Positions 1 to 64,000 of a stretch of DNA of 64,000 nucleotides are shown one piece after another; the stretch's first letter is position 1; the number at the start of each line of letters is the position of its first letter. The notes under the pieces were generated by a model. It did no database searches and was not told the origin of the DNA. It worked only from the letters and a program-made list of their open reading frames with translations. This DNA comes from the human T2T-CHM13v2.0 reference genome, Homo sapiens. The stretch lies in assembly GCF_009914755.1 (NCBI RefSeq), contig NC_060938.1; one strand, given 5' to 3'. The translations under genes were made by a program, and so were the position numbers.

Positions 1-229
1 ATTGAATAAATATATTCTCTCAGCCCCATTCATATATCTCTTGTGGCTATAAATATTTAAATTTATATTTGAGTCCTTCCATGAGTGTAAAATATGGGTC
101 CTCTGTTATAGGCCATACAACCTTCTACCCCTTCTTTATATGTGTATAGCAGACAGTGTGTTCTGTTTCAAGGAGTGCTTGATGCTAATTAGCCCATAAT
201 CAATTTGCAAATAGGAGAATGATGTCAGT

Positions 230-700
230 ATCACTTGGAGATTGGAAAACTGGTTGGTTTATGCGGATTTTTCTCCAGAAGATTAATGTTTCAAAGTGAT
301 TAGGTTAAAGAGAAAGTCTATGCAATTGTTAAAGCCTTATGGAAAAAAAAGACAAAAATTTGGCAATCTTTAGCATAAGTAGTGACCGATACGGTGGCTT
401 CAGGAAGCACTGAACTATCTATACTATTAATCTGGGAAATTATTAACCTGTTAATTAATCTGGGAATGTGGAAGAGGAAATTGGAAAGATTATCATCATC
501 TTAACAAAAAATTTGAAGAGATGTATATCCTGGATTAGATTTTCAAATATGATCAAGCTAGTCACTATAAGAGGCAAGCCTCTTCAATGCCTTACATCTT
601 AAACCAGGAAGCATGACTATAAGGTTTTAGGCTGCAAAAGAGAGACTGGCTGTAATATTGGGTGTAAATGATAGTGGAGATTTAATTGTGCAACTTAGTT
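230..700 (+). mobile_element. Ancient Tigger/pogo-type DNA transposon, decayed transposase fragment
   Basis: Degenerate translations FSISSDRYGGFRKH (~370-410; cf. FxASxGWFxxFKxRH), EEMYILD*IFKYDQAS (~515-563; cf. GYxxxQIFNxDETGL) and GF-AAKERLAVILGVNDSGD (~623-682; cf. GFKAxKDRLTxLLGxNAxGD) occur in Tigger order. Confidence 0.55.
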
Positions 701-997
701 GTTATTTTTGTAAGTGCTCCCATTACAAAGTCTCACTTGTTTTGAAAGGTCTGCATCCAGCCCCATTTCCTCCATAAGTCCTGTTATTTTTGGTACATGA
801 TTCCACACAATGTAAAATACTTTAGAAACACATATATGATGTTATAGCAGAGTACACAAAGGTGACCTAATACCCAGTAATGTTGAAATGTTTCTTCTAC
901 CTGGAGATCTTGAGTTCTATGCAGAAAGAGACTGTATCTATTTTGTTCTGTAATATATCCCAGTGACTTTCAAAGTGGCTCACATATAGTACATACT

Positions 998-1380
998 TGT
1001 CTTAGCTTTCTAGGGCTGCCATAAGTGTCATAGACTGAGTGACTTAAATCACAGACATATATTTTCTCACTGTTTTGGAGGCTAGGAGTCTGAGATCAAG
1101 GTGTCAGTAGGGTTGTTTTCCTCTGGGGTCTCTATTTTCGACTTGTGGAAGGCCACCTTCTCTCTGTCTTCACATGGTCTTTTTCTGTGTATGACTATAT
1201 TCCAATTCCCTCTTCTTATTATGTTACCAATCGTAGTAGATTAAGGTATACTCTAGTATACCTCATTTTAATTTACTTACCCCTTTAAAGACACTGTCTC
1301 AAAATATAGTCAAATTCTGAGATGAAGAGTTTACAACTTCAACAAACAAATTTTGAAGGAACACAACTCAGCCCATAACA
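998..1380 (-). mobile_element. MaLR solo LTR (MLT1A/B-like) inside an L2 3' end
   Basis: Starts tgtcttagc...gggctgccataa and ends cacaactcagcccataaca (reverse complement of the MLT1 start TGTTATGGGCTGA); L2-like 3' sequence on both sides. Confidence 0.75.
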
Positions 1381-4139
1381 GTGTTCAATTGGTATCTATC
1401 AATAAATGAATGTATTTGCTGAGCATCAATATATAAGCATAATTTAACTTGGAACAGGAAAAGAGTAAGAAGGCACTCGAGGCAGGAGATTCGGCATGAG
1501 CAAAGATTCTAGGCAGGAGACTGTAGAAAACGCAGAGAAGTATAAGGTGTTCTCTGTAGTTGAGGGTTTTGTGTTATGTGAGAAGTGTTGAAAATAAGGT
1601 TAAGGGGTAAGGTGAGTATCTCATCTTGGGGATCTTGGTATTTCTTTTTGAAATGATAAGGCTGTAAGCGGTAGGCATGGGCTGTGGAAGGTTTCACTTA
1701 GGGAAGGCAATCAGGTCTGGGCTCTGGTATTGAGCCTACATGGGACAGAACTGTGCGTTAGGCACTGGGATCCCTGCATGCCTGTGTGTGGGGGATGTAT
1801 GAGGCCAGGAGACAGATTAGCCAGGGGAACATATACAACAAAATCTGGACAATTGCTTTGCCAGTATGGCTCTGGGCATGGGGCCACATGGGAGTGAGTA
1901 GTTTGGGAAAATAATAACATCTCCCCTTTGCCAAGCATTGGGATTAATGTGAATGTGTGCTGTTCACAAGGAGAGGTGTAACAGAACTACAACTCACAAT
2001 AGATATGCCTTGGGAGGGCTAGACTCAGACGAAAGGAGGTTGGAGACAGCTGAGAGGACAGGCTTTTGATTGACTCACTCACTCTAATGGCTTTATTTAT
2101 TCTCCCTGGGTCAGTTTCTGATTATTGATTTAAGACTCATTTGAATGGAAATTGGCCTAGATTATAGAGATGGGAGGACGAGGAAATAGACGTCAAATAC
2201 TTTATTAAGTGTCAGCGAGGTACTTGACGCCCAAACTCACTGTTCTTACTTAGTTTAGCAAAATGTTCTATCTTAGTCAAATTTGATATATGTATACTTA
2301 TCTCTTACATTTTAAAGACTTAAAATTTTAAAATGAAATGAATAATAAGGAAAATATTGTTAACTCTTTGGTGTGTGGGACTGTGAGCATGCCATATTCT
2401 GCCTATTTGGGTTAATGACAAATTGCTGTAGGACATTTCAGGATCATTCGGAGCCTCTGGTGTTAGATGGTTGTCAGTCATGATTGTACTGAAGACTAGC
2501 AAAGCAAAGCTTTGAGTATAATTATATGATGAAGAGAATGTTGTTAATCCCTTGTTAAATGCCATTTTGCTTTCAGAATCTGGTCATGTTCTTTATATAA
2601 TCCAAAATGTCTTGAGGGTGAGAGCCACTACATTAAAATATCTCTATGTTCTAAATGGGTTGCAATATTATTTGCAGCAAGAAATTCAATCAAAATGAAA
2701 AAAGGAAGCTCTGATTTGTGCTGGATGGGTAAGTTTAACAAAAGAACTATAAACTAGATCCCCATCTGTGAAGGGTATGCATACAACACCTTTCCTATGG
2801 AACTGAGGCCAAGAATACTAACAAGGATACAAAGAGTTAAATCCGTACTACCTCAATCTTTCCAATAAATTGACTTTATCCATATCAAAGTTGCCTAGCA
2901 AGATTATTTTTTATCTTCATTTTTTTTTTCAAGAAGCCACATGTCAAAAAGAGAATTGCCTAACTCCAGTCAGATCAAATTTTTTTATTTCGTAGAAAAT
3001 AATGCCATTAGGCGGCAGGTGCAGCAATATTTTATTCTATTTTATATCTTTCTGAGTTTCTATCTTAGTTCTCAGAAAAACATTCTGAGCTTTTGGCTTT
3101 CCACTGGTGCACACAGAATACATGCACTGGGAATAACAAGGCAGAAATTAGTTATTTTTAAACAGCATCTTTCCAAATTGGACTTGAAATGACTCTATTA
3201 AATGGTATGATGGCTGGCTGAGGGTGGCAAATCAAGAAAGATGACAAAAAGCTAGGTAGCTGGTCTTGTTTTACTTCTTCATTAATGATCAAAAAGGAGC
3301 AAACAGCACATTAAATTTGGATGATATTAATTCAATAGCCTTTGAAAGCCCAAGTGAGATCAGGGAAAAAAAAAATTAAGAGGTCTGTAAAACCTAGAAT
3401 AGGTGAAAAAAGATTGAAATAAGAGAAAGGAGACCCCCAGAGCTTGAGAACAGGTAACACTCAGAACCACCATGTAATGAAAAGGGTATATTGTTAATCA
3501 GAACTACTTAATAATACCTCAGATTTATAATGGGAAGAAAAATTAATGGAACTTGCAATATGACCCAAGGGTGAAAAGCTAAAGATAAATTAGTGTATTG
3601 TGTCTACTACATGGATTTAAGAATATGGGCATTTATACAAAAGGAAGCTATCCTCATTTATTCTTCCACAGTTCAATCACCACAAATAAAAGCCAGGGGA
3701 ATTTTTGTATGTGTCAGTCATCCATAATACAATGCTTAAATTTTCTGCTTACTTCCAATAGCAACTAGAATTATATCCTGTTGTCCTATGACTTCTAAGC
3801 CAAGGGCACTATAGATGTTATTCTATCTACTGGGAATTCAGCCATAAATAAAACAGGCAAAATCCTGTCCTTATCGAGCTTATATTCTAGTGGAGGGGAA
3901 CATAAATGTGTGAGGACTCTTGATAGTAATGAATACATTAAGAAAATTTAGGTTAAAAAAATTAAAGAACATTAAGACAAGACTAATTTAAAAAAATAAA
4001 CTATATAGTTTGAAAAGTGTTGAAACTGCTATGTGAATTCCATTGGTGTGAAACCTTATAGTCACACATTAAAATAAAAATTTGTCAAATGTAGTCATCT
4101 ATCAATATAAAATTCACCTCAAATACAGTAGTATAAAAT

Positions 4140-4695
4140 GATAGCAATTGCTTATCATTATTATCCTCTGCAATTTGAGGATTTGAATGGGCTCAGCTGG
4201 GCAGTGCTTGCTTAGGGTCTCTTCATTGTTTTGACTGGATTCCAAACCCAGTCAAACCATGACTGGGCTTTGAATCACCTCTAAGACTTCTGTGCTACCT
4301 TGTCTGTTAACTAGGCCAGGAAGACTCAAACAACTGGGGGCTATAAGAGCTACAGCTCCTTGGGCATCTTTCTCGTTTTCTATATGGTCTATTCTTGAGG
4401 TTCCTCAGCATTGTGGCTTCACTGTAACTTATTGCTTCAAAGACACATGGCCTGAGAAAGAGAGAGAAAACCAAGTTGTAAATTTGTTGCTTTTATAACC
4501 AAGTCTAGGATCAGTCAGTGTTGTTTCAACCACAAGCTGTTGGTGGAAAAATTTATAAAGATTTATCCAAGGTCAAGGAGAGGAAACATATACAATATTT
4601 CTGCTGGGAAGAGCATGGACATTATGTTGGAAGAAGTGCATGTGGGCTAAGATACATCCTCTTGTTGTAGTCTTCGGAAAACACAATCTACCATA
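4140..4695 (-). mobile_element. Old MaLR LTR (MLT1F/H-like)
   Basis: gggctcagctgggcag...gagagagaaaaccaag...ggaaaacacaatctaccata motifs; boundaries approximate. Confidence 0.5.
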
Positions 4696-5998
4696 TGAAT
4701 AATAATTAATTTTTATTAGGTGCAAAGCAAGTTGAGTCTTCTGATGGCTAAACTCTAAGAGATTGCAGCTCAGTAAGGAGAAGTAACATCAAGTTACAGT
4801 GAACGTTAACAAATGTTACATAAAAATATAAGTTTATAAAAGAGCTGAAAAAGGACATTGTATGATTTTTATTTTATAATATCGTAGAGAGAACAGAGTC
4901 TGTAAATTCAGACAAAAGAGATCACCATGAAACATTCTGAGAAATTTCAGATTGGAGAAGGACTTTGATCTTCTAGTTTGGATTGTAGACTGAGAAATGG
5001 ATAAGATACTCCCAGGCTAGAGGAAGGGTAAATACAGGCTAAGAGGTGAGGACATTTTTAGCAAGTCTGATCTGAGGACACTGAAAAGACAGGAGAGTTT
5101 CCTCCAGAGAGTAATTAAAACAAGAACAGCAACAAAAATCCAGATAGCCTAGAGACCACGAGCACATAAACACATATAATATGTTCTGCATTTCCTTACA
5201 AAATCCAGGGATGAGAAAACAGAAAATTAAGATTTTGGCCCTCTTTGAGTTGTCACTTAAAATTTGTTAAGAAAATTAGTGACAATATGGTAGTAGCATA
5301 CTGGCACGTCAAAAACTCAAGTTCGATATTGACTAGTTAAAAGGAAGATATTAACATTATTAGAAATTAGTTCCATGGAAGTTTGCTTAAAAAAAAGTAA
5401 AATAAAGTATAAAACATAGGTATATCCTGAGAAAGAGAGAGCCAGCTTGTATGGCTGTGGCCTCTTATGACCTTGTCTCAGAAATCCCTCAGGGTGATTT
5501 TTGCCACAGTCTTTTGACGAAGGCAGTTACAAAGATCTGTCTAGTTTGCAGGTGATGAGAAAATAAGGCAGCACTCTCTTCCAATACTGGCACAGCCCAT
5601 AGTATGTGTCAAATCAGGTAAAATATGTTGTTGGTAATGCTTCTTCATTTCATATGAGAAAAGAAAAGCCAGAATAATCTGAGTTGTTGCTAAGTCTAGA
5701 TTGTTTTATCTGCCAGCCAGGAAGAACCTTGAAAGCAAAGTCTATATTCTATTAATCTTTGTAACCTCGGTGCTTAGCACAGAGCATGAATTTGTGGAGA
5801 AAGTAGTAGTTCCACTTGGACAATGATTGGTTTGTAGTTTCTTACTTAACCCAGGTCAAAGATACTCCAAATTGTCTTTCTTATTTCAAATGGTAGGTTT
5901 AGCCACATGATATATGGACAACTCCACTGATCAGATTCTCCTCTTAAGCTGCCAGTTATGTGTGCCATTTTCTAGTACCCTTTGGTTGGTAGTTTCAT

Positions 5999-6027
5999 TG
6001 TGTGTATGTGTGTGTGTGTGTGTGTGT
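5999..6027. repeat. (TG)n microsatellite, interrupted
   Basis: tgtgtgtatgtgtgtgtgtgtgtgtgtgt. Confidence 0.9.
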
Positions 6028-7097
6028 ATTTAATTAAGCTTGACACTTTGCATGCACAGAGAGCTGCTAGAGCTTTCCCTGATATTTTGCAAAAAAGGAC
6101 TCTTTTTTAGATTGAAGTCAATGTGAAAAACTCTCCTAATTTAAACTCTTAGTTTCTGTGACTCTATCTGTCTTCCAAAAGCAGCTGAGAGTTCAGTTTT
6201 TTATAATATATATTTCTATTGTAGGCTGTTCTTTAATTGGACATTATTTCATATTTATATCCCAATCTTGGGTGTTCTGCTTAGAGCAGCCTATGTCCAG
6301 AGGTTCTCATCAGTGTTCAATTTTGCAGCCTTTGTATAATTGTTGCAAATATTGACAACATATCAGAATGGGAAAGGGAGAGTGCAAACAAAAGTACTGC
6401 AGATGATGCTGTTAAACCTTCCACACAATCCCTACACCTTCACCTCAGAATCACCACTAATAGAATATTACTGCCTCATTTCATTTTTAATCATAGCAAT
6501 GATTCAACACATAATGCTGGTACTGAGCTGTGGTGGTGTTGTCTCTCATCCATACAAGTTCGACCAGGCAATGCTGGTATATATAGTTACATACCTTCGA
6601 GCGTTTGTCCTGAGAAAAATGAAGACTGGCTACAGAAAACAAGCACAACAGACCGAAAAACATACCTTTTCTCTATCCTGACTCACATGTAAGGTGATTT
6701 TCTTGGAAGAATTTTCTACCACAAATGTTAGCATTCTGATGCTTAATCAACAAGGCTCACTTAAATGCCACTTTTCTTAGGAAGTCTTTCCTAAAATGAT
6801 ATAACACGCCCTTCATTGTTGTAGTTGTTTATTTACACTTTAAATTCTTAAAGTACTCATTCAACAAATGTTTATTAAGGACCTAATATATGAAGGCATG
6901 GTGTTAACGAACGTGTGTATAAAATCAGTGAGTGATGAAACCAGCCACTGTTCCTGTCTTACGAACTGGATTAATGATTTGAGGGAAACAGATAGAGGGA
7001 AACAGTCCTGTGATGATAAAAATGTGTGTGTATGCAGTGATGCAGCGAGGAGGGAAGAGGTTTACAAAAAGTACCCCCAAAACACTTAAAAAGAATA

Positions 7098-7213
7098 CAG
7101 AGAAGGTCATGCCATCTTTCCCAGGCTGGTCTTGTACTCCTGGGCTCAAGTGATCCTCCTGCCTTGGCCTCCCAAAGTGCTGAGAATACACACATGAGCC
7201 ACCACACCCAGCC
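7098..7213 (-). mobile_element. Alu left-arm monomer (FLAM-like) within L2-like sequence
   Basis: cccaggctggtcttgtactcctgggctcaagtgatcctcctgccttggcctcccaaagtgctg...gagccaccacacccagcc. Confidence 0.85.
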
Positions 7214-7749
7214 CAGAAACACTCTTAAAGTGTCATTTAAGCTGACATCTGAGTAGTTAATCATGTCGAGGACATGATCAACGTTAGGGGTCGGGGCAGA
7301 CATAGACAAGGCTGAAGGAAAACACCTGCTAAAGCTCCAGGCCATCAAGAGCTTGGTATGCTCAAGAGACTGAAGGCTTGAGTGTTTGGAAAGGTAGCAA
7401 GCGAGGTTGAGTTAGAGGCCAGATATGGCACAGTACTTAGTTGTAACACAAAAATGCCGTAAAATGTCATTGCAAAATGTTAAGTAAGAGATTTTATACA
7501 ATTTCATAATGTAGATCTTTTCACATTTGAAGGCTGCATAGTTGTTGGAAGAGTATTTGCTTTAATTTCCTTTTTAAGGCAATAAGGCTACTGTTGTTCT
7601 AGCTTGGGTGTGGTCATTACTTAGTAGTAGTGTCTCTTCCTTGATGCCTAATGGAAAGCAGATGTCAATTAAGTAATTGTTGAATTGAACTGAACTGAAC
7701 TGACTAATTTAACTACTTACGTACTTTCCTTAGACCTAACAATTGTTTG

Positions 7750-8245
7750 ATTATATTTTAATTTCCTACTGCAATATAACAAATCCCTCCAAAACTTAGT
7801 GGCTAAGTCAATAATAATCAATTTTTATCTGTCACAGTTTCTGTGGTTCAGGATTTTGGGAGCTGCTTCGTTGTGAAGTTCTGGCTTGGCCTCTCTTGTG
7901 AGGGTGTAGTTGACTGGGGTTGCAGTTATCTGAAGGCTTGGCTGAGGCTGCAGCATCCACTTTCAAGATAATTCTCACTCACATTGCTAGAAAGCTGGAA
8001 GTTGGTGCTGGATGTTAGCAGGAAGTTTCAATTCCTCTTCATGCAGCCCCTCCAGAGGGCTGCTTGAGTGTTTCTATGGCATGTTGGCCGGCTTCCCAGA
8101 GAATAATTCAAGAGACCAAGGTGGAAGCTGCTATACCTTTTATGATTGAGTCCTGATTCAATATGAAATAGACTAGCTACCACAGGTGCATAGATGGCAG
8201 GAAGCAAGTCTTATTGGGGGCCATCTTGGATGTTGACTATTACAG
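7750..8245 (-). mobile_element. Old MaLR LTR (MLT1H-like)
   Basis: aacaaatccctccaaaacttagtggct...gggccatcttggatgttgactattaca. Confidence 0.6.
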
Positions 8246-9224
8246 GTTGTAAGCACTTGATACTAAATCTGTTGACCATATGTTGCTTAGGAATATTGAC
8301 ACTTTGTTCTCTTTTTGCCATTTATGGTACTCTTCACCTGGAATTCATGTGATATTAGTTTCTCCATTGCAAAGATAGTCTGAAAATTCTACTTCAGGTG
8401 TTGTAGACTGTGCACAAGTCTACCTCTGCCCGCTGAATGCAATTCAGCCTCTCTTCCACACTCAGCCTCACTTCCTTTTTGCCACCATGAGAAGCAGATG
8501 GTAAGCCTCTCAGGGGGTACCGGTGGCTTTTAAAGCATATTTATAAGATTACATGAGACAGCATGTCTTTATTTTGCTATTTAGCTGCAGACTAATATAT
8601 TTCCCTATTTGGAAAACAGTTTTGTCAAGATACCGGAACAAGGGAGAGAAAATTAGAATTTCTAGGATCAATTTCCTAACTGAATTATGGGTTGCAGTGT
8701 ACCTTTCAGCAAGGCACCTAAGGTGCTTGCCTGTAAAACAGGGATATGAAGAATAAATCCCTACTTCAAGGGACTGCATCATAGTTGAATTCATATTAAT
8801 GCAATAGGCTTTGAAATATCTCACAAAAAAAAGTACTATGGAAATGCAAATTATTATGTCGTAAAGCTCTTTGGGATACAAGGTGCTGTGTGCCTGGAAA
8901 ATACTAAATCACCTTGTTTTATCTGCTTCAGTATTGTTGCCTTTAAATTTCAAAAAGTACTTCATTTTCTTGAATTGTGACAAGACAAAGGGCAAGCTCA
9001 AATGCATTTTGTAAATTATGCATTGTTTGGGTAGCTACCTTTCATATAACCTTAAAAAGGGCTCTATCATTCTCATATAGAACTCATCGCTATAATGAAA
9101 TAACACCATTTGAAGATGATAATTGTCTTTTATTCCTATGTTATCAGTTAAAGGTGCATCACATTAATACCCCATTTTTATTTTTATTATTTTTTAACTG
9201 CTGAAAGTATAATTCTAATAATTA

Positions 9225-10251
<1,027 letters not shown>

Positions 10252-11004
10252 TTTTGCATTTAGTGTTTAGTACATAAAATTCAAATCTGGGACCATTATA
10301 TTCAGGTCCTGGAAAAATTATTCTGAGGCTATTTTGTCTTAGACTGGAGAGACAGATAGATATTGGATATCATAAAAGTTTTATAAATGACTCAATTATA
10401 GAAGATGTTGACAGTATGTTGTGACATGCACATATGATCAGTCGACTGTTAGTGAAATTAAGACTTGGATTTTATTTTAGAGTTCTCTCCCTTCCCCAAC
10501 ACCATTTCTTATTTCTCATCAGTATGACTGCCACTCCCTACCTTCATGCATTCCTCTGTCTCATGTTTTCTCTATCAAAATCGTTTCTTGAGAATGAACC
10601 TGAAATTCCTTCTCATGAAAAGCAAAAGTGACAGAAAACAGTTTAAAATATGACCTCAACCTAAAAAATTTGAAATTTAAACAAGAATGAAGGTCCTGTG
10701 GTAAAAGTTGACAAATGACCCTGATGTGTCTCTGGCAAGGAGACTTTTCATTCATAACAAGTATGATGGACTCTGCCAACAACAGATCTAATACCAAATT
10801 GGAATCTCATGGGAAGAGTGAGAAATGGCAAGAAGGTGGCAAATCAGAGTAAAATAAGGGCAGGAGTCAGAGGTGTTGCATCTTTAGTAAATCTTCTCAT
10901 CCTCCAATTTTTTGTCCCTCCTAATAGTTAAACATGGCAAATGACTACTTCTTTTTATCAAGGAGAAACATTTTAAAAATTGCTAATAAAAATGTGACTT
11001 TCAT

Positions 11005-12050
11005 TTATCAATTAGCTTTTGGTGTATAGCAAATCACTCCAAGACCTAAAATTTAAAACATTCATTGTTTTTCGTGGGGTTTTGGATGTAGTTTCCTGAG
11101 AGCCCAGCTGTAGTGGCTGTTATCTCTTTTCTGGATCTGGCCACCCAGCAAGTCTTCCAGGCTCCTAGCTGGTACTGGGCATTGTCTGTGTAGAGCCCTG
11201 TGATGTGAACCACCTGTGGATCTCTCAGCCATGGATATCAGCACAGTATTTGAGGTGTCTCCTGGGTCCTGCAGGAGCAATCTGCTTCCTTCAGGGGGTC
11301 TCTGGGTCCTCTCAGGTTTCCTGATTTATTCCTGCAGTCATTCTGGAGCAGTAATTCACGACGTGAGCCTGCGCTCACTGCTCTGTCCGTCTGAGTCAGA
11401 GCTACAATGTAGTCCTGCATCCCGTCCACCATGATGACTGTGAGTCACTTTCCCCAATGTTTTCTTTGACAGCTCTGAGACTCCTCTCGCTAAAACTAGG
11501 TACTGTCACGATCACAAGGCTCCACAATAGGCCGTTTGCAAGCTGAGGACCAAGGAGAGCCAGTCCGAGTCCCAAAACTGAGGAACTTGGAGTCTGGTGT
11601 TCAAGGGCAGGAAGCATCCAGCAAGGGAGAAAGGTGTAGGCTGGGAGGCTAGGCCAGTCTTTTCATGGGGTTTTGGATTGACTAGGTGTTTCTTCTGGGC
11701 TGAACCAAACTACCTGAAGTTGGATGACTTAGAATTGCCTCATGAACATGTCTGGTTGTGGGCAGTAGTTGGTCTAGGTCTTGTTCACCTGTCTAGCAGT
11801 TGGCTTGGTATTTTCTGAGGCAGGGCCATGTATCTTTCAGAATTCACCGGTCTAGCCCAGGTTCGTTCTCATGGAGGTAGGAAGGTTCCCAGCAACTAGA
11901 GCAAGCCTCAAATTCACAAACCTTTGCTTCTAACATATTTGCTCCTATTTCAAAGTAAGTCAATGACGAGGCCCAGACCCAAGGGTTTGAATGGGCTTCA
12001 TGTTTTGATGGGTGGAGTTTCAAAATAGTTTTGGTCAATGTAGTTACAGT
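11005..12050 (-). mobile_element. Old MLT1-type MaLR LTR split by the 11088-11659 insertion
   Basis: aattagcttttggtgtatagcaaatcactccaa...catt before the insertion; resumes with tgactaggtgtttcttctg...gcccagacccaaggg after it. Confidence 0.5.
11088..11659 (-). pseudogene. TSD-flanked composite insertion: probable processed retrocopy of a spliced MLT2A-LTR/L1PB chimeric non-coding RNA
   Basis: 19-bp direct repeat ttttc(g/a)tggggttttggat at 11069-11087 and 11660-11678; minus-strand order MLT2A piece (11659-11508), 72 nt unique (11507-11436), L1PBa-type 5' end (11435-11245), downstream L1PB 5'UTR (11244-11088). Confidence 0.7.
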
Positions 12051-12769
12051 TTGTCATAGATTGTAAATTTTATCATTATGTCTTCAGTCTTTCCTTACTT
12101 ATTGGTCACCCAATATTAGAAATATATTCCTTCTTTGTTTCTGCTTTCTTTCTCCTACTCAATAAAAATATTCTCTCAAGAAAAGTATAATCATTATTTT
12201 TTCTACAAGGAGTGGGTAATCATTCTCTTCCCAAGAAGCCTACTATTTTAACATGGAAAAGGTTTGTTGAGCCTAATATTATCATAATAGGAACAGAATC
12301 ACAGATTTCTACAGACTGATTTGGAGTGAAAGGTTTCAGAGTAAAGAGAGGAATTTCTTTGATCCCGAAATATTGTCATATATGTTCCCAGTGGTACCAA
12401 GCAGTCTTTTTTTTTTTTTTTTTAAAAGTCATTGTTCATCTAGGAAAGCTGGGCTTTTCTTTAAAAGTAGTGCTGACCAAGAAAGATATAATCTACTGGA
12501 AATCCAACCACCAAAATATCTATGTGTCCTTCTCCTGTATCTTTTTGTCTTTTGAATTTATGCTTTTCCTGATATTAAGTTACATTCCTACAATATAAAT
12601 ATGTTGTTCCATCTATCTACCCATCTCAGCAAAGTTCTTTCTCATAGTGTCTCCATGGGACTGAGGAGCCATCCATTGTTTTGTTTTGTTTGTTTTCCAG
12701 GTCCTGACTATATGATAAGAATAGATATACTAAGTAATTGAAAATACCTGCACAAATGTTACCTAAACT

Positions 12770-14030
12770 ATGGCCTTTAAAGGTAAGAAGCCTCTAAAAA
12801 TGCCCCACCTCAAGGTCATAAACCAAAAGATATATGGTATCTCCAGAAGAATGGCGAATTATCATTTTCACCAGTCTTGATAGAAGCAAAAGTCTTCTTG
12901 ATTACTACATTCCTATTTAACTTACACATTTTAGTCAGCACAAAACTTGGTTCACAGAAAATGACTTAGATTCTTTTAGACAAAACCAGGTCATGCTTTA
13001 ATTCACAGCTGTAAAATTCAAATGTGGTATCTTTACTGAAAAAAAATAGGGGCTTTTGCACCAAGTATACAGTTACTAATACTTACCTAGAAAATGCTTT
13101 TCTCTACATCCCTAGTATTAAAGATAACCAGAAATTGTCTTCACCTGGCAGAACAGCAATATACCTCCATTCTCTTGTCTTACGTGAGCTGTTCTACTTC
13201 TCATTATATAATCTGAAGGAAATTTGATAATCTTCATAGCATACAGACATGGTTCACTATATTCATGATACAAAGGTCATTGGACTTGGTTGGCAAGAAG
13301 TAGCAAGCACTCTAGGTGACTTATTAAATTTCGTGATTGCAAGAGGGTAAACAGTAAACTGAGAAATTTCAGAGGCCTGTTGTTTCACTGATACATTTTC
13401 TAAGGACTAGTAGTCTAGAACATGTCAGTATATTACCTCACTTGCAGAAACAAGTGTTGTATCTGCACCTTACCCCGCAAAGAAAGAAACAAATGTGTGT
13501 TGGTTTGACCCATATGTTGCCTAACCTTCAAGACTGCCAGTTTTGAAAGGAGTTCAGAACAAAAAGCATAATTCTGTAACAAACACAGACATTGATATAA
13601 GATTCTCTGCCACTTGGGGCTTGTAACTCAGCAGAATCCTGGTAAAGGAAATGTCTGTGCAGATAGAGATGCTATATCGAGCCTCTGGCAAATACTCACA
13701 GGAGAAAAAACAGTGTAGGCGCCTATGGTTATGGAGAAGGGCAATGCTCTTCATTGCCAACAAATACTTCCCATTTTGAAAGCAATGTTTGACTTGCTAT
13801 TAGGCCCAGGTAGACATTGACAACTCATCGTAGAATAACTAGAGGTTACATGACTAACCTAGTTGTGTCACTAACCACCAAAACCAAGAAAAAAATGGAA
13901 ATGCTATAGTAAACCAAGCCTAGAGAGATCTGGAAGAGGAATACAAACAGCATGAGCAGGTGGCTCAGATTCTCATGGGGCCTGCTCTTATTTCTAAACC
14001 ACCTTGCCATTAATGCACACATATTTGCCA
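12770..14030 (+). mobile_element. Ancient ERV-L internal pol (reverse transcriptase) relic
   Basis: Degenerate motifs KPLKMP..KVINQK.Y (~12790-12840), YLENAFLYIPSIKDNQK / FTWQ / QQYT (13084-13165) and MVHYIHDTKVIG (13249-13284; YIDD motif decayed); many stops and frameshifts. Confidence 0.7.
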
Positions 14031-14169
14031 CAGATATAGATGTATGGAGCCTCAGGCAAATGCTTATAGTAGAGTATCAAGAGTTCCAAGTAAAATAGAG
14101 AAACATTGCAACAGTTTATTTTAATTTATTCCCCGGCCATCCTCCTTAGTGCTATTTTTATATACATAA

Positions 14170-14172
<3 letters not shown>

Positions 14173-14216
<44 letters not shown>

Positions 14217-14224
14217 CATCCATC
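14173..14224. repeat. (TATC)11(CATC)2 tetranucleotide STR
   Basis: Direct count. Confidence 0.95.
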
Positions 14225-14399
14225 ATATATAATGTATTACATGTTTATATCTGTATATAATAAAAAACAATTTAAGGGTTATGATTTTTATTTTAAGTGG
14301 TCACATGCTTTTTAAATTATTATAAAAGAAAGCAAATATATATGCACTCATAGATGCATATATATTAATACATACATACATAGTCATTTGTATACCAAT

Positions 14400-16350
<1,951 letters not shown>

Positions 16351-17512
16351 AATTGTAATCCATACAGCCTGTCTGGTGTAATTGAGAGGGTTTGCACAAC
16401 TATGCTGCTCCAGCACCTTTACCAAGAGTTCTTCATTTCCTTGTAAATTTGCTTCAATTTCATGATCATGCTACTAAAGGAGTAATATTTAGTAATATGG
16501 AGGTTTCCAGGACCCTGTTAGAACACGATAGTAATTATTCTCATTGCTCATTCTTCTGTCATACTAATTGTTAAGCCTTCTTAATATCCCTCCTAGTTGC
16601 ATAAACACCAAAACATTTGGATGTTACTACTTACAGAATGAGAATAAATAGAAGTGATAAGACGTACGAGGACTGAGCCCTGTAATAGAAGTCCAGGAGA
16701 TGAGAAGAGCCCAAAAATAAATATGAACTCCTTCATCCCAAATATTACTATTATTTTGAAACATGTCTGATCAAATTACTTTTCTACTTAAAATTTACCT
16801 TTACCTTCTTAGGTTTTATAAGACAAAGTCCAAACTCCCTATTATGTCACGTAAAGTATATACTGCACTTGTTTTATGTCTTTATCTACCAACCAGAATC
16901 AATACACAGGGTCTGATGTATGGTGGGCCATTAGTAAATTCCTGTTCAGAGTTACCTATAAGACTTGAATGGATTAATGCTATGTTGGTTATATAAACTT
17001 TTAAAGGAATATTACTTGTCTTCAAAACTAGATTAGAATGTGATGGTTAATTTTATGCATCAAGTTGATTTGGACACATGGGGTGCATAGATATTTGTTC
17101 AAACATTCTGGGTGTGTCTATATGACTGTTTTGGATATTTAAATAGTTGATGAGGTGGCCCTTTGTAATGTAGATAGGCCATATCCAACCTATTGAATAT
17201 ATTAAAAAGGCTGGCCCTCCCCTGATTAAGAGAGAATTCCTCCTGCCTAACTGCTTTAAACTGGGGGCACTGGCTTGTTTCCTGCCTTAGGACCCCAACT
17301 GAAATATCAATGCTTTCCGGGTCTTGAGTCTGCAAGCCTGTGGACAGAAACCACCTCATTAGCTCTCCTGATTCTCACAGTTTTAGAGTCAGAGTGGAAC
17401 TCCCATGGGCCCTCCTGGGTCTGCAGCTTACTGAATCACCCTGCAGATCTTGGGACTTTTCTGTCTCCATAATCATGTGAGCTGATTCCTTATAAGAAAC
17501 CTCTTTATATAT

Positions 17513-18937
17513 TGTCACCTGAAGAATGATGAGGTTCATAAATTTGGAAAAGAGAACTTTATTTCTCATAAAGGATTGTGTTACAGTAGGTAGTCAGGCA
17601 GATATGAGCAGAGCAGGAGAGCCCCCTCCGCCCCCTCCCACCACCAGGAACATCAGTTAACCCTCAGGTGATGATCAGGCAGTTGTTAACTGTCTCTCTA
17701 AAATAATTGGCCGCAGCCAGCACCCGGGAAAGATAATCTCCCAATACATAGAAATACATAAAACTGATGATCAGCAGCTCCCCGATAAGATCCCAGAAAT
17801 CGGGTGAATGGGCTAAAGCATAAGCACTAAGGCAAAATGCTGGAGATTAACGGGTATATGACCTTCTAGGAACATATGACTGGTAAGGAAAGAACGCCTC
17901 ACGTGAGCTTGAGTACAACTCCAGTAAACATACCGTGCATGTGGCCCTTCCAAGAGAAGAATCTCTTGCCACAAGAAGACAGCCCACTCCAAGGGAAGAA
18001 TCAGGGGAGAAGAGACACAGACCCCAGAAGAATGCCAATTTATAAAACCCCAAGTCAAAGGTCAAACTGGCCACTTGATCTTTTAAGTTGCCCACTTGGC
18101 CCTTTTCCAAGTATACTTTACTTCTCTTTATTCCTGCTCTAAAGCTTTTTAATAAGCTTTCACTCTTGCTCTAAAACTTGCCTCGGTGTCTCACTCTGCC
18201 TTATGCCCCTTGGTCAAATTCTTCTAAGGAGGCAAGAACTGAGGTTGCTGCAGACTCATACAGATTCGCAGCCGGTAACTGTTAAAGCCTGCAGGGTGGC
18301 CATTCTGGCAGGCTGGGAAGTGACGTTTCTGGTCAGAAGCCAGAAGCAGATACTTACAGGTGGGAAGAATAAGACGGGAATTTCTGCTGAACAGAGTAGC
18401 CAAATATACATATTCAATAAGCTATAGGAGGAGTCATGAATATTTTTGAAAACAGAAACAGGCACAAGCACATTTGAGTGTCATGCGCCCCCATAGGACT
18501 CATGCTCATAAAATGGCTGTCAGCAAGATCCAACAGTGGAGTTATTTGGCTCTCTGATGTCAAAAGATGAAGCATAGGATGCAAAAAGTCTCTATGGGCA
18601 TCCTCCGTAGACTGGCCAGAACCACTTTGTGGTGGGTGGTCTCTTACCAGGAAGGAGTACTGGTTGGTAGTTTTATCAAAACTGCAAAAGGGAGGGGCAG
18701 TGTCAGGCAGTTGGTAGACGTCAGGGGTGGAGGGAGTTTTTCCAAAGGGCTAGTTTCTGTTTAACCCTTAGGAAAAAAAAGTAATGGCAGTTAGTGAGGG
18801 AGGGGTACAACAAGGCGCGTCTTACCTCCCATTCCATCATGGCCAGGAACTGAGTTTTCAAAGTTTCCCTGGGGTCTTAGCTAAGAAGGAATCTGTGCAG
18901 TCAGTTGAGAAGCACAGGATTTCATTTTTATTTCTCA
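17513..18937 (-). mobile_element. ERV1-class solo LTR (MER66-like) inserted in the MLT2 TA tract, itself split
   Basis: tgtcacc... to ...ggatttcatttttatttctca (reverse complement TGAGAAATAAAAATGAAATCC); ATAT on both flanks. Confidence 0.6.
17579..18280 (+). mobile_element. MER50-like ERV1 solo LTR (innermost insertion)
   Basis: tgttacagtaggtagtcaggcagatatgagcag...; TATA-like tttataaaa ~18039; ends gattcgcagccggtaac. Confidence 0.7.
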
Positions 18938-20542
18938 ATATATGTAATATGTGATACTACATGTGATGTATATATATATCATACATATCATATACATCAT
19001 ATATATGTATATGGTATATAGCTATATCTTATTGGTCATACTCATCATATATATGTATACACACATACGATGTGGATAAATATACACACACACTTAAATA
19101 TATATCTATATATAGATCTATGATGTATATAGGATATATATACACATACACACATCCTGTTGGTTCTTTTTCTCTGGAGAACTGACTAATACATACAGTG
19201 ATTAACACATATTAAGCAAGTACTTTCTTACTGAAGCAATAAACCGTAACGAAAAACAAAGGAGTTATCAATTTAGATTCTTCTTTTCTATATAACTACA
19301 AATACCTGGTTTAAGTGATTCATTCATTGATCTGTCATTGCTCTAACCCTAATTTTTAAAATTTCCCCATTACTGAATTAATATTGAGGCCCTAGAACAT
19401 TAATGGTAATAATAGATATAGCTTATTTGATATTCTTTTGTAATTTAAAAAGAGCTCTAATATGTACCAGGGCTCATTATAAATGCCTTCTCCATTAATT
19501 CACTTAGTCCTCACAATTATAGAATTATTAATATTATCCTTGAAAGAAACAAATGTAATTCATTAAGCATCTCCTTTATGACAGAGGCCATGCTGAGTGT
19601 TTTATATAAATTTTTACATTAAAATTTCACTGTAAACCCAGAACTTACAGATGCAGCACTGATAGTCAGTGACTTTAATAATCTGTTCATCTTCAAAAAA
19701 TGTGGAAGATGTCAGTTTGAAACGTAAGTCTGTATTTCCAAGGCTCTTTCCTCTACAATGTTTTCTCTGGACTAAAGCTACGATTTGACCCTAGGAAGAA
19801 GTAAGCATTTTCTTTTTACCTAAATATGCACAATTGAACTTAGTTTTGGGGGACCGTGACAATTTTTTTAGGCTTATCTTAATGTTCATAAAAAAAAAAT
19901 TGGAATTTTATATAAGGTTCTGCAAACTTAAAAGTACTCAGAGAGTGCTTATCAGGAAGGATTGATTAACTAAGAAACTGGAACATGTAGATCTCAGCCA
20001 GCAATGGTCTGAAACGGTTTAAAAAAGATGGAGTTCGAGCTACAAGCAAAGTAAATCTGAAGTGTGTGTAAAAAGAAATGAACATTCCTACAGGATATCT
20101 GCCACTTCATGAGCTTCTTTCATGGCTTTTCTGTCTCAGGACTACACTCTGTGTATACAAATTGCTTCTGAACCATTGCAGAAAGTCTTTCTTGACTCTA
20201 AGTTACTATCCTGAGTAACATATTGACATATCTATTTGATTATTTCGCCAATGAGGAATTCCATTCATTGTATTATTGTCCAATTCTCTAATAAATCTAG
20301 TGATGAATTTTTCCATTTAATTATGGTTCAAATATTAGTAGCGATAGAATCGTCTACTACCCTAGGAAAAGAGATGACTTCATACTAGGGTGAGTCCTTG
20401 TTAACAGAGCAGTCCTGCTGGGTTTAGCTCTGAGGCATTTTCATTGCTTGCTGCATGCTCAAAGGCCAGGTGGCCTTTGCAGATAGGAAATATGCACTGT
20501 CCCTTAAGGACCATGCATTCAGTCTTGGCCATTTGGTTTCTA

Positions 20543-20960
<418 letters not shown>

Positions 20961-22090
20961 TCAAACCAGGCTTAATGATCTAACCACTTATAATGTTTTA
21001 TTAGAAAAGAATTTCTAAAAAGAGCTGCCAATTTATTACACTTTTAAACCTTATTGAAAGAATAAAGATTTTCCTTGAATTGTTTAAGAGAGATTTAATT
21101 GTGCAATAAGTAAAATTAAGCTGACATAGAATACAAAATACTGAAGAGGCTGTTTCCTAGAGGCGTTAAAACTCTGTATATGAGTATAATAATAATAGTT
21201 GGCATAATCCAATCTGCAGATCTCAAAACATTTTTACATTTCTTTCACTAATATTATCTCAATTTTGCTGAATTATCTTTTGCTAGTTGTTTTTGATGCC
21301 ATTTGAAGCAGATTTAAGTGACTTCATATCATTATTAAAACATAAGATAATCAAATTTGGCATAGTTCCTGGAGATCTTAAAGAGGTACTCATATTCCTA
21401 TAAACATAAACTAGAAGATGCTCTTCTCTCTTTTCTGGGGACAAAAGCAGAGAAGTTTTGATAAACATTCTGAAAATAATAATCATCATTATGATTTCTC
21501 ACTAATAACCATATTATTTGATACAGGTGAAAATAATTCTTGGTTTTCACTTATTTTCCTTGCATCTACACAAACTTTACATATTTATATGATGCATGAT
21601 CATGGCTGGGGATGTTTTCAAAACTATTCTTGGGGAGAGAAATACCAACGTAACTTTAGCATCATAATATATGATGTACGTTTAAGACTATGTTTAAATT
21701 ATCCCTAAATAATATAAAACCTTATGCCAACTTATATTTGTGTCATTTATTTTAGACAAAATAAATTACTCACAAGGTTGGGGTTGGATTTTGGTCTCTC
21801 ATTTAAACACCTGTTAGTATATGTACTTACGATCAGAATTACAGAACAGCTTGTGGAGAAGAGAGAGTTTTGAAGACATTGTTAAAGTTTGTTAAGCCAC
21901 CTCTTTCATATCTACAGCTCTTTGTAGTGACCGTAGCTAAATTTCAAGATGATGTGAAAATATTGTTTATGAATATGTATAGTTGTATGAAAATTAGAAA
22001 GCGGAGTTGTATGTATTAGTCAAAACCATTGACATACGTAACATATATTCATATCAATAAACTAGATAAGATGACAAAAAAGGGTAGTAG

Positions 22091-22410
<320 letters not shown>

Positions 22411-22444
22411 TGTAGCTAAAAATATTGAGTAAGTTGGGGTCAAG

Positions 22445-22454
22445 ATATATATAT

Positions 22455-22502
<48 letters not shown>

Positions 22503-22522
22503 GTATGTGTATATATATATAT

Positions 22523-22557
<35 letters not shown>
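22445..22557. repeat. (TA)n/(TATG)n compound microsatellite
   Basis: ~110 bp of alternating purine-pyrimidine sequence. Confidence 0.95.
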
Positions 22558-25408
22558 ACAGGTAATAACTATAATGTTATAAGAATTAGGACCAGAGTAC
22601 AGAAAAATATAGTTGGAACTGCCCCACAAGCACATGGGGGCCACCAGGACCCAACCTACACAAGAGTCTAGGAGCTAAGTTTGCTTCATTTTTCAGACTA
22701 TAAATTGAGGGCACAAAAATCTCTACCAAGCCACCAAGATGGAGATGCTTTTGGACTATGTAGAGTTAGAAGTTCTATGAGGTGCACCACGATCTGCCCA
22801 CTGTACCTATGAGCCTTGGACGTCTGTTGGGGACTTCATGTATCAGCCTTGGCTTGTGGATGGGAAAGAAGAATGGAAAACAATGTTTCATTTTACTAAG
22901 ACAAGGCCAAAGAATACAAGGTTTCCATGCTCTTTTCCTTCCCATCTTTTCATCACTCTTTAAAAAGTCGATTTCCAGTAAACAGATATGAGACATATCA
23001 GTCAAGGTCCTGGTAGGAAACAGATGGCACATTTAAACCAGTAATTTGAAAAAGCTTACTAAAGGGACTATTTAAGCAGGTTTGGGGAGAATTTAGGAAA
23101 ATTAATAAGGGGCTGGTAAGAGGCCTTAGAGGGAAAAAGACTAAAATTCAAGGGTTCTGGAAAGAGGTAGCTGTAAGCTCAAGAGCTCCATAAAGGATTC
23201 AGTTAGATGGCAGTCACCTGGCAGGGAGGAAGTCGACCTCACATTCTTCTCACTCTCTTATCTCCTGTCTGTACCTTCCATTGGCCAAAACCAACTTACA
23301 AAGACACAGAGAAGGGGTCCATTTATGTAAACTAAAAGCAATGGCCTTCCAGAGTCCAGAGCAGAGTGTGAAGAAGGGAGAGGCATGAATCTGGAGGGAC
23401 AAAATCATATTTAACACGTAAAGGTGGAACAAAACAACTTAAAAACAATCTTTACCTCTGTCTTGGGGAAAGCCTGTCTAATGCAAATAATATGATTCAT
23501 AATTTTTGTTTATATTTTTGAAATTCTATTGTAGTAATTCTCAACATTCAAGATAGGGTCTATTTCTGATATGGGATCAGAAATAGAGACACACACAATG
23601 TAAAAGGAGTAAAAAAAGTTGGGGTAAAACAAGGAAAACTATAGATTTAGAAGCAGACTGCACAGGTCTGTATCAGCGGAGTTGCTACCCTAAAGTAGAA
23701 TTTAATGGAATCTGGCCTAGGCTTAAAGGTTGACCTTTGTCCCATCTTGCCAGTTACTTCCCCTCTCATGACTCTATGTAATAATTTGTTGAATAGTATC
23801 TGAAATTATAGCACAGGACCAGTTTATTTGCATTTTTTTCTCTCCAGTGTTGGTGTAGATCCTAGTGGTGTCTTTGAACTTAGTCCCATCTTTCACTGCC
23901 TCTCTGGTTGTGTAACTTAGCAAAGACTTCTGGTATGAGCTGTATAGAGGAGTGGGTTTATTACAGGTGGCAGAGTGAGCCCTGCTGTATTTGTTCTCTC
24001 TTACTGGAAAGATTTTTTAATCCACCTACATCCTGTAAGTTGCTCTGATACTTGCAGGGTGGGGCAGATATGCAAACAATTGCACAGACTTCTAATAAGA
24101 ACTGTAGGAGAGATGGGTGAGTTGAGTACCTAGCATAAATAGAACAATTTGTGAAAAAGCAATTTTTAGGACACTATGTAGCCTATATGAAATGTAAAGA
24201 ACATATACCCTTTCAAAGAATACTGTCAATCTTCAAAAAATAAATTCAATTTAACAGTATGTGTAGACGTGATCTGTAAATATACACTCAGCACATTGTT
24301 AGGTATCATGTAGAAAAAAATGAATATAATATTGTGCATCAAGCATCTCTTCAGCTGGTTAAGAAGACATGAAAATCTGTTAAGTGATATAGTACATGCT
24401 GCACTGAATTGTTGTTTAAGTGTCCAGCGAGTGGTGCTGGCATTCACTGCTGAAAGAGAACTGTACATAACAAGAAAGCCTAGACAAGATGAAGGTCAGA
24501 CCATAGCTTAGAAATGGGACAGTAAAGATTATAAGAAAAGATGGTATTCCAAAGGAAGTGTAAGTATTTTCCTTTACCACTCTGAAACTAGAGAGATAGG
24601 GAATTGTAACAGCAGCAGAGTTGACAAGATTAACAAGATTCCTGACCTCCAAAATCTTCCCTATCTATAATTCTCATGGATTTCCAGCTGTCTCTGCAAA
24701 AGATAAGTATATGAATTCTTTTGCAGTGTGGCCCTATTTATCTGGTGTGTGTCATAACTTATAGTGTCTAAGAAATCTGAAACTATTATCATTTGGGGTT
24801 CACAGTAGGTCTAGGATGTTCGCAATAAAATTGTTTGTATATTTGTATGTATATATACACTACACATAACTCTAAATATGATATATTTATGATACTATCA
24901 GTGTTCAGAGAGTGTGGTATTATGAAAAGTGTACTGACATGTAAACACTGCGTAGGTTTTAAAAGCTTAGTAAACTTTATCTAATCATTCTAAAATATTT
25001 TAGTAGAAACTTTCAATTTTCGTTTTATTAATTCCATTCATATTCAGTTCTCATAAAAAATAGTATGTCTTTTATGCTTGGACTTATCACAGTTTTTCTC
25101 CTCATGCTTGGTCATTTAATTCAATGTCAGAATTGCTTAGTTTGGCAAGATCTTTTAGCATCCAGGAAGTTAAAATCATGCATAGAAAATTACATTCTGC
25201 TTCATTATGGGAGTAGGTCTTATTTTTATATGGTGTCTATATCATAATATGTAGTAAAATATAGTCTTCCTTTTTGAACATACGTGCAGATAAATTTTTA
25301 TGCCCTTTGGGGCCTCTGAGGGAAAAATGGTGCCCCCAAAGTCAGAAGTCAGATTCCAGATGCTTATTATTGGTATTCATTGCCCTGACCCTTTATCCTT
25401 TATCCTGA

Positions 25409-25447
<39 letters not shown>

Positions 25448-25730
25448 TTGAGACAGAGTTTCGCTCTTGTTGCCCAGGCTGGAGTGCAATGGCGCGATCT
25501 CAACTCACGGCAAACTCCACCTCCCAGGTTCAAGCGATTCTCTGCCTTAGCCTCCTGAGTAGCTGGGATTACAGGCACGTGCCACCATGCCCAGCTAATT
25601 TTATATTTTTAGTAGAGACAGGGTTTCTCCATGTTGGTCAGGCTGGTCTCAAACTCCCGACCTCAGGTGATCCACCCACCTCGGCCTCCCAAAGTGCTGG
25701 GATTAGAGGCGTGAGCCACCACGGCCCGCC
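25409..25730 (-). mobile_element. AluSp-like element with (TAT)12 tail
   Basis: Antisense dimer with gggtttctccatgttggtcagg; TSD tatcctgaattatt. Confidence 0.95.
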
Positions 25731-25784
25731 TATCCTGAATTATTTAAGGGATTTCCCATCCTCTCCATCTCCCACAATCCATTG

Positions 25785-25937
25785 TTTTATTTTTATTTTT
25801 ATTTATTTTTGAGACAGGGTCTCACTCTGTTGCCCAGGCTGGAATGCAGTGGTGTGATCTCGGCTCACTGCAACCACACTGCTTCCCAGGCTCAAGCAAT
25901 CCTCTTGCCTTAGCCTCCTGAGTAACTAGGACTACAG
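25785..25937 (-). mobile_element. Alu right-arm fragment (J-like)
   Basis: gagacagggtctcactctgttgcccagg...gggactaca. Confidence 0.85.
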
Positions 25938-26649
25938 TGTTGTTTTATATTTTAAGAAAATTTCTTAAAACTCACCCCTGTCAAAAATGCTTAAATGGCT
26001 CTGGAATACTTGCAGTTTTAATTCCTTAATAGAGTATCAGAAATGTTTCAAAATAAAATCTAACATCTCCTTTACATTTTTATTTCCCAAAACACTCTTT
26101 TTTTTTCATTCACCACACAGACTTGTCACATCAGACTATGCAGCTGAAACAGTATGTATTGTGATTTTTACTTCCATGTTCTTAGTTAGATTTTAATTAG
26201 CTGTTTGTATTGCAAGTTAAATGGCCAGGCAACCTGAAGAATTACTTGAAGAATGATTATATCTATTTTTGCAGCACAATCTTATTTCTGAACTCTAGAT
26301 CTATATCCCTAGGTTTTTTTTGATTATGTCACTGGACAATTGATAGCAGGACTTCAAATCAACACTGCTCCCTATAATGCCATCTCGCCCTCTCCTGCTG
26401 TTGTAATATATGTACTTTTGGGCCAAAACTGAATGTGTGTGGTCACAATCTTTTCCTCTTCCATATATTCAGTCTTCATCAATATCTCAGTAAAGTGTGT
26501 GTCATTCTTGGTCCTGTGTTTTAATAATTTATATGCATCTCTCTCGTCTAACACTCAACATTTCGCTCACAAACATTTCATTGCTATTTTATAAAAACTT
26601 TTAGAAAGAGAATATAACAGTGTCTTTGTGTTAGTGCAGTTCATACTGA

Positions 26650-28187
26650 ATTTGGTGGACCAATAGCTAAACAAAAAGAGTCACAAAACAACCTGATAAA
26701 AGTGTTCATAAGAGAATATATGAACTGTTACATAAAAAGAGAAGAAAAAGTACCTAAGTCTGCCTATGAGAGTAAAGGAAGGCTTCATTAATGACAGGTT
26801 AATAAAACTAAGTCTTAAAGGATGAAGAGAAATTTATCAGTTGGGCAAAAATTAGAAGATAATCTAATTTTTAGATTATCTTAGAAGATAATCAAATATA
26901 AGAGAATTAGACTGTGGAATGGGTGCAAGCAATTCAGTAGTGTTAGGTTCAGAGTACTTGTAGAGTTAACACAGTAGAAGTCAGGTCACACAAGAGCATT
27001 TTATACCCTACTAAGGCTGTAAGAGATAGGAAACATCTGGAAAAACACTAAGCTGACCAGTGATTTGCATCTCTGAAACACTGCCCAGGCTGTGGTGTGG
27101 AGAGTGTCTTGATGGCTTGGAGTATACTAGACTTGGGAAAGGGAGTGAAAGTAGATGATTGCTTCTGTGGTTCCAGTGAGGCATGATTAAGTAATGAACT
27201 ATGACAGTGACCTCAAACTTGGAGAGGAGTAGGCAGATTTGAGGATGGAGAGGAACAGTCAGTAGAAATGTTGGAATTTAGTGGCTTATTGACTGCAGGA
27301 ATGAGAGAGAAGGAAGGTTGAAATCTCTCTCTGGTTTTGGCTAGGGCAACTAGAGAAGAGGGAATTTCATTTACCAAATCAGGGAAAATGGGAGGAAAGG
27401 CTGGTAGAAACAGAATAATGAGATTTTTATTTTTTTATTTTTTAGGAGAGGCTGAGTTTGAGGTACACTCAGAACTTTCATGCTGAGTTGTCAACTTGGA
27501 ATTTGGAAGAAAAGATGAGGAGCTTAAGAGACAGCAGTGAGGACTCTAGAGACTAGGAAAGTGTTGTTTCAAAACAGGGAAACAATAGAGGTAATTGAAA
27601 AGGTGGCATAAAATGGAGAATCCAGGGGGAGGTTATGGAGAGAAAAAGATCTCTAAAACTCTACAAACACTGAAAACTTTTAATACACAGGAAGCAAAAA
27701 GAAGTTTATGATCCAGTTAAAAACAAAGAAACAAACAAACAAACACACTAAGAAGGGGTCAGGCGCAGTGGCTCACGCCGGTAATCCCAGCATTTTGGGA
27801 GGCCAAGGTGGGCATATTGCTTGAGCTCAGGAGCTCGAGACCAGCCTGGGCAACATGGGGAAACCCTGTCTCTACAAAAAAAAAATGCAAAAGAGAAAAA
27901 AATAGCTGGGTGTTAGAAAAAAATAGCTGGGTGTTAGAGATTAATAGAAGGCTGAAGTGGGAGGATTGCTTGAGCTTGGGAGGTGGAGATTACAATGAGC
28001 CAAGATTACACCACTGTACTCCAGCCTGGGCTATGGAGTGAAACCCTGTCTCAAAAACAAAACAAAATAAACAAACAATCAAAAGAAAACCTCCCAAACA
28101 CTAAGAAGGAGGTTTTAGGGGAGTGTAGTGTAATGAAAGTTCAGAAAGGAGAAAGTGGTCAACAGTATCACATGCCAATAAGATAAC
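26650..28187 (-). mobile_element. L2 (LINE2) relic; continues at ~34365-34450 beyond the provirus
   Basis: ggaaggcttc...aagtcttaaaggatga..., tgagtttgaggt..., gtggtcaacagt motifs; boundaries approximate. Confidence 0.55.
27757..28090 (+). mobile_element. AluJ with internal duplication/deletion
   Basis: Dimer; TSD acactaagaagg; 21-bp tandem duplication at 27894-27935. Confidence 0.9.
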
Positions 28188-28600
28188 TTCCACTCGCGTC
28201 GGTGTGAAGAGACTACCAAACAGGCTTTGTATGAGCAAAAAGGCTGTTTATTTCACCTGGGTGCAGGCGGGCTGCGTCCGAAAAGAGAGTCAGCGAAGGG
28301 AGATAGGGGTGGGGCCATTTTATAAGATTTGGGTAGGTAAAGGAAAATTACAATCAAAGGGGGTTGTTCTCTGGCGGGCAGGAGTGGGGGTCACAAGGTG
28401 CTCAGTAGGGGAGCTTTTGAGCCAGGATGAGCCAGGAGAAGGAATTTCACAAGATAATGTCATCAGTTAAGGCAGGAACAGGCCATTTTCACTTCTTTTG
28501 TGGTGGAATGTCATCAGTTAAGGCAGGAACTGGCCATCTGGATGTGTACATGCAAGTCACAGGGGATATGATGGCTTAGCTTGGGCTCAGAGGCCTGACA
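28188..28600 (-). mobile_element. 3' LTR7 of HERV-H
   Basis: Reverse complement begins TGTCAGGCCTCTGAGCCCAAGCTAAGCC; AATAAA at 28247-28252 (minus strand). Confidence 0.98.
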
Positions 28601-29329
28601 TTCCTGTCTTTTATATTAATAAGAAAAATAAAACGGAATAGTGGTAAAGTGTTGGGATGGTGAAAATTTTGGTGGTGGTATGGAGAGATAATGGGCAATG
28701 TTTCTCAGGGCTGCTTCTAGCGGGATTAGGGGTGGAGTGGGAACATAGAGTGGGAGAGATTAAGCTGAAGGAAGATTCTGTGGTAAGAGGTGATATTGTG
28801 GGGTTGTTAGAAGAAACATTTGTCATTTAGAATTATTGGTGATGGCCTGGATACGGTTTTATGTGAATTGAAAAACTAAACCGAATAAGAGAAGGAGAAA
28901 AACAGGTATTAAAGTTCTAAGAATTGGGAGGACCCAGGACATCTAATTACAGAGTGCCTAAGGAGATTCAGCATAGTCCTGCCAGCAAAGATTATTTATT
29001 TACTTTAAGAGTTAAGAGTGGCGGTTTGGGGATAGCATCAGGAGATACCAGCTGTGATGGCTTGGAGAAACAGTGTAAACCAGCAGTGTAAACAAGAGCA
29101 GGGCACGTATGAGTAGATGAGAATGGTGAATAGGAGTATGACTAGACAGAAGATAGTAGGGATGACAAGATTTTTGGGGCACAGTCCAAGTTGGTCTGGT
29201 GTCTAGAATAAGACTGGGGCTTAATAAAAGGGAGCATCCATACAGGAGCTCAAATGGGCTGTACCCTGTAGCATTCCAAGGACAGGCCTGAATTCTGAGA
29301 AAGGAAAGTGGTAAAAGTATTGTCCAGTC

Positions 29330-31950
29330 CTTTTTAAGTTGGTGGCTGAGCTTGGTGAGGTGTGTTTTTAAAAGACCATTAGTCCGTTATACCTTTCCTG
29401 GAGACTGAGGACCGTAAGGGATATAAAGGTTTCACTGAATACCAAGAGCCTGAAGAAATGCTTGGCTGATTTGACTAATAAAGGCCGGTCTGCTATTGGA
29501 CTGTTATAGAGGTGGGAAGGCCAAACGGAGGAATTATGTCTAACAAAAGGGAAGAAATGACTGCGATGACCTTCTTAGACCCTGTAGGAAAGGCCTCTAC
29601 CCATCCAGTGAAAGTGTCTACCCAGACTAAGAGGTATTTTAGTTTTCTGACTTGGGGCATGTGAGTAAAGTCAATTTCCCAGTCCTGGGCAGGGGCAAAT
29701 CCCCGAGCTTGATGTGTAGGGAAGGGAGGGGGCCTGAACAATCCCTGAGGGGTAGTAGAATAGCAAATGGAACACTGAGAAGTGGTTGCCTTGAGGATAG
29801 ATTTCCAGGATGGAAAGGAAATGAGAGGTTCTAAGAGATGGGCTAGCAGCTTGTAACCTACATGGAAGAGGTTATGAAATGACGACAGAATAGAATGGGC
29901 CTGTGAGGCTGGAAGGAGATATTTTCCTTGGTCTAAGAACCATTTGCCTTGTGTGGGAAGAGATTGATAGGTAGAAGTTTCAGCGGGGGGGCGGGGGGGT
30001 AGGTGGGAGTGACTGATGTGAAGGAGAAAAACTGGCTGTGAGGGACAGAAGTTGGAAAGCTACCTGCTTGTCTAGCCACCTTATCAGCATAAGCGTTGTC
30101 TAGAGCAATGGGATCTGACGCCTTTTGATGGCCTTTGCAGTGAATGACTCCAGCTTCCTTTGGAAGTAAAGTAGCCTTGAGCAGAGCTTTTATTAAAGAG
30201 GCATTAATGATGGAGGACCCTTGCGTAGTGAGGAAACCTCTTTCAGCCTGTATAACAGCATGGTGGTGCAGAATATGAAAGGCATATTTAGAGTCACTAT
30301 AAATATTGATACATAGTCCTTTTGCAAGAGTGAGGGCTTGAGTTAAGGCAACTAGTTTGGCTTGCTGAGAGGTAGTGGAGGGGGGCAGAGCGGTTACCTC
30401 AATGACAGATGTGGAAGATACTGTAGCATAGCCTGCCTTTGCTGCTGAGTGGCGATTAGGCCTGGCGGAACTGCCATCAATAATCTAAATGTGATAAGGG
30501 CGAGGAACAGGAAAGAAGGAAATATGGGGAAATGGAGTGAATGTCAGGTGGATCAGAGAAATACAGTCATGAGGGTCAGGTGTGGTATCCAGAATAATGT
30601 GGGAGGCCAGATTGAAGTCCATGCCAGGAACGATGGTAATTGTGGGAGACTCAACAAAGAGTGAGTATAGCTGAAGGAGTTGGGGAGCAGAAAGTATATG
30701 CGTCAGGTATGAGGAAGAAAATAGATTTTGGAAGTTATGAGAAATGTAGAGAGTGAGTTGAGCATAGTTTGTGATTTTTAGGGCCTCTAAAAGTATTAAA
30801 GCAGTGGCAGCCGCTGCATGCAGATATGAGGGCTAGGCTAAAACAGTAAGGTCAAGTTGTTTGGACAGAAAGGCTACAGGGTGCGGTCCTGGCTCTTGTG
30901 TAAGAATTCTGACCGCACTAACCATGCCTAGGAAGGAAAGAAGTTGTTGTTTTGTAAGGGATTGAGGTTTGGGAGATTAGTCAGACACTATCAGCAGGGA
31001 GAGCACGTGTGTTTTTATGAGAATTATGCCGAGATAGGTAACAGATGAGGATGAAATTTGGGCTTGACTGAAGTAATGGGGGCTGTCTGTGAAGCCTTGT
31101 GGCAGTACAGCCCAGGTAATTTGCTGAACCTAATGGGTGTCAGGGTCAGTCCAAGTGAAAGCGAAGAGAGGATGGGATGAAGGGTGCAAAGGAATAGTAA
31201 AGAAAGCATGTTTGAGATCTAGAACAGAATAATGGGTTGTGGAGGGAGGTATTGAGGTTAGGAGAGTATATGGGTTTGGCACCACAGGGTGGATAGGCAA
31301 AACAATTTGGTTGATAAGGTGCAGATCCTGAACTAACCTGTAAGCCTTGTCTGTTTTTTAGGACAGGTAAAATGGGGGAATTGTAAGGAGAGTTTATAGG
31401 CTTTAAAAGGCTATGCTGTAACAGGTGAGTGATAACAGGCTTTAATCCTTTTAAAGTATGCTGTGGGATGGGATATTGGCATTGAGCAGGGTAAGAGTGA
31501 TTAGGTTTTAATGGGATGGTAAGGGGTGCATGATCGGTCACTAAGGAGGGAGTAGAGGTGTCTTATACTTGTGGGTTAAAGTGGGGAGATACAGGGGAGG
31601 ATGTGAAGGAGGCTTTGAACTGGGGGAAAAGGCAGCAATGAGGTGTGGCTGTAGCCCAGGAATAGTCAGGGAAGCAGATAATTTAGTTAAAGGGTCTCAG
31701 CCTAATAAGGGAACTGGGCAGGTGGGGATAACTAAAAGGAGTGCTTAAAAGAGTATTGTCTAAGTTGGCACCAGAGTTGGGGAGTTTCAAGAGGTTTAGA
31801 AGCCTGGCCGTCAATACCCACAACAGTTATAGAGGCAAGGGAAACAGGCCCTTGAAAAGAAGGTAATGTGGAGTGGGTAGCCTCTGTATTGATTAAGAAG
31901 GGGACGGACTTACCTTCCACTGTGAGAGTTACCTGAAGCTCGGCGTCTGT
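29330..31950 (-). pseudogene. pol: HERV-H pro-pol remnants (protease, RT, RNase H, integrase), disrupted
   Basis: Protease FLINTEATHSTL (catalytic DTG decayed); RT TWAVLPQGFTDSPHYF with YxDD deleted; integrase QDWEIDFTHMPQVRKLKYLLVWVDTFTGWVEAFP. Confidence 0.92.
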
Positions 31951-31989
31951 GATGGTCTAGGGGGCTTCCGAAGCAATCAGGCAGTGTCA

Positions 31990-33150
31990 GTCTTCAGCTG
32001 TTAAGCTAAGAAGATCTGGGAAGGAGTCAGTCAGAGAGCCTTGGGCCAGAGTTCCAGGGGCTCCAGGAGTGGCTGCCAGGTGAGTTGAACAGTCCGATTT
32101 TCAGTGGGCTCCTGCACAGATGGGACATGGCTTAGGAGGAATCCTGGGCTGCAGGCATTCCTTGGCCTGGTGGTCAGATTTCTGGCACTTGTAGCAAGCT
32201 CCTGGGGGAGGCGGGCCTGGAGGACCACCTGGCCACTGCGGTTTAGGTGTTTGGAAGTTCTTGTGTGCTGGAGACATGGCTGGGGTTTGTGTCACAGTGG
32301 AGGCAAGGAATTGCAACTCAGAAATATGTTGCTACTTGGCTGCCTCTACTCTACTATTGTACACCTTGAAGGCAAGGTTAATTAAGTCCTGTTGTGGGGT
32401 TTGAGGGCCGGAATTTAATTATTGGAGTTTTATTTAATGTCGGGAGTGGATTGGGTAATAAAATGTATATTGAGAATAAGATGGCCTTTTGACCTTTTAG
32501 GGTCTAGGGCTGTAAAGCATGGCAGGGTTGCTGCCAAACGAGCCATGAACTGGGCTGAGTTTTTATATTTGATGAAAAAGAGCCTAAATGCTATCTGATT
32601 TGGGATAAAGAAAAAGGAGCATTAACCTTGACTATGCCTTTAGCTCCAGCCACCTTTTTAAGAGCAAATTGCTGGGCAGGTGGGGGAGGGCTAGTCACGA
32701 ATGAAACTGTAAGCCAGACCGAGTGTGAGGAGGGGAGTTGATAAAAGGATTATAGGATGGAGGAGCGGAGGCTGAGGAAGCATTGGGACCTAGCTCAGCC
32801 TGGAGAGGAGGGGAGAGGTCAGATGGGTCTGTAGAAAAGAAGGATTAGAAAGACTTAGCGACACTTGGGGTTGGGACTGAGGGGACAGGCGGGAGGGAAA
32901 AACGAAAGATTTGGGAGGAGTGGCATTGGGAACAGAGACTAGGGAGGGACCGATGTGTAAAAGAATGCCTGGACATCAGGCACCTCAGACCGTTTGCCCA
33001 TTTTATGACAAGAATTATTTAGATCTTTTAGGATGGAAAAATTGAAAGTGCTGTTTTCTGGCTATTTGGAACCACTGTCAAGTTTGTATTGGGGTCAAGC
33101 AGCATTGCAGAAGAAAATAAGGCATTTAGGTTTTAGGTCAGGTGTGAGTT
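31990..33150 (-). pseudogene. gag: HERV-H gag remnant
   Basis: NC zinc knuckle CYKCQKSDHQAKEC followed by a second, broken CPICAGAH*; stops and frameshifts; outer boundaries approximate. Confidence 0.85.
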
Positions 33151-33281
33151 GAAGAGGTTTTAGGTTTTTAACAACACAGGCTAAGGGAGAAGAAGGGAGA
33201 ATGGAGGGAGAATGGAGGGTGGAAGCTTGCCCGTAGTGAAGGAGGGAAGCCCAGAGAAAAGAGACAATAGAGACACGGAGA

Positions 33282-33506
33282 GAAGGGCTGGGGGTTCTTG
33301 CCTCCCAGAAAAGTGGAGAAGGGGTAGAGACACGGAGATAAGGGGTTGGGGGTTCTTGCCCCCAGAAAAGGGGTACTTGCCGCTAAGGGTGAAGAAGGGG
33401 TTGGGGGTTCTTGCCCCCAGAAAAGTGGAGAAGGGGTAGAGACACGGAGATAAGGGGTTGGGGGGTTCTTGCCCCCAGAAAAGTGGTACTTGCCGCTAAG
33501 GGTGAA
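33282..33506. repeat. ~112-bp tandem duplication in the HERV-H leader
   Basis: Copies 33282-33393 and 33394-33506, each with two ggggttcttgcc(c/t)cc subunits and ending tacttgccgctaagggtgaa. Confidence 0.9.
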
Positions 33507-33793
33507 AGACCAAGGCAGGCGTTCCGGCGTGGTCAGACACCTCTGAAACGTGGGTGAATAATCAGGCAGGTGTCCCCGTGTGATTAAACACCAAGGGAAG
33601 ACTGTTTTCCCAAGTCCGTGACCGGTGCCGGAGTTTTGGGTCCACGGATAAAACGTGTCTCCTTCATCTCTGCCAGAAAAGGAAAGGAACTGAAATTAAG
33701 AGAAGGGAGAGATTGAAGTGTGGCGCCAAGATTGAAAGGAGAAAGAGGTTGAGGGATAGTGAGAGAGGTTGGAGAAGAGAGTAAAAAGAGACC

Positions 33794-33802
33794 GCTTACC
33801 TG
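33794..33802 (-). promoter_or_regulatory. HERV-H major splice donor
   Basis: Minus strand CAG|GTAAGC, ~145 nt downstream of the 5' LTR. Confidence 0.8.
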
Positions 33803-33925
33803 ATTTAAAATTGGCGAGATGTTCCCTGGGCTGGTTGGTCTGAGGACCAGAGGTCGTAGGTGGATCTTTCTCACGGAACAAAGAGCAGGAGGACAGGGGA
33901 TTGATCTCCCAAGGGAGGTCCCCCG

Positions 33926-33943
33926 ATCCGAGTCATGGCACCA
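33926..33943 (-). other. Primer binding site for tRNA-His
   Basis: TGGTGCCATGACTCGGAT, one mismatch to TGGTGCCGTGACTCGGAT, 2 nt after the 5' LTR. Confidence 0.95.
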
Positions 33944-33945
33944 AA

Positions 33946-34359
33946 TTTCACTCGCGTCAATTTGAAGAGACCACCAAACAGGCTTTGTGCGAGCAACAAG
34001 GCTGTTTATTTCACCTGGGTGCAGGCGGGCTGAGTCCGAAAAGAGAGTCAGCGAAGGGAGATAGAGGTGGGGCCATTTTATAAGATTTGGGTAGGTAAAG
34101 GAAAATTACGGTCAAAGGGGGGTTGTTCTCTGGTGGGCAGGAGTGGGAGTCACAAGGTGCTCAGTAGGGGAGCTTTTGAGCCAGGATGAGCCAGGAGAAG
34201 GAATTTCACAAGATAATGTCATCAGTTAAGGCAGGAACAGGCCATTTTCACTTCTTTTGTGGTGGAATGTTATCAGTTAAGGCAGGAACCGGCCGTCTGG
34301 ATGTGTACGTGCAGGTCACAGGGGATATGATGGCTTAGCTTGGGCTCAAAGGCCTGGCA
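33946..34359 (-). promoter_or_regulatory. 5' LTR7 of HERV-H (promoter/enhancer)
   Basis: TATAAAA at 34076-34082 (minus strand); two copies of the type I repeat (cctgccttaactgat); ACAAAAGA SOX-like motif at 34253-34260. Confidence 0.95.
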
Positions 34360-35309
34360 ATAACAATGGAATATTTCCCATTAGATTTAAGGATTAGGAA
34401 TGATTGATGACTTCATCAGGTCGTTTTCAAGGAGACACAGCAAATTTTCAGCAATTTAAGAAGTGAAAAAGAGAGATACCATGTATTGAGCTCTGTTTTG
34501 ATAAGCTGAGGAATGATAAAAGAAAATGTGATAGGGCAATAGCCAAAGAGGATACAACACAGTATACAATGCATACAATAAAGTATTATTGAATATTTTA
34601 TTTTTGTTTTGTAGTACTTGTATATTCTTAGGGGAATGATCCAGTGGAAGGCAGTAAAGAAACCTCCCTGAGAAAGGAGTGTGTGATCGAAGTTATTTTT
34701 AATCAAGATGAGTTATAGGTATTAGGAAATAAAGGTGATATTAATAGGATAGTCTTTGAACCATTGAACTATGGATGGAGTACTTTGAACTATGAATAAA
34801 AGCAAGCTTTTAAATGAAGGAGTGAGATAACTTTTTTCTTCTGTAAATTCAGAAACTAGGTAATCTATTGTGATGTGGTGATGGGGAGGAGACTTAGAAG
34901 AAATATATGCATATTTGTAAGAACTACTTGTGAATGTGAAGCACTTGACCAAGTGCATGCAACAGGATGTCTGTGCCATGTTCAGGGCCCACCTCAGGTC
35001 AAATATCATAATTTTTATTAAGGGCTGAATAATTTTTCTCATAGATGAAGAAATTTCAAAAAATGGGGTAGTTTGATGCAGACACAAGGAATTTCAGTTT
35101 GAATAAAATTGCAGACTATGTGCGAAGGGTAGAGAGGTGTTACTATATAAGTTTGGAAGTAATGAATTTCCAACTTGGAAGTAATGATCTCAAATAAGGA
35201 GGTCTGCGGTAAACATAAAACAAAGGCCACAAGGAGCAGATTTGATAGCTGAGAAGTGAGTGGTAAGTTCAGGGAAAATGAGAATGTCTTTTTGGCTTAA
35301 GCTGAGACC

Positions 35310-35480
35310 TAAATTGTCTCAAACCTCAGGGTATATAAGAATCATCCAGGATATCACATTAAAAGGTCAGGTTTCAGGCTGCCCCTACAGACTTTAGGCT
35401 GACCCTGGGAGCCTACATTTTTAAACCACCTCAAGTGATGATGCAGGAGATCCTCAACCACAATTTCACACAACACTGGG
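35310..35480. mobile_element. MER5A-like hAT MITE
   Basis: tctcaaac...agaatcatccagg...caagtgatgatgcagg...caacactg. Confidence 0.55.
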
Positions 35481-35599
35481 AAAGGGTTTCCACTGAGAAC
35501 AAAGATTGGGAATGAGTCTGGAAAGGTAAATGGAAGTTGTGTTTTGATAGGACTTGAGTGTTTTGTGCTGAGGAATGCAAAATTCTTCTTTCTGATAAT

Positions 35600-36790
35600 A
35601 TATTAGGCCAAGGAATCTACAAAAACAACCTCCAAGAGCTAATAAGTAAGTTCAGCAAGGTTGCAGGGTACCAGATCAAATAAGTAAATAAGTAAATAAA
35701 TAAATATCACATTTCTATTTGCTAACAATGAACATTAAAGACCAAAATTTAAAACCAATTTTAAAAAACAAACTTAATAACAAAATTGAGAAATTTAAAA
35801 TTTGAAAACCAAAATTAAAAACACAACAACTCCAAAGAAATGACATAGGTAAGTATAAGCTTAACATTTATGAGATTTATACACTCAAAACTACAAAATA
35901 CTGATGAAAGACCTAAAAGCAGAACTATATTAGATGGATAAACATACGATATTTATGGATCAAAAAACTCAACATAATAAAGATGTTCATTTTTTTCCAA
36001 ATTGGTTTATATGGCTTTAGTGAATTTCCTAACAAAAGTCTAGCACGGTTTTTTGTAGACATTGTCAAAGTTTTTCTAAAATTTATTTGGAAAGGCACAG
36101 GCCCTAGACCACCTAAAACAATCCTGATAAGAAGAATAAAGTGGGAGGAATCACTCTGCCCAAATTTACATCCTGCTATATAACTACAGTAATCAAGACA
36201 GTGCGGCCTTAGTAGGGAGACACACTTAGACCAACAGACTGAATAAGGAACCCAGAAATGGACCCAAACATGAAAAACCAACTAATTTTTGACATAGATA
36301 CAAAACCAATTTGTATCTGTTTGCATTGCTATAAAGGAATACCAAAGGTGAGGTAATTTATAAAGAAAAGAGGTGGATTTGGCTTATGGTTCTGCAGGCC
36401 GCACAAGCATGGCACCAGCATATGTTCCTGGTGAAGCCTCAGGAAGTTTCCAATTATGGTGGAAGTTGAAAGGAGCGCAAGCGTATCACATGGTGAGAGA
36501 GGGAGCAAGAGAGAGCAAGGGAGGAGGTGCCACACTCTTCCAAACAACCAGATCTTGTGGGAGCTCATAGAGAAAGAACTCACTCATAACCACAAGGACA
36601 GCTCCAAGGTACTCTTGAGGAATCCGCCCCTATGACCCAAACACCTACCAGGCCCCAACTCCAACATTGGGAATCACATTTCAGTGTAAAACTTGGAGGG
36701 GACAAACATCCAAACTATATCACAATTCAGTGAGGGAAAGGTAGACCTTTCAGCAAATGGCAATGGGACAATTGAACATCCGTAGGCAAA
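35600..36790 (+). mobile_element. Old L1M ORF2 3' fragment split by an MST LTR
   Basis: ctaataagtaagttcagcaaggttgcaggg; ORF remnant FLKFIWKGTGPRPPKTIL. Confidence 0.8.
36312..36724 (-). mobile_element. MST (MaLR) solo LTR
   Basis: tttgcattgctataaaggaatacc...ggggacaaacatccaaactatatca. Confidence 0.85.
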
Positions 36791-36799
36791 AGAAAGAAA

Positions 36800-36848
36800 A
36801 AGGGAAGGAAAGAAGGAAGGAAGGAAGGAAAGAAGGAAGGAAGGAGGA
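36800..36848. repeat. (GGAA)n tract
   Basis: Imperfect GGAA repeats. Confidence 0.85.
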
Positions 36849-37089
36849 AATAATTTGACATCTTTTACAAATGGTATATTATGTGGAAGCTAAACCTCAC
36901 AGACGTCACAAGTGATATATTAGGTGGAAGTTTTTACAAAACAATAGGAATGGACAGTCTGTATCTGAAACAGAGCTGACAAGCTTGGAGTCTTTCACTT
37001 CCTGCTCATTTCTTCCTCAGAAACTCCATCCAGGACTCCTTTATCAGCCATTGTGACCTCTGAGGTTCTTCTATGGTTCTTCCAGGAAA

Positions 37090-37420
37090 GTAGTTTTCAA
37101 AAGTGAGCTTTCATCAGTATCACCTGGAAGATTCGTTAGAGGACAAATGGCTGGGCTTTATCCCCAGAGTTTCCAATTCTCAGCAAGTTTATGGTAGGAG
37201 ACAGAAATTTTCATTTTGGGAGCCAGACATGGTGGCCCATACTTGTAATCTCAGCTGCTCAGGAGACTGAGGCAGGAGGATTAATTGAGGCCAGGATTTC
37301 AAGACCAGACCCCATTTCTTACAATTTTTTTCCCCCCATTTCTAAGAAGTTTCAAGGGAATGTTGATGCTGCTAGTACTAATACAGGGATGAGACACTTT
37401 GAGAACAACTGTCTCAGTGT
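37090..37420. mobile_element. MER5-like MITE containing a FLAM/Alu monomer (~37221-37325)
   Basis: agtagttttcaaaagtg...cactttgagaacaactg termini; internal cttgtaatctcagc...gaggccaggatttcaagacc. Confidence 0.6.
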
Positions 37421-39439
37421 CCACAGGTGAAAACTGCTGTTCATGCAATAAAGGACGAAGATAAGTTTTAAAGCAAGTAACTAACGTAATGAAAATCATA
37501 GTACTTCAATCAGAAGACTGTTCAGAGTGGGAAGAAATCAGAAGACCAGTGCAAAGAATACTTCAGTGGCCTAGAAAAATAGATGGAAGGGGCAGATTTA
37601 AGAAGCCAGATGTCTAATTGGAAATTATTTGTGACAGTTTGGAAATTAGGAAAAGTTTGGGCCATCAGTGATGTATTAAAACATTTTAGCTTGAAGAGTT
37701 AAGTTTGTTTTTGATGGTGTAGCAGGAAAAATTTACTCGCTACCACTCAGCTATGCAAGAAACTATGGTTATTTATTCTATAATTGATCTAAGTACATAT
37801 CAATTCTATAATTGCTCTAACTTTCCTCATAAGTCTTCACTCCACTAAGTAGCAAGGGATGGCTGGGACTTTAAATTGCCAATTAATGGTAATGAGGCTA
37901 CAGGGGGGAAAAAAGAAGTCTACATCAAGAAGCTCAACCTTTTTCAGGCTAATGCTCATTATTTCATATGCTTTTCCTCTCTCTCTCTGCTTCTGAAAAG
38001 ATATCATTTTGCTATTTGAGGAGGAGTGGGGAGGGGGGGTTGTATGGTGAATTAGAGATGATTAGAGGTCTCTGAATGTCAGTGGCATTGCCAGAGAAGA
38101 TGGGCTGAATCCAGTGAGGTGTGACAGGTTCTGTCTCACCCTGCTATCTACCATTGTCCATGGTTATTAATGTTTGTATTCCTGATTGTCTCCTCTTTCT
38201 GATGCAGGCTTTTGTTAGCCCAGTTGACCTCTCAGTGTCTCTTGGTTCTATTAGCAAGGGAGGAAGCAACTCCCACTACTCTGCATCCCATCTTGACCAT
38301 GGACAACCAGCAGTGCGGTCTCAGCTCTCTATCCAGCCATCTTCTCCCAAACATGCTGTACAATTGCTCCCATGCTGCCTTGGATCTAGGGTCCAGCCAA
38401 ACGTGGAGCTCCTTTGGGAGGTTGATAACATACCCCAGGCTTTCCCCAGGAAACCAAGCTCTAACATTCTCAATGTCTTCATATTTAACTCTTTGTCTTC
38501 ATACCTCTGAGTGTCAGGGAACAGAGGCCTCCTTGGGCTCTTCTTTCACCATTTTCTCTCTTCTCACACTCTCAGGAGGCAAGGGGGTTTTCCATGTTCT
38601 ATGAAAATTGAGGAGCACATTTCCTTATATCCCCTTCATTTCTGGGGTGACATTCGTCTTGCCCCATTTTTTCCAGAGTCCACAGTCATGGATGGATACA
38701 GGTGAGAAAAGGATTTTGCAACATCATAAAATACACTGACATGCATGAAATATGCAAATTATCTCAAAATAACTCAGGGAGAGAGAGAACAGGAAAGAGG
38801 GGCAAAGTTGTTGGGGAAGGTAGTTTACTCTGCCTGAGCACCATTGACTCCAAGTCCTGCCAGGCCAGCAGTCATCTAGATGAGATAACCCAACAGAATC
38901 TGGGGATATAGATCTAAAGTTCAGAAATAAGATTGTGCTGAAAAAATAAATATAATAATTTTCAGGTTGCCTGGACATTTAATTAAAAGCAAAAACAATC
39001 AGTTAATTAAAAGCTGTCTCCTTGGCTGGAATGTACTAGGGCTAATTACAGTGGTTCTACAGTCATGTATTTTGGAGGAATGTGATTAGTTGTTAACTAC
39101 TTTGCCTATAACTCTGGAATACATTCTTTGTTTAATAGTTAATTTTGATATATGGAGTTTGGAGAATTAATTTCACATGCTTAAATTACAGAGGATGACA
39201 GAGTGTTGTGGAAGTGGTTCCACTGGTTTATTATAAAAGTGATGTGGTTTCAACTTAGTTGAGAGTTGATCTGAGGAAGGTACACATTTGTAATTATTCC
39301 TGCTCATAGTTACAGCTTACAATGTCCGTTTGCTGGGGGATTCAAGGCTGCAGCCTGATTGTGGTGAGGGCTACTCTGGAGTCTCTTCTCTGCTCCTTTT
39401 TTTCTCTTCTAGTCTATGTCTTGTTTTTCCTTCTCCCTC

Positions 39440-40500
39440 AACAGCCATTTTTCAAAGTTTTTCCCTCTTTGTTTTTTTTTTTTTCTCCAATCTCTAAATG
39501 TTGGAGATTCCTGAGCTCCATGCTGGGCCTTTCTCCCTTCTCTCTCATCCTTAGAGATCTCATCCTGTCCTCCAGATTCTGTACTGTATTAACCATCACA
39601 AAGACCATCTCTCTGCAGATGACTCATGTTTTTCTATCTCCAGCTCTGACCTCTGTGGACTACAGACCCTTCTGTCCACCTGCCACTTCTGCTCAGAGGC
39701 TAGCAGACCTGAAACTTAAAACATCCAAGACAGAATTCTTGATGAATCTCCCACCCTGAATCTTCTCCTCACAGGGTTTTTCATATATCATTAAACAAAG
39801 ACATTATTATTAACTCCAATCCACCAGTAATGGTCTTGGCTCTACCCTTAAATCTGTTCCAAACCTGATCATGTTTCACTGTCTCTTCAGCTGCCTCTTT
39901 ATTGCCTGTTGCAATAGACCCCCAGCAGGTCTCCCTGTTTCCACTCATATTTGTCTAGAATCTGTACTCCACAAACATAAATCAGATCATTTCGCTCTAA
40001 TGCTCAAAACTTTCTCACACTTTTCACGTGTCTTAGAGTGAAGCCCAATGGGCTAGCACCTACATGGTGCATGAGGCTCCAAATTCCACCCTCATCCCCA
40101 CCTCTGTTTATTGTGCTAGTACTCTTCATTCATATCAGCCTCCTTATGAGTGCTCTTGCTTCTGCCTCTCCATCTTTGCATCTTCTCTTTTGTCTGTCTG
40201 AAATGTTCTTTCTCCATCTCTGTACGTGGTCTCATGGCTTCACTCAAGGCCTGTGTGAACAGCATCTGCTGCTGTATCCCTGTCCTCATCCTCCACTTAC
40301 CCATTAACCTCTTATCACCTGGAACCACTTTAGAGAAGCTGCCGTCAGTATTCGAATTGCTAAATTCACACAGAAATGATTCAGCGTGTGTATCACTTAT
40401 GCTTGTTGCATTATTTGACACTCTTGGACACATTCTTTCTTTCTTCAACTATTTCTCTTTGCCATTTGTGATACCACTTTCTCATTTATTTAATCATTCA
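39440..40500 (+). mobile_element. L2 relic
   Basis: tctccagctctgacctct...aaacttaaaacatccaagacagaattcttgat...aaatcagatcat. Confidence 0.6.
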
Positions 40501-40544
40501 GGCTTCTTCTAGGCAATGAGTGTGCAGCAGTGAACAAAACACTT

Positions 40545-41635
40545 AATGTCAATCACTAAGGAAATGCAAATCAAAATCACAGTGAAAAACCACTTTACTC
40601 CCATAGAGATGTCAACCATAAAAAAAAAGGTGGGGGGCCAGTGTGGTGGCTCATGCCTGTAATCTCGACACATTGGGTGGCTGAGGCAGGAAGATTACTT
40701 GAGCCTAAGACTTTGAGACAAGCCTGGGCAATATAGCAAGACCCTATCTTAAAAAAAATTAGCCAGGCACAGTGGGGCACACCTGTGTCCACAGCTACAC
40801 AGGAGGCTGGAGCAGGAGGATTGCTTGAGCCCATGAGTTTGAGGCTGCTGTGAGCCATAACTGCACCACTGCACTCCAGACTGGGCAAAGAGAATGAGAC
40901 CCTGTCTGAAAAAAAGAAAAAAAAAAAGAAAATAACAAGTGTGCACAAGGATGTGGAGAAATTGGAACTCTTGTACACTCTTGGAGGACATGTAGAATGG
41001 TGACTACATTGGAAAATGATATGGCAAGTCCTCAAGAGATTGAACATGGAATTAACCTGTGATCCAGCAATTCCACTTCTGGATATTTACCCAAAAAGTT
41101 GGAAAGAGGAATTAGAGCAGATATTTATACAAGCATGCTCATTATGCAACTGCATTATTCATAATGTCTAAAAGGTGGAATCAACCCAGCAGTACATGAA
41201 TGGATGAATGGTAAACAAAATGCAATATATACATACAATGAAATATTATTCTGTCTTAAACAGGAAGGAAATTTGACACATTACAACACTGATGAATCTT
41301 AAAGAAATTATTATCAGAGAAATAAGCCATTCACAAAAGGTGGTATATTATTGGATTCCACCTATATGAGATTACTGAAGTACTCAAATTCATAGAGACA
41401 GAAAATAGAATGATAGTTACCAAAGGCTGAGGAGAATAGGGAATGACAAGATATTGTTCGATGGGTATGGAGTTTCAGTATGGAACAATAAAAAAGCTCT
41501 GCAGAGGGATGGTGGCTATGGTTATTCAACGATGTGAACACACATTGCCACTGAACTGTATATTTAAAATGGTTAGAATGGTAATTTTAGTGTTATCTAT
41601 ATCTTCCATAATTTGAAAAATTAAAAAAAGAGAAA
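40545..41635 (+). mobile_element. L1MB-type 3' end with an AluJ insertion (40636-40930)
   Basis: ggaaatgcaaatcaaaa...gatccagcaattccacttctgg...cattgccactgaactgta...A-rich tail. Confidence 0.85.
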
Positions 41636-42859
41636 AAAAAAGTCCAGTGTACTCACACTCATGAAGTTTACTGGGGGAAAAGGCAATGAATAAACAAATG
41701 AATGTGTACCATGAGGTCCCCTCCATAAGAGAAGTCTAAGCAATAGTCCTTCTTTCCCTTTTTACCCATCTTCTCTGCCCTTATCACCACTTAACATTAT
41801 ATTATACACTAGAATGTAAGCTCCCTGAGGAAAGGAAGTAATGAACTTTTTTACTGGTCCTTGCTATGATTCTGTTTTTCAAAACACTACTTAGCATGTG
41901 GTTATAGGATCTCAATAAATATTTTCTGAGTCATTGCATCATTAAGCTGAATAGAATATTATTATTTGTTGCCTTACATATAGGTATGATTTCAAGTGAT
42001 TGTCTTTGCTTACATTGTTTGTGAACAATCCAAGTATTCACAAGTGTTTTTTAGAGAGTGTGTATAGCTTCCACATTGTCCTGAGAGAAGCTGGGTGCAG
42101 TTCATAACATTACAATAATAATGGAAAGAGAATAAAGAAGTATGAGATCAATCAACTGCTTGTCTCCAGGGAAAGACTTATTGTGTAAAAGGTAGAGAGG
42201 AAAATTATAATCTATTTTTCTCAATTTGAATGAAAGGCTCAGTATACCTGAAAAGCTGTCATATACATTTATAGTTGTGTAAGGAGGAAGACAAGGCAAG
42301 TTCACATTCAGCTGATTGCCTTGTTTAGAACTTTTGAAAATAATTGCAATATCCCTGGTTGTGCCATCATTTCTGTGGTTCCTCAAGTAAGTTTTGATCA
42401 GCTGCAGGCAGCCAAACCAATTCCTCAAGCTACAAAATTAACTAGCATCACAGTGAATCTGAACAGCTTATAAAGTGCTAGAAAAGCACCAAGGTGTAGA
42501 TTGAGCATGATAGAAAATTCAAATAAAAAACTGAATTCATTTTTGTTGTTTTTACTGCCGAAACACATCACACTTGATGAACTGGAGCATATGAACATAC
42601 TCCTTTGAATCCATGATAAAAATCCTGATTTTAGAATAAAAGAGATGCACACACACATACACACATACACTTAGAAATAAAGCATCTTGAGGATTAACCA
42701 TATTAAAAAGTTACGTGAAGTTGGATTCTTGTTGATTATAATGGGAAGGTACTACATGATATTATACCTTGTTCTTATACTTTCTTGCTTGGAAATAGAA
42801 AATAAAACTAACAGTTTCTACACTGGTGGAAGCAACAAGATGGCTAATAGCAGCTGCAT

Positions 42860-43072
42860 CAAGTCCTTGGAAAGGTGATGGGTGTGGGTCCCATTTCGCT
42901 ACCCACTTTCCATCTGACACTAAGTACTCCCCAGTGAGTAGCCTTCCCTCCGCACTGAGTGTGAGAAGTTTGCCACCTTATACTACAGCATTATTGTCGA
43001 AGAACCCGCCTGGGTGTGTGCACCTTCAGCTGCATAATCTGTGGCAAGACCTTCAAAGAAAAGACCCATTAA
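42860..43072 (+). pseudogene. Decayed C2H2 zinc-finger coding fragment
   Basis: FSCIICGKTFKEKTH* (43025-43072), preceded in another frame by H*VLPSE*PSLRTECEKF (42918-42971; cf. HxxxHSGEKPFxCxECxK). Confidence 0.45.
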
Positions 43073-43090
43073 AAAAAAAATCTATATTTT

Positions 43091-44517
<1,427 letters not shown>

Positions 44518-44614
44518 AAAAAATCTAAATTTTGATTTATTACCACTGTTAGTACTGTATATATGGAGGTGGCTGGTGATGATTATTAGGTGGCAAATAT
44601 CCTAATTGATAAAA

Positions 44615-45152
44615 TGTGGTAGGCAGTATTTTTAAATGATCCCAAGTTTTCTATTTCTCCCTCTTATATGACTTGTGTAATTCCTTCCCCTTGAGGATAG
44701 GAGGAACCTGCAACTTGCCTCTAACCAATTGAAAATGAAGAAGGTGAAGGGAATATTTATATGTGATTAAGGTCTCTAATCATTTGAATTTGTGTTAGTC
44801 AAAAGAGAGATTATTCTGGGTGGGCCTGACCTCATAAGGTAAGCTCTTCCCTTAGAGATTCTGTTTATTGTTGGCTTTGAAGAAATAACTTATCATGAAT
44901 TCTAAAACTACAAGGAAGGAAATAAATTTTGCCAACAAAATGAGTGAGTTTGAAAGCAGATCCTTCCCTAATCAAGCTTTCAGATGAGAACACAATCAAA
45001 CCAATATCTTGATGTCAACCTTGTGAGATCCTGAATAGAGGGCCCAAGTAAGATACATCCAGACTTCTAACATGCAAAAACTTCAAAATAATAAATGTGT
45101 TAAGCTGCTAAGTTTGCGCTAATTTCTTACACAGCATAGAAAACAGATACAC
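44615..45152 (+). mobile_element. MLT1E-like MaLR LTR
   Basis: tgtggtaggcag...gagattattctgggtgggcctgac...cagcatagaaaacagataca. Confidence 0.7.
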
Positions 45153-47240
45153 AAGGGTATAGGAGGTTACACATGCCTGCTGAGCAAAAACATGGATTCA
45201 AAGCATTAGATGTATGAGAGAGGAGCCAGTGAAGAATCCTAATAAAGTTATTAACATAGTATTCCTGATAATCTGAAGAGCTAGACGGTATTTTATATGT
45301 GCCCCCTTATTTGGCTCATAATATCAATTATATAAATCTCAATCATTGTTCTCATCCTCCGAACCCAAGTTGTTACTTTTCTTTTGTTTACCCACTAGAC
45401 CATGCAATTACATTTATTTCTCAAGTGTAAAATACACTGCCATCTGGATAAAAACTACAAAAAAAATTAATGATTTGGAGAGCTTCAAATATACAGATGT
45501 TTAGTGTTGAATTAACTAACATTCTGGATGGTTGACTGATTTGAATTTCTTTTAACTTGGATGTTTGGGGACTATGTAGATATACTACCTGAAGCTATAG
45601 ATACTGTTAAGAAGCCAGAATTGTTACTTAGAAAACAATATGTAATATGATAACATGATTTAGATTCTGTCTGAGCTTGTGCCTATGTATATTTGATAGA
45701 ACGTTTCTATGTATTACCATACATCAGGGTTTAATGTATTTGAAAAGCATTATAAATGTTACAGCTTTTAATAATTAAAATTACATCTATAGTTTGCTTC
45801 ACATAAATAGAGCTTCTTATTTCTTTCTGTCTCTTTCACTGAACTCTGTATTTTATTCTTAAATGTCCAGTCTTTTTGACAATGATCTATGATAACAAAA
45901 TAATATTACACATTAAAAAAGGAAGATGGGGTTACATCTGGCAGTTCAGAGACACCCATGTTGGTTCTAGTTTGCCAGATTCTTCTCTGGCAGGCTAGAT
46001 AATGGCATCTAGTCCTTGGTATTCAGAAATACAACTATGTGTTTAAATGCATACTGATTTATTTAGGAGATAATTTTGAGAATTTCTTGTAATATTTATT
46101 TGTGAAATTATTATCTCAAATAATAATTTAAGTGAATGTGATAAAATCTAACAAATAGTGATGCAGGGGCTGTGGTAATTTAGAAAAAGGAAGATGCAGA
46201 AGATAGGGTTTCTAATGGTGGGGAAAAGATATAAGTGATCAACCAATTTTCTGATTTATTTTGTTATAAATATTTGGTGTCTAAGTATCTGACATAAGAG
46301 AAAACTTTTTTGTAAACTTTCTTATAAAAATATTGTATTAAGCACCGGAGTTTGCATACAAATTTTAAAACTGAAAATTCTTGACTACTCAACTGAATTT
46401 TTGGTTTGTGCATTTATGCTTTATCTGGTGAATGGAGTAAGTGATCAATTGTATTGTGGGAAAATTGCATTTTCTTGGGACTGCCTTCTACATAAACAAC
46501 CTGGGTATGTTCTGGGATTTTAGGACAATTGTTTCTAAGTATCCAGTGATGGGAAAAAGCATTTAGGCATATGAAAGGGGTGGAACAGGAATATTTTGCT
46601 CAGAGAACTTCCAGGATTAGGTGCTTTTAATCTCTAAAAATTTTATTCATACAGGCATTTCTCATTGCAGATAAATACCACTGTCTCGCTATGAAGAGTA
46701 ACACTGTGCAATGCAATGAACACTTGAATGTTTAAGTTATTAAACATATATGTTATTTCAAGGAGAAATGATCTCCTTTAGGAGGAGAAAAACATTTTTG
46801 TTTTTGTTTCTGCTGAAGGTCACCTTGGGCAATTGAAAAGGAAAGCATTCCTGTGCATCCAGATTCATTTATTTTTGGCTTGAATTTTTGTAGCAGACAA
46901 AAAGCACCAGTTCCCCCACTGTTTCCTGTTCTTAGCAGGTCCAGCTGCCTGCGGGTGGTCTACAGATTTGTGAGAGCAAAGGCTCTTCACTTGTAAGAAG
47001 AAGTTGCCCGTGGTCTTCCAAGTTTGGGTTTCTAAACTGGAATTTCTGAAGTTTGGCAAAAGCTCTAGGAAAATACTCAAGTTTGGAAAAATCCTTCCTT
47101 TAATTCTTGACTGTGGCTTTCTCTTAGTACATTTCTCCCTTGTTGAAGCTACATTTACATATTTAGTTTTTAATATTGGTTTTGTTGTGGCATTGCCTTA
47201 AAATAATATTTCTATAGAGAAAATCAGAGCTTATTTTATG

Positions 47241-47602
47241 TGATATAGTTTGGCTGTGTCCCCATCCAAATCTCATTTTGAACTGTAGCTCCCATAATTC
47301 TCATGTGCTGTGGGAGGGACCCGGTGGGAGATATCTGAATTGTAAGCATGGTTGCCCCCCATACTGTTCTCATGGTAGTGAAAAAGTCTCCTGAGATCTG
47401 ATGGTGTTATAAGAGGAAACCCCTTTCACCTGGCTCTCATTCTCTCTTGTCTGCCGCCATGTAAGACATGCCTTTGCCTTCTACCATGATTGTGAGGCCT
47501 CTCCAACCACGTGGAACTGTGAGTCCATTAAACCTCTTTTTCTATATAAATTACCCAGTCTCGTGTATGTCTTTATCAGCAGTGTGAAAATGAACTAATG
47601 CA
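47241..47602 (+). mobile_element. THE1 (MaLR) solo LTR
   Basis: tgatatagtttggctgtgtcccc...aactaatgca; TSD TTATG on both sides. Confidence 0.92.
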
Positions 47603-48772
47603 TTATGTTTCAAGTCAAAGTGCAATGACGGGCATCTAACAGATGGTTTGGTACCTTATAGTTTATTCAGCCTGAAAATAAAAGGGGATTTATTGCAACC
47701 TAAATTTTAAAAAATAGGTGAAACATCCTAAATTAAATATATGACTTAGGAGATACAAAGTTGAATTTATGTTAAAATATTAACACACAAAAATATAAAT
47801 TTTAGACTTTTCTATCTGGCTTACAATATTGGAAATAACAGTTTGTTTCAGGAAGTAAATTGATATCTTCCAGTCTTCATGCTGTCTTTTTAAAAAATGA
47901 AATTCCTATCTCCAATACTATTTTATTTAGCAGTCGTTTGAGATATTTTGTGTTCCAGGAAGTTTTTTATTTCCTGGACATTCAAAGATAAATATGATGC
48001 ACTTGGTACTTACAGGGTAATGCAGGAAATAGACAGTGCTCTCTGATAGGGACTAAATGAAGAAAGCACAATGGCCTTATAAGAAACATTGTTCTACTTT
48101 TTACACTGATGTGGAAATGAGAAAGGATGACTCATCTACCAGCAATTAATCATATTCAGTTATCATGTATTGGTTGGTTACCCTTTGGTATATGGCAGAC
48201 TATGCATGCATTATTATTATAGATGAGAGACCAGGATGTTGCAGATGGGCTGAGTGTGAGTCTCAACCCACCCCTCACTTCCTAACTGTGTGAACTTGGG
48301 CTAAAAATGAGGTTCACAGTGCTGCATAACTCCATGGAAACACCAGCATTAAAAATCATATCTACTTCATCAGATTGTGAAGATTAAAGAGGCAAAACCT
48401 AAAAATAACTTAGAACACTGCCTAAGACATTACTGATGAACAGGTGCTATGGATTCAGGAGAGCAAATTCCATTTCCTACTTGTACTTTACTACAAGCAG
48501 GAAAAAATGTTTCTGGACCATGGGGAATTTGAAGTATTTTGATGAAGACAAGATAATCCATTTGAAATACAAAATGATATAAAGGAAAGAACTAAGCATT
48601 TGGTGGCATTGCATTAACCAATAAGGAAACTAACAGGATTTTAGGGGTGAGAAAGATGAATAGCCTCTTTTGCAATAAATTAATTATCAACTTTACATTT
48701 ATAAGAGCATTTTCTACATGTGAAATCATGGCCTTATAATGATGCTATCATCAAAATATCTCATTCAGTGCA

Positions 48773-49125
48773 TGTATTAGTTTGTTTTCATGCCCCTGAT
48801 AAAGACATACCTGAAACTGGGAACAAAAAGAGGTTTAATTGGACTTATAGTTCCACATGGCTGGAAGGCCTCAGAATCATGGTGGGAGGTAAAAACCACT
48901 TCTTACATGGCAGCAGCAAGAGAAAAATGAGGAAGAAGCAAAAGTGGAAAGCTTGATAAACTCATCAGATCTTATGAGACTTATTCCCTATCATGAGAAC
49001 AATATGGTAAAGACTGGCCCCCATGATTCAATTACCTGCCCCTGGGTCCTCTCCACAACAGGTGGGAATTCTGGGAGATACAATTCAAGTTGAGATTTGG
49101 GTGGGGACAGAGCCAAACCATATCA
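48773..49125 (-). mobile_element. THE1 (MaLR) solo LTR
   Basis: tgtattagt...gggacagagccaaaccatatca; TSD GTGCA on both sides. Confidence 0.92.
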
Positions 49126-51956
49126 GTGCACATAGGAAATCTATGAGATTTAGCTGATTATCCCCATTTACACATCAGTATACTAAGAGCCATATAATTT
49201 AAGTGAATTGCTCATAGTTATACAGCTAGCAATACAGAGTCTGGACTTGGACCTACAATGTTTATATCTGAAACCTGGGCAACTAACAACTTCTTGTCTC
49301 CCATGAGGAGGTTGAGCATGGGCTGTGTTTACATAGTATACATCTAGGTAAGTCAAAAAGAAGGGTTAGCCATCTCATGTTAGGGAAGTGCCTGGAACAA
49401 AGTTACATGGAGGAGCAAGTTGTGGTTGGGGGACAATGAGGGTTCCAGCTGCATAGACATGGTTGGGTTGAACATAGGATTAGTATAGATGAGAATGCAA
49501 TAAAAAGTACTCAACTGAAGTGACTCAAAGTAAGTATTTTTCTACATCACAAGAAGTTCAGTGGTAGGCAATTATTAGAGATATTTTGATGATGCTATCA
49601 GGGCTTCCCTATCTTTTAATTATTTATTGTCATTTTTATTACTTATTTATTTTCTTCATTCATAATAGGTCTTATTTTGTCCGGTGCTTGTCATTTTATA
49701 GTCATGTCTCAGTTCAAAGCAGGAAAAAGGAAGAAGCTTGAGGAAGAAGCCTTAAAAAGCCATGTCTGCCACATCTCTCTTCTTTCTTTAAGAGAGCCAT
49801 GGGTTTCCCAGAATTGCCACTCCCCCACCCCAAACCATGTATATTCTTGCTTAGGTTACTGGCCTAAGCAACCTCACATACCACCCCAAGTTATAAAGGA
49901 CCGGTCAACTTTCAGTATAACAGTGTACTTTGGGGATGCATTATGTTGCAGTAACAAATGACTCTCCCAAAATCTTGGTGGCTTAACAAGAAGAAGGGAA
50001 AAGAGAGCATGGTGAATATATAAGATGCTTTGGTTTGGAAGTTCTATGCCTCCTTTCCTTGGCACATGTTCTTTACTTTTCATGGAATGTCTTTCCTCTT
50101 GTCATCCTTTCCCTCAATGTTTCCTTTGTCATCTTTAATACTTAGCCAATCCTGTCTATTCTTTACCTCCCCCGGAAAACATTTTCTGAGTTACCTGGGA
50201 TGAAGATCTCTCTGATGGTTCCTACCCCTGTATACAGGACTTTTCATACTCTATTGTTTTCTTTATTTTTTCGTCAGTTCAAGTGTAGTTTGAGATCTTT
50301 TGTGGCTTACAGCTGTGTCTTTATCTTTGTATCCACAAGGTCTAGGTTGCAGCTGAATGATCTGCACCATGACTCCCTATAGCAATGTGTTACACCAAAA
50401 TAACCAAGGAACAAAGAAACCCTTTGCTTTCATCAATTTCTAGGGTATGAAAAGTCTCATAGCTCTATATGTAAATCCACAAAGAAAAATATTTCCTACA
50501 TGGACCTCAAATAGGAGGGCAATATTAAAATATTTTTTGTAAAATACTTTGCAACTGCTAACTTGCAACTATAATCCCTGTATATTTCTTGGAGTTGTGA
50601 GTTCCTCCTTACACACTGGTAACAATATCCAAGATCATTTGAACAGTTGTTGAACAAATCAATAATTGTTGATCATTCAAACAAATGGCCAGATATGCTT
50701 TGTGTTACAACAGAGGACAAATTACCTCTGGCTCTCTGCCACACAAGCTTATGATATTTCCTTGGGTATACAGTAGGAGAAAACATCATACAAATGGGTC
50801 CTAGTGTTACCTGAAAAGTCAACAAGACCAGTATTAGTCTAAGGGGTAAGTGAACAAAATTGTTGGGTGACACCTTCCAGAACACAGCACAATACAGTTG
50901 AAAGAATACAGGATATAAATCAAACAGTCCATGGCCTGAGTTTTTACTGTGCCAATGATAAGCTTGGTGTTTTGATTAATGTTCTTAACTTCGAGATGTG
51001 ATTTCCTCACATGTAAAATAGGGGAGTTAATAACAATTTCACAAGATTCTATGTGATATGCTTGGCATAGCATGTTTTTAGTATCAGCCCTTCTTTCCCC
51101 ACATATCCCATGATTTCCAGAATCTCTGCATTTTCTAGCGACCCTACTTGTCTTATGGAATCTGAGTATTCCTTCTTGCCTTGCCTTTTACATATATTGG
51201 TGTGTTTCATCTTTTAACTATAACTCCCTCTGTGTTTCATGTTTCTCTTCTTCTAACAACTCCTATTGCCCTCAATTAAAGTAAGCTTTGTGTCTTTGTG
51301 TAACAATAAATGAATATGATAGTCTCCATTTTTGAGTCTATACTATTTGCCAGAAACATTGCTAAGAATTATCTTATTTAACATTTATAGTGGCTCTAAA
51401 GTAAATATATTTTAGATAAAGAGCAAAATTCAGAATACCTGCAACTTAATTTCTTGAACACGTATTTATTAAGTTTCTAATATGTACCCAGAATAAGGGA
51501 TAGAACAGGCATTGCTAGTTTATCAAAATTCAAACCCATGATTTAACCACTCTCCTACATGCTCTAATTGTCAGATTTTTTTTACTAAATAATCAGTAGG
51601 AATTTATAATGAAAGATGGGCAGTAAAAATGCATTCCTATGTCTAATTTTTTCAAAGGGTGAATGTGTCAGAAACTTCAGTTTTATTATGTTTTCTGATC
51701 CATACATTCTAGAGAAAAGGAAATGGAAGGAAAGTGCATGAACTTTGGAAATGGCAGAGGTAGGATTTGAATCTGGGTTTTTCACCTCCTTATGCAATTT
51801 CTTCTCATTTTAACACACTACCTCTGTCAACACAAAGAGTGTCTTCTGTATTATTAAAGAAATGCTAGGCTATGTTGTCGTAACAAGTATAACATTTTAG
51901 TAGTTTAATTCCTCTATCACTTCTCATTTACTTTGGAGGTGCAGCCTGGCTTGGTA

Positions 51957-53270
51957 CTAGTTTGGTGCAAAAGTAATTGCAGTTTTTACATTGTTGGAAT
52001 TTGCCGTCTGATATTGGAATACATTCTTAAATAATTGTGGTTATGTTATACCTCGTTTTAATGGACATTTCTCATTTTATATTATTTTGCTAACGATTTA
52101 TTTCTTAATGTTTATTTTATATTTATTTTAGGCTATGGAAATGATGTTAGACAAAAAGCAAATTTCTTTTTGTCTAACATCTTATTCTTTGAATAAGAAA
52201 AGAAATTTTCTTATTCAAATTCAAAATGGGTTATAAGGCAGCAAAGACAACTCACAACATCAACACATTTGGCCCAGGAACTGCTAACGAACATACAGTG
52301 CAGCGGTGGTTCAAGAAGATTTGCAAAGGAGACGAGAGCCTTGAAGATGAGGAGCACAGTGGTCAGCCATCGGGAGTTGACAACAACCAGTTGAGAGCAA
52401 TCATCAGAGTTGATCCTCCTACAACTACACAAGAAGTTGCCGAAGAACTCAACATCTACCATTCTACGGTCATTTGGCATTTGAAGCAAATTGGAAAGGT
52501 GAAATAGCTCGCTAAGTGGGTGTCTCCTGAGCTGAGTGAAAATAAAAAAAAATTGTTTTGAAGTGTCTTCTTCTCTTATTCTACGCAAGAAAAACGAACA
52601 ATTTCTTGATTGGATTCTGACGTGTGATGAAAAGCGGATTTTATACAACAACCAGCGATGAACAGCTCAGTGGTTGGACTGAGAAGAAGCTCCAAAGCAC
52701 TTTCCAAAGCCAAACTTGCACCAGAAAAGTCATGGTTACCGATTGGTGGTCTGCTGCTGGTCTGATCCACTACTGTTTTCTGATTCCTGGCGAAACCATT
52801 ACATGTGAGAAATATGCTCAGCAGAACGATGAGACGCACTGAAAACTGCAGGACCTGCAGCCAGTGTTGGTCAACAGAAGGGGCCCAGTTCTTTTCCACG
52901 ACAATGCTTGACCTCACCTTGCACAATCAACGCTTCAAAATTTGAGCGAATTGGGCTAGGAAGTTCTGCCTCATCCACCATATTCACCTGACTCCTCACT
53001 GACCAACTACCACTTCTTCAAGCATCTTGACAGCTTTTTGCAGAGAAAACACTTCCACAACCAGCAGGATGCAGAAAATGCTTTCCAAGAGTTTGTCAAA
53101 TCCCCAAGCACAGATTTTTATGCTATAGGAATAAACAAATTTATTTCTCATTGACATAACGTGTTGATTGTAATGGTTTCTATACAAATGACTAAAGAAT
53201 GTGTTTGAGCCTAGTTATACTAATTTAAAATTCACCGTCCCAAACCGCAGTTACTTTTGCACCAACCTAC
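51957..53270 (+). mobile_element. Full-length Hsmar1 mariner transposon
   Basis: 30-bp ITRs ctagtttggtgcaaaagtaattgcagtttt (51957-51986) and caaaccgcagttacttttgcaccaacctac (53241-53270); TA on both flanks; inserted in an old MLT1-like LTR. Confidence 0.97.
52135..53195 (+). pseudogene. Hsmar1 transposase pseudogene
   Basis: MEMMLDKKQI start; HTH region GPGTANEHTVQRWFKK; WVSPEL (WVPHEL), TCDEK, HDNA and YSPD motifs; several stops and frameshifts. Confidence 0.95.
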
Positions 53271-54328
53271 TAGATGGGCTCTGTTCATTGTAGGACTCAG
53301 GATAACTGAGGCTCTCAATTAAAATGCGTCTCCAGGATCACCACCACAGGAGTCGGGGAACAGGGCTACTCAGGCGCATGGCTCCTGCAGTTTCTGTACA
53401 GAAATCACGTGTGACTTCGCTCACATTTCACTGGCCAAAATGTCACATCGTCCCACTTAACAAAAGTGGTGCAATATTCATTCCTACTGTATGCCTTGAA
53501 GAAGAAGAGCACAGAACATTCTGGAAATACTTTGAAGCACTTTAAATACACACACAAACACACACATACACACACACAAATGTGTATCCAGAAAAGAATA
53601 CAAGAACGAGCTTTTTTAGCACCATGTCAGTCTGGAGAAACAACAAAAGCCATTGACCTTCTAGTTCAATCTAGTACAATTTTTGTTTGTTTTTTCTTCT
53701 ACAGTAAAAGGATTCAATATTATTTATCTATAACCATGCATGTTCTTAAATGTTTTATATTGTTAGATTTGAAGTCATTTTCTATTCTGTAAGCATTTGA
53801 ATAGATGACACTAAAATAACCCTTGGTTGAAAGTCAAAAGTTTAACTCTTAAAATGCCCTCCTCAAGTTCTCCACTTTCTTTTGTTCTTCTCTGAAATTA
53901 GCATTAAAAACGAGTCTCAGAGAAGTGAAGCCTTGACTCCTTTAGGCTTTAGGAACCTTGGTTCTTTGAGAACCTTGGTTTTTGGTTCCACTGTTTTGTC
54001 ATAAGTAAGATGTTATTTATTAAAATAGGTTCCCTTCACTTTCGCTATTTACTTATTTGTTTGTTAACTGACTTATTTACTTATTTGATCATTTATTAAG
54101 AGAAAGCTGTGGAGGCAAGTATTGGGTTAGCGTTAATATGTTTCTGAGCAAGTAACTGGTAGAGAAACTCTCTCCTTGTTGGTTCAAGAGTCAAAAACCT
54201 GTATTCAGATCACAGCATTACTACTTTTTAACTTTGTGACCTAAGCCACTTTCTGAACCTTTTCAATTCTGAAAAATGAAGGTCATCTCTCATGTGTGAT
54301 GCAGGAAAAGGGACAAAAAGAGTGACTA

Positions 54329-54625
54329 GGCTGGACACGGTGGCTCACATCTGTAACCCCAGTGCTTTGAGAGGCTAAGGCAGGAAGGTCTCTTGAGGCC
54401 AGAAAAGTTCAAGATCAGCCTGAGCAACATAGTGAGGCTCCAACTCTACAAAAAAATTTAAAAATTAGCCAGGTGTGGTTGCCCATGCTTGTAGTCCTAG
54501 CTGTTTGGGAGGCTGAGGGAGGAGAATTGCCTGAGCCCAGTAGACTGAGGCTGCAGTGAGCTAATGCACTCCAGCCTGAGTGACAGAGTGAGACCCTGTC
54601 TTCCTCTAAAAAATATTAAAAAGAA
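54329..54625 (+). mobile_element. AluJ
   Basis: Dimer with J-type features. Confidence 0.9.
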
Positions 54626-54954
54626 GAAGAGTGAGGTCTGCATGGTTGACAGCCCTGGCGTCACCTACATTGCCTGGCTCAGGGCCAACTTTAACATGAG
54701 CATTGACTTGAATGAAAATGCTTAGAAATTGGGAACTCAGTTTCTAAAAAGGATTCTCAAAAAATGAATTCTAGTTTGAGTACCCAACAACCAGGCCTGG
54801 AAATGGCCCAGACATTAATGTTAGCATATATTTCATTTCATGCCTTTACAGCTCCCCCTGATGTTACATTCACCCCCAAGCTACTTCTGAATGTACTGAG
54901 TACCATCACCACTTGACCACTTCCCATTTCTGCTCTTTAGAATAGGTTTAGCCT

Positions 54955-55848
54955 ATGCTGTGGACTGAATGTTTCTGTCTCCACAAAGCTCCTAAGTTGA
55001 AATCCTAACCCTCAATGGGATAGTACTTTGAAATGGGGCTTTTGGGAGGAAATTAGGTCATAAAGGTGGAGCTCTTGTGATGGGATTAGTGCCTTTAGTA
55101 AGAAGAGACAGGAGAGAACTTTCTGGAGGCAAATTTATTTTTCAAAATAAATTTTAATATATATTTTTTTAATTTCAATAGTTTTTAGGGAACAGGTGGT
55201 GGTTGGTTACATGAACAAGTTCTTCAGTGGTGACTTCTGAAATTTTGGTGCACCCGTCACCTAAGCAGTGTACGGTGTACCCAATCTGTAGTTTTTTTAA
55301 CCCTCACCACCCACTACCCTTTCCCCTGAGTCCCCAAAGTCCAAGTCCAATGTATTGTTCTTATGCCTTTGTGTCCTCATAGCTTAGCTCCTACATATGA
55401 GTGAGAACATACTATGTTTAGTTTTCCATTCCTCAGTTACTTCACTTAGACAATAGTCTCCAATTCCATTCAGGTTGCTGCAAATGCCATTATTTCATTC
55501 CTTTTTATGGCTGAGTAGTATTCCATTATATATATATATACATACACACACACACACACATACACACACACACACATATATATCTATCTCACATTTTCTT
55601 TATCCACTCATTGATTGATGGCTATTTGGTTAGGTTCCATATTTTTTGCAATTGCAAATTGTTCTGTTGTAAACATGCATGCAGTTTTTATAAGCCAGGA
55701 AGAACAGCCTCACCAGACACCAGATCTACTGGCACCATGATTTTGAACTTTACAGCCTCTGTAACTGTGAGAAGTAATTGTTTATTGCTGTTATTAGCCA
55801 CCAAGTCTTTGGTATTTTAGTTACAGCAGTTCAAACCCACTAATATAT
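54955..55848 (+). mobile_element. MLT1A-like LTR split by an antisense L1PB-type 3' end (~55130-55682)
   Basis: tgctgtggactgaatgtt...; insert tttggtgcacccgtcacctaagcagtgtac; LTR resumes aagccaggaagaacagcctcaccagacacc. Confidence 0.75.
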
Positions 55849-56289
55849 ACCATAAGTTTCAGATTCCACAATATACCAGGGAATTTCTTGCATCTCAACT
55901 TCATTTAGTGTGAGCCATTGTTGAATCTGGATTTCAGTCAACCAATTCAGAAAGCAAAACAATTATAATCACTCTGAGCTACTCAGGTAAGCTCACTGCA
56001 TGTAGGCTCTGGTACATGTACCAATATTGGCTAATTTGCCCCAATCTGTTTATGATTATTTCTACCTAGTATAGCTCCCTTTGACTCTAGCTGCACATTT
56101 CCTCCAGGTTTCTGCTGATAAAAAATAACAACTATTGCCATTTTTGTTGTTGTAGCCTTTTCTTTCTGGTTCACACTTTGTATTTGACCCCTTCTGACAC
56201 ATTGGGAACAATTCTAACTTCAGAACTGGAATCAGTGAGGTGATTAGGGTGGCCAAGAGGAGAAATGGCATTCTTTAACGCATTAGATG

Positions 56290-56590
56290 AGTTAGTTGGA
56301 GATGGGGCATTTGGGAGGTAATTAGGTCATGAAGGTGTAGCACTGTTGATGGAAGAAGTGCCTTTGTGAGAAGAGTTACAGAAATCTTACTTCCTTTCCC
56401 TTTCTCGTCACCATTGAGAAAATACAGAAAGAAGACCATCTACAAGCCAGAGAGCAGCCTTCACGAGACACTGGATTTCTAGAGCCTTGATTTTGAACCT
56501 CCCAGCTTTCAGAACTGTAAGAAATAAATGTTTGCTGTTTAAGCCACCCAATCTATGACATGTGTTATGGGAACCTGAGCTAAGGCAGCC
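56290..56590 (+). mobile_element. MLT1A-like LTR fragment
   Basis: tttgggaggtaattaggtcatg...cagaactgtaagaaataaatgtttgctgtttaagccaccca. Confidence 0.7.
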
Positions 56591-56773
56591 TACAAGAATA
56601 ATCTGCCTCATGTTTTCTAAAGGAGATTCCTTAAATATGATTCCCCATTTGTTCTTCATACAGTAGTAATAGTACTGATGGTGATAGTAGGTGTAGTCCT
56701 AGAAGTAGTTGTTTTAAAAGACACAGATATGAATTGAGAAGAGAGAAGAAAACTAAAATAAGTTGCTTTAGAC

Positions 56774-56987
56774 CAAACTTGTCCAACCTGTGGCCCACAG
56801 CCCACATGTGGCCCAGGATGGCTTTGAATGCAGCCCAACACAGATTCATAAATTTTCTTAAAATTTTTTAATGATTTTTTTTAAAGTTCGTCAGCTATCA
56901 TTAGTTTTAGCATATTTTATGTGTGGCCCAATACAATCCTTATTCTCCCAATGTGGCCCAGGGAACCCAAAAGATTAGATACTCCTG
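56774..56987. mobile_element. MER30-like hAT (Charlie) MITE
   Basis: caaacttgtccaacc...gattagatactcctg; 8-bp TSD cttta(g/a)ac. Confidence 0.85.
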
Positions 56988-57424
56988 CTTTAAACCCAAG
57001 TAATATAAGGTCCTTCCCAGGGTTGTGCACTTTAGATGACTCTGTATCGTGATCCTACTTAGCTCTATCCCATAGGACAAGACATTCATTAGCACAAGGG
57101 GTCTTTTCTAGGCCACAGTAGGTTGGTTGAGGCACTGGAATTCCCTGACCCAATGTCTCTGAATCCATTTCTGTTCTTGCACAGGCTTCTTCTTCAGTTG
57201 ACCTCTCGAAGTCTCGGAGGAATGGCCATTTGTCGGGGTATGTGGGGAAGCAGGTATGTGGGAATGAATGGAGCTTGGATTTAAGGGCTGTGTTCACACA
57301 GAAGTGTGTAAGGCCCTTCATATTGAAAACAGAGCTGGGATGGGAACAGAAGGGGTGAAGTCTAGGGGTCTACAGTCATATCCTTGTCTCAGGCCCTGCA
57401 AATTTCAGAGATGAGCTTTAGAGA

Positions 57425-57427
<3 letters not shown>

Positions 57428-57489
<62 letters not shown>
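57428..57489. repeat. (GT)24(GA)7 microsatellite
   Basis: Direct count. Confidence 0.95.
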
Positions 57490-59856
57490 TGCAATACTCG
57501 CATTCGTAATTTTAGGTTCTTGTAATTACATTCTTATTTTTTAGGGAAAGGAAAGCTGAAGCTTCTGAAAGAACTTGATAGGGTCAGATCAGGGAGCTCT
57601 CTTTGATTTCATTGTGCTCTGATATGAAGTGAGCACACACAGGCACAGTGAAAGAAAAGAGAGATGCTGAATGCTAAGACCATTATAATTGCCATAGGGA
57701 AACCAAAGCTGCTGTTTTAGCTTGAGTTAAAAAAAGCAAAACTGTCCAGTTCCATGAGCCTTTCGATGTGGCTACTGAGGCAGCTCCTGTGTTTCCATCC
57801 TCCCTCATGTATCCTTACAATTAACCCCAATTCCCTGAGGCTCCATTCTGTTTCTTGCAAATTCTGTTTCTAACACAGCTGTCTAGGGGAATAATTATCC
57901 CCAACACCACTGCCGCTTTCCTCATGCCTACAGAGACCCACAGCTAAGATGTTATGAGAGATTCCTGTGTTTGGGTTTAAAGTTTGTAAAATCAAAGCAC
58001 TTTAACAAACTACAAATCTGCTCCCTGTTCCCTTCAGCTGGTAGGAGGCAAATGCGATGAAAGACTCCTGCTTGCTTTGCAGATGGAGAAACTGACCTGG
58101 GGGAAGTTCACTGGCCGGAATCAATGAGTGAATATCCAAACGGCCCAAGGTGCCTGTTTGACCCCAGATCGTTCCTTCATCTGTGCATTTATGCTCCTTG
58201 ACTGTACATGTTAAGTGAACAAGTTCTTGGTCTATTCTGGAAGTTTGGTAAAAAAAAAAAAAAGAAAAAAAAAAAATTACAGTGTCTACTTCAAGTCTTT
58301 TCTCTGTTTTGTTTTTCTGGGTTTTGGTTGCTTTTGCAAAGCACTGAGCAATTCATCTTATTGACCTGCCACAGAGGCCTATCCTTTCCCTCACAGTTCT
58401 AATTTCTATCTCCTGTTGAGAACCATTGTGTGAAGGTATTGTTAGGTTTCCATGCCCACTCAATCCCTAGCCTCTCTTCTTAAACCGCCAACTGCGCCAA
58501 TTAGTACCACATGTGGTGTGAGTTTGCAGCGTGGTTATTGCTGCCAACTCCTCAAAATGTGGCCAAAATGCAAATTGGCCTATAGACAAGTTTTTGGGTG
58601 TGAGTTCAGGGGGAAAAGTTTAAGTATCACAGCAGCGTAAATATCAGTTCTTTCATTCCTTGAAGCTCCTGGCATGCTTTATAGCTTTAAAGTGAAATAT
58701 GTAAAAAGACCTGGAATGTTCCAAAAGAGAAAAATATGGGAAAATGCTGAAATCAAATAAAATTGGAAGAATAAATCATTTAAAACTTAGTTGAAGCACA
58801 TTAAAGAAAGAGAAGAAGGGTGCCTGGAGTTTCAAGTCTGTAATTGGTTATCATCCCAATGAAAACCACTGAAGTTTCCCCATTAATGGCAAATCAAGCA
58901 CTAGTTACATCTCTCAGCCTCTTTGAATCTCTTTTTTTCTTGTGTTTTTTCAATTACAAGTCCCACTGTTTGTGTCAGGAGTCATTCTTGTGACTACTTT
59001 AATCTCATCACTATTTCCCTGTGTCTTCCTCACCATGGATGTGTTCTACCACCTTCAAATGTAACAAATTCCTCAGAGTTTATTGCCACATTTTCTGCTG
59101 TGATAGTTCTGTCTTAAGGCCGAGCTCAAATCTGGCTCTATTGACCCCCTAGATTTAACAAAGACCCTTGACAAGATTTCCTATTCATCTATGCCCCAGG
59201 CTGTGGAAGTGTGTGTACAGAAATGACACAAATGGATACTATTATAGGTCAGAAACTCTCTTAGGCACTTTATTGTATCAGAGGAGCCTTGATTTCATGA
59301 TCAAGTAATTCCTATAAGGTAATTTTTGTTTTCCCCATTATAAAATGAAGAAACTGAAGTTTTATGAGGGAAAGAAATTTGTTTTCATTCATACAGCTAC
59401 AAAGGGGGTAAATCTCATATTCAGACCTGGTTCTGTCTCATTCACTAAATGATACTATCATGTAAGACAAGAAGGATCATAGAGAATGCAATCTATAAGT
59501 CATTACCATGTACCAGGCATAATGTTAGATGCTTTACATACATTTTTACTAACCCTTACTATAAAACTGAAGGTATTACCTACAAGATGGGCTCAGGAAG
59601 GTTAAATGATTTGCCCAAGGCCAGACAAACAAAAGTTGCAGAAATGAAGTCTAATACAAGGTCAGCTGACCTATGCAATCTCTGCTCTTTTCATTGCAGT
59701 AAACTTTCTGCCCCCAAAAGAGGCCCTTATTGCCTGTTAGACACACTCATTATTGATTTCCTTCACCTCTCTGGAGGAGTCCAGTGCAATACGAATTGCC
59801 TGGTCCATCATTTGGGGAGTCACAGCTCCAACATGTCCTCTTAAGAAGCTATCTAC

Positions 59857-60162
<306 letters not shown>

Positions 60163-61080
60163 TCACCACTCATAAGCTTAGTTCTCATTTTTAACTTTTA
60201 GGAGAATGGTTAATACACCCTTCAGGAACCTCACTACCATAAAATAAGCAGAAGACATTCAGTCCCTGAACACTGGTTCCCACATTGCTATGAGATTGTG
60301 TTTCCCCAGTCTTTTCACTTGTATGAAGTTCTTGTGCAAATAGAGTCATTCAGGGGGAAACATTCCCATGCCTTCTTTCTACCTGCTGGTCACCAACCAT
60401 TAAACAACCATATGTAGGCTCACCTTATTACATCACTTGATGAGACATATTTATAGTTGTGTTGGCCAATTAGCTTTTTGGCCAAATCAGAATTAAGATG
60501 TATCTCTATATTTCTTCTGTTCATCATGCCAATGAGTTGTCCAGATCATAATTTGGGCTTTCACAAGAAAAGAAAACAAACAAACAAACAAAAAAAACAA
60601 TGTGCTGACCAGATCCGCTAACTTCCCAAATGTATCAAACATTCATCCTAAGATTTAAAAAGGTCATTTCTGATCCAGCTGGTTTAGTCAGTGACCTGAG
60701 CTCTGTGCATATCCCATTACCAACGCCCAGCAGCACAAACCACAGTCTGTCTAAGTATTTGCATGGAAAACAACCCTAACCAAAGATTACGCATTTCGGG
60801 CTGGGAAAGGCAATCCATTCCATTTAAAAACATCTGCCAGAAAGGTCAGACGCAGGCTGGCCAGTTTCTGGTCTTCCATTCTAGAGATTGCTTTGGTTGC
60901 AAATACTGTGTCCAAGGGAAACTAAATTTCGAAGAGAGCACAACTTCAGGGAGAAATCTTTGACAGTTAACTCAGATTCAGTTCAAACTAAGATTTCAGA
61001 GACTTTTTTCAAAGGCATTGGGCCAGAGTTTTTAAGCAAGTGAGAGAATTTATTACTTTTATTCAAATACACAGAAAAAT

Positions 61081-61146
61081 GAGAGTGAGAGCGAGAGAGA
61101 GAGAGAGAGAGAGAAAGAGGGAGAGAGAAAGAAAGAGAGAGAGAGA
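61081..61146. repeat. (GA)n purine tract
   Basis: gagagtgagagcgagagagagagag... Confidence 0.9.
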
Positions 61147-62149
61147 AATATTACTGTTAGTTCACCTTAAATTCAGGAGTTTGCTCTCTTTTCTGTAAAG
61201 GCATAAAGAAATTGTTTTCAGTTAACCAATATGCTGCCAGCAAAATATGAAGCATTTGATTTATTTTTTTCTTTTTGTGAAAAGCTATGCTACCACTCAA
61301 GTTAGTTTAAAATAAAGTTCCTCAAAATAATATGCAGTTTAAGCAATGAAAACAACAGAGACTATCAGTTTCCATTTCAGGGTGGTGGAATGAAACATTC
61401 CTTCAACTTGGGGTCAGTGAACACATACTGTTACAATTCCATACAAGCCTGTGCCCCCAAAGAGCTCGTTTCCCTGATCTGATCTACCCAGAGATGGATC
61501 TGTCGGGGAAATCCATTACCAATCTCCCAGCAATGCTAAATAAAGTGAACCACTCAGGACAGCACACTGCACATGTACAAGAATCAAAACCTACTACTAT
61601 TTATTGGCTACTAAGATAAAGTTCCTTTTATGATCCGCAAATATGGCTTTAATTTAGCGAGGTTTATTTTGAATTGGTGGGGAGGGATGGGGGATAAAGG
61701 GAGAGGGGGACTTTCAGAGCACTCACACGTAAAGGGAACAGCAAGTTTCCACTAATGGGCTTTCAGCTGGTTTTACCAAAAAGAGAGGAACACCAATCCA
61801 GTAATCTTTCTTGCACAGATCGGATTCCTGTCTCTGCATTTCCACCTGTAGTAAGGGCTGAATCCAGAGGTGCCTTATCTTCAGGTTGCTGGGAAACAAC
61901 ATCTATCGTCTACCTTTTTATTTGGACTGTTTTCACTGTTATGCTAATTACAATCTAGAGCAAATGCTTGATCCATCAAAGTGAAGCCATAGGATTTGTT
62001 TCCCTTATGTTTAAGGATGGGCTTCAGTTCACATGGGTGTTGTTACGATGGTTATTAAGGTATTCTGCATCCATTAGAAGTATTAGCATAGTTACTATTT
62101 CTTGGATGTATATCTGCATTGTGATTTGAAGCTCAGTGTGCTACCAGAG

Positions 62150-62650
62150 TGTGGTAGATTATAGATGAAAGACAGCTACAAGTTCTTCGAGAAATGGAGT
62201 CTAACTCCACTCCCCTGGGGCTGGCCTAGGTGACTTGTTCCACTAATAGGATGTGAAGGAAGTAATGGTCGGACATTCCAGGTTTAGGCTGTAAGAAGGC
62301 TGGCAGGTTCCCCTCCGGTCTTTTGGAATTCTTGCCCCAGTGTTTCTTGCACTGCCATGTAAGAAGTTCACAAGTGCCCACCTTGGACCAAGACCATCAA
62401 GGTATAGGTTCCTGGCTCAGCATTCTAAGCTGAGTCCAGCATTTGTGGGCATCCCTGTAAAGATGCCAGACATGGTTTATATCTACTGGACCAGCCTGTC
62501 TACCTGCTGAATACCACCAAGTTGAAAACACCTGGAGCAGGAAAAACTTCCCAGCTCACCTGTCACCTCAGGAACCATGACAGTAGTAATCATTGTTTTA
62601 AACCATTAATTTTGGAAATGTTTGTTAAGAAGGAACAGATAACTGAATCT
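62150..62650 (+). mobile_element. MLT1H/G-like MaLR LTR
   Basis: tgtggtagatt...gtgacttg...gccatgtaagaagt...cagataactgaa. Confidence 0.6.
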
Positions 62651-63249
62651 CGCATAATTCAACAATGGAAGTGCACTACTTTATATGCTGGAATGGTCAT
62701 CTGGTTCTTGTGTCTTTTTTTGCCTTTTTTTTTTTTTATTCTTTGAATCTCAGATCAATTGTTACTCCCTCTGAAAGACTCTCCTGCCTCTGCCTCGCCT
62801 CTGCCTAGAACAAATTAGATCCTTGATCTTTCTTTTAAGCCCTCCTCCCTCAAATTCAGTTCACTGAGGGTAGGTAATTTTTAAATTGATTAAACATTTA
62901 TTCATGCAAGAAACATTTACTGTATACCTACAAGTATAAATCATGATGTTCGCTGATGGAAAAATTGTGAAAACATTTTCTTTGCTGTACTTACCCCTCA
63001 GACCTAGCACATGCATAGTTGGAGTTTGATACATGTCAATTTTTGCTAACTCCAAACTGTAGAGGTGCTGGCTTTGCTTGCAGCTAACTGGTTTGATCTG
63101 AATTGCTACTCCTACTGTTGCAAAGTAGCGATCAGAAATGCTGATAGCAAATATAACAAAGTTCAAATTTTGACTCTGCCAAATATAAGACATGTGACTG
63201 AATCAAACTTTCTTTTGCTTTCTTTCAGAATAAAAGTAACTTGCTGAAA

Positions 63250-63430
63250 CCAGAAGGCTTGGGGGTTAAATCCCAGCTCAGTTGCATCTTTGTAGTTTGT
63301 CAGTTTCCCATGGGTAAAGTGGGACTAATATCCACCTCCTAGGGTGGTTATGATAATTAAATGAGTTAATACATAAAGTGGCTTAAAACAGAGCCCTATA
63401 CACAGTAAGCACTGTAGAAGTATTTGTTAA
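63250..63430. mobile_element. MIR fragment
   Basis: aaatcccagctc...cagtttcccatgggtaaagtggg...attaaatgagttaatacataaagtg. Confidence 0.7.
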
Positions 63431-63846
63431 ACGAAATTATTTTAAGATGTACTCTTTAGGATAGAACCCGGTATATAATGGGAAGGATGAAAAATACTAT
63501 TTTTCACGCCATTTTTTTTTTTTGCCCTTTTGAGCCACTTTTCACTTAAAAGGAAATAGCAGATTTATACATTTTTATATTTTTAATTTTAAGTAATGTG
63601 TGAGTTGCAAAATAATTTTGTTTCATACTACATGCCAAATGTATGTAAGTGAGCCAAGTGATTTGTTTATCCAAGAGCACACCTGTTAATTCAGGATTAG
63701 CTTATGGTAAAGACACTCACATGGGCATTAGCCCAATGATTTTTAATTCTCTCTCTTTCTCTCTCTTTTTTCTTTTTAAATCATCTCATTTATTATTGGT
63801 TTGCAAATCTAATACTATTGAATGGCAGTTAAGTGATATTTGATCA

Positions 63847-64000
<154 letters not shown>

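What the first reader, a model, noticed from the sequence alone, without database searches (positions are those of the whole stretch)
11069..11678. Fossil of a spliced LTR-driven chimeric lncRNA: TSD-flanked retrocopy MLT2A exon -> unique + L1PB exon -> L1PB exon
Seen: a ~570-bp composite interrupts an old MLT1 LTR and is bounded by a 19-bp direct repeat with one CpG-type mismatch. On the minus strand every part is in sense orientation. The MLT2A piece begins at AGACTGGCCTAGCC and stops exactly at ...CCTTGTGATCGT. From recalled consensus: that start lies ~25-30 nt after the MLT2A TATA box, and the stop is immediately followed in the LTR by a GT(G/A)AGT splice donor. MLT2A1/2 LTRs are known promoters and first exons in cleavage-stage primate embryos. 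The piece is joined to 72 nt of non-LTR sequence that runs into the extreme 5' end of an L1PB. Inference: this is not three independent insertions but one cDNA of a spliced transcript that began at an MLT2A TSS elsewhere in the genome. It would be a preserved snapshot of an ancestral germline/early-embryo RNA that repeat annotation would split into unrelated fragments.
Basis: partly seen in the sequence, partly recalled or inferred. Interest (0 to 1): 0.85.

Follow-up and report, generated by a model that had tools for sequence, protein, structure and literature searches.

The report
LTR first exon fused to L1 start
A 572-base insert flanked by a duplicated target site is an ancient DNA copy of a hybrid RNA: the first exon of a retroviral LTR promoter joined to the very start of an L1 element, and three similar hybrids lie elsewhere in the genome.

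Summary
A 19-nt direct repeat (18/19) brackets a 572-nt insert at 11088-11659, sense on the minus strand. Simulated sequence gave such a repeat 0 of 2000 times.

- **Head (insert nt 1-152):** an MLT2A-type LTR piece. In 29 genomic LTR copies, nt 1 lies 30-32 nt after a TATA-like box in 24, and nt 152 is followed by GT[GA]A[GA]T in 25.
- **Linker (nt 153-224):** 72 nt with no other copy found in the genome.
- **L1 part (nt 225-572):** colinear with the extreme 5' end of an L1.

[quoted passage not shown] Three more loci (chr10, chr11, chr12) carry the same head, a short linker and an L1 5' end. The chr11 linker is two properly spliced exons from chr3.

I read it as a non-canonical, 3'-truncated member of the published class of 5'-chimeric L1 insertions (Law and Burns), here with an LTR-derived head. 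Whether the RNAs joined in cis or in trans is unresolved. Interest is moderate.

The parts
11069..11087 (.). Left copy of the 19-nt target-site duplication. It is the 3' copy in the sense of the insert. Its last 5 nt (11083-11087) are also homologous to the L1.
11088..11435 (-). First ~348 nt of an L1 5' UTR, from the L1 terminus at 11435. It is colinear with genomic copies. Homology runs on to 11083.
11436..11507 (-). 72-nt linker with no other copy found in the assembly. It ends in ...CACAG followed by TC, just before the L1 start.
11508..11659 (-). MLT2A-type LTR 'head'. It runs from the TATA-predicted transcription start to the base before the LTR's GT[GA]AGT splice donor.
11660..11678 (.). 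Right copy of the target-site duplication (the 5' copy in the sense of the insert).
11004..11068 (.). Left part of the old host repeat that was split by the insertion.
11679..11896 (.). Right part of the same old host repeat. It is colinear with the left part in one chr3 paralogue.

Best explanation
A hybrid RNA or cDNA was inserted once, by an L1-type target-primed reaction, into an old LTR.

Shown:
- Its 5' part is the first exon of a transcript that started at the TATA-directed start of an MLT2A-type (HERVL) LTR elsewhere in the genome.
- That exon was cut at the LTR's own 5' splice site.
- It is followed by 72 nt, possibly a further short exon.
- Its 3' part is an L1 RNA, from L1 nt 1.

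Inferred (about 0.4, against 0.33 for cis): the two RNAs came from different loci and were joined at the L1 5' end. The join would be either a jump of the L1 reverse transcriptase from the end of the L1 RNA onto the exon RNA, or trans-splicing. This is what Law and Burns propose for first-exon/L1 chimeras.

Inferred (about 55:45 over a later deletion): reverse transcription was primed not on a poly(A) tail but inside the L1 5' UTR. The 3' end of the nicked target (...TGGAT) paired there with AUCCA at about L1 +348. This gives a 3'-truncated copy without poly(A), while staggered breaks 19 nt apart gave the duplication.

The element is a fossil, and I see no sign of a present function.

The confidence given (0.4) is for the full statement including the trans join. 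For the core alone (one RNA-derived insertion of an MLT2A-head/L1 hybrid, cis or trans) I would say about 0.8.
For: - **Single insertion.** The 18/19 repeat sits exactly at the edges of the composite, with 0 of 2000 simulations matching it. The flanks are colinear in a paralogue.
- **RNA origin of the head.** It begins 30-32 nt after a TATA-like box (24 of 29 LTR copies) and ends at GT[GA]A[GA]T (25 of 29).
- **L1 joined at its terminus.** 21 of 29 alignments begin at insert nt 221-228, and the upstream flanks are unrelated.
- **Recurrence.** chr10, chr11 and chr12 carry the same head, ending at the same base. Linkers of about 5, 133 and 26 nt then lead to the L1 start. A two-anchor pattern finds exactly these four loci and none in the reversed control.
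- **Real splicing in the analogue.** The chr11 linker is two chr3 exons 6.5 kb apart, with genomic ...ACACAG|exon|GTGCCT and ...TTTTTCAG|exon|GTTTGT. Eight more nt and the L1 start follow.
- **No source L1 for chr11.** The junction 30-mer has no second copy at 3 or fewer mismatches.
- **Microhomology.** L1 homology runs 5 nt into the duplication. L1 copies continue ...ACATCCATAGG where ours reads ...ACATCCAAAAC.
- **Published class.** First exons end at donors, the L1 starts within its first 10 bp, short untemplated bases occur, and 15 of 17 source genes lack an intronic L1.
Against: - No poly(A) is present, and neither nick site resembles the L1 endonuclease preference TTTT/AA. The sites read GGAT/TG and TTGT/TT on the plus strand (the preference is quoted in PMC2836564).
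- The 72-nt linker has no source anywhere in the assembly. Both the cis and the trans version need one.
- Target-site duplications and poly(A) tails of the three analogous loci were not found within the 10, 10 and 8 kb fetched. Their status as single insertions is therefore inferred.
- With lenient scoring, BLAST extends LTR homology 1-38 nt upstream of the head start in chr10, chr11 and chr12. A shuffle test did not support this, but their starts are less sharp than ours.
- No MLT2A lies within 8 kb upstream of the chr3 exon.
- The bias towards short linkers comes partly from my searches, which could only find linkers up to about 150-230 nt.
- No outgroup genome was available.
Confidence: 0.4

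Rival explanations
1. A source L1 sat downstream of an MLT2A LTR. A transcript from the LTR was spliced from the LTR donor to a cryptic acceptor 72 nt upstream of that L1. It then read into the L1 (a spliced 5' transduction) and was retrotransposed.
For: The head runs from the predicted start site to the donor, and the L1 is joined at its nt 1. Law and Burns document just such a case: RAP1GDS1 exons spliced to an acceptor 15 bp upstream of an intronic L1PA2, with four progeny.
Against: The 72 nt, which would be the source L1's genomic flank, has no second copy in the assembly. The same search method did find 51-66-nt matches at 80-95% for the chr11 linker. For chr11, the 8-nt-plus-L1 junction has no second copy. 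The four linkers are unrelated to each other, so four separate sources would be needed.
Confidence: 0.33
2. The insertion was a canonical full-length chimeric L1 with poly(A). Later, a deletion of about 6 kb between the ATCCA in the L1 5' UTR and the ATCCA at the start of the 3' target-site copy removed the L1 body and tail. This rival concerns only the 3' end and can combine with either the cis or the trans origin.
For: Five-nt repeats lie at both putative breakpoints. The analogous chr10 and chr11 loci carry long L1 bodies. The published class is mostly L1s longer than 5 kb.
Against: The deletion would have to end exactly at the poly(A)/duplication border. The implied first nick (GGAT/TG) would still be a poor endonuclease site. 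No L1 remnant lies elsewhere in the window.
Confidence: 0.3
3. This was a DNA-level event. A double-strand break was repaired by copying about 570 bp from an existing chimeric L1 locus (templated insertion or ectopic gap repair), with the 19-nt repeat coming from filled-in staggered ends.
For: There is no poly(A) and no endonuclease-type site, and one junction shows microhomology.
Against: No donor locus with the linker exists. The 5' edge coincides with a transcription start, which a DNA copy has no reason to respect. A 19-nt duplication fits the geometry of L1 insertion.
Confidence: 0.08
4. Three independent nested insertions or truncations happen to lie side by side, and the repeat is chance.
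For: Repeat annotation would list three unrelated fragments.
Against: None of 2000 simulations gave such a repeat. The boundaries fall at the start site, the donor and L1 nt 1. The same architecture occurs at four loci, with none in the reversed-pattern control.
Confidence: 0.03

Closest known systems
5'-chimeric LINE-1 insertions carrying first exons of mRNAs or lncRNAs (Law and Burns, bioRxiv 10.1101/2025.02.02.635956; Cell Genomics 2026, PMC13174262)
   Same: First exon(s) lie in sense orientation upstream of the L1. The exon ends exactly at a splice donor. The L1 begins within its first few bases. A few extra bases may sit at the junction. The whole is bracketed by a target-site duplication.
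   Different: Here the head is the transcribed part of an ERVL LTR, not a unique gene exon. 'MLT2' does not occur in their main text or in the four supplementary tables I could search. Ours keeps only about 348 nt of L1 and has no poly(A) or endonuclease motif. Three of their supplementary files (PDFs) could not be read.
MLT2A1 'conserved head + variable tail' chimeric RNAs of human 8-cell embryos (review PMC13690279; commentary PMC13579372; the primary paper was not in the library)
   Same: There is a shared 5' MLT2A1 segment joined to other sequence, often LINE1.
   Different: Those are present-day RNAs. This is a DNA copy fixed in the genome tens of millions of years ago. I could not compare the exact head boundaries, because the primary paper was not seen.
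Endonuclease-independent (non-classical) L1 insertions (recalled: Morrish 2002, Sen 2007; not read here)
   Same: 3' truncation, no poly(A), and microhomology at the 3' junction.
   Different: As I recall, those lack target-site duplications. This one has a clean 19-nt duplication.
U6/L1 and other template-switch chimeric retrogenes (search listing only: PMC4476161, PMC2104539)
   Same: Two RNAs are copied into one insertion by the L1 machinery.
   Different: In those, the L1 part is usually 5'-truncated and carries the poly(A). Here the L1 part is its 5' end only.

Membership tests
Canonical L1-mediated retrocopy (target-primed reverse transcription) | Target-site duplication of about 7-20 bp | tested here: met
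   19 nt, 18/19 identical; 0 of 2000 simulations
Canonical L1-mediated retrocopy (target-primed reverse transcription) | Poly(A) tail at the 3' end | tested here: not met
   There is no A-run before either repeat copy on either strand
Canonical L1-mediated retrocopy (target-primed reverse transcription) | Nick site resembling TTTT/AA | tested here: not met
   The inferred nicks are GGAT/TG and TTGT/TT. The preference is as quoted in PMC2836564
Canonical L1-mediated retrocopy (target-primed reverse transcription) | Marks of a processed RNA (start at a transcription start, loss of intron) | tested here: met
   The head starts 30-32 nt after a TATA-like box in 24 of 29 copies and ends at the donor in 25 of 29. 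The acceptor side is not testable because no source was found
5'-chimeric L1 insertion (Law and Burns class) | First exon in sense orientation, ending at a splice donor, upstream of the L1 | tested here: met
5'-chimeric L1 insertion (Law and Burns class) | L1 part starts at or near L1 nt 1 | tested here: met
   15 of 29 alignments start at insert nt 225 and 21 of 29 at nt 221-228; upstream flanks are unrelated
5'-chimeric L1 insertion (Law and Burns class) | Near full-length L1 with poly(A) and endonuclease motif | tested here: not met
   Only about 348 nt of L1 are present, with no poly(A)
MLT2A (HERVL LTR) | Match to the family model in a repeat library | not testable with these tools
No Dfam or RepeatMasker was available. 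The piece is 91-94% identical to 39 genomic LTR copies. A recalled DUX4-type motif (YAAYCYAATCA) lies 54-61 nt upstream of the head start in 9 of the 29 copies fetched.
L1PB | Match to a subfamily consensus | not testable with these tools
The piece is homologous to 40 L1 5' ends at 81-87%.
Endonuclease-independent L1 insertion | No target-site duplication | tested here: not met
   A 19-nt duplication is present
Twin-priming (5'-inverted) L1 insertion | An inverted arm plus a sense arm with poly(A) | tested here: not met
   All three parts lie in one orientation and there is no second arm

The most novel reading that the evidence does not exclude
The four MLT2A-head/L1 loci would be fossils of L1 retrotransposition inside cleavage-stage embryos tens of millions of years ago, at a time when the MLT2A promoter and donor already worked as they do today.

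The heads would be free 5' exons, cut at the donor, onto which the L1 reverse transcriptase jumped from the end of its own RNA. That would supply the missing mechanism for first-exon/L1 chimeras that have no acceptor in the L1, and a route by which L1 swaps its 5' UTR.
Probability: 0.15. Interest if true: 0.75.

Novelty: new variant of a known kind. Interest (0 to 1): 0.45.

Why it matters
Repeat annotation would split this insert into three unrelated fragments, but it records one ancient RNA.

- It shows that the MLT2A start site and splice donor used in human 8-cell embryos today were already in use when this L1 family was active.
- It shows that such transcripts met the L1 machinery in the germ line or early embryo.
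- It extends the recently described first-exon/L1 chimeras to LTR-driven heads, with four loci.
- It adds a case with a duplication but no poly(A), whose 3' junction sits on a microhomology. That bears on how L1 reverse transcription can be primed.

It is a fossil with no sign of present function.

Tried and rejected
- **Parent locus for the 72 nt.** The whole-assembly search returned only itself. There was also no match in the 292,278 bases held.
- **Source for the chr11 chimera.**
  - Its two exons map to chr3.
  - No MLT2A or L1 lies in the 8 kb upstream.
  - No chr3 LTR is among the 40 scored head matches.
  - The L1 junction has no second copy.
- **More members.** A second anchor pattern found only chr11.
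- **Common source for the four heads.** They share 0-5 differences pairwise, no more than ordinary LTR copies do (mean 1.7, maximum 5). The 29 copies had been picked for likeness to our head, so this comparison is biased.
- **Duplications and poly(A) of the chr10, chr11 and chr12 elements.** None was found in the 10, 10 and 8 kb fetched, because the L1 bodies are interrupted by Alus and rearranged.
- **Paralogues of the host repeat.** Each flank search returned itself. The left flank added two weak hits, of which one proved colinear with both flanks.
- **Apparent likeness of the chr11 filler to the flank of locus L018.** It is not significant.
- **Rfam.** Nothing relevant.
- **Literature.** Searches on 5' transduction with upstream promoter and splicing gave 0 papers. 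A search for MLT2A with L1PB gave three papers; passages read in two of them and the abstract start of the third do not mention such chimeras.

Full report
**The observation**

The window is human chr14 (T2T). The repeat finder gives one 19-nt direct repeat, at 11069-11087 and 11660-11678, 18/19 identical. The mismatch is CG against CA. In 2000 first-order Markov simulations of 10800-11950, none contained any direct repeat of 18/19 or better. The repeat brackets 572 nt (11088-11659), whose parts all read in sense on the minus strand.

**The L1 part**

The whole assembly could be searched. With the insert as query, 40 of 5018 candidates were scored. Insert nt 225-567(572) matched L1 elements at 81-87%.

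- In the 29 loci fetched, 15 alignments start exactly at nt 225 and 21 start at nt 221-228.
- Upstream of that point the loci are unrelated to each other, often with a few G. So nt 225 is the L1 5' terminus.
- The alignments are colinear (343 nt against 337-345 nt), so I see no second junction inside the L1 part.
- All 29 copies run on past our end. They read ...CTCAGGAAGCCACATCCATAGGAAAAGG..., where ours reads ...CTCAGGAAACTACATCCAAAACCCC.
- Four of these copies aligned to the window reach 11083-11087. L1 homology therefore overlaps the left repeat copy by 5 nt (ATCCA).
- No other piece of the first 1.8 kb of this L1 lies in the window.
- There is no A-run at either end.

**The LTR part**

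Insert nt 1-152 matched LTR copies at 91-94% (40 of 2987 candidates scored).

- Among the 29 copies fetched, a TATA-like hexamer starts 30-32 nt before nt 1 in 24. It starts at 13 or 21 nt in 2, and 3 have none.
- The six bases after nt 152 are GTGAGT (14), GTAAGT (9), GTGAAT (2), CTAAGT (2), GAGAGT (1) and GAGCCA (1).
- The piece is therefore what an LTR-initiated RNA would retain after cleavage at the LTR's own donor.
I had no repeat library to test them.
- A recalled DUX4-type motif lies 54-61 nt upstream of the head start in 9 of 29 copies.

**The linker**

The 72 nt between the two parts (searched as 80 nt, with 4 nt of flank on each side) hit only itself at maximum E 10. It matched nothing else in the 292,278 bases I held. 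As a control of sensitivity, the same tool found 51-66-nt matches at 80-95% for another linker.

**Three more loci**

- chr10:117966424 (+), chr11:112687990 (-) and chr12:123248573 (-) carry the same head, ending at the same base.
- Linkers of about 5, 133 and 26 nt follow, and then the L1 start.
- A pattern of one head anchor and one L1 anchor up to 150 nt apart finds exactly these four loci and none in the reversed control. The anchors were designed on the four.
- A second, independent pattern finds only chr11, so the group is small.
- With lenient scoring, BLAST extends LTR likeness 1-38 nt upstream of the head in those three loci. The stretch is A-rich, and a shuffle test gave scores inside the null range. 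Their starts are therefore less certain than ours.
- The four heads and the four L1 parts are no closer to each other than to ordinary copies, and the linkers are unrelated. These look like independent events.

**The chr11 linker is spliced RNA**

- Its nt 1-63 and 63-125 match chr3:28113039-28112977 (87%) and chr3:28106521-28106459 (95%). Both are on the same strand, 6.5 kb apart.
- The chr3 flanks read ...ACACAG|exon|GTGCCT and ...TTTTTCAG|exon|GTTTGT.
- After the second exon's donor position come 8 nt, and then the L1 start.
- I found no MLT2A or L1 in the 8 kb upstream of the first exon.
- No chr3 LTR appears among the 40 scored matches of the chr11 head.
- The 30-nt L1 junction has no second copy at up to 3 mismatches.

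**The host site**

Each flank search returned itself; the left flank added two weak hits. One of those hits, on chr3, is colinear with window 11004-11076 and then 11686-11740, 11730-11755 and 11852-11896. The flanks are therefore two halves of one old repeat. Its name (MLT1) was not tested.

**Reading**

The composite moved as one piece, because the duplication brackets it. Its 5' part bears the marks of RNA: a transcription start and a splice donor. I take it for a retro-inserted hybrid of an MLT2A-initiated exon RNA and an L1 RNA.

It fits the class that Law and Burns describe. I read the abstract and sections 24, 25, 32 and 34 of the preprint. In their 17 hg38 insertions:

- first exons lie in sense orientation upstream of the L1;
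- six end exactly at donors;
- the L1 often starts within its first 10 bp;
- short untemplated bases occur at some junctions;
- 15 source genes have no intronic L1.

They propose trans-splicing, and they document one cis case (RAP1GDS1). 'MLT2' occurs neither in their main text nor in the four supplementary tables of the published version. Their table of exon chimeras has no chr14 entry. The chr10 and chr11 rows I saw are other loci, and chr12 appears there only as the source exon of a chr9 insertion (only the first two occurrences per term were shown, and three PDF supplements could not be read).

That MLT2A1 today makes 'conserved head + variable tail' RNAs, often with LINE1 tails, at human genome activation is stated in PMC13690279 (passages) and PMC13579372 (text). 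The primary study is not in the library.

**What is unusual here**

There are only about 348 nt of L1, no poly(A), and nick sites unlike TTTT/AA. Yet the duplication is a clean 19 nt, and the 3' junction sits on a 5-nt microhomology. There are two readings:

- Priming inside the L1 RNA by the target end ...TGGAT.
- A later deletion between two ATCCA repeats.

I slightly favour the first. Only orthologues can decide.

Cis against trans joining is also open. The missing source of the 72 nt weighs equally on both. My searches could only find short linkers, so their shortness is not evidence either way.

**Limits**

- There was no repeat library and no other primate genome.
- Each genome search scored at most 40 candidates.
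- Duplications of the three analogous elements were not reached.

Noticed in passing
L018 (G000 chr4:155452065-155452216, minus strand): A full-length L1 5' end of the same family is preceded by about 123 nt that match some 39 loci at 86-92%. Most of those loci lie on chr19 at 20-24 Mb and chr7 at 65-66 Mb, which I recall as zinc-finger gene clusters. It looks like another first-exon/L1 chimera with a different head.
   Followed up: partly
L038 (G000 chr12:81544254-81544403): An LTR copy begins at the very same base as our head, with unrelated sequence upstream, but runs on past the donor (GTGAGT...). It could be an unspliced retrocopy from the same start site or a truncated LTR.
   Followed up: no
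L039 (G000 chr11:91929530-91929679): An LTR copy with an intact upstream part breaks off exactly at the donor position and continues with unrelated sequence.
   Followed up: no
L064 + L070 (G000 chr12:123240900-123248899): In the chr12 chimera, L1 homology covers nt 1-194. About 940 nt of other, partly L1-5'UTR-like sequence follow before the L1 resumes. Several Alus interrupt the body.
   Followed up: partly
L063 (G000 chr11) and chr3:28112977-28113039: The first 60 nt of the first chr3 exon in the chr11 linker also match seven other loci at 80-85%, so this exon is itself repeat-derived.
   Followed up: no
L062 and L063: The chr10 L1 loses homology at about nt 970, inside ORF1, and resumes some 6 kb later. 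The chr11 L1 jumps from about nt 930 to what I recall as ORF2-like sequence, an internal deletion.
   Followed up: partly
window 12172-12236 (-): A sub-threshold Rfam match to a nematode snoRNA family (23 bits against a gathering score of 65, E 0.05). I take it for chance.
   Followed up: no
window 10947-10961 and 10997-11011: A 15-nt direct repeat at 80% identity lies in the AT-rich left flank. It is probably chance.
   Followed up: no
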